64,000 bases of DNA from Promethearchaeota archaeon (GTDB lineage Archaea > Asgardarchaeota > Lokiarchaeia > Sigyniarchaeales > SOKP01), in the NCBI GenBank assembly GCA_011364975.1, contig RDOE01000002.1:9793-73792 (forward strand), written 5' to 3'. The position numbers were made by a program, and so were the translations under genes. This document shows, one piece after another, positions 1 to 64,000 of the stretch; within the stretch, counting starts at the first letter, position 1; each line of letters opens with the position of its first letter. A model generated the notes under the pieces. That model was not told the DNA's origin and did no database searches. It worked only from the letters and a program-made list of their open reading frames with translations.

Positions 1-1
1 A

Positions 2-679
2 CCAGAAGAAATTCCTAAAGAATCCGATACCCTTTTTTTTATGGGGTGTCTTTCTACTATACGAATTCCCAGATATACGGAACATGCGCTAGAATATTTA
101 TTAAAACAAAAAGTTGACTTTACTATTTTAGATACAGAAATCTGTTGCGGTTGGCCTTGGTTTGCGAGTGGGTCAAAAAGAGAATTCGAGATTTGTAAAA
201 AAGAAAATATTGAAATTTTTCAAAAATATAATAAGGTAATATGCTTATGTCCTGCATGTTATTTTCTTTTCAACGAATATTATAAACCAGAAATGAAGAA
301 TCCCCCAAATTTTGTATATATTTCTGATTACTTAAGACCCTCAGAAAAGAAAAAAAAGGGGAAAATTGGAATACAGCATCTTTGTCAATTGAAAAATAGA
401 GGCAGGGAAGGAGTAGATACATTTGTTAACAGTATATTGGAAAAGAGCGGATATGATGTTAAGAATGTACCTCACTGGTGTTGTGGTGGTGGCTTGGGTT
501 ATATGCATAGAACCGATATAATTGAAGCGATTGCTCAAAAGAGAATGGAAGATTTTGATGATTCGAATGCTGATTTCGTTACAACCTACTGTCCTTCATG
601 TTGGTGGATTTTACAAAGATTCAGTAAGATAAATAAGATTAATCCAAAAGCTAAAGATTTATTCGAGCTACTTTTATAG
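2..679 (+). CDS. CCG-domain Fe-S oxidoreductase (HdrD/GlpC-like), 5'-truncated by the window edge
   Basis: The frame is open from position 2 (PEEIPKESDTLFFMGC). Motifs ICCG, CPAC, QHLC, WCCGGG and YCPSC make two CCG repeats. Paralog of the next ORF. Confidence 0.85.
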   Translation, partial: PEEIPKESDTLFFMGCLSTIRIPRYTEHALEYLLKQKVDFTILDTEICCGWPWFASGSKREFEICKKENIEIFQKYNKVICLCPACYFLFNEYYKPEMKNPPNFVYISDYLRPSEKKKKGKIGIQHLCQLKNRGREGVDTFVNSILEKSGYDVKNVPHWCCGGGLGYMHRTDIIEAIAQKRMEDFDDSNADFVTTYCPSCWWILQRFSKINKINPKAKDLFELLL

Positions 680-688
680 GTAAAACTC

Positions 689-1687
689 ATGAAAGAAGAA
701 TACGTATGTCCTTGTCGCGATATTGATCCCAAGAATTTCCTGGAAAATGAGGAAGTCATAAAACTTTTAGAAACTAAAGAGGAATTTAAATTTACTCAAA
801 AAGATTACCTCAAATTGTATAATTGTATTCATTGTAATGATTGTGGGATTTCAGAAGAAAGGTTTATGCTAAAGCAAAAATTTCTTGATGATGGGAATAA
901 AATAGAAGGCTTAAAGGAAATGATTCAAGTTCTCGAGACATATGGAACCCCATTTAAAATTAATAAAAGCAGGATTAAACCTATTCCAGGTGTTTCAAAA
1001 CATAGCAGTACTTTATTATACCTTGGTTGTTTTACAACCGTTAAAACACCTCAATACGGAGTGAATGCGATAAAATATCTTTTAAGTCAAAAGATTAAAT
1101 TTTGTATCTTAGAGGAAGAAATATGTTGTGGATATCCTATTTTATGTACTGGATCAATAAATATTTATGAGAAGTTAGTGGATAAAAATCTAAAATTATT
1201 TAAGGGAAGAGGATTTAGCGAGATAATCACAGTATGCCCAAGCTGTTTTATGGTTTTTAAAAAACATTATAGTAAAGAGAATATTAGGATAAGATATTTC
1301 ACAGAATATCTTAAACCTTCAGAAAAGAAAAAATCTGGGAATTTAATCATTCAGCATGCATGTCCTTTAAGAAATGGTGAAATGCCTGGAATTGTAGAAT
1401 ATCTTGAAAAATTATATAAGGAAAGTGGATATAATGTTATAGATAAAATTCCTACACGTTGTTGTGGATTTGGTGTTGGACATCAATTGCGAATTGATAT
1501 CTCGGAGGCAATCGCAGTAAAAAGAATGTTAGACTTTAAAGATGAGGGAGGTTTTTTGGAAGATTTGAAAGAAGGAGAAAATTATATTACAAGTTATTGT
1601 CCAGATGCTTATTGGGTTTTAAAAGCATATGGAAGGAAAAAAAAAGTTAAATTTAAAGTTAAGGATATGTGTGATTTGTTGTTATAA
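689..1687 (+). CDS. CCG-domain Fe-S oxidoreductase (HdrD/GlpC-like)
   Basis: N-terminal CIHCNDC, then YLGC, ICCG, CPSC, QHAC, RCCG, YCP. Confidence 0.85.
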   Translation: MKEEYVCPCRDIDPKNFLENEEVIKLLETKEEFKFTQKDYLKLYNCIHCNDCGISEERFMLKQKFLDDGNKIEGLKEMIQVLETYGTPFKINKSRIKPIPGVSKHSSTLLYLGCFTTVKTPQYGVNAIKYLLSQKIKFCILEEEICCGYPILCTGSINIYEKLVDKNLKLFKGRGFSEIITVCPSCFMVFKKHYSKENIRIRYFTEYLKPSEKKKSGNLIIQHACPLRNGEMPGIVEYLEKLYKESGYNVIDKIPTRCCGFGVGHQLRIDISEAIAVKRMLDFKDEGGFLEDLKEGENYITSYCPDAYWVLKAYGRKKKVKFKVKDMCDLLL

Positions 1688-1706
1688 AGATTAATCCTCC
1701 GTTCTA

Positions 1707-2300
1707 TTATTCAGGAGTCCACATTAGTTTACAATCTTCCCTCTCAGTATCATCCTCGTACATTTGAAACCACTCAAAAATTTCAAGCGCAAAATCGATG
1801 AATGCACTACCTTTAGCAGTAATAATATTATTATCTTTAACTATTCGTTTTTCTATATAATTATTTCTAGGAAACGGATCAGTCTCTCGTTTTTCTTTAT
1901 ATTCTTCAGGTGTCATCGTAGTAGTATACTTTTTTGAGCCTAATATCCCTGATTTTGCGAAAAACTCTGGGCCTGCGCAAATTGCTGCTAATAATTTATT
2001 CTCATTATTAAGTCTAATAATTAATTGTTTTAATTCAGGTTTAAATGGTCTTTCATGGCCTCCAGGAATAATCAATCCTTCTATATTATCAATCTTGATT
2101 GCTTCCTTAACGGTCATATCAGGATGAACTTTCATTCCCGCTCTACTTGAAACAGGAGTCTTCTCATAAGAAATATATGTAAGTTGAAAATTTTCATCTT
2201 CATTTATATAATAACATGCGAGCGTTATTTCAAAATCAACATAAGTATCATAGAGAAAACAGAGAACTTTTTTCATAACAGTTTGAATTAATGTCACCAA
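1707..2300 (-). CDS. DJ-1/PfpI family protein
   Basis: DFE near the N-terminus, IIPGG, AAICAGP nucleophile elbow, ITAKG. Probable start at the internal MKKVLCF. Confidence 0.9.
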   Translation of the reverse strand: MVTLIQTVMKKVLCFLYDTYVDFEITLACYYINEDENFQLTYISYEKTPVSSRAGMKVHPDMTVKEAIKIDNIEGLIIPGGHERPFKPELKQLIIRLNNENKLLAAICAGPEFFAKSGILGSKKYTTTMTPEEYKEKRETDPFPRNNYIEKRIVKDNNIITAKGSAFIDFALEIFEWFQMYEDDTEREDCKLMWTPE

Positions 2301-2471
2301 AAAAGTATTATTGAATTATACTTAAATATAAGTGAAGTCCAAAAAAGTGGTTTTTTGTTTTCCAAAATATAACGTAACCTTTAATTATATATTTCTATAA
2401 AGCATTACCCTCCTTTATGTTACTGATTTGATAAATTAATTACAATTATAAACTAAGAAGGTGATAAAATA

Positions 2472-2810
2472 ATGATTTTGGTTCAATGGTCGTGTGAAGT
2501 TCCTCAGGTAAAGCTGGAAAGCTTCCTTATTTATGTTAAAGATAGACTATTACCATTTTATGAATCTTTTGGTTGTTTACGTTATGAACTCTTTTTCCCC
2601 ATGATAACAGATAAAAAATATTTCCCTTATCACATTTCAGAAGATAATAATCGATACACAGAGCAGTTACTATTTAAAGATTTAAAAGATTTTGATAAGT
2701 TCTACGAAAGAATAGAAAACGAACGGGCTGCTCAAGAGATTGTTGGCATGTATACAAAAGAATTCGGGATTAAAAATTGTAATTTTAAGATATTAATGCA
2801 AGTGGGTTAA
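2472..2810 (+). CDS. hypothetical protein, possible dimeric alpha/beta-barrel (NIPSNAP-like)
   Basis: 112 aa ORF with a GGTGA RBS. The fold is a guess from size and pattern only. Confidence 0.6.
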   Translation: MILVQWSCEVPQVKLESFLIYVKDRLLPFYESFGCLRYELFFPMITDKKYFPYHISEDNNRYTEQLLFKDLKDFDKFYERIENERAAQEIVGMYTKEFGIKNCNFKILMQVG

Positions 2811-3135
2811 TCAGATTTATAAATTTGATTTTTTCCTACTTTTTCTTGAATTTATAAAGGAATTATTTGGAAGCTTTATTGATTTTAATTATAAGAAAAA
2901 GAAGTTAAATTTATTTCTTAATTACATCTTTAATTAAGCCAGAAAAAATACCATGAATCAATGCCTTTAATATGATTCTTATCCCTTTTTGAGTATTTAA
3001 AACAAGAATTTGAATCCCTTAAGATTATTTTTTATTGTATTTATGAGTGAACCAAAAACAATTGAGTTTTTTTATAAATTAAACGAATAAATATTTTAAG
3101 ATTGAACATAAATATTCATAATAGAAGGTGATTAG

Positions 3136-3828
3136 ATGTTATTTTCAGAAAATGAGTTAGCAAATGTTAAAAGAGAAATGAGTAAACTGAAGAATGAAGT
3201 GACCTTAAAACTGTTCACTGATTTTAAAACTCAAGCAGGAGGATCGAAATTACGCAATTGTATGGCTTGCGAAGCCTCTTATGAATTATTGAAAACCTTA
3301 ACTAATTATTCTGAAGGAAAATTGAAGATTGAGGAATTTTCTATTATAGAGAATGAAGAAGAAGCAAAAAAATATGGAGTTTCTAGGATTCCCGCAATAT
3401 TATTCGTAGATGAAGAAGGCAAGGAAGTTTTACGCTATTCCACTAATCCAACTGGTGCGGAGTTCGTACCTTTTTTAAATAGTATTCAATATTTCTCAGG
3501 TGTGCGGCCATATTATGCTGATCAAATAATAACTCACTTAAAAAAAATACCTAATTCGAAATCTAAGATATTTATCACCCCTACATGCCCTTATTGCCCT
3601 GCTACTGTCCCTGTATTAACATTGTTCGCGATTGTATCAAAAGGAAAGCTAACTGTAGATGTAATTGACGTTGATTTGAATCCAGATATTGCAATGAAAT
3701 ATCAAGTTCAAAGTGTGCCCCACACAGTTATTAATGAAAAAGAACACATTTTTGGAATGTTTACTCCTCAAGATTTATTAGATAAACTAACAAAGGGGCA
3801 AAGAGATTTTGGAGGAATGTATGCATAA
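3136..3828 (+). CDS. protein disulfide oxidoreductase (PDO, AhpF-NTD-like, two thioredoxin folds)
   Basis: CMAC and CPYC active sites, RIP and SVP cis-Pro loops, GGTGA RBS. Confidence 0.88.
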   Translation: MLFSENELANVKREMSKLKNEVTLKLFTDFKTQAGGSKLRNCMACEASYELLKTLTNYSEGKLKIEEFSIIENEEEAKKYGVSRIPAILFVDEEGKEVLRYSTNPTGAEFVPFLNSIQYFSGVRPYYADQIITHLKKIPNSKSKIFITPTCPYCPATVPVLTLFAIVSKGKLTVDVIDVDLNPDIAMKYQVQSVPHTVINEKEHIFGMFTPQDLLDKLTKGQRDFGGMYA

Positions 3829-3856
3829 CCATATTATATGAGAGGTGATTTAAAAA

Positions 3857-4540
3857 ATGTCTCAAGATGATAGATACCGAGAAATAATAAAACGAGAAAT
3901 GGCAAAACTAACAAAACCAGTTCGGTTAAAAGTTTTTACATCTCAAAGAACAGAAGCAAATGGAAGTAAAATAAAAGCTTGTATGGATTGTGGACAGTTC
4001 ATGGCATTGCTTAAAGTTTATGAAGAGAATTCTAATGGAATGTTATTCATCGAAGAATTATCTATCGATAATAACCCCGAATTTGCAAAAACATATGATA
4101 TTCAACGAGTTCCAACGATTTTATTCATTGATAATCAAGGTAGGGAATTAATTCGCTATTTAGCAGCACCTCACGGCGGAGAGATTCAACCATTCATTCA
4201 AACATTGTTTACTTTTGCTGGGGCTCCAAATTATTATGAAGCCGCGATTAAGCAGAATCTTAATAGAATCAATAGTGCAACAATTAAAGTAATGATTACC
4301 AACTCGTGTCCTTATTGTCCTCAAGTTGTGACCATTGCCAATCAATTCGCGCTTGCTTCAGGAGGGAAAATAAGAACCATCATTATAGATATTATGGCAA
4401 ACCCAGATATAGGACAATATTATGATGCTGCAGGTGTTCCTTACACGATTATTAACGATAGAAAACCATTAGTGGGTATGGTAGGTCCGAATGAAATTAT
4501 GAGGGAACTTATAGGGGGAAATATACGGGTTCAGTATTAG
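3857..4540 (+). CDS. protein disulfide oxidoreductase (PDO) paralog 2
   Basis: CMDC and CPYC sites, RVP and GVP loops, GAGGTGA RBS. Confidence 0.88.
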   Translation: MSQDDRYREIIKREMAKLTKPVRLKVFTSQRTEANGSKIKACMDCGQFMALLKVYEENSNGMLFIEELSIDNNPEFAKTYDIQRVPTILFIDNQGRELIRYLAAPHGGEIQPFIQTLFTFAGAPNYYEAAIKQNLNRINSATIKVMITNSCPYCPQVVTIANQFALASGGKIRTIIIDIMANPDIGQYYDAAGVPYTIINDRKPLVGMVGPNEIMRELIGGNIRVQY

Positions 4541-4743
4541 CTATTTCAAGAAATTTTCTTTCTACAAAAAATTGTGTTTGGCAAATAATAAACCATAATT
4601 TTTATATTTATAAGCTTTGATTCTGCTTTTTTAAATCTATAATTACTAAATTCGAATATACATTTTTTATGGAAAGAAAAATTAAACATCATAGTAATAT
4701 TTCAAAAATTATTACGTAAATTTAGATGTGAGATTATATCTTC

Positions 4744-5385
4744 ATGCCAGCTTCGTATGTTTTTAAGAGAATGATTAAGGATGAGATGAAAAAACTTTCA
4801 AAACCGATTAAATTACGAGTGTTTATGGATAACAATGGGGAATCGCAAAAATATGCATATACAATGTCAATATTAAAGGCATATGAAGAGAATTCTAATG
4901 GGTTGTTAACTATTGAAGAATACACCCTCAAGAATAATGCCGAATTAGCTCAAAAATACAAGGTTGATAGAAGCCCTACTATTCTTTTTATTGATGATGA
5001 GGAAAATGAGCTGATTCGATATTTATCAGCACCCCAAGGAAGTGAAATCCAACCGTTTATTCAAGCGTTATTAATATTCGGGGGAGCTCCAAATTACTAT
5101 GAGTCCACAATTAAAGAGAATTTGGACAATTTATCACCCTCAACGATCAAAATAATGGTGACTAACTCTTGCGCTTATTGTCCTCAGATGGTAAGTATAG
5201 TTTCCCAGTTCGCTCTTGCCTCAGAAGGGAAAATAAAGGTTATAATAATAGATATAATGGAAAACCCTGATCTAGGAGAAGCTTATGACACTTCAAGCGT
5301 TCCCTTAACTATAATAAATAATGAAAAAATAATAACAGGCATGGTAGGAGCGAATGAAATATTTGATTACTTGTTTTGTAAATAA
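4744..5385 (+). CDS. protein disulfide oxidoreductase paralog 3, lacking the N-terminal CXXC
   Basis: Closely similar to paralog 2. Only the C-terminal CAYC is kept; the N-terminal site reads ESQKY. Confidence 0.85.
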   Translation: MPASYVFKRMIKDEMKKLSKPIKLRVFMDNNGESQKYAYTMSILKAYEENSNGLLTIEEYTLKNNAELAQKYKVDRSPTILFIDDEENELIRYLSAPQGSEIQPFIQALLIFGGAPNYYESTIKENLDNLSPSTIKIMVTNSCAYCPQMVSIVSQFALASEGKIKVIIIDIMENPDLGEAYDTSSVPLTIINNEKIITGMVGANEIFDYLFCK

Positions 5386-5567
5386 AAACAATTTATTTTT
5401 TTATTATTCAAAGTTTAAGTCTTAGTCTAAGGATGCTTATCTTATTGGTAAGATTATCAATTTATATCTTCTCAGTTTATTTTATATCCATAAATTCTTA
5501 ATTTTTATAAATTTACTAACTTTTTATTACATTATTAAGAATATTACAAATTTAAAGAAGTTGTTAA

Positions 5568-6113
5568 ATGAAAATTGTAATCCTTCATGGGAGTCCAAGA
5601 AAAAATAGAAATTCAGATACTTTAGCAAAGTATTTTATTAAGGGAATAAATGAAAATAAAAATAACCAAATTAAGCATTTCTATTTAAATGATCTAAACA
5701 TCAGTCCCTGTCAAGGATGTTTAAGTTGTGCGACATCCTTAAATCATAGCTGTGTCATTAATGATGATATGCAAGAAATTTACAGATCATATACAGATGC
5801 AGATATAATTGTATTTGTAACACCTATGTACTGGGGCTACATGACTGCTCAATTAAAAACAGTAATGGATCGAATGGAAGCACTTGCATGGGAGCATTTT
5901 TATCATAAGCATTTTGTTATCATTATTACTTATCGTCACCATTATGAATCAACTGTAGCGTTCTTTAAACGAATAGCACCATTTTTTGATATCAAATTAG
6001 ACTTTATAATATGTCAAACTTATGATCCAGTATCGCAGAAAGACATTCCTATTGAAAATATTAAAGAAAAATTAGAAGATGCATACAAGCTTGGAAAGAA
6101 ATTATTTTTTTAA
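5568..6113 (+). CDS. iron-sulfur flavoprotein / NADPH-dependent FMN reductase family
   Basis: GSPR, CQGCLSC...C, DDM, TPMYWG, LKTVMDR. Confidence 0.88.
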   Translation: MKIVILHGSPRKNRNSDTLAKYFIKGINENKNNQIKHFYLNDLNISPCQGCLSCATSLNHSCVINDDMQEIYRSYTDADIIVFVTPMYWGYMTAQLKTVMDRMEALAWEHFYHKHFVIIITYRHHYESTVAFFKRIAPFFDIKLDFIICQTYDPVSQKDIPIENIKEKLEDAYKLGKKLFF

Positions 6114-6295
6114 ACTTTATGTCTTTGTGAATTTAAATTTTTAGAAATTATATTTTTAAGGATTTCTTTAATGTTTTGTTATTTATGAAATAATAAAGAA
6201 AGGTTTTTTATTCCTTATTATTTACTAATAGTTTGAATTAGTTTTAGGAATTAATTATTCAATAAAGAATTAAAGATAAAAAGAAGTTTAGAATC

Positions 6296-7240
6296 ATGTT
6301 TAATGTTGATATGGAAGGGCTGGATTTAGAGAAGAAATATGATCTAATCATTCTAGGTGGAGGTCCAACCGCTATTGGATGTGCAATCTACGCAGCACGA
6401 TTTGCAATGGAGGTACTAGTAATAGGAAAAACATTTGGTGGCTTAATAGCAACCACACATCTGGTAGAAAATTACCCTGCCATAACAAGTACAAGCGGAC
6501 AAGGATTAATGGACATGTTTAAGGAACATATGGACTCACTCAGTATCCCTTATATCTCAGATGAAATACAGAGTATCGAAAAAGGAGAGGTTGATTTTAC
6601 TTTACATTCCTTTTTTCAGAAATTTAACGCACATAGTATTTGTATCGCTACTGGTTCAGAACGTAAAAAATTAGGAATTCCCGGTGAGGACCAGTTTCTT
6701 GGGCGAGGTGTTTCTTATTGTGCTACTTGCGATGGCCCTTTTTATAAAGATAGGATCGTATGTGTGATTGGAGGCAGTGATTCAGCGGCTAAGGAAGCTT
6801 TGTTTTTGGCTCAAAACACCAAGAAAGTTTACATCATTTATCGAGGAGAAGATATTAGAGCTGAACCTATTAATAAACAACGAGTGCTTCAAAACGACAA
6901 AATTGAGATAATTTATAATACTAATGTAGTTGAGATTAAAGGAGAAAATAATGTAAAATCCGTTGTTTTCGAAAATGGTACTCAACTAACGATCGATGGA
7001 GTATTTATCGAGATTGGATCTATTCCAAACTCAAAACTAGCCAAAAGGATTGGAGTTAAGGTTAATAATAAGGAAGAGATTCTAATTAATCGAAAATCTG
7101 AAACCAACATACCGGGTATTTTTGCTGCAGGAGATGTTGCAGATGCTCCCTTTAAACAAGCTATTACGGGTGTTGCTGAAGGCGTTATAGCAGCATACTC
7201 TGCATTTGATTATATAAAGGGCATGAATATTGATTATTAA
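6296..7240 (+). CDS. trxB: thioredoxin reductase
   Basis: GGGP FAD motif, VENYP, GRGVSYCATCDG, IGGSDSA, FAAGDV. Confidence 0.93.
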   Translation: MFNVDMEGLDLEKKYDLIILGGGPTAIGCAIYAARFAMEVLVIGKTFGGLIATTHLVENYPAITSTSGQGLMDMFKEHMDSLSIPYISDEIQSIEKGEVDFTLHSFFQKFNAHSICIATGSERKKLGIPGEDQFLGRGVSYCATCDGPFYKDRIVCVIGGSDSAAKEALFLAQNTKKVYIIYRGEDIRAEPINKQRVLQNDKIEIIYNTNVVEIKGENNVKSVVFENGTQLTIDGVFIEIGSIPNSKLAKRIGVKVNNKEEILINRKSETNIPGIFAAGDVADAPFKQAITGVAEGVIAAYSAFDYIKGMNIDY

Positions 7241-7272
7241 ATAATAAACAATTAAAAGAAAATAGTAATTAA

Positions 7273-7590
7273 TTATTCTATTTTTACATCTATAGCATCT
7301 TCCATGGGATCTTTGAAAGGTACGTCTATTTTCAAGATACCATTTTTATAACTGGCTTTTGTCTCTTCAGCTTTTACAGGACAACAAATTGCATATGACC
7401 CTACATAAACTGTATTATCAGTTTCTCCGCTAATAAAGAAAGAATCTTCATGGATTTTTAACTTAATTTTATCTTTCTCAACACCAGGTAAGGTCACTTC
7501 AATATGATAAGTATCATGCTCATCATCTGCCCATGCGCATGTCTCTGGAGATCTTATAAATTTTTCTTTTGCTTCAGTCATTAATATCAC
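7273..7590 (-). CDS. Hsp20 small heat-shock protein
   Basis: LPGV, ASYKNGILKI, C-terminal IDVKIE. Confidence 0.88.
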   Translation of the reverse strand: MILMTEAKEKFIRSPETCAWADDEHDTYHIEVTLPGVEKDKIKLKIHEDSFFISGETDNTVYVGSYAICCPVKAEETKASYKNGILKIDVPFKDPMEDAIDVKIE

Positions 7591-7770
7591 CTTCGTTTTT
7601 CTTTTTCATTAAACTATTCAAAACAAAACAGATGAATAGAAGTATTAAAAATTAGCATAATAAATTAGAACAAAAAACAGGAAATTCCTTTCCTTTATGA
7701 ATACTTATGAGATTTTGTTTTTAATTTATAAATTATTGAAATAAAATCGATTTTTCTCTAAAAGTAAATA

Positions 7771-8439
7771 TTAAAAATCACAGAGTGGAATATTTCCTCT
7801 ATAATAAATTGTTTCTCCATCAAAACTTATTCTTATAGCAAAAATTTTAATATTTTTCTCCTTCGCTTCTGATAATGCTTTAAAAAATTTAGGATCTGTT
7901 TCATAATTCGGTTTTAAACAGCTTGCTTCACGAAATATTAGAAATAGAAGCATTCCATTGTACTTAATTATTTCTCTTACATGTCTAGTTCCTCTTTCAG
8001 TTGGAGCATCTGGGAACAAAGCTAACCCATCTTCAACTAAAGTGACTCCTTTAACTTCAAGATATCTACCATCTAACATGAAATCAATTCTACTTTTTCC
8101 TAATGGAACCTCCCTCCTAATATCTTGCACCTTAGAAAATTCTGTTAGATATTGAAAAACTAAAGAAGCAATTTTAGAATGGAGGGATGTATCGATAATT
8201 ACCCATTCATTTTTGGCTTTTACAGCTTTAACATAATAATCTAATTTTCCCTTAGATTCAGCAAATAAAATTTCACTTCCTTTAATCAATAATTCTGTCA
8301 ATCGTCCCGGATCATGTATGTGAGCAAGTTTCACAACCTTGTTATATTCAATTTCACTTACAAAGCGATTCGGTCTAGATAAAAATTTTCCTTTTCTTAA
8401 GTTCTCTAATTTAAAGAGTGTAATTTTTAGATCTGCCAT
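7771..8439 (-). CDS. sfsA: SfsA family nuclease / sugar fermentation stimulation protein
   Basis: RPNRF, HIHDPGRLTELL, SRIDF, EVKGVTL, FPDAPTERG. Confidence 0.92.
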   Translation of the reverse strand: MADLKITLFKLENLRKGKFLSRPNRFVSEIEYNKVVKLAHIHDPGRLTELLIKGSEILFAESKGKLDYYVKAVKAKNEWVIIDTSLHSKIASLVFQYLTEFSKVQDIRREVPLGKSRIDFMLDGRYLEVKGVTLVEDGLALFPDAPTERGTRHVREIIKYNGMLLFLIFREASCLKPNYETDPKFFKALSEAKEKNIKIFAIRISFDGETIYYRGNIPLCDF

Positions 8440-8552
8440 TTTTAGCTTTCAATAATTAATCTATTTAATAAGCATTATTAGGATACGATTTAATAATATT
8501 TTGTTATATATTATAAACTAAAGAGATAAAATTTACTCTAAATATAGTTATA

Positions 8553-8795
8553 TTGATGAGCAACGCCGAGGAACAAAAAAATATCGCGAATTATAAGTTC
8601 CATCATATTGATCTTGATAAGTGCAAAATTTGTAAGGACTTTTCTTGTGAAAATGCATGTTTTAGGGGCATATATGAGGTTATTGATAAGGAAAGTATGC
8701 CAAAATGCACTGTTATAGAAGATCGAGAAGATAGATGTGTAAAATGCCATATTTGCACGACTTTATGTAAATTACGTGCAATTTTAATCGATTAG
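8553..8795 (+). CDS. small 2x[4Fe-4S] ferredoxin
   Basis: CKICKDFSCENAC and CVKCHICTTLC. Confidence 0.85.
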   Translation: MMSNAEEQKNIANYKFHHIDLDKCKICKDFSCENACFRGIYEVIDKESMPKCTVIEDREDRCVKCHICTTLCKLRAILID

Positions 8796-8949
8796 TTTAA
8801 ATATTTCTCCTTAAGTGACTTAATTGTTGACATATTTTATAAATCAGACTTTTTGATAAAAAGTAACGCTTTTCTATCTGAACTTATAAAATATAAATTA
8901 TTTACATTATTAATCATATATAGACTAATTACATAATTTGTGAACTTTT

Positions 8950-9489
8950 ATGATATCAGAAAAGTTAAAGCTAGATGATATTGATCGTCAGATAATTTCT
9001 TTAGTACAAGAGGACCCTAGTTTAACCCATACTCAGATTGCTGAAAAAATAAATCGCTCGCAACCTACTGTTGGAATGAGAATAAAAAAGTTGGAAAAAG
9101 AGGGAATTCTGCAATTTCAACCAGGCATTAATTTTAAAAAAGTTGAGTTGAATTTAGCTACTGTTGAAGTGAAATGCACTAATCCCGATGAAATTATGGA
9201 AATGGCCTCTTGTTGCCCTTTCATGCTTAATGCATTCCGATTAAGCGGAGAACATAATATATGTATTCTTCTTGCAAGTTCAAAATTGAATAAACTGGAT
9301 GCTATAGTAAATTATCATTTCCGCAAAAATCCAGAAGTATCTTCTGTTTCTATGGAGATCGTCACTGATATTGCCAGGGATTTTATTTTACCTATCGATT
9401 TTGACAGCGAAAATCATGAACCTAATGAAGAAGAAGGATGCGGAGAGAAGTGTAAGTTTAAGATTGCTAAAAAGAAAGGAGAAATTTAG
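8950..9489 (+). CDS. Lrp/AsnC family transcriptional regulator
   Basis: LDDIDRQII...SQPTVGMRIKKLEKEG HTH, RLSGEHN in the RAM domain. Confidence 0.9.
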   Translation: MISEKLKLDDIDRQIISLVQEDPSLTHTQIAEKINRSQPTVGMRIKKLEKEGILQFQPGINFKKVELNLATVEVKCTNPDEIMEMASCCPFMLNAFRLSGEHNICILLASSKLNKLDAIVNYHFRKNPEVSSVSMEIVTDIARDFILPIDFDSENHEPNEEEGCGEKCKFKIAKKKGEI

Positions 9490-9493
9490 ATTT

Positions 9494-10069
9494 TTACTCT
9501 GCTTCCTCTTCTTTTTCTTTCTCAAATTTATATTTTGGTAGATTTACATTGAGATTGCAATCTGCACCACAACTATTTGAGTGATAATCAAACTTTTCAA
9601 TTTCAAAATCGATTGGTACAACAAAATCATGCACAGATTCAATCAAAATATTAGTTTTAACATTAATTACGTTAGGATCTTTTCTAAAACATAAATCTAC
9701 CAATTTTTCAATAGTTTGGAGATCTGAAGCAGCAATAAAACAAAGTAAATTAAATTCACCGGAAATCTTAAAAGCATGATTTATAAAGGGACAATGAATT
9801 ATTTTCTCAACAATACTTTCCACATCCTTGGTTGATATAAAGACAATCGCAACCTTAATATCTACTTTTTTAATATTAAATCCTACTTGTTTCGTAAGAA
9901 GGCTCTTTCGTTCAAGTTTAATGATTCGTGCCCCTACTGCGGGTTGAGATTTCTCTATTTCGTGTGCTATGTCTGAATGCGTTATATTTGGATTTTTTTC
10001 AATCATTTCTATTATTTTGTAATCATCATCGTCAATACCTAAAATTTCCTTAAAAGTTTTTTTAATCAT
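9494..10069 (-). CDS. Lrp/AsnC family transcriptional regulator (paralog)
   Basis: IDDDDYKII...SQPAVGARIIKLE, KISGEFN. Confidence 0.9.
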   Translation of the reverse strand: MIKKTFKEILGIDDDDYKIIEMIEKNPNITHSDIAHEIEKSQPAVGARIIKLERKSLLTKQVGFNIKKVDIKVAIVFISTKDVESIVEKIIHCPFINHAFKISGEFNLLCFIAASDLQTIEKLVDLCFRKDPNVINVKTNILIESVHDFVVPIDFEIEKFDYHSNSCGADCNLNVNLPKYKFEKEKEEEAE

Positions 10070-10289
10070 AGTCTTGTTCCTAGAGATGCAATATTAATTT
10101 AAATTTTGTTTTAATGGATTTAAAATTTACTTATAAAATTACTTTAAGAATTTGGTTAGATTGCATAAAGATATTTTATTTTATAAATCATTTTATAAAA
10201 AGCATTAATAACTAAAAAGAATGATTTTGTTCTTACTTAATAGAATTAAGTTCCTAATTTTAAAGCATGAATATCTTGAAAATAAAAAA

Positions 10290-11252
10290 CTAAGTTAGAC
10301 TCGTAAATAGGTTAATGATAAATATAATTATGGTGTATCCAATAAATCCGATTAAGAAATATAATGGTTTTCCCTTTTCTTTCTCAGGAATAACTTCTCT
10401 TACCACAGTATACAGGATTACTCCCGAAATAAATGAATAGAGAATATAAAATAATTCGGTATACTCAAAATAGAATAATTCCAATAATAAACCTATTATT
10501 ACCCCCATTAATGTAGCAAAAGATAGGAGAAATTTTTTAACCTGGTTCTGTTCAATATCATATGTTTCATATATTTCTAAATCCGTAAATATAATATGAG
10601 CTTCAGATCTTTTTGTAATGATTGCCCTAAACCAAGCAAAAATGAAGAAAAGGATGCCAGGAATGAGATTAATAGTTAAAAGTCCCACTACAATTATTCC
10701 AACTAGTAAATGATAGGTAAAATTGGTAAAAAATCGTAAATTTCCAAGATCTTCATTAATACGGTTTTGAATTTTGGTTTTATACTTATCAATTTCTTTC
10801 TTTATGTCCACTTCTTGTTCATTTAATGTAGTTATAGTTCGTGCAAGATCTTTTAATGCAGACGGCTCTAAATCTTCATTATTAATTTCTCTTGTAAGAG
10901 TTTGTTCCATATTTTTTTCAACTTCTTCTAAGGTCTTTTCTTTTATCAATAATTTTCTCATCCTCTTCTGAGATCTTAATTCAACTTTTTGCAGAATAAG
11001 CTTTTCAGTAATGTGAACAAAGGCAAATCCAATAACTACATATAAAAATTCAAAGAGTTTTAGATTTAATGGATAATCTGGTTGATTTTCAGAGATTTCT
11101 GGGAGTAATACCAAAAAAAAGTAAGCAATTGAGATACCTGCGATAAACGAAACATGTAATTGAGGGTGTTTATGTTCAAAAAAATCAACAATAAAAAATA
11201 AACTAGCAAAAATAAGAGATAAGCAAATTATTAAGAAGTAATTTGTACTCAT
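10290..11252 (-). CDS. ZIP-like membrane protein with a coiled-coil insertion
   Basis: AGISIAYFFLVLLPE and SGVILYTVVREVIPE are ZIP-type motifs. Has a long charged helical loop. Confidence 0.65.
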   Translation of the reverse strand: MSTNYFLIICLSLIFASLFFIVDFFEHKHPQLHVSFIAGISIAYFFLVLLPEISENQPDYPLNLKLFEFLYVVIGFAFVHITEKLILQKVELRSQKRMRKLLIKEKTLEEVEKNMEQTLTREINNEDLEPSALKDLARTITTLNEQEVDIKKEIDKYKTKIQNRINEDLGNLRFFTNFTYHLLVGIIVVGLLTINLIPGILFFIFAWFRAIITKRSEAHIIFTDLEIYETYDIEQNQVKKFLLSFATLMGVIIGLLLELFYFEYTELFYILYSFISGVILYTVVREVIPEKEKGKPLYFLIGFIGYTIIIFIINLFTSLT

Positions 11253-11368
11253 TAGATAAAGGTATAGAGCTTTAACTTTTTAAATTTTTCAAAAAGCGTC
11301 TAAAAAATTAATAATTCTTTATGTCTTTTTAAAATACAACGAAAAAATATATTTTAAGGTTAGAGTTT

Positions 11369-12265
11369 ATGGATTTTTTAATTTTACATTCATCAGAAGA
11401 TAACGCTTCAATGAATATACGAGAAAGATTTTTAAATTCGATGCAATATCAGTTCCAAGAGACACATTTGACTATTAATAATCAACAGTTAATTGAATTA
11501 AAAGGGAAAAGGTTTGACCTAGATATGGAGAATCGTATTTATTTAGGATTAGTCGATGTTCCACTAATTTTTTTAGAAGATTTAAGTTTTAGCAATAATA
11601 AATTTCTACCCGACTTGCTAATCTTTGCTAGTAGACATCGATCAGAAACTGCTCGTCCTGCATTCTTAGTGCATTCTACTGGTAATTGGACCGCAGATAC
11701 GGAGTTTGGAGGAAAACCTTTTCAATTATCTAAAACAAGTGCTTTATTGCTTAAGGCGGGTTTTATTGCATTAGCACAACAATTCAAAGTTTCAAATTTA
11801 AATAAATTTGTAATTGATCTTGAGGTAACTCACCATGGTCCAACAGCTTTAAAAATCCCGTTAATATTTATGGAATTAGGGAGTAGTGATAGTGAGTGGG
11901 TAATTAAGGAAGCGGGAGAGTTAGTCTCAAAAGCTATAGTTAATGCAATTGAGAAATATATTGAATTAAGAGAAAGAAAAACCCAATTAGTCGGTTTAGG
12001 ATTTGGAGGGACTCATTATGCGCCCAACTTTAGTCGAATACTATCGAATAACGATATCGCATTGTCTTTTATTTGTCCAAAATATTTTATATTGAATCTA
12101 AATTACGATATGATAAAAAACATGATTAATAACACTTTAGAACCTGTTGATTATTTCATTATTGATTGGAAAGGAACTAGTTCGGATGATAAGAAACATC
12201 TAATTCCACTACTAGAAGAATTTGATAAACCAATAGTAAAAACTAAGGATTTTAAATCAGATTAA
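11369..12265 (+). CDS. dtdA: archaeal D-aminoacyl-tRNA deacylase (DTD2/GEK1 type)
   Basis: SRHRS, HSTGN, EVTHHGPT, FMELGS, GFGGTHYAP. Confidence 0.92.
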   Translation: MDFLILHSSEDNASMNIRERFLNSMQYQFQETHLTINNQQLIELKGKRFDLDMENRIYLGLVDVPLIFLEDLSFSNNKFLPDLLIFASRHRSETARPAFLVHSTGNWTADTEFGGKPFQLSKTSALLLKAGFIALAQQFKVSNLNKFVIDLEVTHHGPTALKIPLIFMELGSSDSEWVIKEAGELVSKAIVNAIEKYIELRERKTQLVGLGFGGTHYAPNFSRILSNNDIALSFICPKYFILNLNYDMIKNMINNTLEPVDYFIIDWKGTSSDDKKHLIPLLEEFDKPIVKTKDFKSD

Positions 12266-12288
12266 GGATTAAAATTTCTAATTAAATA

Positions 12289-13155
12289 TTATGACGCTTC
12301 TTTTATTTTTTGATAATAATTAACTAAGTTCTTAAAAACATAATGAGATGCAACATAGCCTTGTGTTGCTGCTTTTAATAATATATCATTCAAATAATCA
12401 CTTTCTTTAATATCTTTATCAACAGTAACATTCAATTCTCTTATATTATAATAACTTCTCCAAAAAAGAGTTGGCCATTCAACCAATGGACGAATAGTTT
12501 GATTATACACTAACATAGCATCTGCAGAAAGAGCTAATTCGAGATTAAGATCATAATAAAAATATCTACCTCGTCTAGTTTTGTTTAGGAATCCATCATT
12601 AACAATATCATCTAATATATTTTTAAGTTCAGCAAGTTCTATTTCAATTTTTACTTTCTTCATATTTTCAAGTATATCAATATCTTTCTGACCCTTTAAT
12701 TTAATCATCGTATAATTTCTTGCTAGGATATTAAATTTTAATGGCACTGTTTCATGATCGAGTTGATTATATTGAATTAAATTTCCAAGAATTTCTTTGG
12801 CTACTAGATACTTTAAGATTAATTGATCATGATCATTAAAGTCTCTTTTAAACTCTGTAGAATCCTTAAAGTAGTGGTTATATAGCGTATTAAGAAGGCT
12901 TCTAATTGAATTGAAACCATCTTCGAAAGAAAGTCTAACAGTATCAAGAATGTTAATTCTATAGTCAATTTCATTTAAAAATTTATCTTTAAGCACAGGA
13001 ATTTGACGAACTAAATGTGGAGTTTGGTTTAGAGAAGTTAAATTCTCATCCCATTCTTTCTTGAAGCGGTAAGATTGCGTTTTTGCAATGCCTGAAAGTT
13101 TATATACTACTTCATATAATTTTTGTAAAAATATCTCACCACTGACATTGGTCAT
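12289..13155 (-). CDS. hypothetical protein with an embedded winged-helix-like segment
   Basis: 288 aa ORF. ELKNILDDIVNDGFLNKTRRGRYFYYDL resembles a recognition helix plus wing. Confidence 0.6.
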   Translation of the reverse strand: MTNVSGEIFLQKLYEVVYKLSGIAKTQSYRFKKEWDENLTSLNQTPHLVRQIPVLKDKFLNEIDYRINILDTVRLSFEDGFNSIRSLLNTLYNHYFKDSTEFKRDFNDHDQLILKYLVAKEILGNLIQYNQLDHETVPLKFNILARNYTMIKLKGQKDIDILENMKKVKIEIELAELKNILDDIVNDGFLNKTRRGRYFYYDLNLELALSADAMLVYNQTIRPLVEWPTLFWRSYYNIRELNVTVDKDIKESDYLNDILLKAATQGYVASHYVFKNLVNYYQKIKEAS

Positions 13156-13349
13156 ATGATAATATCCTACCTTAAAGTATCAAATAATACTCAATTAATA
13201 ATTATTAAACTCTAAAGGCTTTTAAACTTTCATTTAGACTATTTAAAATTATCAAAATTCAAGGAAGTATTGTAGATTAGATCAATTATTAATATAAAAA
13301 AATCCTTTTCTGTAAATAATGCTCATAATATTTTATTGAACAACTCAAG

Positions 13350-13733
13350 ATGCGAATTGAACATATTGCGATTGCTTCTAAATCAGAAGAGGAAAGTGAA
13401 GAATTCTTTTCTAAATTATTAGGTCTTAAGAAGATTAGAGAATTTGTAATATCAGCAGATTTAACGGAACAGTTTTTTAATGTGCATAAAGATCAGAAGA
13501 TTATTAGATATAGTAATAATGAAATGGAAGTAGAAGTCTTCATAACAGATGATGAAAGTAGAAAAAAAGATATTTATACCCATACATGCATAATTGTGAA
13601 GGATAAAATGAAGTTGATAGAAAAAGCGGATTTAATGGGGTATAATGTAATCAAAGTAGCTCGAAAAGGTAATGATGATTTTTACTTATTTCTTAAAGAT
13701 AAATTTGGAAATTTATATGAGATAAAATCATAG
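13350..13733 (+). CDS. VOC/glyoxalase family protein
   Basis: IEHIAI, EVEVF, HTCI, FLKDKFGNLYEI. Confidence 0.85.
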   Translation: MRIEHIAIASKSEEESEEFFSKLLGLKKIREFVISADLTEQFFNVHKDQKIIRYSNNEMEVEVFITDDESRKKDIYTHTCIIVKDKMKLIEKADLMGYNVIKVARKGNDDFYLFLKDKFGNLYEIKS

Positions 13734-13783
13734 TAAAACTTATTAGATTAGTTTAGTATTTTTAGCATTGATATTAATTTTTC

Positions 13784-14617
13784 ATGCTCACTATTGTATG
13801 GAGTGGATGTCAATTGCCTAAACAATTTAAACTTAAGCTTGTATTAGGTGGAGCTAAAGGATCAGGTAAGACTTCATTCATTAGTGGAAATTATAAAGAA
13901 GATACACCAATCGGTGTTTCATTCGAATCAATTGAATGTTATGCAAATCAGGGAGATTTGTATAAATTTGTAATATGGGATCTGAAAGATAAACCAAGAT
14001 TTGAATTTCTATTTCCTCTTTTTTGTCGTGGTGCATGTGCTGGGCTTCTATGTTTTGATATTAATGATCAACAATCATTTTATGATTTAAAAAGATGGAT
14101 AAAGTTATTGAGAGATGTAGTTGTTGACATTCCGATAATAATAATAGGTACTAAATTAGATTTAGGTAAAGAAAAAGTTAGTGATGAAGAAATTGATGAA
14201 TTATTAGTAAGTGAAAATCTTGAAGATGTTTTTTTTGTCTCTCGTTTCAACCTCCCCGAAAAAAGAGAAGAAATTTTTAAACGAATTGTACAAATCATCG
14301 ATAAGGATTATTATATACGTGAATTTTATATTCCAAATTATATAGATGATCAAGAATTTAAAAATTTAGAACATTTATTCGATCACTGTCCTATATGTAA
14401 AAAGAAGAACCATGGAAGTGGAGAATTGAGAAATATATTCTTTAATAGAAATAATCCTTTTACAATGAGATTTAGAGAGAGTTTATTAAGACTAATAGAT
14501 AACATTGATATTCTGAACATTGCCTATCCTAATAAAATATCATTAGGAATTCCTTGTTGTGATTGCTATAAAAAGATCTTTAATGAAAATCCAAGATCTT
14601 TAATCAATAATCCCTGA
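13784..14617 (+). CDS. divergent Rab/Ras-like small GTPase with a C-terminal Cys-rich domain
   Basis: G1 GAKGSGKTS, IWD, G4 GTKLD; C-terminal CPIC and CCDC. Probable start is the TTG near 13814. Confidence 0.82.
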   Translation: MLTIVWSGCQLPKQFKLKLVLGGAKGSGKTSFISGNYKEDTPIGVSFESIECYANQGDLYKFVIWDLKDKPRFEFLFPLFCRGACAGLLCFDINDQQSFYDLKRWIKLLRDVVVDIPIIIIGTKLDLGKEKVSDEEIDELLVSENLEDVFFVSRFNLPEKREEIFKRIVQIIDKDYYIREFYIPNYIDDQEFKNLEHLFDHCPICKKKNHGSGELRNIFFNRNNPFTMRFRESLLRLIDNIDILNIAYPNKISLGIPCCDCYKKIFNENPRSLINNP

Positions 14618-15016
14618 AGCCTTTATAATATGGTAATGATCAAATGCTAATGTTAAGGAAGAAAGCTTTTTTAATGGAATAATTTCAATACTTTTAGCAT
14701 CATCTTTTGCTTTTGGATTTTCATCCATACTCGAAGGTTTGCATAAAAATGCAATGGAGATATTATGCCCCCGTGGATCACGTTTAGGATCAGAAAATAC
14801 ACCGATTAGATTAATTATTTTAATATGAATGTTTGTCTCTTCATATGTTTCTCTAATACACGCTTCTTCAACAGTTTCTCCAATATCGACAAATCCTCCA
14901 GGTAATGCTAATACTCCTTTAAACGGATCATTTTTTCTATGAATTAAAACAATTGAATTATTCTCATATATGATTACAGCATCAACTGTGACTAATGGAG
15001 TTTTAGGCATTGGCAT
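14600..15016 (-). CDS. Nudix hydrolase (ADP-ribose pyrophosphatase-like)
   Basis: Nudix box GGFVDIGETVEEACIRETYEET, RDPRGH, LAFDH. Confidence 0.93.
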   Translation of the reverse strand: MPMPKTPLVTVDAVIIYENNSIVLIHRKNDPFKGVLALPGGFVDIGETVEEACIRETYEETNIHIKIINLIGVFSDPKRDPRGHNISIAFLCKPSSMDENPKAKDDAKSIEIIPLKKLSSLTLAFDHYHIIKASGIID

Positions 15017-15042
15017 GATAGTTTTACTGGTTTGGTATTAGT

Positions 15043-15864
15043 TTATTCATCCCATACTTCTGAAGTTAATAAATGTTCTATTCGTGTTCTTCGAGGTCTT
15101 ACAAATTTTGTTAAGCCTTCTCTACGTTCTAGTAGTAAATTTTTTTCAAGATTAGTAGAGTTTACCATATATACTTCCAAATCTCCCTTTTCAAGAAATA
15201 TATGATTGAAACATGGAGAATCATTTGCTCTTACTTTATTCGAAGTAGAGGTGCCACAGTATAAGAATATTGTATCAGTTCTATTATTATCAAAAATATA
15301 AGCATGCGGTACATGACGATGACCCATTAATACTAAGTCCACTTCAAATAATTGGGTTAATTCAAGTATTTCACCTGCATCTCTTACAGTTGTAAACTTC
15401 TGACCGGATAAAGGAGGAGGAATTAAATGGTGATGCAATGCAAGTATTCTATTTTCTAGGTTTTTATTAAAACATCTTCCTGTGAAATCTAGTTGTTCAT
15501 CACCAATCATACCTTCACTCATATCATCCCTTGCAGAGCAGATTCCTACTAATATGGTATCTTTATCATCTAATAACATTCTCGAACGGCGTGGCCCTAT
15601 AATTTTTTCATAATAAACCAAACCTGAGTTTTTTGCGTCGTGATTTCCAGGAACAGCTACAAATCTAGTAATCTCTCTTATTTTCTGAATGTAGGGAAGA
15701 ATTGCCTTAAATTCTTTTATTCTTCCTTTATGAACAAGATCTCCAGTACAAATGACAACATCTGGTTTTGCATCCTCTATATATTTAATGATATTATCAA
15801 AATATTCTCCTACAAATTCACTTCCATAATGTAAATCACTTATATGAATAATTTCAACCATCAT
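15043..15864 (-). CDS. calcineurin-like metallophosphoesterase (Icc/CpdA-like)
   Basis: SDLH, GD, GNHD, LHHH, GHRH. Confidence 0.92.
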   Translation of the reverse strand: MMVEIIHISDLHYGSEFVGEYFDNIIKYIEDAKPDVVICTGDLVHKGRIKEFKAILPYIQKIREITRFVAVPGNHDAKNSGLVYYEKIIGPRRSRMLLDDKDTILVGICSARDDMSEGMIGDEQLDFTGRCFNKNLENRILALHHHLIPPPLSGQKFTTVRDAGEILELTQLFEVDLVLMGHRHVPHAYIFDNNRTDTIFLYCGTSTSNKVRANDSPCFNHIFLEKGDLEVYMVNSTNLEKNLLLERREGLTKFVRPRRTRIEHLLTSEVWDE

Positions 15865-16130
15865 ATACCATCTCTAAAATAAAATTCACTTAAATTTAAT
15901 CTTAATTTAATTTACAAACTTTTTTTTTGTTATTCTTATTGTTAAATCTTGTTCTTCTATGAACGATTATCTAAATAAATAATAATAAGTTCTATATTTA
16001 AAATATTTTTAATTTTCGAAAGAACCAAGTATAAATTATTAAAGTGGTCCCAATAGAAGAAAAATTAAATAGTTTTTATAAAATAATATAGAATGTTCTA
16101 CTAAATAAAAATTTCTTAAAAAGAGTTCAA

Positions 16131-16298
16131 TTAATTCTCAATATATATCTCTTTATTCAAAAAAATGTTGGTTTTTCGGATTTGCGAGATTTTTAGGAGA
16201 TTCCTCCTATCTTGACAATCTACACATATATCTTCGAGTTTCAACCATTTAAATTGCTTACATTCTGGGCAGTAAAATTCTTTAAATATTAATTTCAT
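16131..16298 (-). CDS. unannotated 55-aa zinc-finger microprotein
   Basis: Hand translation MKLIFKEFYCPECKQFKWLKLEDICVDCQDRRNLLKISQIRKTNIFLNKEIYIEN*. Contains CPEC and CVDC, with an AGGTGA RBS upstream of the ATG. Confidence 0.72.
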   Translation of the reverse strand: MKLIFKEFYCPECKQFKWLKLEDICVDCQDRRNLLKISQIRKTNIFLNKEIYIEN

Positions 16299-16538
16299 TT
16301 AATTTTTTCACCTAAATTTGTAATAAATTAATTATTTTGTTAATATCTTGATTAATGTGATTTAAAAAATAGTCAATTGAAGCTTCAGGCCGTGTAGAAT
16401 ATATTTCTTCTTAAAGAACTAAATACTCTAGTTTCTGCTTTATTAAGGTATTTAATATTACTTCAAACAATATATAGACGTTATCATTAGTTTAATCTTA
16501 TGTTAAATTAGGAGATAAGTAAATAAAAAAACTTACTT

Positions 16539-16577
16539 TATACTATATATTATCTATATTGAAATATATATAGTATA
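16539..16577. repeat. 12-bp perfect inverted repeat just downstream of alaS (possible terminator or operator)
   Basis: TATACTATATAT-N15-ATATATAGTATA. AT-rich, so chance occurrence is possible. Confidence 0.35.
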
Positions 16578-16588
16578 TACTAAGAACT

Positions 16589-19543
16589 CTAGATCTTTAA
16601 TTCATCTTGGATTGATTTTATAACTCGATTTAAGGAAATTTTTTTGTTTTCAATAAAACCTTGGCCGTAATCCTTACGACCTCCGCCCTTGCCATCAAAT
16701 TTTTCTGAAACATTCTTAATTAAATCACCAATATCCAGAGTAAGGTTTTCAGCAACTTTTTTACCTAACATACCCATTATAAGTATTCCGCTCTTGGTTT
16801 TATCAATAAATATGGTGATTAATTCATTAGAATTTTTATGTAATTTTTTGCCTAAATTTTGAAGCTCTTTCTGGGATATATCCTCAAAATGCTGAATTAT
16901 CAATTTAAATCCCTTATAATCTTTTGAATTTTCAATTAGTTCATTAAGGAAATCATCACTAAGAAGATCCTTCATATATTTTAATTTTTCTTTTGCCTGA
17001 CTCCATTCATAATGAAAGTTTTGTATTCGATTATAAATATCATCTTCTTTAACCCCTAAAATTGTGGTTAATTCTTTTATAATTTCTCCCCTAAATGTCT
17101 CTTTCGAATTTAAAATTAAATCCTGCTTAGATATAGTGCCAGTTTCTAAAGCTTTATTGAGATTTTTCCACTTTTCAATAAGTTCTTTTACTCTACCAAC
17201 TACTTGATCTTTTGGAACTTGTAATAATGCTATTAATCGTCCTAAAAGTTCAGTTTGTTGGTCTACAATTTCATCAGTAGCTTTACCTGCAGTGAACGTT
17301 AATCTAACTACTCCATCAGAAATTTTCTGTGATTTAATTATTTTTATTGTTCCCGCTTCTGACGTATTATTTAAATGAGTTCCACCACATGCCTCTACAT
17401 CTAATCCAGGGATTTCAACGATCCGAAGATACTTACCGGGTACAGCACCGCCTTGATAGATTGACATACCATATCTCTGTTCAGCTTCAGCACGTGGTAT
17501 AAAATCTAAGTGTAAGTCAATCTTTTTATTTACTATCTCATTTGCTCGGTTTTCTATTTCTTTCAATTTATCATATGGGATCTGCTCATAATGAGTAATA
17601 TCCAGATTAGAATTATCCAAGGTTTTTTTTGCTCCTGCTTGGTTTATATGAGACCCTAATATTTCTCTTGCTGCTGCATTGACAATATGAGTAGCTGTAT
17701 GATGTTGAGAAAGTTGGGTTCTCCATTCCTTGTCCACTTGAATTTCTACTGTATCTCCTTCATTAAATTTAGGTTTCTCATCCAAAACATGGATGACATG
17801 ATTACCTTGTTTAAATACATCACTGAACTTTTGATTGTTGATAGTTCCGATGTCATGTAATTGTCCTCCAGAGGTAGGATAAGCCACAGACTGATCCAGA
17901 ACTACAAAATTATTGATAATCTTTAAAACTCGAGCTTTATTATTCGTTTCGTTATAATTGTAATAATAAAGCGATTTTGTCTCTGGGATGTTTTTTAAAT
18001 CTAAATTGATTAGTTTTTCAGTTGCATATATCCGTTCTCCTTGTTCATGTCGCTCCACAACTAAACTATAAAAATTGTCCGGTATTCTTACTTTTTTTCC
18101 ATACTTCGTTGCAACTTCTTTAACCATCTCAGGATTGATCCCTTTTGAATCATATAATTCGATTAATTTATCTTCATTAATCATCCCTTCAGAAAGTAAT
18201 TTTTCGAGAAGTGTACTTGCCTTTTTCTTTGTCTTATAATACTTACTTTTTTCAACATCTAAAATACTCCGAACTTCATCTAAATGCTCTGAAACTTCAG
18301 GAAAAAGGTCTTGTAACTCTTCCGCATGCCATTCACACACGTTAGCTATATCTATATTCCACTTAAATTCGTCAATGAAACCAATTGCCCGTCTAAAAAT
18401 CACCCTTAAATTATATCCGCCCCCAACGTTGGAAGGTAATTTACCATCATTTATCGCAAACAAAAGACTCCTAGCATGCTCTGCAATTGAATATAATGCA
18501 GTCATAGGCAACATTTTCGCTTTTAAGATATCTACTTCCATGTTTAACTTTTTTCCTACCTTTGCCCAAGCTTCATCAAGGTTATCCACCTCATCTATAT
18601 TCAAATAAGCAGAATATTTTGAAAATTCACTATACAAATTATAATCTAACTTTATGTTTGTAATGGATTTTAATTTGGATAAAACGCCTGGAAACGTCGC
18701 TTCATAGATGTTGGGGGTACCTTGAGAGAACCATGCAACCCGTTCTTGACCTAACCCCATATCTAATACTTTTAATCCCAACTCTTTTGGGCCTTGAGGT
18801 GTTTGCTCGAACATAGTATATACTTGATTGAAAAGTTCAACGCCTCTGCTAAAGAACTCAAGACTGCACCCAAAAGATCCTCCCCCAGCCCAGGAATCTT
18901 CATGGATAGTTATTTCTTCTTTGGGTAATCCTACTCCTTTATGAATGAAATCATGAATATCTAGAAAAAACTGGTCTTGATCCCATTCTTCTGGAGTGCC
19001 GAAAAAATGCTGTCCGATCATTACGAATCCGGTATTATGTGAAAATGTCACACCTACGTTTTCGATATCATTAAAACGCAAACAAAATTGAGGAATTATT
19101 AATTTTTTTGCAGGGGGCTCGATTTCACCGGTAATTACATAGGGTTGAAAGGCAGATATGGATGCAATTGTAAATTCTGAGGTAGGATTCCATCGAGCTA
19201 CACAAGGATAGCGTTTTATAGGCATATATCCCCTTGGTTCAAGAATTTCAACAATTTTTTTCCAAACTTCTACATAACTTAATTTAATAGGAGAAGGATT
19301 GTTAATAACTACTTGAAATCCACCCGAACACACTGGATCTCCACAAACATCTCTTTCCTTTAAAGTAGTCCAGAAAAAAACTCCACATATTTTACACTGT
19401 TTCCTCATATAACCTAGTTTTTTTAGTTCTTGCGTAGGAAAGTATTCATCAGGATTTTTTGAAGCAATAGATTTAAAAACTTTTTTTAGTTCTTTATCAG
19501 TTCGAGCTCCTTTGAGCTTATCCTTGTCTTTATTAGTTAGCAT
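16589..19543 (-). CDS. alaS: alanine--tRNA ligase, archaeal type
   Basis: N-terminal CKIC...CGDPVC, LDMGLGQER, GGGYNLR, editing HTATH and ACGGTH motifs, C-Ala GKGGG. Confidence 0.96.
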   Translation of the reverse strand: MLTNKDKDKLKGARTDKELKKVFKSIASKNPDEYFPTQELKKLGYMRKQCKICGVFFWTTLKERDVCGDPVCSGGFQVVINNPSPIKLSYVEVWKKIVEILEPRGYMPIKRYPCVARWNPTSEFTIASISAFQPYVITGEIEPPAKKLIIPQFCLRFNDIENVGVTFSHNTGFVMIGQHFFGTPEEWDQDQFFLDIHDFIHKGVGLPKEEITIHEDSWAGGGSFGCSLEFFSRGVELFNQVYTMFEQTPQGPKELGLKVLDMGLGQERVAWFSQGTPNIYEATFPGVLSKLKSITNIKLDYNLYSEFSKYSAYLNIDEVDNLDEAWAKVGKKLNMEVDILKAKMLPMTALYSIAEHARSLLFAINDGKLPSNVGGGYNLRVIFRRAIGFIDEFKWNIDIANVCEWHAEELQDLFPEVSEHLDEVRSILDVEKSKYYKTKKKASTLLEKLLSEGMINEDKLIELYDSKGINPEMVKEVATKYGKKVRIPDNFYSLVVERHEQGERIYATEKLINLDLKNIPETKSLYYYNYNETNNKARVLKIINNFVVLDQSVAYPTSGGQLHDIGTINNQKFSDVFKQGNHVIHVLDEKPKFNEGDTVEIQVDKEWRTQLSQHHTATHIVNAAAREILGSHINQAGAKKTLDNSNLDITHYEQIPYDKLKEIENRANEIVNKKIDLHLDFIPRAEAEQRYGMSIYQGGAVPGKYLRIVEIPGLDVEACGGTHLNNTSEAGTIKIIKSQKISDGVVRLTFTAGKATDEIVDQQTELLGRLIALLQVPKDQVVGRVKELIEKWKNLNKALETGTISKQDLILNSKETFRGEIIKELTTILGVKEDDIYNRIQNFHYEWSQAKEKLKYMKDLLSDDFLNELIENSKDYKGFKLIIQHFEDISQKELQNLGKKLHKNSNELITIFIDKTKSGILIMGMLGKKVAENLTLDIGDLIKNVSEKFDGKGGGRKDYGQGFIENKKISLNRVIKSIQDELKI

Positions 19544-19770
19544 TTTATTTCAAGAGGATGTATTATATCTAACCATTTACTATTGAATGATAAAATCAAT
19601 ATTCTCCTATAATTTTTTCTTTAAATTTTAAAAATTTCACTTAAGCATGAAATGTATGGGTTTTATTTCATATGAAATATCTGACTAAAACGTAAAAGAA
19701 TTTAAAAGAATTTATCATATCTTGCTTTACCCATTAATATTTTAAAATTTAAAACAAAATAAATAGATAG

Positions 19771-20079
19771 GTGAAATTCCAAATGGTTTACGTAATGAGT
19801 ATTGTTAAATATCCTCCTCATATCGCTAAAGAATTAATTAAGTTTTATGTTTCAGGTAAAGCTCCAAAATACCCTGATTTCGTAAAGAGAACTCATCAAT
19901 GGGTCGTTTCGGATTACCATTATAAGACTTACAACATATATGAAATACCGAAGGATAAATTATATGAGGGAATTAAGGGTATAGCTAAGCGTCTTTCTGC
20001 TTTCACTGAATTTGAAGGATACGTTTATAAAGTTATCCCATTAATGGAAGGTCCAGAAGCTATGGAAATGATAAAATAA
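19771..20079 (+). CDS. hypothetical protein
   Basis: About 100 aa ORF. The AGGTGA RBS suggests a true start at ATG 19783. Followed by a T-tract. Confidence 0.7.
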   Translation: MKFQMVYVMSIVKYPPHIAKELIKFYVSGKAPKYPDFVKRTHQWVVSDYHYKTYNIYEIPKDKLYEGIKGIAKRLSAFTEFEGYVYKVIPLMEGPEAMEMIK

Positions 20080-20095
20080 TTTTTTTCTTTTTTTT

Positions 20096-20533
20096 TTATA
20101 ATTCTAATATTTGAAAGCGTGAAAATCCTCTTTGAGCCATACTATAATCAAGAAATTCAATCTTTTCAGGTATTATTTTTAAAATAAGTTGTCTTTTTCC
20201 AAAGACTATTTTTTGTGCATGTTCAAATTCGGAATCTCCTTCTTTTAAAAAAATTAATCTATTTTTTCCCGTTGCAGTAATTTGCATTCCCTGAATCTTA
20301 CCTGTATCCATTGGTGTGTAAATTCCTATACTTACAATTGGATTTTCTTCGATATTTTTTACTTTCCTTCCGGGAGTGGGTCCTACATAAATATTAAAAT
20401 TATTATCCCCTTCTTCCATGTAAAAATCCATTGGTGTAGCTCTTGGAATATTATTTGAGGAAGTACATAGCACCAATACTTTTCGTTGGTTTAAAAATTG
20501 GCGAATTTCTTTTTTTAATTGCTCTTCTGGCAT
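20096..20533 (-). CDS. pyridoxamine 5'-phosphate oxidase-like split-barrel protein
   Basis: LCT..NIPRATPM, RKVKNIEENPIVSI, GMQITA. Confidence 0.85.
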   Translation of the reverse strand: MPEEQLKKEIRQFLNQRKVLVLCTSSNNIPRATPMDFYMEEGDNNFNIYVGPTPGRKVKNIEENPIVSIGIYTPMDTGKIQGMQITATGKNRLIFLKEGDSEFEHAQKIVFGKRQLILKIIPEKIEFLDYSMAQRGFSRFQILEL

Positions 20534-20649
20534 CTTTTTAGCTATATTAATTCACCCATATTAATTATATGATTAAAAATAAGGTAACCTAGTTAAAAAA
20601 TTAATCCTATTAAAAAATGATGGTGAAGAATGTTAATTGATTGAAAATT

Positions 20650-21870
20650 TTAAAATGAAGTTAAATTTGATTGAGGAAATTGAGATTCTTCCCCTGCAGC
20701 TTGAACATAGGGGGAGATTGGTCCTCGTCCTAGAGCCATAATTCGAATTTTTGATCCTAACATCGGATTTAGAGCAGTCCCAAATTTTAGGGTTGCATCT
20801 TCAGGGATTTCATTTGAAATCGCAGATACAATCTTATCGATCTTTGATAAAGAAAGTTGATGATCTCCTGTAACAGAAATAATGCATCGATCTACGTTAT
20901 CGGTATTTAATTCTAAAAGGGGATTATGGAGAGCCAGTCTAGCCTTTCTGATTAAATCCTTCTCTTCTCCCAAGGATTCCGTAATCCCTATCAATCCTGA
21001 GGGATATTCTCCCTTTTTTTCAAGAACTTTTCTAACATCAGCATAATCGATATTGATTAAACCACAGTTATTGATAAGATTGATAATTTCATTGATACTT
21101 CTAATGAGAACTTCATCCATTATTTTAAAACCAGTTAAAATTGGCATCTTTTGATTAAATCGAAGTAAATTATCATTGGGTATTGGTATTAAAGTATCGG
21201 TATAGTTTAAAAGATCTTTTAAGCCTCTCTGGGCTCTTAAAATTCGCTCTTTACCCTCAGAAGTGAACGGGATTGAGCAGAAGCTTACTACTGTTGCATC
21301 GTTTTTCTTAGCTTCTCTTGCTACTATTGGAGCGGCCCCTGTTCCCGTACCTCCACCTAAACCAAATGTTAAAAATACAACATCAGCATTCAGAACTTGA
21401 GCTAATCTTTCCACATCCTCTTCTGCTGCATTTTTACCCACATCAGGATCATTTCCAGACCCTAATCCGCTGCAAGTTTCCTTTCCAATTAATACTTTCT
21501 GTTTTGCGTTTGAGTAATATAAATCATGAGCATCTGTATTAATATTGAGAGTTTCAATGAATTTAGAACCTAAATCTTGCATTCTTGAGATGGTATTATT
21601 ACCCGCCCCTCCAATACCTACCACTAGGGACTTAATCTTTAAGACTTTAAGTAAGTCAGCTAAGTATTTATCACTATCCAAATTTGTAGATCCTTTATCA
21701 TTTAAATTTTGACGGGCAATTTCTTGAAATCTTGACCTCACAGACATTCTTGATTTGGCTATTTCGGTTAAATTAAGCTCATCCTCAGTCATAATTTTAT
21801 CCATAAAGTAGAAGTAATTCTTATATAATACGAGTATTATATCCAAATAATATAGGATAGTAATATGCAT
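20650..21870 (-). CDS. ftsZ: cell division GTPase FtsZ
   Basis: GIGGAGNN, NTD, GLGGGTGTG signature, IPND, T7 loop INIDYADV. True start is probably near 21804. Confidence 0.93.
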   Translation of the reverse strand: MHITILYYLDIILVLYKNYFYFMDKIMTEDELNLTEIAKSRMSVRSRFQEIARQNLNDKGSTNLDSDKYLADLLKVLKIKSLVVGIGGAGNNTISRMQDLGSKFIETLNINTDAHDLYYSNAKQKVLIGKETCSGLGSGNDPDVGKNAAEEDVERLAQVLNADVVFLTFGLGGGTGTGAAPIVAREAKKNDATVVSFCSIPFTSEGKERILRAQRGLKDLLNYTDTLIPIPNDNLLRFNQKMPILTGFKIMDEVLIRSINEIINLINNCGLINIDYADVRKVLEKKGEYPSGLIGITESLGEEKDLIRKARLALHNPLLELNTDNVDRCIISVTGDHQLSLSKIDKIVSAISNEIPEDATLKFGTALNPMLGSKIRIMALGRGPISPYVQAAGEESQFPQSNLTSF

Positions 21871-22144
21871 GTAATATCGCTCTTAAAATTAAATGCAACT
21901 AGTGCTATGGAGATAACATATTTTTTCAAATATTATAAGGAAAATATCTCATTAGTATTATAATAACATATATGTCAATTTGAGAGCTATTAGCAATAGT
22001 AGATAAATCCCATTTAGGTTATTAGATACTTCGAACCCCATGATATTTAGCTCTAATTATTCGTGGGAAAAAAATGATTGGTTCTAAAGTGAATAAATTT
22101 ATAAGATTATATTTTCACTTGTATTATGTTAGGGGTTTAAAGAA

Positions 22145-22384
22145 ATGGAAATTGATTTGAATAGGAACTCTACAGGTAAAACGTTGGAAGAATCTGAACA
22201 GGCTGATTTAATAAAAGTTAGAGCCTTAATTTCTTGCCCTAATGGAGATTATAGTAAGAAATTTCGTAATCAGTTTCCGAGGAATCAACTAGAATTGTTT
22301 ATAGTAGCAGCAAAAGTGTTTGATTTCATGACTTGCCCTAAGTGTGGAGAGATTCTAAAGTTAGATTTAGAATTTAATATATAA
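22145..22384 (+). CDS. small zinc-ribbon-like protein
   Basis: CPNG and CPKCGE, GGGG RBS. Confidence 0.7.
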   Translation: MEIDLNRNSTGKTLEESEQADLIKVRALISCPNGDYSKKFRNQFPRNQLELFIVAAKVFDFMTCPKCGEILKLDLEFNI

Positions 22385-22424
22385 ATTATATTTCCTTTAT
22401 TTTTCGAGTAGTAGCTACTACTTA

Positions 22425-23741
22425 TCATTCTAATATATCAAGCTTAATTTCTCCATATGTACCTCCGCCACCAGGGGTATAATCAATATTGTTTGATCGA
22501 AAAGCATCGATTACAGAGGCTATTTTTTCATCAAACTGCGAAATTTTTTGAATTGGAATATCAATTAAAATTTCATATTCAGTTCCTAATTGTTCAGTAA
22601 TTTTTTGATAGATGCTTAATACGGTTTTGCTAGTTGCACTTTTGATATGCTTTACAGATCTAATGATGTTGACTAATTGTATTGCATTTATATAAGTTGG
22701 TCTGTGATTTGGATGATTTGGTTCTTTGTATGAAGATATAACGTTGATTCTTTCGCTTACTCCGAGTTTAATTTTAACATTTTTTTTATTTTGTTCCTTG
22801 CAAGAGGGACAAATTGCTTTTTCTTTTGAAACCATATTAATATATACATTCTTAGCTTTTTTTGGGTCAGCAGAGAAATAGATTATGAAATTGTCTGATA
22901 TTGAATATTGATTAAAAATATTTGAAGTTCTAGTGTTAGTCTTCTTAAATATTACGCGTCTTCTGCATTTATTACAGAACATATTATAATATTTCCCTAA
23001 TTTTGGATGAAGTCCAACATTTAAAGTAATTTTTCGATTACTTTTTCTATTAATAGCAAGATTTATTTCCTCAAAAGAGGGATTATCGATTTCAAATCTA
23101 TTAAATTCTCTACCCAAAGAAAGAGGACTTTCTGAATGTGCATCACTATTACTAAGGAAAGTAACATGTTTTAAACAATCAAGACGATCTGCTAAATCAG
23201 TATTAGCAGATAAACCTAATTCAATGAATTTTACATGTTTTATTGCATCTTGATAACACTGCTCCAAAGAGTCGAATTTATTTTGGCGAAATATTGCTTT
23301 AAAAGGAGTAAAAGCATGAGCTGGCCCAATTAATGCCCCCGATTCTGAAACTAATTCTACTAATTCTGCAGGGGATAAATTAACCCTGGGACGACCACCC
23401 CATTCATCAAGTAGATTTTTGGAATATGGAAGCATCTTGTTCTGAAGTTCTTTTACTGTTTTAAAATCTGGAAATAGAATTATTTCATGTATACTTTCCT
23501 TATCTTCAATTTCAGTTTGTAAAATAAAGGAAATATCCTTATAAGTAAAAGCTCCTTCTTTATCTTTTTTAAGGTTAGTTTCTAAATATTTTAACCAATC
23601 TGGCTGTAGCACATCACCAGTTCCCAAAATTTGAAGCCCTTTCTTTTTACACGTTTCAACCATCGTGTCTAAATTTAACGATTTAGATACTGCTATGGAG
23701 TGAGGAGAATGAATATGTAAATCAGCATTGAAGATATCCAT
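22425..23741 (-). CDS. PHP-domain endonuclease Q-like protein (TIGR00375-like)
   Basis: DLHIHS, GTGD, GRP, PAHAFTP, ELGLSA, SNSDAHS, LGRE, LGKY, CNKC..CPSC, GGGGTYG. Confidence 0.9.
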   Translation of the reverse strand: MDIFNADLHIHSPHSIAVSKSLNLDTMVETCKKKGLQILGTGDVLQPDWLKYLETNLKKDKEGAFTYKDISFILQTEIEDKESIHEIILFPDFKTVKELQNKMLPYSKNLLDEWGGRPRVNLSPAELVELVSESGALIGPAHAFTPFKAIFRQNKFDSLEQCYQDAIKHVKFIELGLSANTDLADRLDCLKHVTFLSNSDAHSESPLSLGREFNRFEIDNPSFEEINLAINRKSNRKITLNVGLHPKLGKYYNMFCNKCRRRVIFKKTNTRTSNIFNQYSISDNFIIYFSADPKKAKNVYINMVSKEKAICPSCKEQNKKNVKIKLGVSERINVISSYKEPNHPNHRPTYINAIQLVNIIRSVKHIKSATSKTVLSIYQKITEQLGTEYEILIDIPIQKISQFDEKIASVIDAFRSNNIDYTPGGGGTYGEIKLDILE

Positions 23742-23844
23742 TTGATATAAGAAAGGGTTAATACAATAAAAAGTTTAATTCAATAGTTATTAATAATATA
23801 ATAGGGTCTAATTTTACCCAGCTTCATCTTAAAAATAATAAAGT

Positions 23845-24867
23845 TTACAGAGATTCGCCCAATTTTTTATTACATGAAACTAATAACACTTTAATCTCAT
23901 CATCATTGGGATCCAATGATAATACTTGTTTATAATAAACAATTGCTTGAGTATAATCCTTCTTTATAGTTAAATAGATATTCCCAAGCTTTTTTAAATT
24001 AGATATATTTTCAGGTTCAAGTCGAAGAGCTTCTTTATAATAAAATATTGCGTTGTCAAAATCTTCTATATTACAATAACTGAAAGCAATATTTTCAAAT
24101 AATATTGTATCTTGTGAACTTAAAGTGAGTGCTTTTTCATAACACTCAATTGATTTTTGATAATTATTTAGTAAGGTATAAGAAAGACCTAAATTATTCC
24201 ATGCCTCAATGAAGTAAGGATTGATATCAGTTGCTTTGGAATAAGATTTTACTGCTAAATCATAATCATTTTTCTCATAAGCAACATCACCCAAATCAAA
24301 CCATATATCCTCATTGTCCGGATCTAATTCTAAGGCTTTATTATAGAATTTTATAGCATTTTCAAAATCTTCAATATCAAAATAGATATTTGCTAAATTA
24401 TTATAGAGAATAGGCTCATCAGGGTTAATTCTAATAGATTTTTCATAACATTCAATTGCTTTATCAAAATCTTCCATATCACGGTAAAGTAATGCAATAT
24501 TGTTCCACACATCGGTATAACTTGGTTCATATTCCAAAGCGATCTTATAATATTTTAAAGCATTATCCAGATCTCCAAGATCTTCATAAGCGAACCCAAG
24601 ATTATAGTAAGTTACTGCATCTTCGGGATCAAGCTCTAAAGCTTTTTCATAGCACAGAATAGCGTTCTTATAATCCCTTATCATCCCGTATGATAATCCT
24701 AGGTTGTTCCATACCTCTGAAAAGTAAGGGTTAATTTCTATAGCTCTTTTATAAGATTCGATTGCCTCCTCATAACTATTCGTATCATAATAGGCATCTC
24801 CTAAATTGATCCAAGCATCGGCGTCATTAGGATCAAGTTCCACTGATTTTTTATATCTTTCAATCAT
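23845..24867 (-). CDS. tetratricopeptide repeat protein (about 9 TPRs)
   Basis: Repeated 34-aa W/Y.NLG..Y...A...Y.KALE..P units. Confidence 0.93.
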   Translation of the reverse strand: MIERYKKSVELDPNDADAWINLGDAYYDTNSYEEAIESYKRAIEINPYFSEVWNNLGLSYGMIRDYKNAILCYEKALELDPEDAVTYYNLGFAYEDLGDLDNALKYYKIALEYEPSYTDVWNNIALLYRDMEDFDKAIECYEKSIRINPDEPILYNNLANIYFDIEDFENAIKFYNKALELDPDNEDIWFDLGDVAYEKNDYDLAVKSYSKATDINPYFIEAWNNLGLSYTLLNNYQKSIECYEKALTLSSQDTILFENIAFSYCNIEDFDNAIFYYKEALRLEPENISNLKKLGNIYLTIKKDYTQAIVYYKQVLSLDPNDDEIKVLLVSCNKKLGESL

Positions 24868-24944
24868 AATTTAAGGTTAGAACTATTGAAGATTAAAATG
24901 ATATCTCTCTATTATTTTTTTATATTTTTGAAAATCATGAAAAC

Positions 24945-25985
24945 TTAAACCATTAGGAGCATTTTATCAATCTTTTGATCAGTTAAGAGTATTCTATAAT
25001 ATGGTTCATTATTTTTATAAATAACCTCCTCTAATTTACCTAATACGAAAACTTTCTCCCCTTTAACTGCCTGTTCACAATATCTTCCTCGGTATGAAGT
25101 AATCTTAGTTATTTTATTCATATCGAGATGAGATATTTTTAGATGTTGTTCAATAATCTGGAAACATTTTATTGAATAGGAGCAGGGTGTAAAAATTGAT
25201 TCAGAAGAATCGATTATTTCACCTTTTACTGCGATGGTACCTAGATTCTTGAATTGATAATCATAATATGTTCCTTCCCAATCTTCAGGACTTTTAATAT
25301 AACGAATAAAGAAATCAATATTAAGATATTTTCCTTGATGTTGTTTTCTTTGTTCACTTCTTAAGAAATCTTGAAATGAAACATCAGAGCCCCCAAATCT
25401 CCAATTGTAGTGAGATTTAAACTCATCAAGTTTATATTTTCTGCAGGAATTTGGTTTTTCATATATTTCTTTTAATTTATTTTGAAATTCTAAAGAATTT
25501 TGAGTACCATAAATGATGATATCTATATCCGAATCTAAGTTACTTAATCCGATCATAGAAGATCCGGATATCCCAATAGAATTCTCTGAAAGAGAAGAGT
25601 TTTGTATAAATAGATCGCATAAATCAAAAGACATTAACTCTAATTTTGAAAGGTTTTCTTTATGATGTAAAAATTTGAAATAGTTTTTTGGAGTATAAAT
25701 TTTTTTAATATCTTCACATTTAACTCCTTGAAGTGGAATGTCAAGTTCTTTAGAATAGAATAAATATTGGGGAAATTTCTCTTTTAGTATCAAAAATCTA
25801 TCATCAAAAGCATAGACTTTTTTGAATTTAATACCATTTTTTACACGATCTCCATTTTGATCTGGAAAAAATCGTAAAAAACAAATTTTTCGATCTTTTG
25901 GGTGATGAATACCTTTTATATCAAAAAAAAGATTATCTTTTTTCGTTTCAAGGTAATCTCCTTCAATTCCTTTTGGAACTTCCAT
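24945..25985 (-). CDS. archaeal Pol-beta-fold nucleotidyltransferase (COG1665-like)
   Basis: KGIHHP, GISGS...SDIDIIIYG, C-terminal OB-like GEKVFVLGKLE. Confidence 0.8.
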   Translation of the reverse strand: MEVPKGIEGDYLETKKDNLFFDIKGIHHPKDRKICFLRFFPDQNGDRVKNGIKFKKVYAFDDRFLILKEKFPQYLFYSKELDIPLQGVKCEDIKKIYTPKNYFKFLHHKENLSKLELMSFDLCDLFIQNSSLSENSIGISGSSMIGLSNLDSDIDIIIYGTQNSLEFQNKLKEIYEKPNSCRKYKLDEFKSHYNWRFGGSDVSFQDFLRSEQRKQHQGKYLNIDFFIRYIKSPEDWEGTYYDYQFKNLGTIAVKGEIIDSSESIFTPCSYSIKCFQIIEQHLKISHLDMNKITKITSYRGRYCEQAVKGEKVFVLGKLEEVIYKNNEPYYRILLTDQKIDKMLLMV

Positions 25986-26006
25986 ATCTTTTTTTAAAGA
26001 TTTTAA

Positions 26007-27110
26007 TTAATAATTTGAAGGAGTCTTTGTTTTAATTTTATATTTTGGGATTTCTCTTACTTTTCTTAATTCTCTTTCAAAATCCTTCTTTTCTTGTAAA
26101 AATCTCTCTTTGTCTCGATCTAATTTCTCTCTTTCTCGTTTAATTATATTTTTTTCACTTTCAATTCGAGATTTTTCATTTTCTAATCGCTTAAATTGAT
26201 TATTTAATTCTTTTAATTTATTTTCTGAATTACGAATTTTATGTTCTAATGAAAAGTAAGTATCTTCAGCTTTAGGAACCTTGTAATTTAATTCCTTTAA
26301 TTTTGCTTCTTGTTCTTTTCTCTTTCTTTCGAGGTTCTTTAATTCATCTTCTAGCTTGTCTTTAAATTTCTCTAATTCCGTTTTTTTCTTTTCTACTTCT
26401 CGGTTTTTAAGGTTTAAGTCTTTCTTTTTATATTTTACTCCTCGCTTTTCTTCTTGTAATTTTCTTTTCTCATCTTCAATTCGATTTCTTTCATCAATAA
26501 TTTCTCTTTTCAAATCATTAATCTCTTTGTCTAAATTGTCTCTTTCTCTAGTTAGACTTTTTATTTCATTTCTTAACCGCATTAAATCGTTTTCTAGCTT
26601 TTCAATAGTTCGTTCTAATGCTTCCTCTCGTCTCTCCATTCCAGGTATTTTAGTTTTAATTTCCTTTATACGGTTTTGTGCTCCTTCTTTTTCTCTTTCT
26701 AATAGTCTTTTTTCCTCGGTTAAGTTTTCTTTTAATCGCTCTAATTGTTCTTGATATGCTCTTAAGTCTGACTTTTTTTGATTTAACTCTCTTTCTTTTT
26801 GATCAATCTTATTTCTACTCTCATATATTACATTTTTCATCGCATCCATTTCTTGCTTTAACTTCTCGCGCTGATCGAGTAGATCTCTGACTTCAAGTTC
26901 TTTTTCTTTTCTTTTATGTTCTAAATTTTTAATGTTTACTTGATAGTCTTCAAATTTCTTTATAACTCTTTCCCATTCGGTTTTTTCTCTGTTTAATTTA
27001 ATTCTTTCTTCCTTAATTTTTTTCAATAATTTCGAATCTGGAATGCTTTCTATACTTTCTTCCGGTGTTTTCTCTCGAATTTGAAACTTTGGAATATTAT
27101 TATCAGTCAT
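26007..27110 (-). CDS. long coiled-coil protein
   Basis: About 320 aa of E/K/R-rich heptads with no globular or ATPase motif. Confidence 0.85.
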   Translation of the reverse strand: MTDNNIPKFQIREKTPEESIESIPDSKLLKKIKEERIKLNREKTEWERVIKKFEDYQVNIKNLEHKRKEKELEVRDLLDQREKLKQEMDAMKNVIYESRNKIDQKERELNQKKSDLRAYQEQLERLKENLTEEKRLLEREKEGAQNRIKEIKTKIPGMERREEALERTIEKLENDLMRLRNEIKSLTRERDNLDKEINDLKREIIDERNRIEDEKRKLQEEKRGVKYKKKDLNLKNREVEKKKTELEKFKDKLEDELKNLERKRKEQEAKLKELNYKVPKAEDTYFSLEHKIRNSENKLKELNNQFKRLENEKSRIESEKNIIKREREKLDRDKERFLQEKKDFERELRKVREIPKYKIKTKTPSNY

Positions 27111-27285
27111 ACTAACTTAATAACTCAATTTTTCGTTTAATTAAACTATATTAATACAGGCTCTAAAGTGTTTGCACTTTCAATTTTAGATAAATTTCTA
27201 CTTGTTAATTATTTATATATCTTAATTTCCATAACTTACTAGAAGTATAATAAAAAGATCATTCAAAAATTATGGTGTTTCTATA

Positions 27286-27708
27286 ATGGAATTTGATGAG
27301 GAGTTTGATGAAGAGTTTGATGAAGAGTTTGATGAGGAGTTTGATGAGGATTTAGATGAAGATCTAGATGAGCAATCATCAGAACCTCCTGGAAAAATTC
27401 CAGATGATGATGTTAAAACCAAAACCCCTGAACCTAAAGTAATTCAGGAAGGGAAAAAGATTTCAGTCTACTTCATGTCAACTATAGGTCCAGGTGAAAA
27501 AAAGCAAAAACTGTTAATTAACACGGGAAATAAGGTTGGTGATGTAAAAGAAACCGCTGCAAATTTGTTTGGTTTAGATCCTGCTGACTTTCATTTATCC
27601 TCGAGTGGGGTTACGATGGATGAAAATTCAAGCTTAAACGATTATAATATAGCTGATGGAGATGATATTCTTTTGATTCCGGCAAGCACCGCGGGATTAA
27701 AATGTTAA
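27286..27708 (+). CDS. ubiquitin-like (UFM1-like) modifier 1 with an acidic N-terminal extension
   Basis: Beta-grasp signature G..MD....L.DYNI.DGD.ILLIP. Ends PASTAG-LKC. Confidence 0.85.
   Translation: MEFDEEFDEEFDEEFDEEFDEDLDEDLDEQSSEPPGKIPDDDVKTKTPEPKVIQEGKKISVYFMSTIGPGEKKQKLLINTGNKVGDVKETAANLFGLDPADFHLSSSGVTMDENSSLNDYNIADGDDILLIPASTAGLKC
27289..27372 (+). repeat. 7 x 12-bp tandem repeat encoding (E/D)(F/L)DE
   Basis: GARTTTGATGAR x5 followed by GATYTAGATGAR x2. Confidence 0.9.
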
Positions 27709-27725
27709 TTAAATTTATAAAATAA

Positions 27726-28547
27726 TTAGCTTTTTCCATTAATTTTTTTTCTGGTAGGAATTAGAGCTAATTCATCATCATCTTCAATATTGTAGTCAAT
27801 AATTTTTAAATCATCATCTAACAAGATTCCTCCAGAGGAAATTAGAAAACCATCTGGATTATAATCAAATAAAACACCTATTTTCTGTTTGATTATATTT
27901 ATCAATTCCGATGTATCAATTATCATTATTTTCGTTTTCTCACCAGGTTCAATTAATGATCGAACATAAACACGTATTTTCTCATCAATTTCAACAATTC
28001 TTTTTGGTGGGGTATAATTTATAGGATCGTCTGTGACACTTCTGTTTTTTATCATAGTTTCAATTAGTTGAATTCTCTCATCAGGATCGAAGTATAATAA
28101 TTCTCTAATGAAAAAAATTTTATCCATTTTTGAAAGTCCCAATAGGTTTATTTTCTCTAAATCTTCTTTTTTAAATACAGAAAAGATATAGTCATTAATT
28201 TTTGGAATATCTTCAAATGATTCATTTGAATCAGCATAACTATCAATTAAAGGATTTGCCTCAAAGTAGTCTTCAATAAATTGATTAGCTAGATTTTTTA
28301 ATGATTTCTTTTGAGGTTGATATTTTTGTTGAGGTAGCGCTTTTTTCTTTCCTAAAAACTTATATGAGCTCTCTTTTGACTGAATAATGGTATAAGCAGT
28401 ACTAGTAGATAATACAGCTACACTACTAATAGTTAAAAAGAGATATAAAGGAATACTCTCTACCCTCGAAAGGAACAATATTATATAAATACAAGTTACA
28501 ACAATGTAGAGAGTTATTAAACCAAATGCTCTATTTTTATTTCTCAT
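27726..28547 (-). CDS. membrane-anchored protein with a C-terminal UFM1-like domain (no terminal Gly motif)
   Basis: Two N-terminal hydrophobic helices. The C-terminal domain VYVRSLIEPGEK...SSGG..LD.....DYNIEDDDELALIP is a paralog of both modifiers. Confidence 0.82.
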   Translation of the reverse strand: MRNKNRAFGLITLYIVVTCIYIILFLSRVESIPLYLFLTISSVAVLSTSTAYTIIQSKESSYKFLGKKKALPQQKYQPQKKSLKNLANQFIEDYFEANPLIDSYADSNESFEDIPKINDYIFSVFKKEDLEKINLLGLSKMDKIFFIRELLYFDPDERIQLIETMIKNRSVTDDPINYTPPKRIVEIDEKIRVYVRSLIEPGEKTKIMIIDTSELINIIKQKIGVLFDYNPDGFLISSGGILLDDDLKIIDYNIEDDDELALIPTRKKINGKS

Positions 28548-28628
28548 AATTTTTATACTATTATTCTAAATTTCTAATGTATTATTCAAAATTTAAATTC
28601 CATTGGTATAAATCTGAAATTTTATAAC

Positions 28629-29300
28629 CTACTCACCCACAATAGAGTTCATTATTTTTGTATATTTCTCAGTATCTAATCTAAATAATATTCTTTTATT
28701 ATCTTTTTCAACCTTTATAATCCTTAATTTATGAAGAATTTTAAGATACTTTTTAATTGTATTGTAATTCTTCTTTAAATTCTTCGCTAATTGGGTAGCT
28801 TTTAAGCTATTTTCTTCTTTTAACATAAATTCGATTATTTCTTGGATAATTACTTGTTTTAAATAATAAGATAACTCGTCGTATTCGGGATTTGACTCAT
28901 AGTGAAAGATTATTCTTTGATTATCAATTTTTTTTGATCTAGTAAATCCAAATTTTTCTAAGCAAGATAAATGCCATAATACTTGATTGCTACCAATATT
29001 TATCGCTTTCATAATTTCATTGATATTGGCAGGTTGTTTCTTGATATAATTATAAATTTCATTTCTGATTGGATGTTCGATAATATTATTTTTCATTAAT
29101 TTAGTTCCTGGTATTAGGATTCTTTTTTTAATTAGTTTTTTTATAATTTTTTCAATACTATTTTTATTCAAATTTGGGTTAAATTTCACCCTATTATTTA
29201 TATAAACAACAATATCCTCAATTGAAAAAAATGGCTTCTTTTTTAAATACTCCTTTATTAGATCACAAACAATAGCTTGAAGGGTATCAGAAGAGCTCAT
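28629..29300 (-). CDS. tandem winged-HTH transcriptional regulator (ArsR-like)
   Basis: RNEIYNYI...NQVLWHLSCLEKFG and TQLAKNLKKNYNTIKKYLKIL. Confidence 0.8.
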   Translation of the reverse strand: MSSSDTLQAIVCDLIKEYLKKKPFFSIEDIVVYINNRVKFNPNLNKNSIEKIIKKLIKKRILIPGTKLMKNNIIEHPIRNEIYNYIKKQPANINEIMKAINIGSNQVLWHLSCLEKFGFTRSKKIDNQRIIFHYESNPEYDELSYYLKQVIIQEIIEFMLKEENSLKATQLAKNLKKNYNTIKKYLKILHKLRIIKVEKDNKRILFRLDTEKYTKIMNSIVGE

Positions 29301-29565
29301 AAACTTTAATTTTTTTTTGTTAAAATACCTTGATTTTTAAACTAAATCTTCTTTCTAAACAGTATTTCCAATAATTATATATTAATAAGCCTACACTCAA
29401 TTTATAAATATATTTTCCTAAGAATGCTTTTGAAACTTTAGTACTTATTTGAGAAATTTTTAATATTTCAAATTCATTCCAAATGGTTTTTTAATATCAG
29501 ATTTGCGTGTTATTATTAAAAAATAAAATAAAATTAATATTTAAAAATATAAGAATGTGATTTGA

Positions 29566-29898
29566 ATGAGTTTTGACAACGATTTTGATGAAGAATTAGA
29601 GCCTGTTAAATCTAAAACTCCATCAAGTAAAACACCCACAACAGGTAAAAAGTTGACTTTATACTTTATGTCAACTATTGGTCCTGGTGAAAAGAAAGAG
29701 AAATTAACAGTGAATGACGCTAACCGTGTAAGTGATATCAAACAAACATTAGGAAATTTATTTGGACTCGATCCTGATGAATTTCACCTTTCATCTGGTG
29801 GAGTAACTATGGATGAAAGTAATCAACTAAAAGATTATAATGTTAATGATGGCGATGATATCCTTCTGATCCCAGCGAGTACTGCGGGATACTTTTAA
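29566..29898 (+). CDS. ubiquitin-like (UFM1-like) modifier 2
   Basis: Close paralog of 27286..27708. Ends PASTAG-YF and lies directly upstream of the E1. Confidence 0.87.
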   Translation: MSFDNDFDEELEPVKSKTPSSKTPTTGKKLTLYFMSTIGPGEKKEKLTVNDANRVSDIKQTLGNLFGLDPDEFHLSSGGVTMDESNQLKDYNVNDGDDILLIPASTAGYF

Positions 29899-29924
29899 AT
29901 AATTCTTTTCATAAAATCTAATAT

Positions 29925-29959
29925 AAGGGCATTAAGCCCTTTAATTTTTTTATTTTTTT
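29925..29959 (+). terminator. hairpin plus U-tract between modifier 2 and the E1
   Basis: AAGGGC-ATTAA-GCCCTT followed by TAATTTTTTTATTTTTTT. Confidence 0.55.
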
Positions 29960-29973
29960 GATTAACATTTAAG

Positions 29974-31206
29974 GTGATAATATTGGATAAGGATTCAGAT
30001 TTTTTTGCAAAAGGAATGTCAGCGGAAGAGAGAGATCTGTATGATCGCCAATTTCGTTTAGAAGGATGGTCTCAGAAATTGGTAAAAAACTCGAGAGTCT
30101 TAATAGCAGGTGTTGGTGGATTAGGTTGTGAAATTGCAAAAAATCTAGCGATGTTAGGAGTAGGTCATTTAGATCTTGTTGATTTAGACATTATTGAGCA
30201 TTCTAATTTAAATCGTCAAATTTTATTTACAGGCGCTAAGTTAGGGGCACCAAAAGCAATTGTCGCGGCTCAAAAATTAACCGAGATTAATCCAAATATT
30301 GTTGTGAAAGGATATCATTCTTCTTTAGAACGGTTAGACCCTGCTTTATACTATGCTGCTGATGTTATTATTGGAGGCCTTGATTCAATGAATGCCCGCT
30401 TGAATTTAAATGCTCAGTGTATACGCTTTAGAAAGCCGTTTGTAGATGGTGGAGTATCTGGTTATCATGGGCATATGTATTCGATCTTTCCTTATCAAAA
30501 TGCTTGTTATGAATGTAATCCACTTCCAGTATCGGAAAGTGATGAAATGGCGGCCTGTACTGTAGTAGGGGTTCCTCGAAAACGTATTCATTGTCTTTTT
30601 AAAGGAGATATGGCCTTTAAAGAAAAATTTGATAGAGATCCAAATCCAAAAAATATAACAGATATTGAATTTATTCAAAAAGTTGCAAATGAATTAGTAA
30701 ATAAACATAATTTCTTACCAGAATATACAATAGATGATATTGTTAAAATCATTAATCGCCACGATCCTGGGATCATCACGATTAATGCGGTAATATCTGC
30801 TTTAGAATCTCATGAGGCTGTTAAAATATTGCATTGGAAAAAAGGTCATAAGGGTTTAGGACACCCTATTGCGAGTTATGTAATATTTAATGCAATGACA
30901 ATGAAACTTTATCACATAGAAAAGAAGAGAAATCCAGAATGTTCTCAATGTGGTAAAAATACAAGGCGTGTGGTCATAAAGATGAGAGCTCAATCACCAT
31001 GTTTGAATATAATTCGAACATTAAAAAAGAATGGGTTTGAATTAGAGCCTGAATTTGAACCAGTTCTAACCCTGCAAGATTATAATGATATCTTGGTTTT
31101 AGATTTAGAGCAGAGTTTGATTGAGAATGGTTTGAGGAATTACGAATTTTTAACTGTTGCAGGGTTTAAGGGTGGAGAAATTTATGTTACCTTAAAATTA
31201 ATTTAA
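29974..31206 (+). CDS. ubiquitin-activating enzyme E1 (UBA3/UBA2-like)
   Basis: YDRQ, GVGGLG, D.D.IE.SNLNRQ, CYEC, catalytic ACTVVGVPRKRIHC, CSQC and a C-terminal UFD-like domain. Probable start is the TTG at 29983 after GGTGA. Confidence 0.93.
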   Translation: MIILDKDSDFFAKGMSAEERDLYDRQFRLEGWSQKLVKNSRVLIAGVGGLGCEIAKNLAMLGVGHLDLVDLDIIEHSNLNRQILFTGAKLGAPKAIVAAQKLTEINPNIVVKGYHSSLERLDPALYYAADVIIGGLDSMNARLNLNAQCIRFRKPFVDGGVSGYHGHMYSIFPYQNACYECNPLPVSESDEMAACTVVGVPRKRIHCLFKGDMAFKEKFDRDPNPKNITDIEFIQKVANELVNKHNFLPEYTIDDIVKIINRHDPGIITINAVISALESHEAVKILHWKKGHKGLGHPIASYVIFNAMTMKLYHIEKKRNPECSQCGKNTRRVVIKMRAQSPCLNIIRTLKKNGFELEPEFEPVLTLQDYNDILVLDLEQSLIENGLRNYEFLTVAGFKGGEIYVTLKLI

Positions 31207-31298
31207 AGTTTAATTTAAAAATGATTGGTATCTAAAATTTATCAATAAAAGAAAAGTATGATAAAAAAATTATAATTATAATAAAAAAGGTTAAGAAA

Positions 31299-31826
31299 AT
31301 GAGTATAAGAAGTAGTCGGATTTCTCAAGATTTTGCAGGATTAAAAAAGTTACTCAAGGATGGTACTATTATTCAATTAAAACCTTTTAATCCAAAAAAG
31401 AAAAGCATTGATCATTTAGCAATTACGCTCAAAGGACCTAAAAATACAGCATATGCAGGAGGCTTGTTTAAATTGGAGATGAGTTTCCCTGCTCAATATC
31501 CTAAGCAACCACCATTTGTAAGAATGCACACTCCGATATGGCATCCAAATTTTTGGCCAAAACCAAATGAATATAAGGGACAGAGAAATATTTGTTTAGC
31601 ATTAGTGGATCCTTCTTTAGCAGGTAAAAAAGGAGGATGGAGTCCTTCAAAAACTGCTGTCACCATTGTTCAAGCCATAATTGCTATGTTAAATACCAGT
31701 GGTAAATATGTAAATCCTACTGATGTGTTTAATAAGAAAGCTGCAATGGAAATGATGAAAGATCCAAAGTTTTTCGATAAAAAGGTTAAAAATTTAGTAA
31801 AGAAGTATGCAAAGGATAAATGGTGA
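31299..31826 (+). CDS. ubiquitin-conjugating enzyme E2 (UBC)
   Basis: GP..T.Y.GG.F, YPKQPP, HPN, catalytic ICL, WSP. Confidence 0.94.
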   Translation: MSIRSSRISQDFAGLKKLLKDGTIIQLKPFNPKKKSIDHLAITLKGPKNTAYAGGLFKLEMSFPAQYPKQPPFVRMHTPIWHPNFWPKPNEYKGQRNICLALVDPSLAGKKGGWSPSKTAVTIVQAIIAMLNTSGKYVNPTDVFNKKAAMEMMKDPKFFDKKVKNLVKKYAKDKW

Positions 31827-31832
31827 ATCTAA

Positions 31833-32654
31833 ATGAATGAAGATGATAAGATTAGTATCTCGATTAAGGAAGCAGTTAAGCAAAAAATTAAAGAGAAAAT
31901 TAAAAAAGAATTACTTGAAGAGATATATAATGAACTAAAGTTAGAAGAAGAATTAGAGGAAGAAATAACATTTGAGTTAATAGATACCAAACCGTTAGAA
32001 CACTCAGAAAGTATTAAGGAAAAACTCGAACCCATTCCTATGGTGCCAGTAAAAACTACCGCTAATAGTGATAAAATTAAAGCACAAATTGTGATAACTG
32101 TTAAAGCTGTTCTAAAGATCGCAAGTCATTCTTTAAAGTACGCTCACTCTAAAATTCCACGAGAAGATTGGGTTGAAGTGATCGGCTTGTTGGCAGGAAA
32201 ATACGATAACGCAAAGGGAGTGTTATATGTTGAAGATGCTTATCCTATGGGTCATGGCACAGCTGTCTACGCAGAGATTAATGTTGAAAGGAATCGAAAG
32301 TCTGGTCATGAACGAGCGTATGAAGAAATTATCAAAAAGGGGTTATTCATTTGTGGATGGTATCATTCTCATCCTTCCTATGGTTGTTTTATGTCTAGAG
32401 AAGATTTAGGAACTCAAGCACGGTATCAAAAGTTATGGGATAAAGCTATAGCTTTAGTTATAGATCCATATCAAATTAATGGATTATCATTAGGATTTGA
32501 AATATATCGTGCAAATTTTAAAACTAAAAAATGGTTTTCGGTACCTTTTGACATCAAGGGGTACTTAGACGTAAAAATGTTACCTGAGATATTAGACTTT
32601 ATGAATCCAATAATTGAGGGAAGAGCAGCCTATTTAGAATATGATGAAGAATAA
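31833..32654 (+). CDS. JAMM/MPN+ metallo-isopeptidase (CSN5/Rpn11-like)
   Basis: EVIGLLAG and GWYHSHPSYGCFMSREDLGTQ...ALVIDP. Confidence 0.94.
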   Translation: MNEDDKISISIKEAVKQKIKEKIKKELLEEIYNELKLEEELEEEITFELIDTKPLEHSESIKEKLEPIPMVPVKTTANSDKIKAQIVITVKAVLKIASHSLKYAHSKIPREDWVEVIGLLAGKYDNAKGVLYVEDAYPMGHGTAVYAEINVERNRKSGHERAYEEIIKKGLFICGWYHSHPSYGCFMSREDLGTQARYQKLWDKAIALVIDPYQINGLSLGFEIYRANFKTKKWFSVPFDIKGYLDVKMLPEILDFMNPIIEGRAAYLEYDEE

Positions 32655-32683
32655 TTTTTGAGTTGAAAGGGGTTAATTAAATC

Positions 32684-33880
32684 ATGGTAAAAAAGAAGGG
32701 AATAGCAATAATATTTATTCTATTTCTCCTAATAGGACTTATCCATGGTTTAATTTCAATTTCACTAAATATTTCTTTAACCTGGATATTAATTGGATTG
32801 TGGATAATAGTTTCCTTAAAAATTATAGAAAATATAAGAAGACATCGCGAGTTTAATTCTCCTCATAATACTGCCTTTTTTGTTGTAATCCCTTTATTCA
32901 TGGGGATTTTTTATTCCATTTGGGGGTATTTTACGGGTATTTTTGGAGAAAATCTTATCGAAGGTTCGAATCTTTATTTTAGTGGTTGGAGTCTTATTTT
33001 TGGATTTCCTTATGTAACATATGGTTCCTACTCATTATATCGTTGCTTTAAGAAATATAATGTTATTTATTTTGGGGCAAAATCTATAAAAGCTAAGACT
33101 TTTGGATTTATTTTAGCTTTTGTGGTACTTAGCTTTATTATAACTTATTGGATAATATTTTATTCAATATTTGATTATTTTGAGACAATATTAATACCAC
33201 TTCATTTGTCGTTAAATCTTAATCTTTTAATATTATTTATTAGTTCTATTTTAATATTAACTATATTTGGATTTTTTGCTTCACAGAGAACCCTACCTGC
33301 ATTAACTAATGATTATATAGAACAACGAACGAGAAAAATAAATTCTTTAGCGAATGCTTCACCGTCATCTTTGCCCAGAACTCAGAGACGACAAGTAACA
33401 AATAGACACTCAATCCAAACGCCCTCCAGTAAAACTGAAACTATTGCTTCAAGAACTCGAACTAATTCATCAAGAACTACTCCAACCTCTCAAAGAAAGA
33501 CTCAAAGGACCAAGATAACTTATAAAACGAATTCAACAAGAAAAACCTCTGGAACATCACAAAATCGAGGAAAAAAAATGCGAAATTTAGATATATACAA
33601 ACCTATAGCAGCATTACTTTCACCAGAAGATTTTAAATGTATTTTCTGCTTTAAATTACCAAAACTCCCCGAAGATAGAAGTAGAGGTATCATTTTATGC
33701 CCAAATTGTAAATATCCTGCACATGCAGATGAGTTCAAAGATTGGGTAAGAACTTCGAATCTCTGTTCAAGATGCAGTACACCAATTTCCTCTAGCTTCA
33801 GAAACAATCCTAAAATTATTAGCGTAAAAAATTATATGGTAATTTATAAATACTTTTTAAACAAGAAAAATAAAAAATAG
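32684..33880 (+). CDS. multi-pass membrane protein with a C-terminal RING-variant finger (putative E3 ligase)
   Basis: About 6 TM helices, an S/T/R-rich linker, then CIFC-x16-CPNC-x4-H-x2-E-x3-W-x6-CSRC. Confidence 0.78.
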   Translation: MVKKKGIAIIFILFLLIGLIHGLISISLNISLTWILIGLWIIVSLKIIENIRRHREFNSPHNTAFFVVIPLFMGIFYSIWGYFTGIFGENLIEGSNLYFSGWSLIFGFPYVTYGSYSLYRCFKKYNVIYFGAKSIKAKTFGFILAFVVLSFIITYWIIFYSIFDYFETILIPLHLSLNLNLLILFISSILILTIFGFFASQRTLPALTNDYIEQRTRKINSLANASPSSLPRTQRRQVTNRHSIQTPSSKTETIASRTRTNSSRTTPTSQRKTQRTKITYKTNSTRKTSGTSQNRGKKMRNLDIYKPIAALLSPEDFKCIFCFKLPKLPEDRSRGIILCPNCKYPAHADEFKDWVRTSNLCSRCSTPISSSFRNNPKIISVKNYMVIYKYFLNKKNKK

Positions 33881-33899
33881 ATGTATGTCCTACTAAAAT

Positions 33900-34859
33900 T
33901 TAGTGGGGCAATTTTACGCTTTTGGTTAATTCTCCTATTGTAGTTTCTAATTCAGAGTATACGTTATGGGGGTGAATCGACTCATAACTTTCAATTTTAA
34001 AAATTATTTTAAAATTGTCTTCTAAATTGGGAAAATTGCGTAAAATGAAATTTTTTGCCATTTCTCTTATAACATCCTCAGCAAATAGAGGCTTTAAATG
34101 AGCAGTTCTCACTAATTTTGCCTCTTCAGGTCGCTTTAAGACTGATTGCATTTTCCCACTCATTGATTCTTCGATTACATCAATTATATCTAAAACATCA
34201 ATTTTATGGTGGTTTAAATCTTTGATTTGCACAATAATTGTTCCCAATGATCTCTGATTATGAGAACTAAAAGGTAAAATATTTAGCAATTTTTTGACGA
34301 TCTCAGGTGACAAGTCGATATCTTTTCTATTTTTAATGATTTCCTCAGCATATTCCTGGCTCATTTCCTTTGCACAAGGGCATACAGTCATTCCTAAAGC
34401 GCTCGCTCCGATATAATAATTGAAATCAACACTCTGATCTTCTTTCTTTATTGCTTTAACAGATGAACTTATATCATATGCCTTTTGAATAGTTCGTTGT
34501 TGGTCATCCTTAGCTAACACAATTATCTTTCCTTCAAGATTTACATGCACTTTTTCTGTATAAGGATGTTTTTCAAGCAATTTCCTAGCTATTCTATCTC
34601 CAACCGCCTCAACTGAAGGTGTTGATTTAAAAATTACCTCATTAATTATCTCTTCAATTGTTTCTGAAGTTCTCGACATATGAATTCCTCTTTGTTGAGC
34701 AGGAAGGGAAATTAAAGCAGAAATTTTAGGATAAAAAGAATATTTTTTATTCTGTTGAACGATATCAACCTTTTTTTCAACACCTACAATACCCACTTTA
34801 TCAATTGATATATCAATAATGGACCCTGAATCTTGTAAATCTTTTTTAAATTGATGAAT
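33900..34859 (-). CDS. mptA: GTP cyclohydrolase MptA/FolE2 family
   Basis: RGIHMSR, GMTVCPCA, HNQR, LKRPEE, FAED, ESIHPHN. The conserved DLQ..IDKVG lies upstream of the tracked GTG at 34796, implying an ATT start at 34859. Confidence 0.9.
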   Translation of the reverse strand: MHQFKKDLQDSGSIIDISIDKVGIVGVEKKVDIVQQNKKYSFYPKISALISLPAQQRGIHMSRTSETIEEIINEVIFKSTPSVEAVGDRIARKLLEKHPYTEKVHVNLEGKIIVLAKDDQQRTIQKAYDISSSVKAIKKEDQSVDFNYYIGASALGMTVCPCAKEMSQEYAEEIIKNRKDIDLSPEIVKKLLNILPFSSHNQRSLGTIIVQIKDLNHHKIDVLDIIDVIEESMSGKMQSVLKRPEEAKLVRTAHLKPLFAEDVIREMAKNFILRNFPNLEDNFKIIFKIESYESIHPHNVYSELETTIGELTKSVKLPH

Positions 34860-34965
34860 TCATAACCACCGATTTTTTCTCTATTTATAAAGATATCTCA
34901 ATTTTTATAATATATATTCGATTATATTATTTTTTGAAATAATAGAAAAAGAATTGTAGTAACTC

Positions 34966-36138
34966 ATGTCTAATTTAATAATTAAGAGTGATTTTGGGTT
35001 TATAGGTGAGGATTTAGAGCTAAAAGCAGAGATATCCATCACCATCAACGAAAAAGGAAGGATTAAAGATATAGATTGTAAAGATATAGGGGATTCAAAC
35101 AACATAAAGTATAATGAAAATTCCTCGTTAATCATTCCTGGATTAATTAACTCTCACATTCATATTGGTGATAGCTTTGCGAGAGAATTAGGATATAATA
35201 AACATTTAATTGATGTTGTTGCGCCACCAAATGGATTAAAACATAAACTTTTGAATATAGTTGACAGAAATCTTATGATAAAAGGTATAAAAACAGCTAT
35301 AGCTGAAATGTTATCATATGGAATTACATTTTTCATTGATTATCGGGAAAATGGTTTGGATGGTATTAAGATACTTCAAGAAGCTCTTAAAGACACTTCC
35401 ATTAGAAGGATGATACTAGGAAGACCGAATTATGATAAAGAGTTAGAAACGATATATAAGGAAGCCGATGGAGTAGGGTTTGCAAGTTATAATCATGTGT
35501 CAAATAAAATCAGAGAGAAACTTAAACTAATAAAAAAGACAATTCCTGGAAAAATTATATCTTGTCATGATGGTGAATTAGAAAGAAATGAGGAATTATT
35601 CGATAAATTAGTTAACGATAGGTTAATTAATGTTATAATCCATGGTACTCATTATAATGAGCAAGATTTAGAGGCAATAAAACAAAGAGCCATTTCATTG
35701 GTATTATGCCCTAGAAGTAATGGATATTTTGGATTGGGATTTCCTCCGATTTCCCAAATTATTAGGCTGCGTATTCCAATAAGCATAGGAACTGATAATG
35801 TGATGGTAAACAACCTTGATTTATTCGAAGAATTACGTTATTTATATCGGATATACAGGGTATTAGATAAGGATAAAAAAAATCCACTCTTACCATCCAG
35901 AGAACTACTAAAAATGATTACTATTAATGCCGCGAGAAATTTCAAAATAGAGGAAGATCATGGTTCCATATCCAAAGGTAAGTTTGCAGATTTTTTTAAG
36001 GTAAATCTAGCTGCAACTAACTTTTACAGCATTTATACAAATACAGCGCATTTCTGTGACTTATTAGTTCAAAGATTAAAGTCAAATAACATTAGCAAAG
36101 TATATATTGGAGGTAAGACGGTTTATGAAAGAGATTGA
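34966..36138 (+). CDS. amidohydrolase-family deaminase
   Basis: PGLINSHIHIGD, VAPPNGLKH, H..E, CPRSN, GTDN. Confidence 0.88.
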   Translation: MSNLIIKSDFGFIGEDLELKAEISITINEKGRIKDIDCKDIGDSNNIKYNENSSLIIPGLINSHIHIGDSFARELGYNKHLIDVVAPPNGLKHKLLNIVDRNLMIKGIKTAIAEMLSYGITFFIDYRENGLDGIKILQEALKDTSIRRMILGRPNYDKELETIYKEADGVGFASYNHVSNKIREKLKLIKKTIPGKIISCHDGELERNEELFDKLVNDRLINVIIHGTHYNEQDLEAIKQRAISLVLCPRSNGYFGLGFPPISQIIRLRIPISIGTDNVMVNNLDLFEELRYLYRIYRVLDKDKKNPLLPSRELLKMITINAARNFKIEEDHGSISKGKFADFFKVNLAATNFYSIYTNTAHFCDLLVQRLKSNNISKVYIGGKTVYERD

Positions 36139-36796
36139 ACGACCATATATAATTTTAAGTTGTGCAATGACTATAGATGGAAAAATAGCATCTAAAATAG
36201 GTGATACCGAGTTATCTGATGAGATAGATTGGAGAGAGGTACATAAGCTTAGAAGCAAAGTAGACGCAATCCTTGTGGGAAAAGGGACAATTATAAAAGA
36301 CAATCCGAAACTTCATATTAAATTTGTAGATCATCAAGGATATTACAGACTGGTTGTTGATAGTAACCTTTCAATACCTATTGATGCACAAGTTATTAAG
36401 TATAAACCAGATCTCTATCCTACAATAATAATTACTACTGAAAATATAAAGTTGAATAAAGTTGCTCAATATGAAAAAGCGGGAGTTAAAATTATAAAAT
36501 CAGGCAAACAAGAAAGGGTAGATATTATTAAATTAATGCCTTTACTTTATCAAAAAGGAATTCATAAAATATTATTAGAAGGAGGCGGTAATCTAAATTG
36601 GAGTTTTATTAAGGCGAAATTAGTAGATGAATTGCGAATAACTATAGCTCCTTGGATTATTGGTGGTGAAAATGCTGTAAGTATAGTTGAAGGAGATGGC
36701 TTTTTAAAGATGATTGAATGTCCTAGGTTTAGATTAATAGAAACAAAACAATGGAATAATTATATTACCTTATTTTATGAAAAGGATTATGAATGA
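36107..36796 (+). CDS. arfC: 2,5-diamino-6-ribosylamino-4(3H)-pyrimidinone 5'-phosphate reductase (RibD-C)
   Basis: AMTIDGKIA, VHKLR, DAILVG.GT...DNP.L, LLEGGG. Probable start is the ATG at 36125. Confidence 0.88.
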   Translation: MEVRRFMKEIERPYIILSCAMTIDGKIASKIGDTELSDEIDWREVHKLRSKVDAILVGKGTIIKDNPKLHIKFVDHQGYYRLVVDSNLSIPIDAQVIKYKPDLYPTIIITTENIKLNKVAQYEKAGVKIIKSGKQERVDIIKLMPLLYQKGIHKILLEGGGNLNWSFIKAKLVDELRITIAPWIIGGENAVSIVEGDGFLKMIECPRFRLIETKQWNNYITLFYEKDYE

Positions 36797-37901
36797 AGAG
36801 AAGAATCAGATCGAGAAATTAAAGACTTTAAGTTTAAAGAAACTAAAAACTTTAGTAAAAGAGATTAAATCACAATTACCAGAAAAGGATCAGAATATTA
36901 TTACCTATTCTAAAAATTTTACTTTAGTTCTTTCAACGTATTGTTCAAATAGATGTAGTTATTGTTATTTTAATCATAGAATTCAGAAAGAACAAGAAGA
37001 TGATAATGTAACTCTATTAGAAAAAGAAAAAGTAGTATCTACTTTATTGATCGCAAAACAATATGATTGTAAAGAAGCTCTTTTAATGTCAGGAGAGTGT
37101 TCTGATCATTTTAAAGAAGTAAGAGAGGAATTATTAAAAAGTAATTATCAAAGTTTTATTGAATATGTAAGTAGTTTATGTGAAAGGTTATTACAACAAA
37201 ATTTCTTACCCCATACAAATATAGGTACTCTTAATTATCAAGATTTAAAGGAGTTGAAAAAATACAATGCAAGTATGGGATTGATGTTAGAAAGTACAAA
37301 TAATAAATTATGTAAACCAGGAGGAGTACATCAATATTCACCTGATAAAGCACCTGAAAGAAGGATAAAACATATTGAAGATGCAGGTGAACTGAAAATA
37401 CCATTTACTACTGGATTATTACTTGGAATTGGAGAAACAATTGAAGATAGAATTAATGATTTATTTCTCATTAAGCAACTCAATGAAAGATATGGCCATA
37501 TCCAAGAAATTATTATTCAGAATTTTATTCCACATCAAGGGATTTCATATGAACCAAAGCATTTAATCACAATAAAAGAAACTTTAAGAACCGCTGCTTT
37601 AGCAAAAATCATATGTGGAAATGATATTTCTATTCAAGTACCTCCAAATTTAATCAGAGAATATGAAAGCTTTGCTATTGATCTTGGGATAGATGATTTT
37701 GGTGGTATATCTCCATTTACTAAGGATTATATAAATCCCAAACATCCATGGCCTCAAATTACATACTTAAAGGAAATATGTGAATCCAAAGGGGTAATTT
37801 TTAAAGAAAGATATCCTATTTATGACAAATTTATAGAAAAATCTGAATTTTGTCCAGAAAATATTAAAAATACAATAAATAATATTAAGCAAAATGAATA
37901 G
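36777..37901 (+). CDS. cofG: FO synthase subunit CofG (radical SAM)
   Basis: ITYSKN, CSNRCSYC, LPHTN, SMGLMLE, FTTGLLLGIGE, QVPPNL, DDFGGISP. Confidence 0.93.
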   Translation: MKRIMNEEKNQIEKLKTLSLKKLKTLVKEIKSQLPEKDQNIITYSKNFTLVLSTYCSNRCSYCYFNHRIQKEQEDDNVTLLEKEKVVSTLLIAKQYDCKEALLMSGECSDHFKEVREELLKSNYQSFIEYVSSLCERLLQQNFLPHTNIGTLNYQDLKELKKYNASMGLMLESTNNKLCKPGGVHQYSPDKAPERRIKHIEDAGELKIPFTTGLLLGIGETIEDRINDLFLIKQLNERYGHIQEIIIQNFIPHQGISYEPKHLITIKETLRTAALAKIICGNDISIQVPPNLIREYESFAIDLGIDDFGGISPFTKDYINPKHPWPQITYLKEICESKGVIFKERYPIYDKFIEKSEFCPENIKNTINNIKQNE

Positions 37902-39018
37902 CAGAGAAATTATAATTGATCCTAAAATTAGGTCTATTTTAAAGAAAGCGGAAGATTCAGAGGAAATTTCTCCTCAAGAGGGTTTAGTTTTGTTAAAAGT
38001 TACGGGGAAGGAGTTTTTCGCTTTACAACAGACCGCAGATCGTTTATGTTTTGAAAAAAAAGAAAATGTTGTTACTTTTGTGATCAACCGGAATATAAAT
38101 TTTACTAATATATGTTATCAAGGTTGTAAATTTTGTTCATTTAGCGTTCATAATAAGCATGAAGATGGGTACCTTTTAACAATTGAACAAGTAAGAAACA
38201 AAACAGAACAAGCTAAAGATGTTGGTTGTACTGAGGTATGTATTCAAGGAGGAATTAATCCAAATTTAGATATTGATTATTACTTAAATATTCTTAAAAC
38301 GGTTAAACAAGTTGATTCTAAGATCCATACGCACGCTTTTTCACCTCAGGAAGTATATTCCATGTCAAATTTATATCAAACTTCAATAGAAGAGACATTA
38401 AAAGAATTAAAAAGTGCAGGGTTGGATTCTATGCCGGGAACTGCTGCTGAGATATTAGTAGATAAAATTAGACACATAATCTGTCCAAATAAAATTACAA
38501 GCTCACAATGGATTGAAATCATTAAACAAGCTCATATCTTAGGGATTCCCACAACTTCTACAATTATGTATGGTCATATTGAAGAACTAAAAGATCGTAT
38601 TAGTCATCTTGAAATTATAAGAGAGCTACAAAGAGAAACAGGTGGGTTTACAGAATTTGTGCCACTTCCATTTGTAAGAGAAAACCCCGCATTATCAAAA
38701 TTACCTGAATTTCCTTTAAGGCCCAGTTATGGAATGGCGGACCTAAAATTATTTTGTGTAGCACGCTTATTTTTTAATAATTATATTGATAATATTCAGT
38801 GTTCATGGGTTAAATTAGGTCCAAAATTTGCCCAAGTTTCTCTTAATTATGGAGTAAATGATTTTTCTGGAACTCTAATGGAAGAGAATATTTCTAAAAG
38901 CGCAGGAGCAGAATTTGGAGAATATTTAAAACCTCAAGAAATAATAAATATCATTAAAGATGCCGCAAAAAAACCAGCGCAGAGGGATACTCTTTATAAA
39001 ATTTTAAAATATTTTTAA
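37894..39018 (+). CDS. cofH: FO synthase subunit CofH (radical SAM)
   Basis: NRNINFTNICYQGCKFC, PGTAAEIL, TIMYGH, SWVKLG, GTLMEENIS. Adjacent to cofG. Confidence 0.93.
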   Translation: MNSREIIIDPKIRSILKKAEDSEEISPQEGLVLLKVTGKEFFALQQTADRLCFEKKENVVTFVINRNINFTNICYQGCKFCSFSVHNKHEDGYLLTIEQVRNKTEQAKDVGCTEVCIQGGINPNLDIDYYLNILKTVKQVDSKIHTHAFSPQEVYSMSNLYQTSIEETLKELKSAGLDSMPGTAAEILVDKIRHIICPNKITSSQWIEIIKQAHILGIPTTSTIMYGHIEELKDRISHLEIIRELQRETGGFTEFVPLPFVRENPALSKLPEFPLRPSYGMADLKLFCVARLFFNNYIDNIQCSWVKLGPKFAQVSLNYGVNDFSGTLMEENISKSAGAEFGEYLKPQEIINIIKDAAKKPAQRDTLYKILKYF

Positions 39019-39053
39019 AACTTAAAAGATAAATAAACAATTAATTTTTTAAT

Positions 39054-40907
39054 TTAATCTTGTAGGAAATTTAAAATATATCGTTGAGCAATAAGATCTG
39101 AGCTGATTTTTCCAAGAACTTTTCCTTCTAATACTATAGGCATGGCAGAAATTTGGTATTGTTCAAACTCTCTAACAATATCTAGTATAGAAAGATTTGG
39201 AGATGCTGAAATAACATCTTTTGTCATAATTTCATTTACACTTGCATCACAAACACCTTCAGCAGATGCTTTAGTGATATCCCAGTCCGTTACTACGCCT
39301 ACAAGTTTTTCATTTGATATTACTGCTATAATTCCGCTATTATTATCAATCATGGACTTAGCGGCTTCCTGGATTGTAGAATCGACTTCAATTATGGGAA
39401 TAGAGATCATAATATCTTTAGCAGTCAATTCATTCTCTTTAACTTTTAATCGTTGCAAACTTATCTGCTCAGCAGCCTGAGAAGGTAAGGTATCAGGCGA
39501 TTTTGTTAAAATATCAACTAATTCAATCATATTATGATGAATTACATTTTTTCGATATTCTTCTCCTGCTCTTAAACGTTTTTGAGAAAGTTGAACAAAT
39601 TCATCGGAATGATCTTTAAGCCATTTATTTACCGCATCTTTTTTACCTAACAATTTTTCAGGAATTTGAATATGTTCTGGAGTTTTTACAATATGTTCTT
39701 GAGCAGCAAAAATTACTCCGCCTGAATTTACTAAATAATCATTTGCTATCATAACACCCTTCTCACGATATACTATTTGTTCCATGCGTGTTCTTGCTGC
39801 TTTTCTATTTGGATCTGGGGAGTAAGTATTTGCGCCCTCAATGATTATATTCCATTTTCCCATGTGATCAACAATCATTGATGCATTATCGGAAGGTCTA
39901 ACTCCAAGATAATTAAATATTGGGGCTGCAGGGATAAAGCAAAAAGCATCTTCACGTAATAGATCATTCGAATTAGTTGAAAATTTAACGGGATGTTTAT
40001 ATCCCTGTGATAGCATTTTTTGTTTAAAATAGATGTTTGTAACAAGGCCTTTTTCATGCCATAAATCAAATAGATCTTCTATTGGGAGCCCAAATTCATT
40101 ATATAGATATCCCTCTAAATCACTTATCCCTATCACTTTCACTTCTGGAATCGAACTTCTTAATATTCTTGCTACGTGAGCACCAACAGCTCCAAATCCT
40201 TGAATTAGTATTGTAAGATCTTTACTTTCAGGTATTTCTATATTTTCAAATTGAGATAAAACTCTCATTCTTGGAAGAATTTCTAAAAGTGTCTGAAGTG
40301 CGGTCACAACACCTCCCGCAGCAGCACCTAACTCGTCTATTCTATTTCCACCCATATCTGCAGTCTTAGAAACAGCACTATCAAGCCCATTTTCAATCGC
40401 AATTAATTTCATATCCGCATCATTAGTACCTACATCAGGACCGGGGACATAAATCTCTTTATATCTTCTAATTAATCGTGCAAATCCTCGTACAATTTCT
40501 TCATGAATTTCTAGGGGTAAATCCCTTTCAGCTACAATTCCAGATTTGCCTCCCCCATAAGGAAGGTTCGCCGCAGCATTTTTTAAAGTCATACCGCGAG
40601 CTAAATTATGGATATCAGATGGAGTAATGTTAGGTAACATTCTTATTCCTCCCATAGAGGGCTTTCCCATTGAAAGATTATCTACGACTACAAAACCTCC
40701 GATCTCCAATTTTGAGGTCTCATCCCATATGCATGCGACTAACTGTGGCCCCAGAGAGTCTCTAATAATTCCTAATCTTGATAATAATTGCTCATCAATA
40801 TTACTAAACTCTAAGTAGCATTTTCCGTCCTCTTTTTTAAGACGATTTTTTAATGTAATTTCTGGAAGTCGTTCTTTAAGAAATCTATCCATTGCTTTTG
40901 GTATCAT
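39054..40907 (-). CDS. Glu/Leu/Phe/Val dehydrogenase fused to a C-terminal CBS pair
   Basis: GGIR, MTLKN, GGGKSG, GPDVGT, QGFGAVG, EGAN, NSGGV, then two CBS repeats (TAKDIM...VNEIMTKDV). Confidence 0.9.
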   Translation of the reverse strand: MIPKAMDRFLKERLPEITLKNRLKKEDGKCYLEFSNIDEQLLSRLGIIRDSLGPQLVACIWDETSKLEIGGFVVVDNLSMGKPSMGGIRMLPNITPSDIHNLARGMTLKNAAANLPYGGGKSGIVAERDLPLEIHEEIVRGFARLIRRYKEIYVPGPDVGTNDADMKLIAIENGLDSAVSKTADMGGNRIDELGAAAGGVVTALQTLLEILPRMRVLSQFENIEIPESKDLTILIQGFGAVGAHVARILRSSIPEVKVIGISDLEGYLYNEFGLPIEDLFDLWHEKGLVTNIYFKQKMLSQGYKHPVKFSTNSNDLLREDAFCFIPAAPIFNYLGVRPSDNASMIVDHMGKWNIIIEGANTYSPDPNRKAARTRMEQIVYREKGVMIANDYLVNSGGVIFAAQEHIVKTPEHIQIPEKLLGKKDAVNKWLKDHSDEFVQLSQKRLRAGEEYRKNVIHHNMIELVDILTKSPDTLPSQAAEQISLQRLKVKENELTAKDIMISIPIIEVDSTIQEAAKSMIDNNSGIIAVISNEKLVGVVTDWDITKASAEGVCDASVNEIMTKDVISASPNLSILDIVREFEQYQISAMPIVLEGKVLGKISSDLIAQRYILNFLQD

Positions 40908-41046
40908 AATTATTCAATAAAATCTGAATTTCATTTTTTAAATCTAATTATATTTTCATATATGAATCTCTTAAATTTAAAATTGTTCTCTATTAAAAAA
41001 TGTCAAGTTAAATTAGAAATGTTAAATGTTAAATAATAGAGAGTAG

Positions 41047-42894
41047 ATGATGAAGGGATCAAAAAAATTATTACTAATAGGTATTGATCAAGCTATTCCT
41101 TGTTTGCTTAATAAGTTCCTTGATACTAATATCTTACCTAATATAGCTAAACTCCGGGAAAATGGAGTAATGACTGAAGCGTTTTCTTGTCCTCCGTGTG
41201 ATACACCAACTAATTGGACTACAATCGCAACAGGAGCTACAACTGCTATTCATGGAGCAACCAGTTTTTATATGCATAATTCCGGAGATTCTTTTGAAGA
41301 AGGATTAAAATTTCGATCTAGAACGCAATTATCTCGATATTGTAAAGCGGAATATATATGGAACGTTGTGGATAAGAGTTCATTAATTCCATTTGTATTT
41401 AATTACCCTTCAGGATGGCCAAATAATTTTAAAAAAGGAGTTATGAGTTTATTCACTTGGGAGATACCTGAATCATATCCTATATTGATGTCTACATCAA
41501 AAACATATAAATTTGATATAGAAGATAACAAAAAGTCAATCCAACTAAATATCAGTATTAAAAATAAGAATTTTAAATGCAATTACAATAAAGAGGTATT
41601 CTTGATCAATTTAAAGGGGAATAAATTTGATGCTTTGAAACTATTAATAAGTGAGAAGTTAGGATGGCAAACTATTAGGGAAAAAGAATGGAGCAATTGG
41701 ATAGAAGCAATCATAAATACAAACATTGGTCAATTACCTTGCTTATTTAAAATAAAGTTACAAGAGATAGATTATGAGGAAAAATATGTTAAAATTAAAC
41801 GCTCTACTGTATATAATATTAAAGGTTGGGCATATCCTGAGACTTTTGGTGATAAATTAATCAAAAATGTTTTTGAATATGATTTACCCGAAAAACATGA
41901 TGTTGAGTTTATGATGTATGAGGGGATAAAAAAGTACTTAATATCTGCAAGGGAAGAAAGTTTAACTTTGGCTAAAACTATAAATTTTGCTAAAACGGAC
42001 TTTAACTGGGATGTATGCTTTTTTCATTATCATCCTTTAGACACTATTAATCATAATTCTCTCGCATTTTTATTTAATAAATCACCATTTTATGAGGAGG
42101 ATAAAGCCAAGAAAACACTCAAGAATGTTGAAACTGCTTATAAAATCGTTGATGAGCTTATTGGTAATTTATTCAAAACTTGTGTTGATCAAAATACTAT
42201 TGTTTGTTTTGTTTCAGACCATGGGGCAATCCCTATATGGAAAATAGTAAATCTTCCTCATTTTTTTATAAAATCTGGGTTACTTAAATATAAATGGAGT
42301 TCTAAAGAAAATTGCTATATTATAGATTGGAAAAAAACAAAAGTATTCCCTTATATAGAGCCACCCTTTATTTGGATTAATTTAGAAGGACGAGATCCAA
42401 AGGGAATAGTAAAACATTCTGAATATGACGATTTAAAAGATGAAGTTATCAAGATACTTTATGATATAAGAGATCCTTACACTAACGAAAAATTGATTGA
42501 TTTGGCAATAAAGAAGGAAGATGCTGATTATCTTGGTCTAAATGGTGAAAGAATTGGTGATATAATATATTTTTTAAAACCCCCCTATAGTTTATTCGAT
42601 GGGAATCTAGAGATGCTTAATGCCTCTCGCCTTTCAAAAAACCTTTTTAATAAACCAGAGGTTTATAATTCCCAATCATTTTTTGGAGCACATGCTTATT
42701 TCCTTCCGAAAACTAAATTTGGAGAATATTCAATCAGCGTCCCATTGATTTTATCTGGACCAGGAATTAAAAAAGGGGAGATGTTGAAAAAACCAGTAAA
42801 TCTTGTCAATTTGGCACCCACATTTTCTCATTTACTGCAAATTCCGAAACCTAAAGATTCTCAAGCTAGGGTCCTTTATGAAATAATGGAATAA
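41047..42894 (+). CDS. alkaline phosphatase / nucleotide pyrophosphatase superfamily protein
   Basis: IGID, TPTNWTTIATG..HG, SDHG, INLEGRDP.G.V, C-terminal APT. Confidence 0.85.
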   Translation: MMKGSKKLLLIGIDQAIPCLLNKFLDTNILPNIAKLRENGVMTEAFSCPPCDTPTNWTTIATGATTAIHGATSFYMHNSGDSFEEGLKFRSRTQLSRYCKAEYIWNVVDKSSLIPFVFNYPSGWPNNFKKGVMSLFTWEIPESYPILMSTSKTYKFDIEDNKKSIQLNISIKNKNFKCNYNKEVFLINLKGNKFDALKLLISEKLGWQTIREKEWSNWIEAIINTNIGQLPCLFKIKLQEIDYEEKYVKIKRSTVYNIKGWAYPETFGDKLIKNVFEYDLPEKHDVEFMMYEGIKKYLISAREESLTLAKTINFAKTDFNWDVCFFHYHPLDTINHNSLAFLFNKSPFYEEDKAKKTLKNVETAYKIVDELIGNLFKTCVDQNTIVCFVSDHGAIPIWKIVNLPHFFIKSGLLKYKWSSKENCYIIDWKKTKVFPYIEPPFIWINLEGRDPKGIVKHSEYDDLKDEVIKILYDIRDPYTNEKLIDLAIKKEDADYLGLNGERIGDIIYFLKPPYSLFDGNLEMLNASRLSKNLFNKPEVYNSQSFFGAHAYFLPKTKFGEYSISVPLILSGPGIKKGEMLKKPVNLVNLAPTFSHLLQIPKPKDSQARVLYEIME

Positions 42895-42995
42895 TAATAA
42901 CGAGAAACTTGGTTTTTTGAATTCTAAATATTATTATAATTTAAGTAAAGTGTATAATTTAATAATATTAAATCAATTTTGGAGATCTTATAAAA

Positions 42996-43286
42996 ATGGT
43001 TACTTTAATAGCAACTCTCAAAATAAAAGAAGGCAAAATGCCTGAAGCCATTCAAGTACTTAAAGAGATGGCAGCAAACATAAAATCATCTGAACCTGGG
43101 ACTTTGGAATATATCCCTCATACGGTAAAAGGAGAAGGATTAGAAAATACAATAATTTTCTATGAAAAATATGAAACTGAAGAAGCAATGAAATTCCATA
43201 GTAAAAATTTAGTTAAAACAGCAATTAGGTTGGCTCCACTTTTAGATCCAGGAAGGGATATAAAAGTCTGTAAAGAGATTATTTAA
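42996..43286 (+). CDS. ABM (antibiotic biosynthesis monooxygenase-like) domain protein
   Basis: EPGTLEY, FYEKY, A..FH. Confidence 0.85.
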   Translation: MVTLIATLKIKEGKMPEAIQVLKEMAANIKSSEPGTLEYIPHTVKGEGLENTIIFYEKYETEEAMKFHSKNLVKTAIRLAPLLDPGRDIKVCKEII

Positions 43287-43304
43287 GTTTAGTTAATCTA
43301 AATT

Positions 43305-44900
43305 TTATTTATTTTTTTTAAATAATAACTCATCTTGAATATATGGTCTTCCGGTATATAAACAAAGCTCTGCTTTACTTAATTCTCTCCCTAAGTAATT
43401 TAAATGATAAATATCATCGGTTATGCGTAATTCCATAACCTTTTTACTTAAAGTTTCTGCATTCTTTCCTATTATAAGATTGAGTAGCTCATCGTTATTA
43501 GAATAAAATAATATATAAATTTGTTTTGAATAGTGATCCACAAAAAACCTAAAATAACCTTTTTTATCAGAAATGTAATCTGGGTTTTCAGGATCGACGA
43601 AAATGGCTTTTGTCTCATCAATTTGAGGGAAATCCTGACTAACTTTTCCCTTTGCTTTAAATATTGAAATGCCATGATTAATAGGAGGTGTTTTTTTACA
43701 TTTTGCTAAATAATTAAGTTTAATAGATTCTTTTAATTCACGAACTCCGCCCATAAGTTTTATACTATGTTCTACGGTAAATAAAACGCCCATCTCTAAT
43801 TCTATTGCTATACAAGCTAATAATCCATTAATACCGATGGAATCAATGTCCATTAATTCAACAACGTTTGAAATTCCAAAAAATAATGGTAATTCAATGC
43901 TTTTATCTCTTATTTGAGAGACTTTCTTTTTATATAAAAAATAAGCTTCCAAAGAATTTGTAAACCCAGGACTTATTGGAGTCTCAAGCAGAGGATCAGC
44001 TATCAGTTTTTGAAATCCCAGATTTTGCAATTCCTCTGTAAAGTAAAGTAAATTTTCAACTCTTAATGCAGGTTCTTTTGGAAAATACGCTGCTTTAATA
44101 TTCGTGGGAAGAATTACAATCGGTATATCTTTTGGAATATTTAGTAGCTGTTTGTAATTTCCTTTATCAAAACTTAGAATCATATCAATCCCTTCATCTA
44201 TTGCGGACCTTATTTCTTCTTTTTCCATTGAATCTATACTTATTAAAGTATTAAATTTAGATTGAATGAGATTAATAACTTCACGAACCCTTTCAGGATT
44301 AGGTTTATTAGCTATACATCCTATATCAATAATATCTGCTCCTGAGTCTAAATAATGCTTCACTTTTCTAAGTATTGACTCATTAGGCTTCTCTGGACAA
44401 TTTACTATCTCAGCGATTATGGGAGGGGGTAAATCGCGACCAATTATTAAATCGGATTTTTGTCTATTAATATAAAAAGTATGAGTCCCAATATTTTCTT
44501 TAGCTAATTTAATTTTTTCAGATAGGATATCATTATATTCTCGAATTCCAGATAATTGGATTAACTTATTAGCTGCAATATTGGTAGATAATTGAATTGA
44601 GTCTAAATTATTTAATATAAAAGGCAAATCAGACGCAAATTCTGGGCCTTTTTTAATTTCAATTGAAAATTCTTTTTCTAGATTAAAAGTATCCCATTGA
44701 ACAAATCCAGGCAATAATATAATATCATAATTAGATTTGGAGATTTTTTTCAAAATCTCTTTAGTTAAATCTTCCGATAGAAAGGCTGAAATTGTTATAG
44801 GTGCTTTGTATACTTCGATTTCATTCTTATGTATATCTTTTATAAGGTTATTAATTATGGGATAACTATTAAGACCGGTTATAATTAATATTCTTTTAAT
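43305..44900 (-). CDS. dihydropteroate synthase-like protein (methanopterin pathway, TIGR00284-like)
   Basis: GADIIDIG, SIDS, ADPLL, NVVELMDIDSIGIN, HLNYLGRELSKAE. The frame is open upstream of the tracked TTG to an ATT at 44900 (IKRILIITG...). Confidence 0.85.
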   Translation of the reverse strand: MKRILIITGLNSYPIINNLIKDIHKNEIEVYKAPITISAFLSEDLTKEILKKISKSNYDIILLPGFVQWDTFNLEKEFSIEIKKGPEFASDLPFILNNLDSIQLSTNIAANKLIQLSGIREYNDILSEKIKLAKENIGTHTFYINRQKSDLIIGRDLPPPIIAEIVNCPEKPNESILRKVKHYLDSGADIIDIGCIANKPNPERVREVINLIQSKFNTLISIDSMEKEEIRSAIDEGIDMILSFDKGNYKQLLNIPKDIPIVILPTNIKAAYFPKEPALRVENLLYFTEELQNLGFQKLIADPLLETPISPGFTNSLEAYFLYKKKVSQIRDKSIELPLFFGISNVVELMDIDSIGINGLLACIAIELEMGVLFTVEHSIKLMGGVRELKESIKLNYLAKCKKTPPINHGISIFKAKGKVSQDFPQIDETKAIFVDPENPDYISDKKGYFRFFVDHYSKQIYILFYSNNDELLNLIIGKNAETLSKKVMELRITDDIYHLNYLGRELSKAELCLYTGRPYIQDELLFKKNK

Positions 44901-45987
44901 CTAAATCACTTAATAATCTCTCTTTATTGAATGGAATATAAATATCGTCTAATATTGAGCCCTTAGCTTCTCTAACTCGTAGATTATTTACAATGGATTC
45001 AAATTTGCCTCCCAGCAAACCGTTAGCTATAAAGGCTGCTCCTTGGGCAGCATGTTTTGATAAATGGCTATATGATTTCATTAGTCTTACTGGAGCAATT
45101 TCACTTAAATTATTAATCATTTTCTGATCTAAATATTTTAGTTCTGCTCCTCTCCCTGCTATTAAAATTTCACATATCTTTTTTCGGTTAGTAAATGAAG
45201 CAGAGATACCATAAACTGCTTTTTTGACATCTGATAAATACGCATCAAGAGCCATCTTAGTTTGGTCATCCTTTTGTGCTAGTAATATTATCTCATCTAA
45301 GCTCAAATCTTGATAACCTGCAATAAAAGACACTCCGCCTTTATAAATATTCTTCTTTTTTATGTCTTTAATTAAATAAGCTAACTCTCCATCAAGACTA
45401 CCGCATGCTCGAAATCCCATTATATTTGATCCTCCAATACCGTCGATGATTTGACCATTTTCAATTGCAAGTACAGCAGTAAATCCGTAACCTATTTCTA
45501 CCATGATAAAATTTACGTCTTCAGGGCGGTTATTTTTTCGTTCCATCTGATCCCTTATACCTGTAACAGCAGTACATAATTTATCTGCCGTCCCCATGTC
45601 AATTTTGTTAATTTTTCGATAATTTGGAACAGTTGGTAAATGTTTAACACCTGGAACAATAACTCCTGGAATATTTTCAGCTTTAATAAGCCTAAGAACA
45701 TTACCAAGACCAATTAATTTATCCTTTTCTTTTTTCTCGAATTTGAGTACTGTAAAAAATATATCTTTCTCTGTTAAATCTTTTACACTCTTTAATGGTA
45801 ACCCAAAACCGCTTGGCGCTACCATTAAATCAATATTTTCCATTGATTTGATAACTGCAATAGCTTTTTTTGGATCTTCAATTAACTCTTTTGATGGTAA
45901 TGAGGTGTCTAATATTATTTCATCCTCATCTAAGCCACAAAAATCCCACGAAAGTGACCCCGGATCAATTCCAAGTACCCTATACAC
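44896..45987 (-). CDS. DUF1464 / ASKHA (butyrate kinase-like) protein
   Basis: GIDPGS, APSGFG, IDMGTADK, DGIGG, LDGE, AAQGAA. Confidence 0.82.
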   Translation of the reverse strand: MYRVLGIDPGSLSWDFCGLDEDEIILDTSLPSKELIEDPKKAIAVIKSMENIDLMVAPSGFGLPLKSVKDLTEKDIFFTVLKFEKKEKDKLIGLGNVLRLIKAENIPGVIVPGVKHLPTVPNYRKINKIDMGTADKLCTAVTGIRDQMERKNNRPEDVNFIMVEIGYGFTAVLAIENGQIIDGIGGSNIMGFRACGSLDGELAYLIKDIKKKNIYKGGVSFIAGYQDLSLDEIILLAQKDDQTKMALDAYLSDVKKAVYGISASFTNRKKICEILIAGRGAELKYLDQKMINNLSEIAPVRLMKSYSHLSKHAAQGAAFIANGLLGGKFESIVNNLRVREAKGSILDDIYIPFNKERLLSDLD

Positions 45988-46168
45988 TAATAATCAGATC
46001 TTATATAATGCTCAATTTATAAAAGTTCAATAATTCATTTTATATTTATTAATTTTTAATAGTTCTTCTTAAAATCTAAAGAATAAATTTTAACTAGAAA
46101 AAATTAATACTCATATAATTTGATTAATAATTTTTTCCATTGGAGTAAGAATTCTTTTATATATCATT

Positions 46169-46909
46169 ATGAATATGGATTATAAATCTATAGGACTAGA
46201 AGAGAATTCATTGTATGAAGTCTTAGCGACAACTTTTTCAATTGAAAGTGAAAATCAATTTGTTCCTAATACGGCATCTATGGGAATTAGAATATTGAAT
46301 AATGGTTTAATTAGTATGAGCCCTTATCCTTCAACAAAAACTTTTCAAAATTTGAATCAAATACCCCTTGTAACGCTTAATTTTGTAGATAATATCTTTT
46401 TATACGCTTTAACTTCATTAAAAGGTTCAAATATGCTTAATAATATTAAAGGAGAAAAGGAAAATTTTTATGATTATTATCAATTAAAATCATTGACTCA
46501 TTTTAAGGATCAACTTAAAGCTAAAAAACTCCAAGAAAGTTTCTCAATTCCTTTTATAAAAGATTCTTGGGCAATAATTATTAGTGAAGTAAAAATGAGA
46601 AATAATAGACATAAAGAAGATGAGTTTGGAATGCTGAAATTAACGGAATTTTTACTAAGCCCAATTTTAATTAAAAAATTTAGAGAATCATACAAACTTT
46701 TTAATAGAGCAGAAAATATTACTTTAGAAACTATAATTTTAGCAACAAGATTAAAGGTTGCCTTTGAAGTAAAAGATAAAAGCTCTTTAGATCAAATCAA
46801 CTATAAAATCGCAGAAAATGTAAAAACAATAAACAGATTTAGTAAAAATGAAAGGGTGTTGAGATCCTTAGAATATATTCAGCAATATATTGAGAAATTT
46901 AAAGATTAA
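46169..46909 (+). CDS. DUF447 family protein
   Basis: EVLATT, PNTASMGI, T..NL, FNRA...LE..ILATR. Confidence 0.78.
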   Translation: MNMDYKSIGLEENSLYEVLATTFSIESENQFVPNTASMGIRILNNGLISMSPYPSTKTFQNLNQIPLVTLNFVDNIFLYALTSLKGSNMLNNIKGEKENFYDYYQLKSLTHFKDQLKAKKLQESFSIPFIKDSWAIIISEVKMRNNRHKEDEFGMLKLTEFLLSPILIKKFRESYKLFNRAENITLETIILATRLKVAFEVKDKSSLDQINYKIAENVKTINRFSKNERVLRSLEYIQQYIEKFKD

Positions 46910-47301
46910 TCCTTTACTTTAATGGTTTCAATATACATTAAGGGATACTTTAGGGTATCAATCCACTTAATAAAGGCAGTTACTTCAACAGATTCAAATT
47001 CAATAATTACTTTAGCATTTATGATTTTTCCAGTTACTTCATCATAGTCAAACTCGGTAGATTTATCACCAGAGATTTTAGTTTTATCAATATCGATTTT
47101 CACAAATTTGACATATGGTTGGCATGATATTGCAGCTTCTATTCCTTTTTCAATAGATTCAATAACTGCTGAATCTGAACGTATTGGTATACCACATAAA
47201 ATGTGATAAAGTGCTCCTAATTTTATTCCAACTTCAAAGCAAGCTCTTTCTCTAATACTCAGGTTAGGATCAAAGAAAGACCGTTCATCAGTAAGAGGCA
47301 T
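46906..47301 (-). CDS. mptD: archaeal dihydroneopterin aldolase
   Basis: RERACFEVGIKLGALYH, QPYV, YPLMYI. Confidence 0.88.
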   Translation of the reverse strand: MPLTDERSFFDPNLSIRERACFEVGIKLGALYHILCGIPIRSDSAVIESIEKGIEAAISCQPYVKFVKIDIDKTKISGDKSTEFDYDEVTGKIINAKVIIEFESVEVTAFIKWIDTLKYPLMYIETIKVKD

Positions 47302-48314
47302 TAAATATCATCCAAATACTCAATTTTTGCTCCATCATTATTTGGTTTACAGATGTAAATATGACCACCTATAGGTTTCAGACGCATTTGCACTTCTTTT
47401 AATAAGGCATTTGCTTCTTCATCTGATTCGACAATTCCAACTATACTTGGACCAAATGAAGACATAGCATATGCTTTTAATCCAAATTCCTCAAAAAATT
47501 TAAGAATCCCCTTAACAATGTCGTGTTGTAGAGAAATCTCGATTTTCTTGAATCCAATTTTTTGAATACTTTTTAACCCTTCTCCGAAACATTTTAAATC
47601 GTTTTTAATAATTCCTGGAATAACTTTCATTAAAATTTGATGAGAAACTTCTGTGACTTCTGATTTAGGTATTGGGGCATTAGATTGAAAAATACTCACT
47701 TCTTCATCCCCATAAGCACCTTTTTTTACATTTGGTATAACTAAAACAAATCTCCAATTTTCAGGGATGGGATATCTTAAAATTGTAATTGCAGGATCTA
47801 CTTCGGTTGATGCTGAAGATGGCAAAAAGGTTTCTTTTTCTTTTCCTATTCCAAAATCATGCCCTGCATCTAATATGAAACCCCCGTTTTCAAAACCTCT
47901 CCAGCCTATTCCAGAAGTTCCTCCTCTTCCAACGAGTTTGGTTAATTCATTCGTATTTAAATTATTTATATTCTTTAGTTTGGTTATAGCTCGAGCAATA
48001 GCTAAGGATAATTGGGTTTTTGAGCCTAACCCTACGTGGCTGGGGTAATATCTTATAAGATTAAAATGAAAATTTTTATTACTTATATTAAACGCTTTAA
48101 ATACCCTTGATGCAATTTCGTTTATTACCTCGATTGATTCTCGATAATATTTATTTGCTTTAATTTTGAATTCTTCAGCATTGTTTGAAGCTTCGAAAAC
48201 AACATTTGGACGGTCTAACATAAGACCTATCCCTCCATCTACCCTTCCCGTGAAACCATTCTCATCAATTAAGGAAAGATGAATACGACAGGGCGTAATT
48301 ATTCTAATTTTCAT
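47301..48314 (-). CDS. mptG: beta-ribofuranosylaminobenzene 5'-phosphate synthase (GHMP fold)
   Basis: TPCRIHLSLID, GRVDGG, HVGLGSKTQ, GRGGTSGIG, GGFILD.GH, MSSFGP. Confidence 0.9.
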   Translation of the reverse strand: MKIRIITPCRIHLSLIDENGFTGRVDGGIGLMLDRPNVVFEASNNAEEFKIKANKYYRESIEVINEIASRVFKAFNISNKNFHFNLIRYYPSHVGLGSKTQLSLAIARAITKLKNINNLNTNELTKLVGRGGTSGIGWRGFENGGFILDAGHDFGIGKEKETFLPSSASTEVDPAITILRYPIPENWRFVLVIPNVKKGAYGDEEVSIFQSNAPIPKSEVTEVSHQILMKVIPGIIKNDLKCFGEGLKSIQKIGFKKIEISLQHDIVKGILKFFEEFGLKAYAMSSFGPSIVGIVESDEEANALLKEVQMRLKPIGGHIYICKPNNDGAKIEYLDDI

Positions 48315-48655
48315 TTTATCTTAAATAAGAAAAGTTTCAAACTAAATGTAAGAATCTTTAAAATAATTTAAATTTAATATAAATTCATGGTTTTTTTAAT
48401 ATTATGGAATATAATAGATTTTATTAATGATTAAACTTTGATGAAAATTCGACCAAAACAAACAGTTATAAAAGAAACATTCTATATTATAACTTAAAGA
48501 CTTCTAAATGACTATCTATTAACAAAACTGTCAGGTAGTATATGCCATCTTGATAGTACTTGATGGATTAATGTGTTATTTGTTTAAATAATATGATTAA
48601 AAGGGTAATGCAAAGTTTAAGTAATTTAGATATAATTTTTGGGGGTTAATTAAAG

Positions 48656-49048
48656 ATTATCACTATTTTCGTAGTTGAGGATGACCATTCGTTAAGGATG
48701 CTTTACGAGAAAGCCCTAGAACTAAATGGATATACTGTTATAGGCGCCGCAAAGGATGGAGACGAAGCAGTAAAAATGTTTGTAGGTTTCACTTCTAAAC
48801 CAAAGGTTATTATAATGGATCATAGAATGCCTATAAAAAATGGAATTGAAGCAACGAAAGAAATTTTAGCAATATCTGATAATCCAAAACCCAAAATTAT
48901 ATTTGCGAGCGCTGATCTTTCAATTAAAGAAGAGGCTTTAGCGATTGGTGTTTCATGTTTTAAGGATAAACCATTTACACTAGAAAGATTATTTAGTAAT
49001 ATTGAAAAGGTAATAGCCAAGGATCAAATACTAAAAATTCAAAGTTGA
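48656..49048 (+). CDS. single-domain response regulator (CheY-like receiver)
   Basis: IFVVEDD lies upstream of the tracked ATG at 48698, followed by IMDHRMP..NG, ASA and KPF. This needs an ATT start near 48656. Confidence 0.88.
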   Translation: MITIFVVEDDHSLRMLYEKALELNGYTVIGAAKDGDEAVKMFVGFTSKPKVIIMDHRMPIKNGIEATKEILAISDNPKPKIIFASADLSIKEEALAIGVSCFKDKPFTLERLFSNIEKVIAKDQILKIQS

Positions 49049-49198
49049 AAAAAACTATGCTTATTTTTTTTTAGTTTTATAGCAATAATTTAACAATAGG
49101 ATCCTAAATTCTATATATTTTCTATTCTTTATTTTTATGATATTTAGAAAGAATAAATTTGATTAAAAAGGATAAATCAACGTAAAAGGCGTATTTTT

Positions 49199-50593
49199 TT
49201 GAGTGATTTGGAAGGATTAACTAGAAGATTATTAAAACGAGGAAAAAATGATGAAGAAATTATTAGTAGAATTATCCAAGAGTACCTCGATTTTAAAGAT
49301 ATTAACGAAGATGAAGCTAAAAAATATTCTAAAGCTATTTTAGATGAATGCAAAAGGAGTGATCTTAGTTATATTTCTAATCGATTTATTAAAGAGCTTT
49401 TAGAAGTTGAAATTGCTGATGTTACTATTGGAAGGCAGGGTGTGGGGTGTAGAGGAGCAGGCGACTTTTTTGTGCATAAATTAATTGCAGAATTATCTGA
49501 AACCACACAAAAGCCATTCTTAGCCCCAAATTCCCTCGATGATGCAGGAGCAGTAAAACTATCTGAAATAAAAGGTTTTGAAAAATACGAAGATATTATT
49601 GTTGTTTCAAAGATGGAGGGCATTCATAGTCGTTTAAGCGACTTTCCATTTATTTGTGGATTCCATGTTACAAGAGCATGCTTACGAGATTTATATGTCA
49701 AAGGTGCGAAACCAATCTCCATTATGGTTGATGTTCATTTAGGAGATGATGCTGATGTGGGTAAATTATTTGATTTTATGGCGGGAATATCTAGTATATC
49801 AGAATTAACAAATGTACCAATCACCGCAGGTTCTACACTAAGAATAGGAGGTGATATGGTAATCGGAGATCGCTTAGTAGGAGGTTTAAGTGCCGTTGGC
49901 GTTCTTACTGATAATATATTAGCTCGACGAAACATTCAAATAGGGGATAAAATTCTGATGACCGAAGGGGCAGGGGGTGGGACAATTGCTACTACAGCTA
50001 TTTATTCTGGAAATCATGAAGTCGTAAAAGAAACCTTGAACATAAAATTCCTTGAAGCATGCGAATTAATTCTTGAAAGTGATTATCGTAAGCATATTCG
50101 AGCAATGTGTGATGTTACAAACGGTGGATTACGTGGAGATTTATATGAGATCAATTACGAGGCAAATTGTGGTGTATTAATCTATGAAGATAAAGTAAGG
50201 AAGTTGGTTAATCCCAATGTTCTAAACTTATTAGAAAAAGTGGGTGTAGATTATTTAGGTGTTTCTTTAGATGCATTATTAATTTATTGTTCTGAAAGTG
50301 CTGTAAGTAAGATTATATCAGATTTAAGTAAAATTGATATTAAATGTTTCGAAATTGGTTATGTAGATAACTCAAAAGAAGTGAAAATGATACATATTGA
50401 TGGAAAAGAGAAGACCATACTCCCTCGTTTTAGAGAATCTGCTTATACTAAAATAAAGCAAGTAATAGGAGAAGATACGCCTGAAAAAAAAGATATTATG
50501 GAAAAGAAGATTGAAATTGCAGCTGAAAAATCTTTAGAAAAACGCAAAAATATAATTAATTATATTAAAACTAATTCAAAAATAAAAAATTAA
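49199..50593 (+). CDS. AIR synthase (PurM/HypE)-related archaeal protein
   Basis: DLEG, GVGCRG.GDF, DDAG, GIHSRLS, DVTNGG. Confidence 0.85.
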   Translation: MSDLEGLTRRLLKRGKNDEEIISRIIQEYLDFKDINEDEAKKYSKAILDECKRSDLSYISNRFIKELLEVEIADVTIGRQGVGCRGAGDFFVHKLIAELSETTQKPFLAPNSLDDAGAVKLSEIKGFEKYEDIIVVSKMEGIHSRLSDFPFICGFHVTRACLRDLYVKGAKPISIMVDVHLGDDADVGKLFDFMAGISSISELTNVPITAGSTLRIGGDMVIGDRLVGGLSAVGVLTDNILARRNIQIGDKILMTEGAGGGTIATTAIYSGNHEVVKETLNIKFLEACELILESDYRKHIRAMCDVTNGGLRGDLYEINYEANCGVLIYEDKVRKLVNPNVLNLLEKVGVDYLGVSLDALLIYCSESAVSKIISDLSKIDIKCFEIGYVDNSKEVKMIHIDGKEKTILPRFRESAYTKIKQVIGEDTPEKKDIMEKKIEIAAEKSLEKRKNIINYIKTNSKIKN

Positions 50594-50614
50594 AAAAAAA
50601 TTTATTTGATAAAT

Positions 50615-51643
50615 TTAGACTTTATATTTCTGTAATTTGAAGATTTTATAGAAATCCTCGATTGTTGTAAGACATACTATGACAATTAAAGCAACAAAAC
50701 CTAACTGATATTCATCATAGAATTCTACAGGAATTCCAACATGAACCCAAGGCTCTGAGAAGTAAGGAAATATAGCTGGATTAAACATTAAATATAGAAA
50801 CAGTGGTATCCATAAGAATTTTATAATTATTATAAAAACATGGAGTACCTGGTGGGTTTCTGGTTTTCTATTACCGATAATTCCACGGGAAACATCTAAA
50901 ATGCCTTCAATGATCAATAGCAAACCCGCAAATCTGAGAACCACTAAGAAATCAGGGATAAACATAAATGTCGGGAATGGCTGAAATAGTAATAAAACTC
51001 CAAATATTAAACCAATGCTAGCAGCAATAACTTCACCAATTGGTTTAATGAAGGGTTTTAGAGGTTTAGCTAGTACTTCTGACACAGGTGTACCTGCTTC
51101 AGCAGCTTTTTCTAATTCCAGTTTTCTTAACTTCTGTTCTTTTTTGGATTTAAAATCTTCTGGGAAATATCCTTCCATGGATAAAACTACAAATATGATT
51201 GATATTATAACAAATGATGCAAGTAAACCCATTTGGATTCCCGTTACAAATCCATCAATTAATTGTTCTAAAGAAACAACCTCAGTTAAGATGCTAGCAA
51301 TCATCCCTACTAAATTTAGAATGATAATTACTGCAAATACAATTCCTAATACTCGAGTATAAAGAGGCCACATTTCTTTGGTAATGTAGACTTTTGGTTC
51401 ACCACGGCGTTTGTACTCTTTAGCTATACTTTTAGGTGTTCCCATCTGAACAATTGCTTTTCTAACTGATTGTTCGGTAGGTTGTCCAGTTTCAGATATT
51501 TCTGTTGCTTTCTGCCATATATGCTCTTCTAGTTCAGTCAAAACGTCTTTATGTTCCTTTTTATCTTTTAGCCAATCAGGAAGAGCTTTCTTCACTTTCT
51601 TCATAAAGTCTTTAACTAAATCTTCTTTACTTTGTTGGTTCAT
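50615..51643 (-). CDS. HAAS/DUF1700-like membrane protein
   Basis: ELEEHI...A..QMGTPKSIAKEY N-terminal helical domain plus about 6 TM helices. Overlaps the PadR gene. Confidence 0.78.
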   Translation of the reverse strand: MNQQSKEDLVKDFMKKVKKALPDWLKDKKEHKDVLTELEEHIWQKATEISETGQPTEQSVRKAIVQMGTPKSIAKEYKRRGEPKVYITKEMWPLYTRVLGIVFAVIIILNLVGMIASILTEVVSLEQLIDGFVTGIQMGLLASFVIISIIFVVLSMEGYFPEDFKSKKEQKLRKLELEKAAEAGTPVSEVLAKPLKPFIKPIGEVIAASIGLIFGVLLLFQPFPTFMFIPDFLVVLRFAGLLLIIEGILDVSRGIIGNRKPETHQVLHVFIIIIKFLWIPLFLYLMFNPAIFPYFSEPWVHVGIPVEFYDEYQLGFVALIVIVCLTTIEDFYKIFKLQKYKV

Positions 51644-52166
51644 TCTTATAACCTCGTGATATTAATTCATTTTCAATATTATGCCCACAAACATCGCAAA
51701 ATCGAAGCTCAACATTAGAGAGATCTATTCTGTTAGCACACATCGGACAGAAGAGATAGCGATCTTGCTTTAAATTTACATTAACGTCAAATAGTGGTGC
51801 GATAGCTTCTGTTAATTTAGAAAAAAATCCCTCTAAATAGTTGAATACTTTTGTTCCATAATTTGTCATCGAATAAAACTTTTTTCTTCTTCCCGTCTTC
51901 TCTCGTTCGGACTTTATAATCCCGTCCTCTTCAAGCTTCCTCAATATAGGATATAAAGTTCCTTCCTCAATTACAAGAATTTTGTTCGTAAATTCTAATA
52001 AATCTTTTGAAATTTGATATCCATGTACACCTTCATAACTATAACGTTTTATAATCGCCAAAATACACAACGTAGAAATCCCTCTATTGAGCTCTGACTC
52101 TAGTTTAGAGGCATATTCTTGAAATTCTGGATCTAATCCTTTAAGACTTTTTATCATTTCATTCAA
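51627..52166 (-). CDS. PadR family regulator with a C-terminal zinc ribbon
   Basis: HGYQI, EGTLYPILRKLE, RRKKFY, then CPMC...CDVCG. Confidence 0.9.
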   Translation of the reverse strand: MNEMIKSLKGLDPEFQEYASKLESELNRGISTLCILAIIKRYSYEGVHGYQISKDLLEFTNKILVIEEGTLYPILRKLEEDGIIKSEREKTGRRKKFYSMTNYGTKVFNYLEGFFSKLTEAIAPLFDVNVNLKQDRYLFCPMCANRIDLSNVELRFCDVCGHNIENELISRGYKNEPTK

Positions 52167-52181
52167 CTCCTTAATTTATTT

Positions 52182-53030
52182 TCATTTTTTATTTGGTTGG
52201 AATGAAATCTCATCCCTTATTGAAATTATTTCTAAATTTAATTTATTCCTTTTCCATTCGAAAGTTCTCAAAACTATTATTGCAATCAAGAAGATCAATA
52301 ACACATAAATATTTTGTGATTGGTATATGTAATTATAGGTTATAATAGCAGAGCTATGGGCAAACATGGCACTTAATAGATTTTTGCTTGATAGGTTATA
52401 GATCGAATCGAATAGAAAAGAATGACTTAACATAATCAGATAAGAATAGAAGTTTACTTCTAATCCATTTGCGATATTAATTGGTTGATGCCAAAGCCAC
52501 CAAAATGAGCCCAGAATTAAGCTTCCAATGTGTTTACCGAATTTATTTTGTAAGTGCCCCAATGCGAACCCTCTCCAACAAGGTTCTTCTAAAATAGGAC
52601 TTGATAATAATCCCGCAAAAAAAGTTAAAGGAATTATAGCAATTAACCAAAAACCTAAGGTATTCAGAGGGGCAATAGCAAGAATTCTTAATTCTCCTTC
52701 ATTAATTACCCAATAATTTAATAAGCTTCCACTGATTGTTGTTAAAGGTAGAATTAATGCCGCAGGAATTAACCATATTATATTTTTTCCTTTTATTCGA
52801 ATACTGTCAAATATTTGTTTTATTCCATAACCTCCTTTTGTTATTTTGTCAAGCAAGATTAAAACGATTAAAGGAGCGATACCTCCAATACTTTGTCCAA
52901 TAATTATGGGAACATTGAACTCAATTATTCCTAATCGTCCTAAAGCCATAGGTATCCATATTGACCAACTTGAGATGAGTGCGATAACTAAGAATAACAG
53001 CACTTTATATCTACTGATGAAGTTTTTCAT
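52182..53030 (-). CDS. CPBP/Abi (type II CAAX protease) intramembrane metalloprotease
   Basis: EEPCWRG, WWLWH, AMFAH. Confidence 0.88.
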   Translation of the reverse strand: MKNFISRYKVLLFLVIALISSWSIWIPMALGRLGIIEFNVPIIIGQSIGGIAPLIVLILLDKITKGGYGIKQIFDSIRIKGKNIIWLIPAALILPLTTISGSLLNYWVINEGELRILAIAPLNTLGFWLIAIIPLTFFAGLLSSPILEEPCWRGFALGHLQNKFGKHIGSLILGSFWWLWHQPINIANGLEVNFYSYLIMLSHSFLFDSIYNLSSKNLLSAMFAHSSAIITYNYIYQSQNIYVLLIFLIAIIVLRTFEWKRNKLNLEIISIRDEISFQPNKK

Positions 53031-53123
53031 ATTTCCAACCTTTTTTTTATAACTTTATAGTTTTTTATAGTATTTTTTCAATACTGTTCTACGCATAGTA
53101 TGTGATCGATACTATTTAAATCT

Positions 53124-54023
53124 TTGGATAACTTATATTTTCACAAAATAAGTTTTTTAAAATTAATGAGATTCAAAATTATAAGGAATATTATGTCCCT
53201 TAATGAAAATATTAAGAACAAACTTAACGCTCTAATAACTTTTTTAGAGGAGCATAAAGTTATTTTAGCTTTTTCTGGAGGAGTAGACAGTAGTTTATTA
53301 GCATATTTGGCGAAAAAATATTCTAAAGATATGATAGCAATAACCGTAGAGTCAATACTTAATCCAGGTGATGATGTTTCTGAAGCAAAAAAATTTGCTG
53401 AACTATTTAAAATTCCGCAAATCGTTATTAGAAAAGAAGCATTAAAAAATGAGAAATTTATTCAAAATCCAAAGAATAGATGTTATATTTGTAAAAAAGA
53501 TATTTTTACAAGTATCTTGAAAATTAGGGATGAAAAAGGTTTTGATATCATAATAGATGGCTCGAATGTAGATGATCTTGGGGATTATCGTCCCGGAATA
53601 CAGGCATTAAATGAATTGAATATAATTTCACCCTATATTAAATATGATGTTAATAAACAAGAAATTAGAGAGATCAGTAATTATTTTAATTTACCAACCC
53701 ACAATAAACCTTCTGGTGCTTGTTTAGCTTCCCGAATTCCATATGAAGAGGAAATTACAGAGAAGAAACTGTTAATGATAAAACAGGCGGAACATTTTTT
53801 AAGAGAAAGGTTTAATTTAGAACAGGTTCGGGTAAGACTGCATAAGGGATATCTTGCCAGAATAGAATTAATACCTCAAGATATAATTAATATCACAAAT
53901 AAGGAGAATTTAAATATTATTAATCAAAAATTTAAGAGTTTAGGCTTTTGCTATATTACTATTGATTTACAAGGGTTTCGCTCGGGGTCATTAAATGAAG
54001 TAATAGATGCTAAAAGTGACTAG
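53124..54023 (+). CDS. larE: LarE-like ATP-dependent sacrificial sulfur transferase (TIGR00268)
   Basis: SGGVDS, RCYICK, DGSN.DD..DYRPG, CLASR, QVRVR, GFRSGS. Real start is probably at MSLNE. Confidence 0.9.
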   Translation: MDNLYFHKISFLKLMRFKIIRNIMSLNENIKNKLNALITFLEEHKVILAFSGGVDSSLLAYLAKKYSKDMIAITVESILNPGDDVSEAKKFAELFKIPQIVIRKEALKNEKFIQNPKNRCYICKKDIFTSILKIRDEKGFDIIIDGSNVDDLGDYRPGIQALNELNIISPYIKYDVNKQEIREISNYFNLPTHNKPSGACLASRIPYEEEITEKKLLMIKQAEHFLRERFNLEQVRVRLHKGYLARIELIPQDIINITNKENLNIINQKFKSLGFCYITIDLQGFRSGSLNEVIDAKSD

Positions 54024-54098
54024 ATCTTCTAAATTATTATTAGAATATTTAAAACTTTTCTATAGTAGAACAATTAATCTAAAAAAGAGAGATGTGAA

Positions 54099-54827
54099 TT
54101 GGAAGATATAATAAAATATGCAATTATCGCAGATATTCATGCAAATAAATATGCCTTAGAGAGTTTTCTTAATTTCATTGAAGAAGAAATTCCTGTGGAT
54201 AAAATCTTAAATATGGGAGATTTTGTCCATATTGGCCCCCATCCAAAAGAAGTTTTAGAGGTTATTTTAAAGGATAAGAGATTTTTAAATGTTCTTGGAA
54301 ATAATGATCTAATAGTTTTGGGTCGGAGAAAAGAAGAATGGCCCGCTGGGATTGAACGACACAGAGCATGGACATTGGATCAGATTGGAAGCCCTTTATT
54401 AGATGAGTTAAGAAAAGTTCCTGACTCTATGACTTTTAAAACTAAAGGAAAAATGATTCTTATGCTTCATTCGCATTTATATTCTTTACCTAATCGTTCA
54501 ATACGGGATAATATTCTATTATATCAAGGAAAATCACTAAAAGAATTTGTAGATGATTATCCGGATGCTGCTGATATAATTTTGCTTGGTCATACACATG
54601 AAAAAATGTATCTTGTCACCAAGAATAAGATTTTTATCAATCCTGGCTCACTTAGTTTAACTAATAAATCCAGTATCTCATTCTGCTTGATGGAATTCGA
54701 TTCTGATGACATTAACGTTACATTTAAAAGTATTCCATATGACAGCTCTCAACTTAAAAATGATTATGAGAACCGAAATGTTGCTGAAAGAGAATTTTTA
54801 CTCAAATATTTCTATCCTTTTATATAA
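54099..54827 (+). CDS. metallophosphoesterase (YfcE-like)
   Basis: DIHAN, GD, GNND, GHTH, NPGS. Confidence 0.9.
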   Translation: MEDIIKYAIIADIHANKYALESFLNFIEEEIPVDKILNMGDFVHIGPHPKEVLEVILKDKRFLNVLGNNDLIVLGRRKEEWPAGIERHRAWTLDQIGSPLLDELRKVPDSMTFKTKGKMILMLHSHLYSLPNRSIRDNILLYQGKSLKEFVDDYPDAADIILLGHTHEKMYLVTKNKIFINPGSLSLTNKSSISFCLMEFDSDDINVTFKSIPYDSSQLKNDYENRNVAEREFLLKYFYPFI

Positions 54828-54897
54828 GGCAATTTAATTAATTATACTTCAAAAAGTAAATAAATAGAATATAAAAAAAAAGAAAAGAATTATGAAT

Positions 54898-56145
54898 TTA
54901 ATAAAAATCTTTTTTTAATTTGGAAATTTTTCCAACTTTATAGAAATTTCCAATAATTCCACCAATTGTACCTATAATAATAAGTATAATTACCCAAAAG
55001 TAAATGATATATATCATACTTGTAGGATCAGAGGGAATTGATGGTATTATACCTCCAGAGAATAATGAGATTGGAAAAATCTCAGGTTGATTAAGAAGTA
55101 ATAACCATATCGGTATATATGCAAAATTATACAATGCTATGACAACTAACATTACTTGTTGCCCAGTATAATTACTTACACCAATAGCTAATCTAACTAA
55201 ATCGAAAATACCCCCAAGAAATATTAAAAACCCGAGTAATTTTAGCCAATCTAAAAAACCTTGTCCCATTAAACCCAAAACTGCAAACGGTTGAATCAAA
55301 AGAATTAATCCAAAGATAATTCCTGCAACTGAACCAAAAATTAATTCTCCTAGAGAAACAGGCTCCTTCTTCTTTAATTGCCTTTTTGCTTTAGCTTCTG
55401 CCATTTTTTGTTTTCTTTTTTCTTTTGCCTCAGCCAGCTTGCGTTTACGAAGAGCTGCTGCTTCAGATAACTTCTGTTCTCTAATTAATTTTGCTTCTTC
55501 TAACCTAGTTTCAACCTTAATTCTTGCTTCTGCTATTTTTTCTTCTCTTTGAGTTTTAAACTCTTCTAATTTGTATCTTGTGTATTCCCTCACTTCTTCT
55601 AATTCTGCCTCTGTTAAATGGAATGGAAATATAAGTGCTAATCTACCTGGAACAATTCCAAAATCTTCGGGTAAAAAACCCTCCATCGAGAACCACACAA
55701 ATGCAATCGTAATTACTACTGCAGCAATAAGACATCCAATCCAAATTCCAGAAAACATATTTCCCAATACTGTCCACCAGGGAATAAAAAAGAATTGAAA
55801 TGCGGCAATAATTATATTGATAAAGAAGATTAATAACCAGAAGAAGAATATGGTTCTAAGATAAAATTCAGATAATTCTTCGGTTATGTAGAATTTAGGA
55901 GTCCCACGACGTTTATATGATTTGGCAATAGTTTCTGGAGCTCCTAATCTTATCATTGCTTCATTAATACTTTCTGAGGTGGGCTCTATTTCACCAGAAA
56001 TTTCTTTAGCTTTTTCAATAATTTGAGATTTTAAATCATCTAATATGTTTTGGACCTCTCCTTGTTTCCATTTAAGCCATTCTGGAAGCTTTTTTTTGAC
56101 TTGTGCTAAATATTCTTGAATAGCGTTATTTTCAACATTACTCAT
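54898..56145 (-). CDS. HAAS/DUF1700-like membrane protein (paralog of 50615..51643) with an inserted helical repeat
   Basis: Shares LP.WLK, GAPETIAKSYKRRG.PK.YIT and SMEG..PEDF with the paralog. Confidence 0.78.
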   Translation of the reverse strand: MSNVENNAIQEYLAQVKKKLPEWLKWKQGEVQNILDDLKSQIIEKAKEISGEIEPTSESINEAMIRLGAPETIAKSYKRRGTPKFYITEELSEFYLRTIFFFWLLIFFINIIIAAFQFFFIPWWTVLGNMFSGIWIGCLIAAVVITIAFVWFSMEGFLPEDFGIVPGRLALIFPFHLTEAELEEVREYTRYKLEEFKTQREEKIAEARIKVETRLEEAKLIREQKLSEAAALRKRKLAEAKEKRKQKMAEAKAKRQLKKKEPVSLGELIFGSVAGIIFGLILLIQPFAVLGLMGQGFLDWLKLLGFLIFLGGIFDLVRLAIGVSNYTGQQVMLVVIALYNFAYIPIWLLLLNQPEIFPISLFSGGIIPSIPSDPTSMIYIIYFWVIILIIIGTIGGIIGNFYKVGKISKLKKDFY

Positions 56146-56194
56146 AATAATTCACTATTGTTAAAATATACATTTTTATAAATTTCTTTCTATA

Positions 56195-57727
56195 ATGTTT
56201 AATAGAGGAACATTAAAAGTTTTTAATAAAATATTTGGAGCCCAATTTTCAATATTTTTTTTTAGAATGGATAAACTAGTTGAACTAATGGGATTAGAAA
56301 AAAAAGAAAATATGGATAAAAAGTCTAGAAGAAAATTTGGATCCCATTTCACCTCAATAGAAATTTTTGAGACCTATATTTTTCCTCAAATTAAGAATGA
56401 TTTAGATAAATATATTTGGGTGGATCTGTTTGCGGGAGAAGGCAATTTAGTTTTGCCAATTTTAAAACACATACCTCTTGAAAAGCGTGAGATTTATTTC
56501 AGGAATCGGATATTCTTATTTGATATTCAAGAAAATATGGTACAAAAATGTATTAAAAATGCTCAACTTTATGGCATATCAGAAAATACAGCTAAAGGAA
56601 ATATCATTGTAAGAGACAATCTTGAAGACTATCCCAAATTTCTATTAAGAAAGAAGTTACCGGTTTTTCACATTACAAATCCGCCCTATCTTTATTTAGG
56701 ATATATAAGAAAACAAAAAGACACCCAAAAATATCTCAAACTTTTTAATGCACAAAATAATAGTTATCAAGATTTATATCAATTAGCCTTGATGAATGAT
56801 TTACATAATGGAATAGAAAATTTAATATATATAATCCCATCTAATTTTCTATTTGGAGCATCGGTATCTAATAAATTTAGGAAAGATTTTCTTCTACATT
56901 ATACCATTTATAAAGTTGTTATTTTTGAAACTAAAGTATTTGAGTTCACTGGTACAAATATTTGCATTACATTTTTGAAGAAGAAACATATTCCAAAAGA
57001 AGAAATAATCACATTTCAGGGCATAAAAATTAAACAAGGGAATAAGTTTCTAGAGAAAGAATATAGACTAGATCCTAAAAATTATTATAGAGCAGGTTCT
57101 ATATTTGCTGACTTTTTAAATGCATATCAAACTAAAAAGCCTCTTGAGGTTAATTATTACTTGTTAAAGAAGGAAGTATTAGAAAATAGAGGTCCCTTTG
57201 AAATACAAGCTATTGATGCGAATCAATATGCTAATAATAATTATAAAAAACTTCTTCTAAGAGTAAATAAGGAATTAAAGGAGAAAATTAAAAATAATAT
57301 CTTGTATGTTAGGACACTAGACTCCGGTCGATATGAAGGAAGGGTGGGATTAGGAATTATCGAAGATGATTTTAATGTTTCTGCTATTTACGTATCCGGT
57401 AATACATATAGAACTCATCCAATTCAAATTTTTTTCAAACCGATAATTTCTATTGAATTACAGTTGATTATTCAGAAATATTTTAATTATATTTTGGAAG
57501 ATTTTAGGAAGAAAACAGATAGTGAATTCTTGACTACTTACAAGTATTCCCAAGCATTATATACACGTAAATATTTAGGATTAACACAGACAAGAAAACT
57601 AATTGAAACTTTTCCTTTTAATTCATTAACTCCAAACGAGGTTGAAATTCTAGAGCGATATATATCTAATGATAAATTTGATAACCTCACAAGTTTTTTA
57701 ATTAATCTTAAAGAGAGGCAAAAATAA
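56195..57727 (+). CDS. amino-DNA methyltransferase (gamma-type motif order)
   Basis: G.HFT, motif I DLFAGEG, motif IV TNPPY, YIIPSNFL. True start is probably a downstream Met. Confidence 0.85.
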   Translation: MFNRGTLKVFNKIFGAQFSIFFFRMDKLVELMGLEKKENMDKKSRRKFGSHFTSIEIFETYIFPQIKNDLDKYIWVDLFAGEGNLVLPILKHIPLEKREIYFRNRIFLFDIQENMVQKCIKNAQLYGISENTAKGNIIVRDNLEDYPKFLLRKKLPVFHITNPPYLYLGYIRKQKDTQKYLKLFNAQNNSYQDLYQLALMNDLHNGIENLIYIIPSNFLFGASVSNKFRKDFLLHYTIYKVVIFETKVFEFTGTNICITFLKKKHIPKEEIITFQGIKIKQGNKFLEKEYRLDPKNYYRAGSIFADFLNAYQTKKPLEVNYYLLKKEVLENRGPFEIQAIDANQYANNNYKKLLLRVNKELKEKIKNNILYVRTLDSGRYEGRVGLGIIEDDFNVSAIYVSGNTYRTHPIQIFFKPIISIELQLIIQKYFNYILEDFRKKTDSEFLTTYKYSQALYTRKYLGLTQTRKLIETFPFNSLTPNEVEILERYISNDKFDNLTSFLINLKERQK

Positions 57728-58580
57728 ACGCAATTAATCCTAAGAAAGCACCTATTTTTAGTAACAAGCTAATTTTTTTAAAATCTCTTTGTTCGAGTGT
57801 TTTTTTAAGCATTATTATTATAGCATAAAAAACAACTGTTAATCCAAAGATCATAAAAATCAGAAATAAAAGGGGATTAATAATAGGAGTAATTACTGGT
57901 AAAATAAAGAAAATTATTGCAGTCCACGAAAATGTTATAGAAAAATATGTAGATTTCTTAATTCCTAGCCTAATAGCAAGTGTTCTAACCCCCTCAGTCT
58001 TATCTCCTTCAATATCTTCACAGCCTTTGATTATCTCTCTCGAGAGTAATAAAGAAAAAGAAGTAAGGAAGAAGAAATAGATGTAATTGGGAATAACAGA
58101 ATTATTTAATATTGCTCCATAAAGCATTCCAATTGAAAAAGAAATACTAACGATAACATTTCCTAAAAAACCACTTTTTTTACCCCATTTAGCGTAAATC
58201 CAACCTATAAATCCAAAAAGAATAGCAATCATGATATTTAGCATGCCCAAATTAAAAATGATACTATTAATTATGCTTAAGCTTATCCCAGTTAAAAAAT
58301 ACAACGTATAAAGTAATTTGGCTTGTCTAAGTGAAATTGCTCCTCTTGGAATTGGGCGAGTGGGTCTATTAATTTTATCTATTTCGATGTCGTAAATATC
58401 GTTTATTACCATTCCTGAACCAGCTAAGAAAAAGTAAGTAATTACTCCGAAAATAAGATTAATTACCAATTGTTCAAACGGAATTCCAATTTTAGTATTT
58501 AAAAGTCCAATGATAATTGTAAGTGAACCCATCAAGCAATTGATAGGTCGAAGTATTTCAAAAGCGTCTTTAATTCTCAT
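57708..58580 (-). CDS. digeranylgeranylglyceryl phosphate synthase (UbiA family)
   Basis: RPIN, NDIYDIEIDKINRPTRPIPRG, REIIKGCEDIEGD. Confidence 0.92.
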   Translation of the reverse strand: MRIKDAFEILRPINCLMGSLTIIIGLLNTKIGIPFEQLVINLIFGVITYFFLAGSGMVINDIYDIEIDKINRPTRPIPRGAISLRQAKLLYTLYFLTGISLSIINSIIFNLGMLNIMIAILFGFIGWIYAKWGKKSGFLGNVIVSISFSIGMLYGAILNNSVIPNYIYFFFLTSFSLLLSREIIKGCEDIEGDKTEGVRTLAIRLGIKKSTYFSITFSWTAIIFFILPVITPIINPLLFLIFMIFGLTVVFYAIIIMLKKTLEQRDFKKISLLLKIGAFLGLIAFIFASL

Positions 58581-58602
58581 TATAAGATATTTTTTATGGA
58601 TA

Positions 58603-59430
58603 TTATCGTAGACAATATTTTTTCTTACAATTTTTCCCTACTCTTTTTATTTCATCTATAATGGATTTCAGGGCATTTCCATTATCCTTCAATAAATTAT
58701 TTTCGAGAAAGGAACCCATTACAATTATATCTGCACCCGCCTCTGCAAAGGATATCGCATCTTCTTTATTAGCCACTCCTCCACCGGCAATAATTGGAAT
58801 GTTTAACATAGTAGAACATAATTTTATAATCTCACATGGTATTTTTTGACTGCCTGATCCTGCTTCTAAGTAAATAAGTTTAAATCCAAAAAGTTCTGCT
58901 GCCAACGAGTACGCCACCGTTAATTTTGGTTTTTCTCTAGGTAATAATTTAGCTTTTCCAATCCAACCAGCTGTTGCTCCTGGTTCAATTATTAAATAAG
59001 CTGTTGAGATGGGTTCTAAATTAGCCATTTTCACAGTATATGATGCTAGGGCTTGTTGTCCAATAATAAAATAAGGATCTTCGGAATTTAATAGTGACAT
59101 AAATAAAATCGCATCTGCTTCCTTAGATACATTAGAGATTCCACCTGGAAAAATAATTATAGGTAAATCGATTTTTTCTTTGATTGCAATTATGGTATCA
59201 TCTACAAATCGTTGGTCGAATACGGTACTTCCTCCAATAAGAATCGCATCTGTACCTGCCTGTTCAGCGTAATAAGCCATACTAGCTGCTTTTTTAGGAG
59301 TCTGCTTTATCGGATCGGGATCGATTAAGGAAAAATGAAGTACTCCTTCATTATTTATCTTATTTATAATGTATTCATAAGTGCTAGTTTTCAAAGTGTT
59401 GCTTGTCAATGCCCTACCCATAATTTTCAC
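58603..59430 (-). CDS. geranylgeranylglyceryl phosphate synthase (group II)
   Basis: LIDPD, IGGS, FPG, MSLLNS, YLEAGSG, GGG. Confidence 0.92.
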   Translation of the reverse strand: MKIMGRALTSNTLKTSTYEYIINKINNEGVLHFSLIDPDPIKQTPKKAASMAYYAEQAGTDAILIGGSTVFDQRFVDDTIIAIKEKIDLPIIIFPGGISNVSKEADAILFMSLLNSEDPYFIIGQQALASYTVKMANLEPISTAYLIIEPGATAGWIGKAKLLPREKPKLTVAYSLAAELFGFKLIYLEAGSGSQKIPCEIIKLCSTMLNIPIIAGGGVANKEDAISFAEAGADIIVMGSFLENNLLKDNGNALKSIIDEIKRVGKNCKKKYCLR

Positions 59431-59444
59431 ATAATATAATTAAT

Positions 59445-60833
59445 TTACTTTTTAGTATTTATTAAAATTTTTCTTATTTTATTATATTCTTGAATAACTC
59501 TTAATTTCCATTCTTCAAATTTTGTTAGATCACGTGGAAATTTTTTATACAATTTAGCGATTTCATTCATTCTAATTCTAAGATAATTTAAATCTAACAA
59601 TAAATCTGGTTTGGAAATGCCTCGAAATGCTTTAGAAACAATGTCTAATATAGATAATTCAATTCTCCCAGTAGAAGAAATTTCAAGAATTTCTTGTCCA
59701 CTCAATAATTCTTGAGATAATCCAAAATTAAGTTCTTCATTAGAAAAGATTTGAAGCATCATTCTTAGTAAATCTAAAGGCGCATACTCAGCACCAAAAC
59801 TTGTCATAACTTGGTAATTATAATCCCATAAAAATTTAATGGAGGAATCTTCATTATTTATAGCATTGAAGGCAGTATTAGCTGCGAAAAATCCAGCTCT
59901 CATGGATGGATCAATACCCCCTCCATGTAGAGGATTAACTTGGCAAGCAGCATCTCCGACAATCATAATACCATTATCTGCACACGACCATAAAGGTCTT
60001 CTAACAGGAACTACTCCTCCTCCTGAAGATAAAATTTCATATTTTGAAGTTGTTATATACTGATCAAAAACGTTTTTTCTGTACAATTCTTTAATTCTTC
60101 CTCTAAGATTCATATAGGTTCCTAACCCTATATTTACGGATGTATTATTCTTAGGAAAATACCAGATATACCCTCCAGGAGCTTTTTCTTGGTCCAAAGT
60201 AATTGAAATATATTCTGGGTCTTGAACTTTGCACTCTTGAGAAGAAATTTTAATTATTTCTCGATAACATAATATAACATCTTCTTTAGAAATTTCTGTC
60301 TCAATTAGGTTACTTTTAACTTTTTTTCTTAAAGGAGAGTAGAATCCAGATGCATCAATTATAACCTTAGCTTTAAGTTCCTCTTTATTTCCATTACTCA
60401 ATTTTACTTGAACCCCTTCTACCCGCTCCTTGTTATAAATTAAGTTAAGAGCTTTGGTATCATCAAGGAATTGCTCAACTCCAGCATCAAGTGATTCATT
60501 TAGTAATCTCTGACCGAACTCAAACCTATTTACAATGTATCCTGCTTGTTTAGGATCCATCAATGTAATACATTTTTGTAAATTTGGAGCGTATAATTTA
60601 GCACCTTTAATATTACAAGATAATTCCTCATTTTTAGGAGGTGAAATCTTGAGAAAGTCAAAAATCTCTGTTCCGATTGCATCACCGCATATCTTATTAC
60701 CAATTTCATCCCTTTGTTTTGCATCAATAAGACAAACTTTTAAACCATGCTTAGCTGCAAAACGAGCAGCAGTGCTACCACCAGTACCAGAACCAACAAC
60801 TATTACATCAAAAACTTTTTGGATGGAGCCCAT
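59445..60833 (-). CDS. geranylgeranyl reductase
   Basis: GSGTGG, KICGDA, PGGYIWYFP, NIGLG, GDAACQVNPLHGGG. Confidence 0.9.
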   Translation of the reverse strand: MGSIQKVFDVIVVGSGTGGSTAARFAAKHGLKVCLIDAKQRDEIGNKICGDAIGTEIFDFLKISPPKNEELSCNIKGAKLYAPNLQKCITLMDPKQAGYIVNRFEFGQRLLNESLDAGVEQFLDDTKALNLIYNKERVEGVQVKLSNGNKEELKAKVIIDASGFYSPLRKKVKSNLIETEISKEDVILCYREIIKISSQECKVQDPEYISITLDQEKAPGGYIWYFPKNNTSVNIGLGTYMNLRGRIKELYRKNVFDQYITTSKYEILSSGGGVVPVRRPLWSCADNGIMIVGDAACQVNPLHGGGIDPSMRAGFFAANTAFNAINNEDSSIKFLWDYNYQVMTSFGAEYAPLDLLRMMLQIFSNEELNFGLSQELLSGQEILEISSTGRIELSILDIVSKAFRGISKPDLLLDLNYLRIRMNEIAKLYKKFPRDLTKFEEWKLRVIQEYNKIRKILINTKK

Positions 60834-60896
60834 TATTTTTCTTTTATAAAAATGTAGAATTAAAAATATAATATAAATTTAATATCTGAAACGCAA

Positions 60897-61649
60897 TTAC
60901 ATTAAGGTTATTAGAAAAATGATTAAAGTTGTTAGGATCGGTACAGTTAAGTCATCCCAAGTACTAGGAGAAATCAATTCAACTACTGTTGCCAAACTAC
61001 TTGTTATTAAAGACAATACCAATGCATATTCGAAGGAGATATGAATTTGAGTAAAAGGATTTGTCACTCCAAGGATAGTAAACGCGATCATACATAAAAG
61101 AAAACCACTAATAAAAAAAGCCAATGACCCTTCAAGCGTTCTTGGGGTTTTGATCCATGGAACCTTAATTTTAATTTTTCCGTATCTTTTTCCAATTACC
61201 GATGCTAAAGTATCTGAAACTATCATTAATAATATTCCCGCAATTGGAAAATATAGCTGTGTGGGAGCAAATATAACAAATAATAACATTAAACCAGTTA
61301 TAGATAGGCAATAATGAAAAGGGCCTTGCAGGTATCCCACTTTCTCTTCTGCTTCTTCTCCAATTGAATCATACAATTCTTTTAGTTGCTTCACTTTTGA
61401 TTGTTTGGAACTTAGTAATACTAATATAGTAAGTGTAGCTGCAATTATAACAGACCACCAGGGCCACTCATAATAAGGACTCGAAAAAACTGCAAATCCG
61501 GCAAATAAGTGAACCGCTTTTCGAGCTTGAAATTTCGTAATCTTGCTTCTTTTCTTCAGTTGAACAGGTATCAAAATCGCAGCAAATACATATAGATATG
61601 TAATAAAAACAATTAAAATGTCAATTACAATACTCATAATTATCATCAA
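60897..61649 (-). CDS. CTP-dependent polyprenol/diacylglycerol kinase family (SEC59/VTE5/Dgk1-like) membrane protein
   Basis: RKAVH, GP.HY, D.LASVIG..YG, RTLEGS, E..S...DDL.VP. Confidence 0.85.
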   Translation of the reverse strand: MMIIMSIVIDILIVFITYLYVFAAILIPVQLKKRSKITKFQARKAVHLFAGFAVFSSPYYEWPWWSVIIAATLTILVLLSSKQSKVKQLKELYDSIGEEAEEKVGYLQGPFHYCLSITGLMLLFVIFAPTQLYFPIAGILLMIVSDTLASVIGKRYGKIKIKVPWIKTPRTLEGSLAFFISGFLLCMIAFTILGVTNPFTQIHISFEYALVLSLITSSLATVVELISPSTWDDLTVPILTTLIIFLITLM

Positions 61650-61880
61650 GTAAAATAGTTAATAATGCAGTGTTATTTTTATTTTTTAAAAACAATATCA
61701 TACTTCTATAAATATTAATTGTTAGAATTAGAAAAAGGATAAAAACCTAACTATAAGTGTGACATATAATTTAAATTAGAATGACTTCTAACTTTTTACA
61801 ATAAGTTTTTATATTTATACTATTGGTAACAATTATTTTTTAGTAAATATTCTTCTTATTAGCATTACTAGGGATAATTT

Positions 61881-63908
61881 ATGAATGATAAAACGTTAAA
61901 GAAGGATATTCAACAATTACCTTATATGAATATGCATCTGGATTTAGAATCAAGAATAAATGATTTATTTGACAGATTAACTCTAGAAGAAAAGATAAAA
62001 TTATGTGCAGGAAGGCGGATGTGGTATATCCCGACCATAAAAAGACTTGGTTTAAAAAATTTTATTATGTATGATGGTCCTCATGGTGTAAGACCGTCTA
62101 TAACAGGTGAAGTAAAAGCTACATATTTTCCTTCAGCTATCTGCCGAGCAGCCACGTGGAATCCAGAATTATCAGAACGTTTTGGAGTCGCATTAGCAGA
62201 GGAAGTTCGAGCAGTTGGAGCACATATGATTCTGGCTCCTGGGATAAACATTCAAAGAACTCCGATGGGAGGACGTACATTTGAATATCAAACAGAAGAT
62301 CCTTATTTAAATAAGGTTCTTGCAGTTGCGGTTGTAAAAGGGGTTCAAAGCCAGAAAATTGCTGCTTGTGTAAAACATTTTATTTGCAATAATCAAGAAA
62401 CTAAACGATTTACTGTTAGTTCTGAAGTAAGTAACCGAGCTCTAGAAGAAATTTATTTTCCAGCCTTTAAAGCCACAATTCAGGAAGCAGATGCTTGGGC
62501 TTTTATGAGTTGCTACAATAAAGTAAATGGCATTTTTGGCTCAGAACATTTTTATTTACTAAGAGAAACTTTAATGAATAACTGGGGTTTCAGAGGATTT
62601 GTAGTTTCAGATTGGAATGCTACAGCGTTCACAAAAACTCAAGACATGATCCTAGCTGGTTTATCACTTGAGATGCCCATGCAACAAAGATATAAGAAAA
62701 AAAAATTATTGGAACTTTATCAAGAAGGCAAAATTAACAAGGATTACTTTCACGATAATATTAAAAGAATATTAAGAGTAATGTTCCTCGTAGGACTTTT
62801 TGATAATGAGGGTTCTTCGCCTAAGGGAAAAATAAACACGAAAGAACACCAAAATTTGGCTCTGGAAATTGCTCAAGAGGGAATTGTGCTCTTAAAAAAT
62901 GATAAGAATTTACTTCCATTAAATATAAAGAATTTAAAAAAAATTGCAGTAGTCGGTCCAAATAAAAATTTAAAAACTTCGTTAAAAGGAGGAAGTTCTC
63001 AGAATTTTCCACCATATGAAATTACTCCACTTCAAGCAATCGAAGAAAAATGTAAAAATAGGATAGTTATTGTCGATAATCCTTCAGAAGCTGATATTAC
63101 CATCCTTTTTGTAGGACTTAACCATGAATTGGGGATGGATGCTGAAGGTGAAGATAAAAAAATTTTCAGTTTACCAGATGAACAAATTGGCTTCATTAGA
63201 AAAACTGTAAATGAAAATCCAAGTACCGTTGTAGTATTAATTAATGGAAGCCCAATTTCGATGGATAATTGGATAGAAGATATACCTGCCGTTATTGAAG
63301 CATGGTATAGTGGTATGGAAGCGGGAACTGCAATTGCTAATATACTCTTCGGAGATGTCAATCCTTCAGGAAAATTACCCATAACATTTCCACATAAACT
63401 TTCTGATTCACCAGCTCACGTCTCAAGTAGGACTTTTCCTGGAAATGATAAAGTTTATTATGAAGAAGGTATCTTTGTTGGATATCGCCATTTTGATACT
63501 AAAAATATTGACCCTCTATTTCCTTTTGGTCATGGATTATCATATACTACATTTACCTATGAGAATATTAAATCAGATAAAGCTATTCTCTCTGGAAATG
63601 GGAATATAATAATATCAGTTGATATTCTTAATGATGGTCAACGTGAGGGTTCAGAAGTTGTTCAATTATATGTAAAGGATGTTCACTCAAGTATAGAACG
63701 CCCATTAAAGGAATTAAAGAAATTTAAAAAGGTAAAATTAAAGCCAAGAGAGAAAAGGACTATAAATTTCGAATTGAGCAGTGAAGATTTATCGTATTAT
63801 AATGAAGAAAAAAAAAGTTGGATTACTGAAGAAGGCGAATTTAATATTTTGATTGGCGGTTCCTCACGGGATATACGATTACAAATAAAAATTAATTATT
63901 CTAAGTAA
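61881..63908 (+). CDS. glycoside hydrolase family 3 beta-glucosidase
   Basis: DGPHGVR, GRTFEY.EDP, KHF, VSDW nucleophile, EG.D, PSGKLP, FGHGLSYT, Fn3-like tail. Confidence 0.95.
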   Translation: MNDKTLKKDIQQLPYMNMHLDLESRINDLFDRLTLEEKIKLCAGRRMWYIPTIKRLGLKNFIMYDGPHGVRPSITGEVKATYFPSAICRAATWNPELSERFGVALAEEVRAVGAHMILAPGINIQRTPMGGRTFEYQTEDPYLNKVLAVAVVKGVQSQKIAACVKHFICNNQETKRFTVSSEVSNRALEEIYFPAFKATIQEADAWAFMSCYNKVNGIFGSEHFYLLRETLMNNWGFRGFVVSDWNATAFTKTQDMILAGLSLEMPMQQRYKKKKLLELYQEGKINKDYFHDNIKRILRVMFLVGLFDNEGSSPKGKINTKEHQNLALEIAQEGIVLLKNDKNLLPLNIKNLKKIAVVGPNKNLKTSLKGGSSQNFPPYEITPLQAIEEKCKNRIVIVDNPSEADITILFVGLNHELGMDAEGEDKKIFSLPDEQIGFIRKTVNENPSTVVVLINGSPISMDNWIEDIPAVIEAWYSGMEAGTAIANILFGDVNPSGKLPITFPHKLSDSPAHVSSRTFPGNDKVYYEEGIFVGYRHFDTKNIDPLFPFGHGLSYTTFTYENIKSDKAILSGNGNIIISVDILNDGQREGSEVVQLYVKDVHSSIERPLKELKKFKKVKLKPREKRTINFELSSEDLSYYNEEKKSWITEEGEFNILIGGSSRDIRLQIKINYSK

Positions 63909-64000
63909 AAGAGAATGTAATTATCGCCATTGATTTCTACTTATTTTTGAAGGAATATTACAATACTTACTCAGTAATTGGAGATATGTTTTAATTTGTT

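Follow-up and report, generated by a model that had tools for sequence, protein, structure and literature searches.

Membrane-anchored ubiquitin-fold proteins (MUB/UBL3, HERP and TMUB) are, to our knowledge, regarded as eukaryotic devices. A locus of an Asgard archaeon, contained in a 64,000-nt window of Promethearchaeota archaeon contig RDOE01000002.1, encodes a membrane-anchored ubiquitin fold that is differently built and lies beside a eukaryote-like operon for a free ubiquitin-like modifier (Ubl), E1, E2 and JAMM. The question raised by this arrangement is what a ubiquitin-like (UBL) domain does on the membrane, and with which of its neighbors it works. The gene, here termed TM-UBL (27726..28547, minus strand), starts with ATG and encodes 273 aa followed by a stop codon; it was delineated from the ORF list, 316 homologues and 73 genome loci. 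Coordinates are those of the window and residue numbers are those of the TM-UBL protein, which consists, from N- to C-terminus, of two transmembrane (TM) helices, a Lys-rich stretch, a helical domain of ~85 aa and a ubiquitin-family beta-grasp. Outside the ubiquitin domain, nothing significant was found in Pfam or NCBIfam.

Architecture of TM-UBL and its ubiquitin-family domain

Kyte-Doolittle profiles in 19-residue windows have peaks at residues 8-26 (2.62) and 29-55 (1.4-1.6). TM helix 1 (residues 8-27; 28467..28526, minus strand) has a Kyte-Doolittle mean of 2.57 over 70 orthologues and may be a signal anchor. TM helix 2 (residues 34-55; 28383..28448, minus strand) contains many small residues, is strongly conserved (I40, S42, V43, A44, V45, L46, S47, T50 and Y52) and aligns with the lone TM helix of a group of surface proteins described below (profile positions 33-55). 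The 70 TM-UBL orthologues have a median of 3 Lys plus Arg residues in the N-terminus and of 8 behind TM helix 2, with a median of 0 in the 6-residue loop, a distribution that argues for an N-in/C-in hairpin with the C-terminal part of the protein in the cytoplasm. The hydrophobicity peaks and charge counts thus bear out the two N-terminal TM helices of the original prediction. The juxtamembrane stretch that follows (residues 56-85; 28293..28382, minus strand) has 9 K/R against 3 D/E and is predicted to be disordered (pLDDT 25-36). Taken from sequence, these features support the designation of TM-UBL as an integral membrane protein with its ubiquitin fold on the cytoplasmic side.

The beta-grasp occupies residues 190-264 (27756..27980, minus strand). 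Pfam family PF00240 (ubiquitin) matches residues 195-262 with 26.8 bits, above the cut-off of 25.4 bits, and the AF2 model of the domain has four strands (190-197, 204-211, 234-238 and 258-264) and one helix (216-227), and its pLDDT by block ranges over 67-91 across residues 191-270 (at least 78 in seven of eight blocks). Foldseek searches against the PDB returned chains of ubiquitin, ISG15 and NEDD8, the best being Caldiarchaeum ubiquitin (6fno_D); target-normalised TM values for single-domain ubiquitin-fold chains were 0.78-0.92, with an rmsd of 1.1-2.0 A over 75-80 columns. Two free Ubls are encoded on the plus strand of the same locus: Ubl1 (27286..27708; precursor ending ASTAG-LKC), which is convergent with TM-UBL, and Ubl2 (29566..29898; precursor ending ASTAG-YF), the first gene of the E1 operon. 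By BLASTP, TM-UBL is 37% identical to Ubl2 (E 2e-20) and 37% identical to Ubl1 (E 5e-19), and the two free Ubls are 61% identical to each other. The family match, the model and the structural neighbors agree with the claim that TM-UBL carries a third copy of the modifier fold, and the C-terminal domain is indeed modelled as a beta-grasp.

All four motifs said to be kept are present in TM-UBL, namely PGEK (201-204), SSGG (237-240), DYNI (251-254) and LIP (262-264). When 70 TM-UBL sequences were compared with 122 free Ubls, Y194, S197, PGEK, K220, L226, F234, LSSGG, Y252, D256, D258 and LIP were conserved at 80% or more in both sets, and many core positions of the TM-UBL domain had diverged from the free Ubls. 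In a phylogenetic tree, read as an unrooted split only and with the C191 Ubl row disregarded, the TM-UBL domains form a clade apart from every free Ubl of genera g1/g12, g11, g6 and g13 (branch support 100/99).

The domain ends in a polybasic tail, TRKKINGKS (27729..27755, minus strand; SRKK in the family consensus), where the free Ubls have AS(T)AG. Among the 120 TM-UBL homologues listed, none ends in AS.AG and 46 end in ...LIPSRKK. The free Ubl ORFs of the same loci predominantly end in LIP-AS[TIV]AG: 86 of the 132 stop exactly at the Gly, and most of the others have a short extension beyond it. TM-UBL therefore lacks the exposed or processable C-terminal Gly of AS[TIV]AG, and the original call of a non-conjugatable tail holds; the comparison supports the view of the domain as a non-conjugatable copy of the operon's ubiquitin-like fold. 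Conjugation after processing behind G271 (..ING|KS), by which attachment would tether targets to the membrane, is extremely improbable. A MAFFT alignment does put G271 in the column of the free Ubls' terminal Gly, but the AS(T)AG context is missing, and a near-end Gly occurs in only one other of the 120 listed homologues; this candidate was rejected because G271 is not conserved.

E1 recognition in adenylation normally depends on the modifier's C-terminal tail. This bears on the idea that a UBL domain without a conjugation tail, sharing conserved surfaces with the free Ubls, competes with them for E1 or JAMM and sequesters these enzymes at the membrane. We hold such a decoy or inhibitor to be highly improbable, as the tail needed for E1 recognition is absent in TM-UBL, the core has diverged at many positions, and a decoy gives no reason for either a membrane anchor or the conserved helical domain.

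The neighboring Ubl operon and the distribution of TM-UBL

Downstream of Ubl2, the plus strand encodes E1 (29974-31206; Pfam ThiF, 193 bits), E2 (31299-31826; UQ_con, 89 bits), JAMM (31833-32654; JAB, 52.3 bits) and, as the last gene of the set at 29974..33880, a multi-pass membrane protein (32684-33880) whose C-terminus carries a RING-like Cys/His finger. The operon is of the same kind as the ubiquitin operons of Caldiarchaeum subterraneum and Asgard archaea, which comprise Ub, E1, E2, RING and an Rpn11-like JAMM. The finger pattern C-x2-C-x16-C-x2-C-x4-H-x12-C-x2-C is kept in 51 orthologues, its Pfam matches (Zn_ribbon_15, zf-RING_16 and Prok-RING_1) are all sub-threshold, and it faces the cytoplasm, as does the UBL domain of TM-UBL.

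Searches returned 316 TM-UBL homologues at E<=1e-3, of which the 120 listed are 243-279 aa long and 54-96% identical, so the architecture is beyond chance. TM-UBL is found at 73 species loci in four genera of one Lokiarchaeal family, and most of these genomes have it right beside the Ubl-E1-E2-JAMM-membrane-finger operon. At 63 of the 73 loci, the distance from TM-UBL to E1 is at most 8 kb; eight of the ten misses are at contig ends, and at L035 and L064 E1 is present elsewhere in the genome. In genus g11 the E1 operon and TM-UBL are on separate contigs, the latter within the arrangement GTPase<-TM-UBL<-wHTH | Ubl->soluble RING-like protein, which makes the winged-helix (wHTH), TM-UBL and Ubl genes a separable module. 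No full-length TM-UBL was found in eight of the 12 genera of the family for which the search returned E1 (g3, g4, g6, g7, g8, g9, g10 and g13), and the Ubl pathway therefore works without it. The expected co-occurrence with the operon is thus upheld by the proximity of E1 at most loci and qualified by the unlinked g11 module and by the operon-bearing genera that do without TM-UBL. In environmental data, 19 DNA sequencing runs from six studies (estuary, marine sediment, soil and mangrove) contain 0.60-0.92 of its words, and one metatranscriptome contains a share of 0.06.

HERP/Usa1 and TMUB1/2 are ER membrane UBL-domain proteins in which a TM hairpin and a cytoplasmic UBL are found near a multi-pass membrane RING ligase. 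By analogy, TM-UBL also combines a TM hairpin with a cytoplasmic UBL and has a multi-pass membrane finger protein nearby. The earlier comparison with HERP and TMUB is therefore sound as to architecture but not as to domain order: in HERP/Usa1, which binds a Hrd1-type ligase, an N-terminal UBL is followed by a C-terminal TM hairpin, whereas in TM-UBL the UBL is C-terminal. A second comparison can be made with MUB/UBL3. UBL3, anchored by a prenyl group, is reported in PMC9001657 to tether group VI E2s to membranes through binding to their backside, and the transmembrane RING-CH ligase MARCH1 is reported to require it. On that source, MUB/UBL3 resembles TM-UBL in having a non-conjugated ubiquitin fold at the cytoplasmic membrane face, and in a setting with surface proteins and a transmembrane RING-type ligase (here a RING-like finger with sub-threshold matches). 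The anchor differs, being an N-terminal TM hairpin in TM-UBL and C-terminal prenylation in MUB/UBL3; the tail of TM-UBL has no Cys and hence no CaaX prenylation site. TM-UBL also differs in its extra conserved helical domain and in its pairing with a wHTH regulator gene. Because it is restricted to one Lokiarchaeal family, TM-UBL is an analogue of MUB/UBL3 and not its ancestor.

These likenesses bear on a possible, if unlikely, role as a MUB/UBL3- or HERP/Usa1-like adaptor, in which the UBL would hold soluble E2, or else E1, JAMM or an AAA ATPase, at the membrane next to the multi-pass RING-like protein so that membrane proteins are modified, and the wHTH protein would be only the regulator of the operon. 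The position against the operon in most genomes, the common cytoplasmic orientation of UBL and finger, the surfaces retained from the free Ubls and the UBL3 precedent of E2 tethering and MARCH1 dependence (PMC9001657) are as expected of an adaptor, and the polybasic C-terminus would keep the UBL membrane-bound, much as the prenyl tail does in MUB. An adaptor leaves unexplained, however, both the conserved helical domain and the recurrent wHTH pairing. It is also at odds with the g11 module, unlinked from the E1-E2-JAMM-membrane-finger operon, and with the genera that possess the operon and lack TM-UBL, and the sub-threshold Pfam matches of the membrane finger do not establish its RING nature.

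A built-in ubiquitin signal is a further reading, and an improbable one: TM-UBL would be a permanently 'ubiquitinated' membrane protein, read by ESCRT-I-like or UEV readers, that nucleates sorting or vesicles for itself and associated surface proteins. The genome has two Vps28-like genes (C106, 31.6 bits; C162, 26.5 bits) and a second UBC-fold gene (C132), part of TM-UBL is common to surface proteins, and ubiquitin-UEV interactions are reported for Lokiarchaeota in PMC9192718. The same paper, however, describes a discrete Ub region in Lokiarchaeota that is separate from the ESCRT region, and the conserved neighborhood of TM-UBL contains no ESCRT gene. The Pfam UEV family has no match in this genome, though control genomes are likewise without a match, and the wHTH pairing is again left unexplained.

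The helical tail domain and its proposed wHTH partner

Between the juxtamembrane stretch and the UBL lies the helical region that had been taken for a linker (residues ~88-170; 28038..28286, minus strand). It is indeed helical, but it is not a mere linker: alignments define a separate conserved domain, common to the tails of surface proteins, with no Pfam, NCBIfam or PDB match. In 46 sequences, Y94, P99, Y104, F122, F125, L136, K140, D142, I144, R148, E149, Y152, E157, R158 and I162 are invariant. The model has five helices and a pLDDT of 73.6, a moderately confident fold. A VIA wide search for fold relatives gave a best Z of 4.4 and none at Z>=5, Foldseek found nothing in the PDB at E<=0.001, and the best PDB sequence profile match had an E of 0.29. 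The ESM Atlas gave no usable match, and a word-based search for longer relatives found none.

Among 1.84 billion proteins, the tail domain was found in 71 representative clusters, mostly at the extreme C-terminus. Positions 33-170 of the TM-UBL profile, that is, TM helix 2 plus the tail domain, match the C-termini of ORFs of 450-1500 aa (E 3e-26 to 1e-11 in eight surface-protein examples). In these proteins the TM helix and tail domain form the cytoplasmic tail of type-I surface proteins with beta-helix, propeller, FG-GAP or lectin ectodomains. Pfam families were identified in 24 of the 39 representatives scanned (Beta_helix/NosD, WD40/PQQ, FG-GAP, Laminin_G_3, Big_7 or others); one of the 24 carries only DUF6772. 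A RING-like finger of the form C-x2-[CH]...C4C4 precedes the tail domain in 22 of 70 representatives and in two of eight loci, which ties the domain to the ubiquitin system a second time, and two proteins (P0145 and P0161) that combine a TM hairpin, finger and tail are architectural twins of TM-UBL. In Pfam, the pre-tail finger has only sub-threshold B-box, RING and zinc-ribbon matches, and hhalign gives a probability of 34% against the finger of the operon membrane protein; on these grounds, homology of the two finger types is not claimed. On sequence evidence, the tail domain is a cytoplasmic domain without earlier description that is common to many Lokiarchaeal surface proteins.

The original prediction had TM-UBL recruit E1, E2, JAMM or an AAA ATPase to the membrane. 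Its tightest neighbor is none of E1, E2 and JAMM but a wHTH gene, which precedes TM-UBL in 72 of the 73 loci. In the window this gene (28629..29300, minus strand) lies 81 nt upstream of TM-UBL on the same strand, is divergent from Ubl2, and encodes a tandem ArsR-like wHTH protein of 223 aa, the proposed partner of TM-UBL. PF01022 (HTH_5) matches it in two stretches with 43.6 bits against a 22-bit cut-off, and ArsR/SmtB-type matches are sub-threshold; by these matches the protein is DNA-binding-like. This genome has just one further tail-domain gene (C153:8472-9755), and 17 nt downstream of it lies a wHTH paralogue (C153:9775-10458), which is related to the wHTH protein of the window with 36% identity, an E of 2e-30 and an hhalign probability of 99.8%. 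At surface-protein loci beyond this genome, a wHTH paralogue adjoins the tail-domain gene in 6 of 8 and 15 of 20 cases. In six of the seven loci without one, the tail ORF is cut by the locus start on one side; at the seventh (L108) both flanks are present and no wHTH gene lies beside the tail-domain gene. Of the 15 loci, 13 have the order tail->wHTH and two have wHTH->tail, with gaps of -56 to +185 nt. Elsewhere in the genome, a wHTH paralogue is fused to two TM helices (C65:51867-52595). For nine wHTH/tail pairs the similarity matrices group alike; the mirror-tree (Mantel) correlation of the nine is not significant (r 0.41, reached by 622 of 10000 permutations), nor is it when g11 is left out (r 0.33, reached by 1220 of 10000).

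Since tail-domain genes nearly always adjoin a wHTH paralogue, and TM-UBL itself has a TM helix, the tail domain and a wHTH paralogue adjacent on the same strand, TM-UBL is best read, on gene order and homology, as the ubiquitin-linked form of a cassette that pairs a membrane protein with a wHTH regulator. Adjacency alone does not prove binding, and the wHTH protein could be a local transcription factor that is co-transcribed with its neighbor.

The region between the divergent wHTH and Ubl2 genes (29301..29565) is a candidate control region, in which column conservation over 66 loci marks a block of ~30 nt around CCATTTGGAATGAATTTGAAAT and TATA-like blocks. A strict pattern, GGAAT-N2-4-ATTT-N0-1-GAA, matches twice in the window, from which two sites it was itself derived, and at least two matches arose in 7 of 100 shuffles. 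At either site, a counterpart is present in just 7 of 68 loci, so this candidate operator is a lead only. A sigma-70 promoter scan gave 19 sites against 17 expected; such a scan does not apply to an archaeon.

A proposed membrane cassette for gene control

Bacteria possess cassettes of a membrane sensor and an adjacent regulator, such as anti-sigma/ECF sigma, RsgI/SigI and BlaR1/BlaI. The Lokiarchaeal genes are alike in forming many paralogous pairs, in each of which a small DNA-binding protein stands beside a membrane protein that crosses the membrane once, varies in its ectodomain and is conserved in its cytoplasmic domain. They differ in that the regulator is a tandem ArsR-like wHTH protein and not a sigma factor, in the novel cytoplasmic domain, and in the attachment of ubiquitin-system domains (a RING-like finger or a UBL). 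The likeness is an analogy drawn from gene pairing.

Our main reading is that TM-UBL and the wHTH protein form such a membrane-protein/regulator pair, in which the UBL would tie the cassette to the ubiquitin-like pathway; we assign it a probability of roughly 0.45. Judging by gene adjacency, the tail domain would work with, and would probably bind, its cognate wHTH DNA-binding protein, much as anti-sigma/sigma or BlaR1/BlaI cassettes operate. The part that varies among the surface proteins is the ectodomain, and a RING-like finger often stands just ahead of the tail. In TM-UBL, the ectodomain has shrunk to the 6-residue loop and a UBL has been added, which would tie this cassette to the pathway. 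The PGEK beta1-beta2 loop and LSSGG strand are kept as in the free Ubls, so the UBL can probably dock a protein that recognizes free Ubl. The docked protein, at the membrane-bound wHTH complex, might be E1, E2, JAMM or a reader. One outcome would be a signal of pathway load to the protein that regulates the divergent Ubl-E1-E2-JAMM operon; another would be delivery of pathway enzymes to membrane proteins in the vicinity or to the tethered regulator itself.

A broader view extends this to ubiquitin-system domains on cytoplasmic tails in general, with the RING-like finger in surface receptors and the UBL in TM-UBL as examples. Lokiarchaeia would then possess transmembrane receptor/transcription-factor cassettes whose tethered regulators are controlled in their release, turnover or activity through ubiquitin-like modification or recognition, and the TM-UBL/wHTH pair would serve the Ubl operon as its autoregulatory sensor. 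We regard this wider proposal as doubtful; if true, it would be an archaeal counterpart of the ubiquitin-dependent activation of membrane-bound transcription factors in eukaryotes.

A literature search, in the texts available to it, found no description of TM-UBL, and the accessible portions of PMC9192718 and 10.1101/2023.07.25.550441 do not mention a membrane-anchored UBL protein, the tail domain or the wHTH pairing. Being confined to four genera of one family, TM-UBL arose within its own lineage and did not give rise to the eukaryotic proteins. Together with a tail domain that is often accompanied by RING-like fingers and consistently paired with a wHTH regulator, it offers a testable route to the membrane targets of the Asgard ubiquitin-like system and to the coupling of surface events with gene control. 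As read from these genomes, the locus suggests an archaeal link of ubiquitin-like signaling with membrane-bound gene control.

Membrane topology and descent of the ubiquitin-like domain

The AT-rich window (GC 0.25-0.33) is contig C128 of genome G000 (3.74 Mb, 200 contigs, 99% complete, 6% contamination), and the ORF at 27726-28547(-) encodes a 273-aa protein, TM-UBL, which carries a cytoplasmic, tail-less ubiquitin-like (UBL) domain on a membrane anchor. Residues 8-27 and 34-55 are hydrophobic, in agreement with the two N-terminal transmembrane (TM) helices of the original prediction, whose overall architecture of TM pair, helical region and C-terminal UBL was right; this architecture is genuine and has been conserved. 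The TM pair is bordered by MRNKNRA at one end and by a stretch with 9 K/R versus 3 D/E at the other, and across 70 orthologues the segment before TM1, the 6-residue loop and the segment after TM2 have median K+R counts of 3, 0 and 8. Under the positive-inside rule, this distribution places both termini in the cytoplasm (predicted N-in/C-in), and the C-terminal part would stay cytoplasmic even were TM1 a cleaved signal peptide.

The Pfam ubiquitin family matches residues 195-262 at 26.8 bits (cut-off 25.4), and the domain is 37% identical to each of the flanking free ubiquitin-like proteins, Ubl1 (27286-27708(+); E 5e-19) and Ubl2 (29566-29898(+); E 2e-20). All four predicted motifs (PGEK, SSGG, DYNI and LIP) are retained. 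An AF2 model from 46 sequences reached a mean pLDDT of only 61, with block means of 67-91 over UBL residues 191-270 and the beta-beta-alpha-beta-beta order that the fold expects. The top Foldseek matches were all ubiquitin-like chains, led by Caldiarchaeum ubiquitin.

The tail was also correctly described as lacking a conjugation ending: 316 homologues were found at E<=1e-3, and the 120 of these that were listed end in LIPSRKK variants and never in AS.AG. Conjugation of TM-UBL through G271 is a weak alternative; MAFFT aligned Gly 271 with the terminal Gly of the modifiers, yet the residue is unconserved. Among 132 free Ubl ORFs extracted from the same 73 loci as TM-UBL, 86 stop exactly at LIP-AS[TIV]AG and most others carry a short variable extension past the Gly, which fits a putative trimming of precursors by the JAMM protease.

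In an effectively unrooted tree of 64 UBL/Ubl sequences, 21 TM-UBL domains lie on one side of a long branch (support 100/99), and free Ubls from four further lineages lie on the other. The domain is therefore a diverged paralogue, and the third copy of the modifier fold is not a recent one. Genes at the Ubl1 and Ubl2 positions fall into separate clades, a sign of later duplication. Positions conserved at >=80% in both TM-UBL and free Ubls are Y194, S197, PGEK, K220, L226, F234, LSSGG, Y252, D256, D258 and LIP. Just before strand 1, a K-T/S-P or Y-x-P-P motif is common to both free Ubls and TM-UBL. Ubl1 opens with an acidic repeat, (FDEE)n then DLDE (27286-27420(+)), ahead of the ubiquitin fold, and Ubl2 has a shorter acidic N-terminal extension. 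A fourth ubiquitin-family gene of G000, C191:52423-52614(-) (locus L001, ~1491-1750(-)), gives the best PF00240 match (40 bits); its 85-aa open frame was read from the DNA as ending ...TQAGGK, with a Gly-Gly unlike the AS(T)AG Ubls.

Relatives of TM-UBL are labelled Promethearchaeota/Lokiarchaeota MAGs in public records, apart from a few that submitters labelled Hod-, Hermod-, Thor- or Odinarchaeota and one labelled a bacterium. The family is annotated there as 'hypothetical protein', 'ubiquitin-like protein' or 'Ubiquitin-like domain-containing protein'.

Placement beside the Ubl-E1-E2-JAMM operon

TM-UBL is placed beside, yet is separable from, this operon (29974..33880(+) from E1 to the membrane finger gene at 32684-33880, which encodes a multi-pass protein with a C-terminal RING-like finger). 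The 73 TM-UBL loci come from species-representative genomes. In locus orientation, Ubl2, E1, E2, JAMM and the membrane finger gene run leftward, away from a rightward winged-helix gene (wHTH; 28629-29300(-) in the window) and TM-UBL; a leftward Ubl1 converges on these, followed by rightward coiled-coil, NTase, (TPR), PHP and FtsZ genes. Of these loci, 72 have wHTH, 58 have E2, 54 have JAMM and 53 have the membrane finger protein. Co-occurrence with the operon, which had been proposed as a check, is borne out by E1 in 63/73 loci; in genus g11, TM-UBL lies on a contig apart from the E1 operon. A contig end lies <=2.3 kb off in eight of the ten E1-less loci. At L035 and L064, DNA is present at the E1 position but no E1 is found there, and L049 retains only an E1 fragment; all three genomes encode E1 elsewhere. 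The L049 fragment (6288-6569(-); residues 1-94) adjoins Ubl2, and the full E1 (G401:C1:567061-568284) is ~100 kb off on the same chromosome; a rearrangement breakpoint therefore lies inside E1. In L035, on one complete chromosome, the wHTH gene adjoining TM-UBL is cut down to its last 82 residues, and a 517-aa ORF (449-2002(+)) contains ~70 residues that resemble a Ubl and share 53% identity with Ubl1/Ubl2.

A profile of residues 1-186, without the UBL, matched in 113/400 genomes of the phylum and 107/134 of the window's family, including 36/41 genomes of g1 and 52/54 of g12. Full-length orthologues (ORFs of ~260-290 aa) occur in four genera: g1, g12, g11 (four genomes) and g5 (three genomes). 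An E1 orthologue is present in 115/135 genomes and 12/13 genera of the family; g2 has neither E1 nor a match to the TM-UBL profile (0/5 genomes each). The operon of g6 and g13 consists of Ubl-E1-E2-JAMM-membrane finger beside the coiled-coil gene, without wHTH or TM-UBL. Genus g11 has this same operon and, on another contig, a small GTPase gene, TM-UBL and wHTH on one strand and a Ubl followed by a soluble Ser/Thr/Arg-rich RING-like protein on the other. The wHTH, TM-UBL and a Ubl are therefore a separable module, which in g1, g12 and g5 was inserted into the operon, with the first Ubl on one side and E1 on the other.

In the g11 locus L092, the gene directly downstream of TM-UBL (7594-8175(-)) encodes a Rab/Arf-like small GTPase, and the soluble 222-aa protein after the module's Ubl (10634-11302(+)) has a C-terminal finger as in the operon's membrane protein. 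The 367-aa Lys/Glu-rich coiled-coil protein (26007-27110(-)) is encoded divergently next to the first Ubl gene; this placement is conserved, also at operons that lack TM-UBL (g6, g13, g11), and the protein may belong to the Ubl system. The operon E2 (31299-31826(+)) has a mean column identity of 92% (n=55 orthologues), far above its neighbours, versus 66% for TM-UBL (n=46 sequences). A second UBC-fold E2 gene of G000, with an HPN motif and Cys (…NICLDL…), lies far from the operon (C132:24472-24903(-); L097:1477-1995(-)).

The tail domain and its proposed winged-helix partner

The region described as a helical linker is instead a domain (residues ~88-170, the tail domain) as conserved as the UBL, and modelled alone it gave five helices (pLDDT 73.6). 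It matched no known fold in a wide VIA search (best Z 4.4), nothing in the PDB by Foldseek at E<=0.001 or by sequence profile (best E 0.29), no Pfam or NCBIfam family, and nothing usable in the ESM Atlas.

In the genome search, much longer ORFs also matched at their C-termini, over profile positions 33-170 (TM2, Lys-rich stretch and tail domain), so that TM-UBL and surface proteins have this TM and tail module in common. Eight fetched ORFs (E 3e-26 to 1e-11) all have a large ectodomain of WD40/PQQ propellers or Beta_helix/NosD repeats, one small-residue-rich TM helix, a basic stretch and the tail domain at the very C-terminus, and a signal-like stretch opens them wherever the N-terminus is present. 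Against 1.84 billion representative proteins, the tail-domain profile found only 71 clusters. Pfam scans of 39 representatives gave Beta_helix/NosD, WD40/PQQ, FG-GAP, Laminin_G_3, TSP3 or Big_7 in 24 (one of them DUF6772 only) and no family in 15.

The module is also frequently combined with a RING-like finger: in 22 of 70 stored representatives and two fetched loci, a conserved finger of the pattern C-x2-[CH]-x10-11-C-x2-C-x4-C-x2-C-x10-C-x2-C lies ~20-60 residues before the tail domain, and for this finger Pfam gave only sub-threshold B-box, RING and zinc-ribbon hints. The small proteins P0145 and P0161 consist of a TM hairpin, the same finger and the tail domain, and are twins of TM-UBL with the finger replacing the UBL. 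In G000, four proteins (C173:11401-12414(+), C161:18712-19215(-), C165:15233-16024(+) and C182:11808-13370(-)) end in the C4C4 RING-like finger (E 1e-16 to 6e-9) found ahead of the tail domain in other genera. None of the four has the tail domain; one is TPR-like, and the other three are membrane proteins in which several stretches are hydrophobic. In P0139 and P0174 the C-terminal half of the tail domain occurs in two tandem copies (F-L-x-K-V-D-x-L-G...E-K-K-x-F-L-x-E-M-L-x-L-S-P-K-E-R-E-E-I), so this half may be the functional unit.

Adjacency of the module to a wHTH paralogue is near-obligate. The wHTH protein comprises two ArsR-type HTH units (HTH_5, 43.6 bits against a 22-bit cut-off; ArsR/SmtB matches are sub-threshold). 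G000 has exactly one further tail-domain gene, C153:8472-9755, whose product is a type-I surface protein of 428 aa (narrow profile E 0.016, widened profile E 5.5e-14), and 17 nt 3' of it lies a 228-aa wHTH paralogue (36% identity over 206 residues, E 2e-30, hhalign probability 99.8%). With four wHTH-like genes detected in the 3.7-Mb genome, the probability that both tail-domain genes adjoin one by chance is negligible. A same-strand paralogue abuts the gene in six of the first eight fetched tail-domain loci, and the tail ORF runs past the locus start in the other two. In 20 further loci it abuts in 15 (E 1e-37 to 4e-79; tail gene first in 13, wHTH first in 2; gaps -56 to +185 nt); the ORF begins at a contig end in four of the five misses, and L108 is the one true exception. 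For nine wHTH/tail pairs, the two proteins show like groupings by similarity, but the Mantel test was not significant. A conserved ~30-nt block lies in the divergent intergenic region, as do TATA-like blocks; a strict two-site pattern recurs in just 7/68 loci and is not general. Elsewhere in G000, one wHTH paralogue has two TM helices fused to its own N-terminus (C65:51867-52595(+)), and another is followed after 26 nt by the gene for a multi-pass membrane protein of 437 aa that lacks the tail domain (C157:11110-13205(+)).

Possible roles of the membrane-anchored domain

Passages of two accounts (PMC9192718; bioRxiv 10.1101/2023.07.25.550441) deal with clusters of Ub and ESCRT genes in Asgard archaea, with a Ub region that is discrete in Lokiarchaeota, and with an E1-E2-RING cascade of Helarchaeia. 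A membrane-anchored UBL protein is not mentioned in those passages, and the supplements may list the gene among 'ubiquitin' homologues. Our literature search found no account of such a protein, of the tail domain or of the cassette.

TM-UBL is of the same kind as membrane-anchored UBL-domain proteins, and its UBL domain and neighbouring operon are both compatible with a MUB/UBL3-like or HERP-like adaptor for an E2 or ligase; as described in part of PMC9001657, membrane-anchored UBL3 binds an E2 at its backside, and the transmembrane ligase MARCH1 requires it. Such an adaptor leaves the tail domain and the wHTH pairing unexplained, and the original adaptor or decoy reading is plausible but incomplete, the decoy part being weak. 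A built-in ubiquitin signal directed to ESCRT is possible given the Vps28-like genes of G000, although no ESCRT gene is linked to TM-UBL.

The tail-domain/wHTH pairs resemble known membrane sensor/regulator cassettes, and we infer that the tail domain and its cognate wHTH protein may act as a membrane-protein/regulator pair. In TM-UBL, the UBL would stand in for the ectodomain input and dock a component that recognises free Ubl. Such docking would either link the pathway with the regulator of the divergent operon or draw pathway enzymes towards the tethered complex. Of the new findings, the most informative places TM-UBL in a family of membrane proteins with the tail domain, every one paired with a wHTH regulator.
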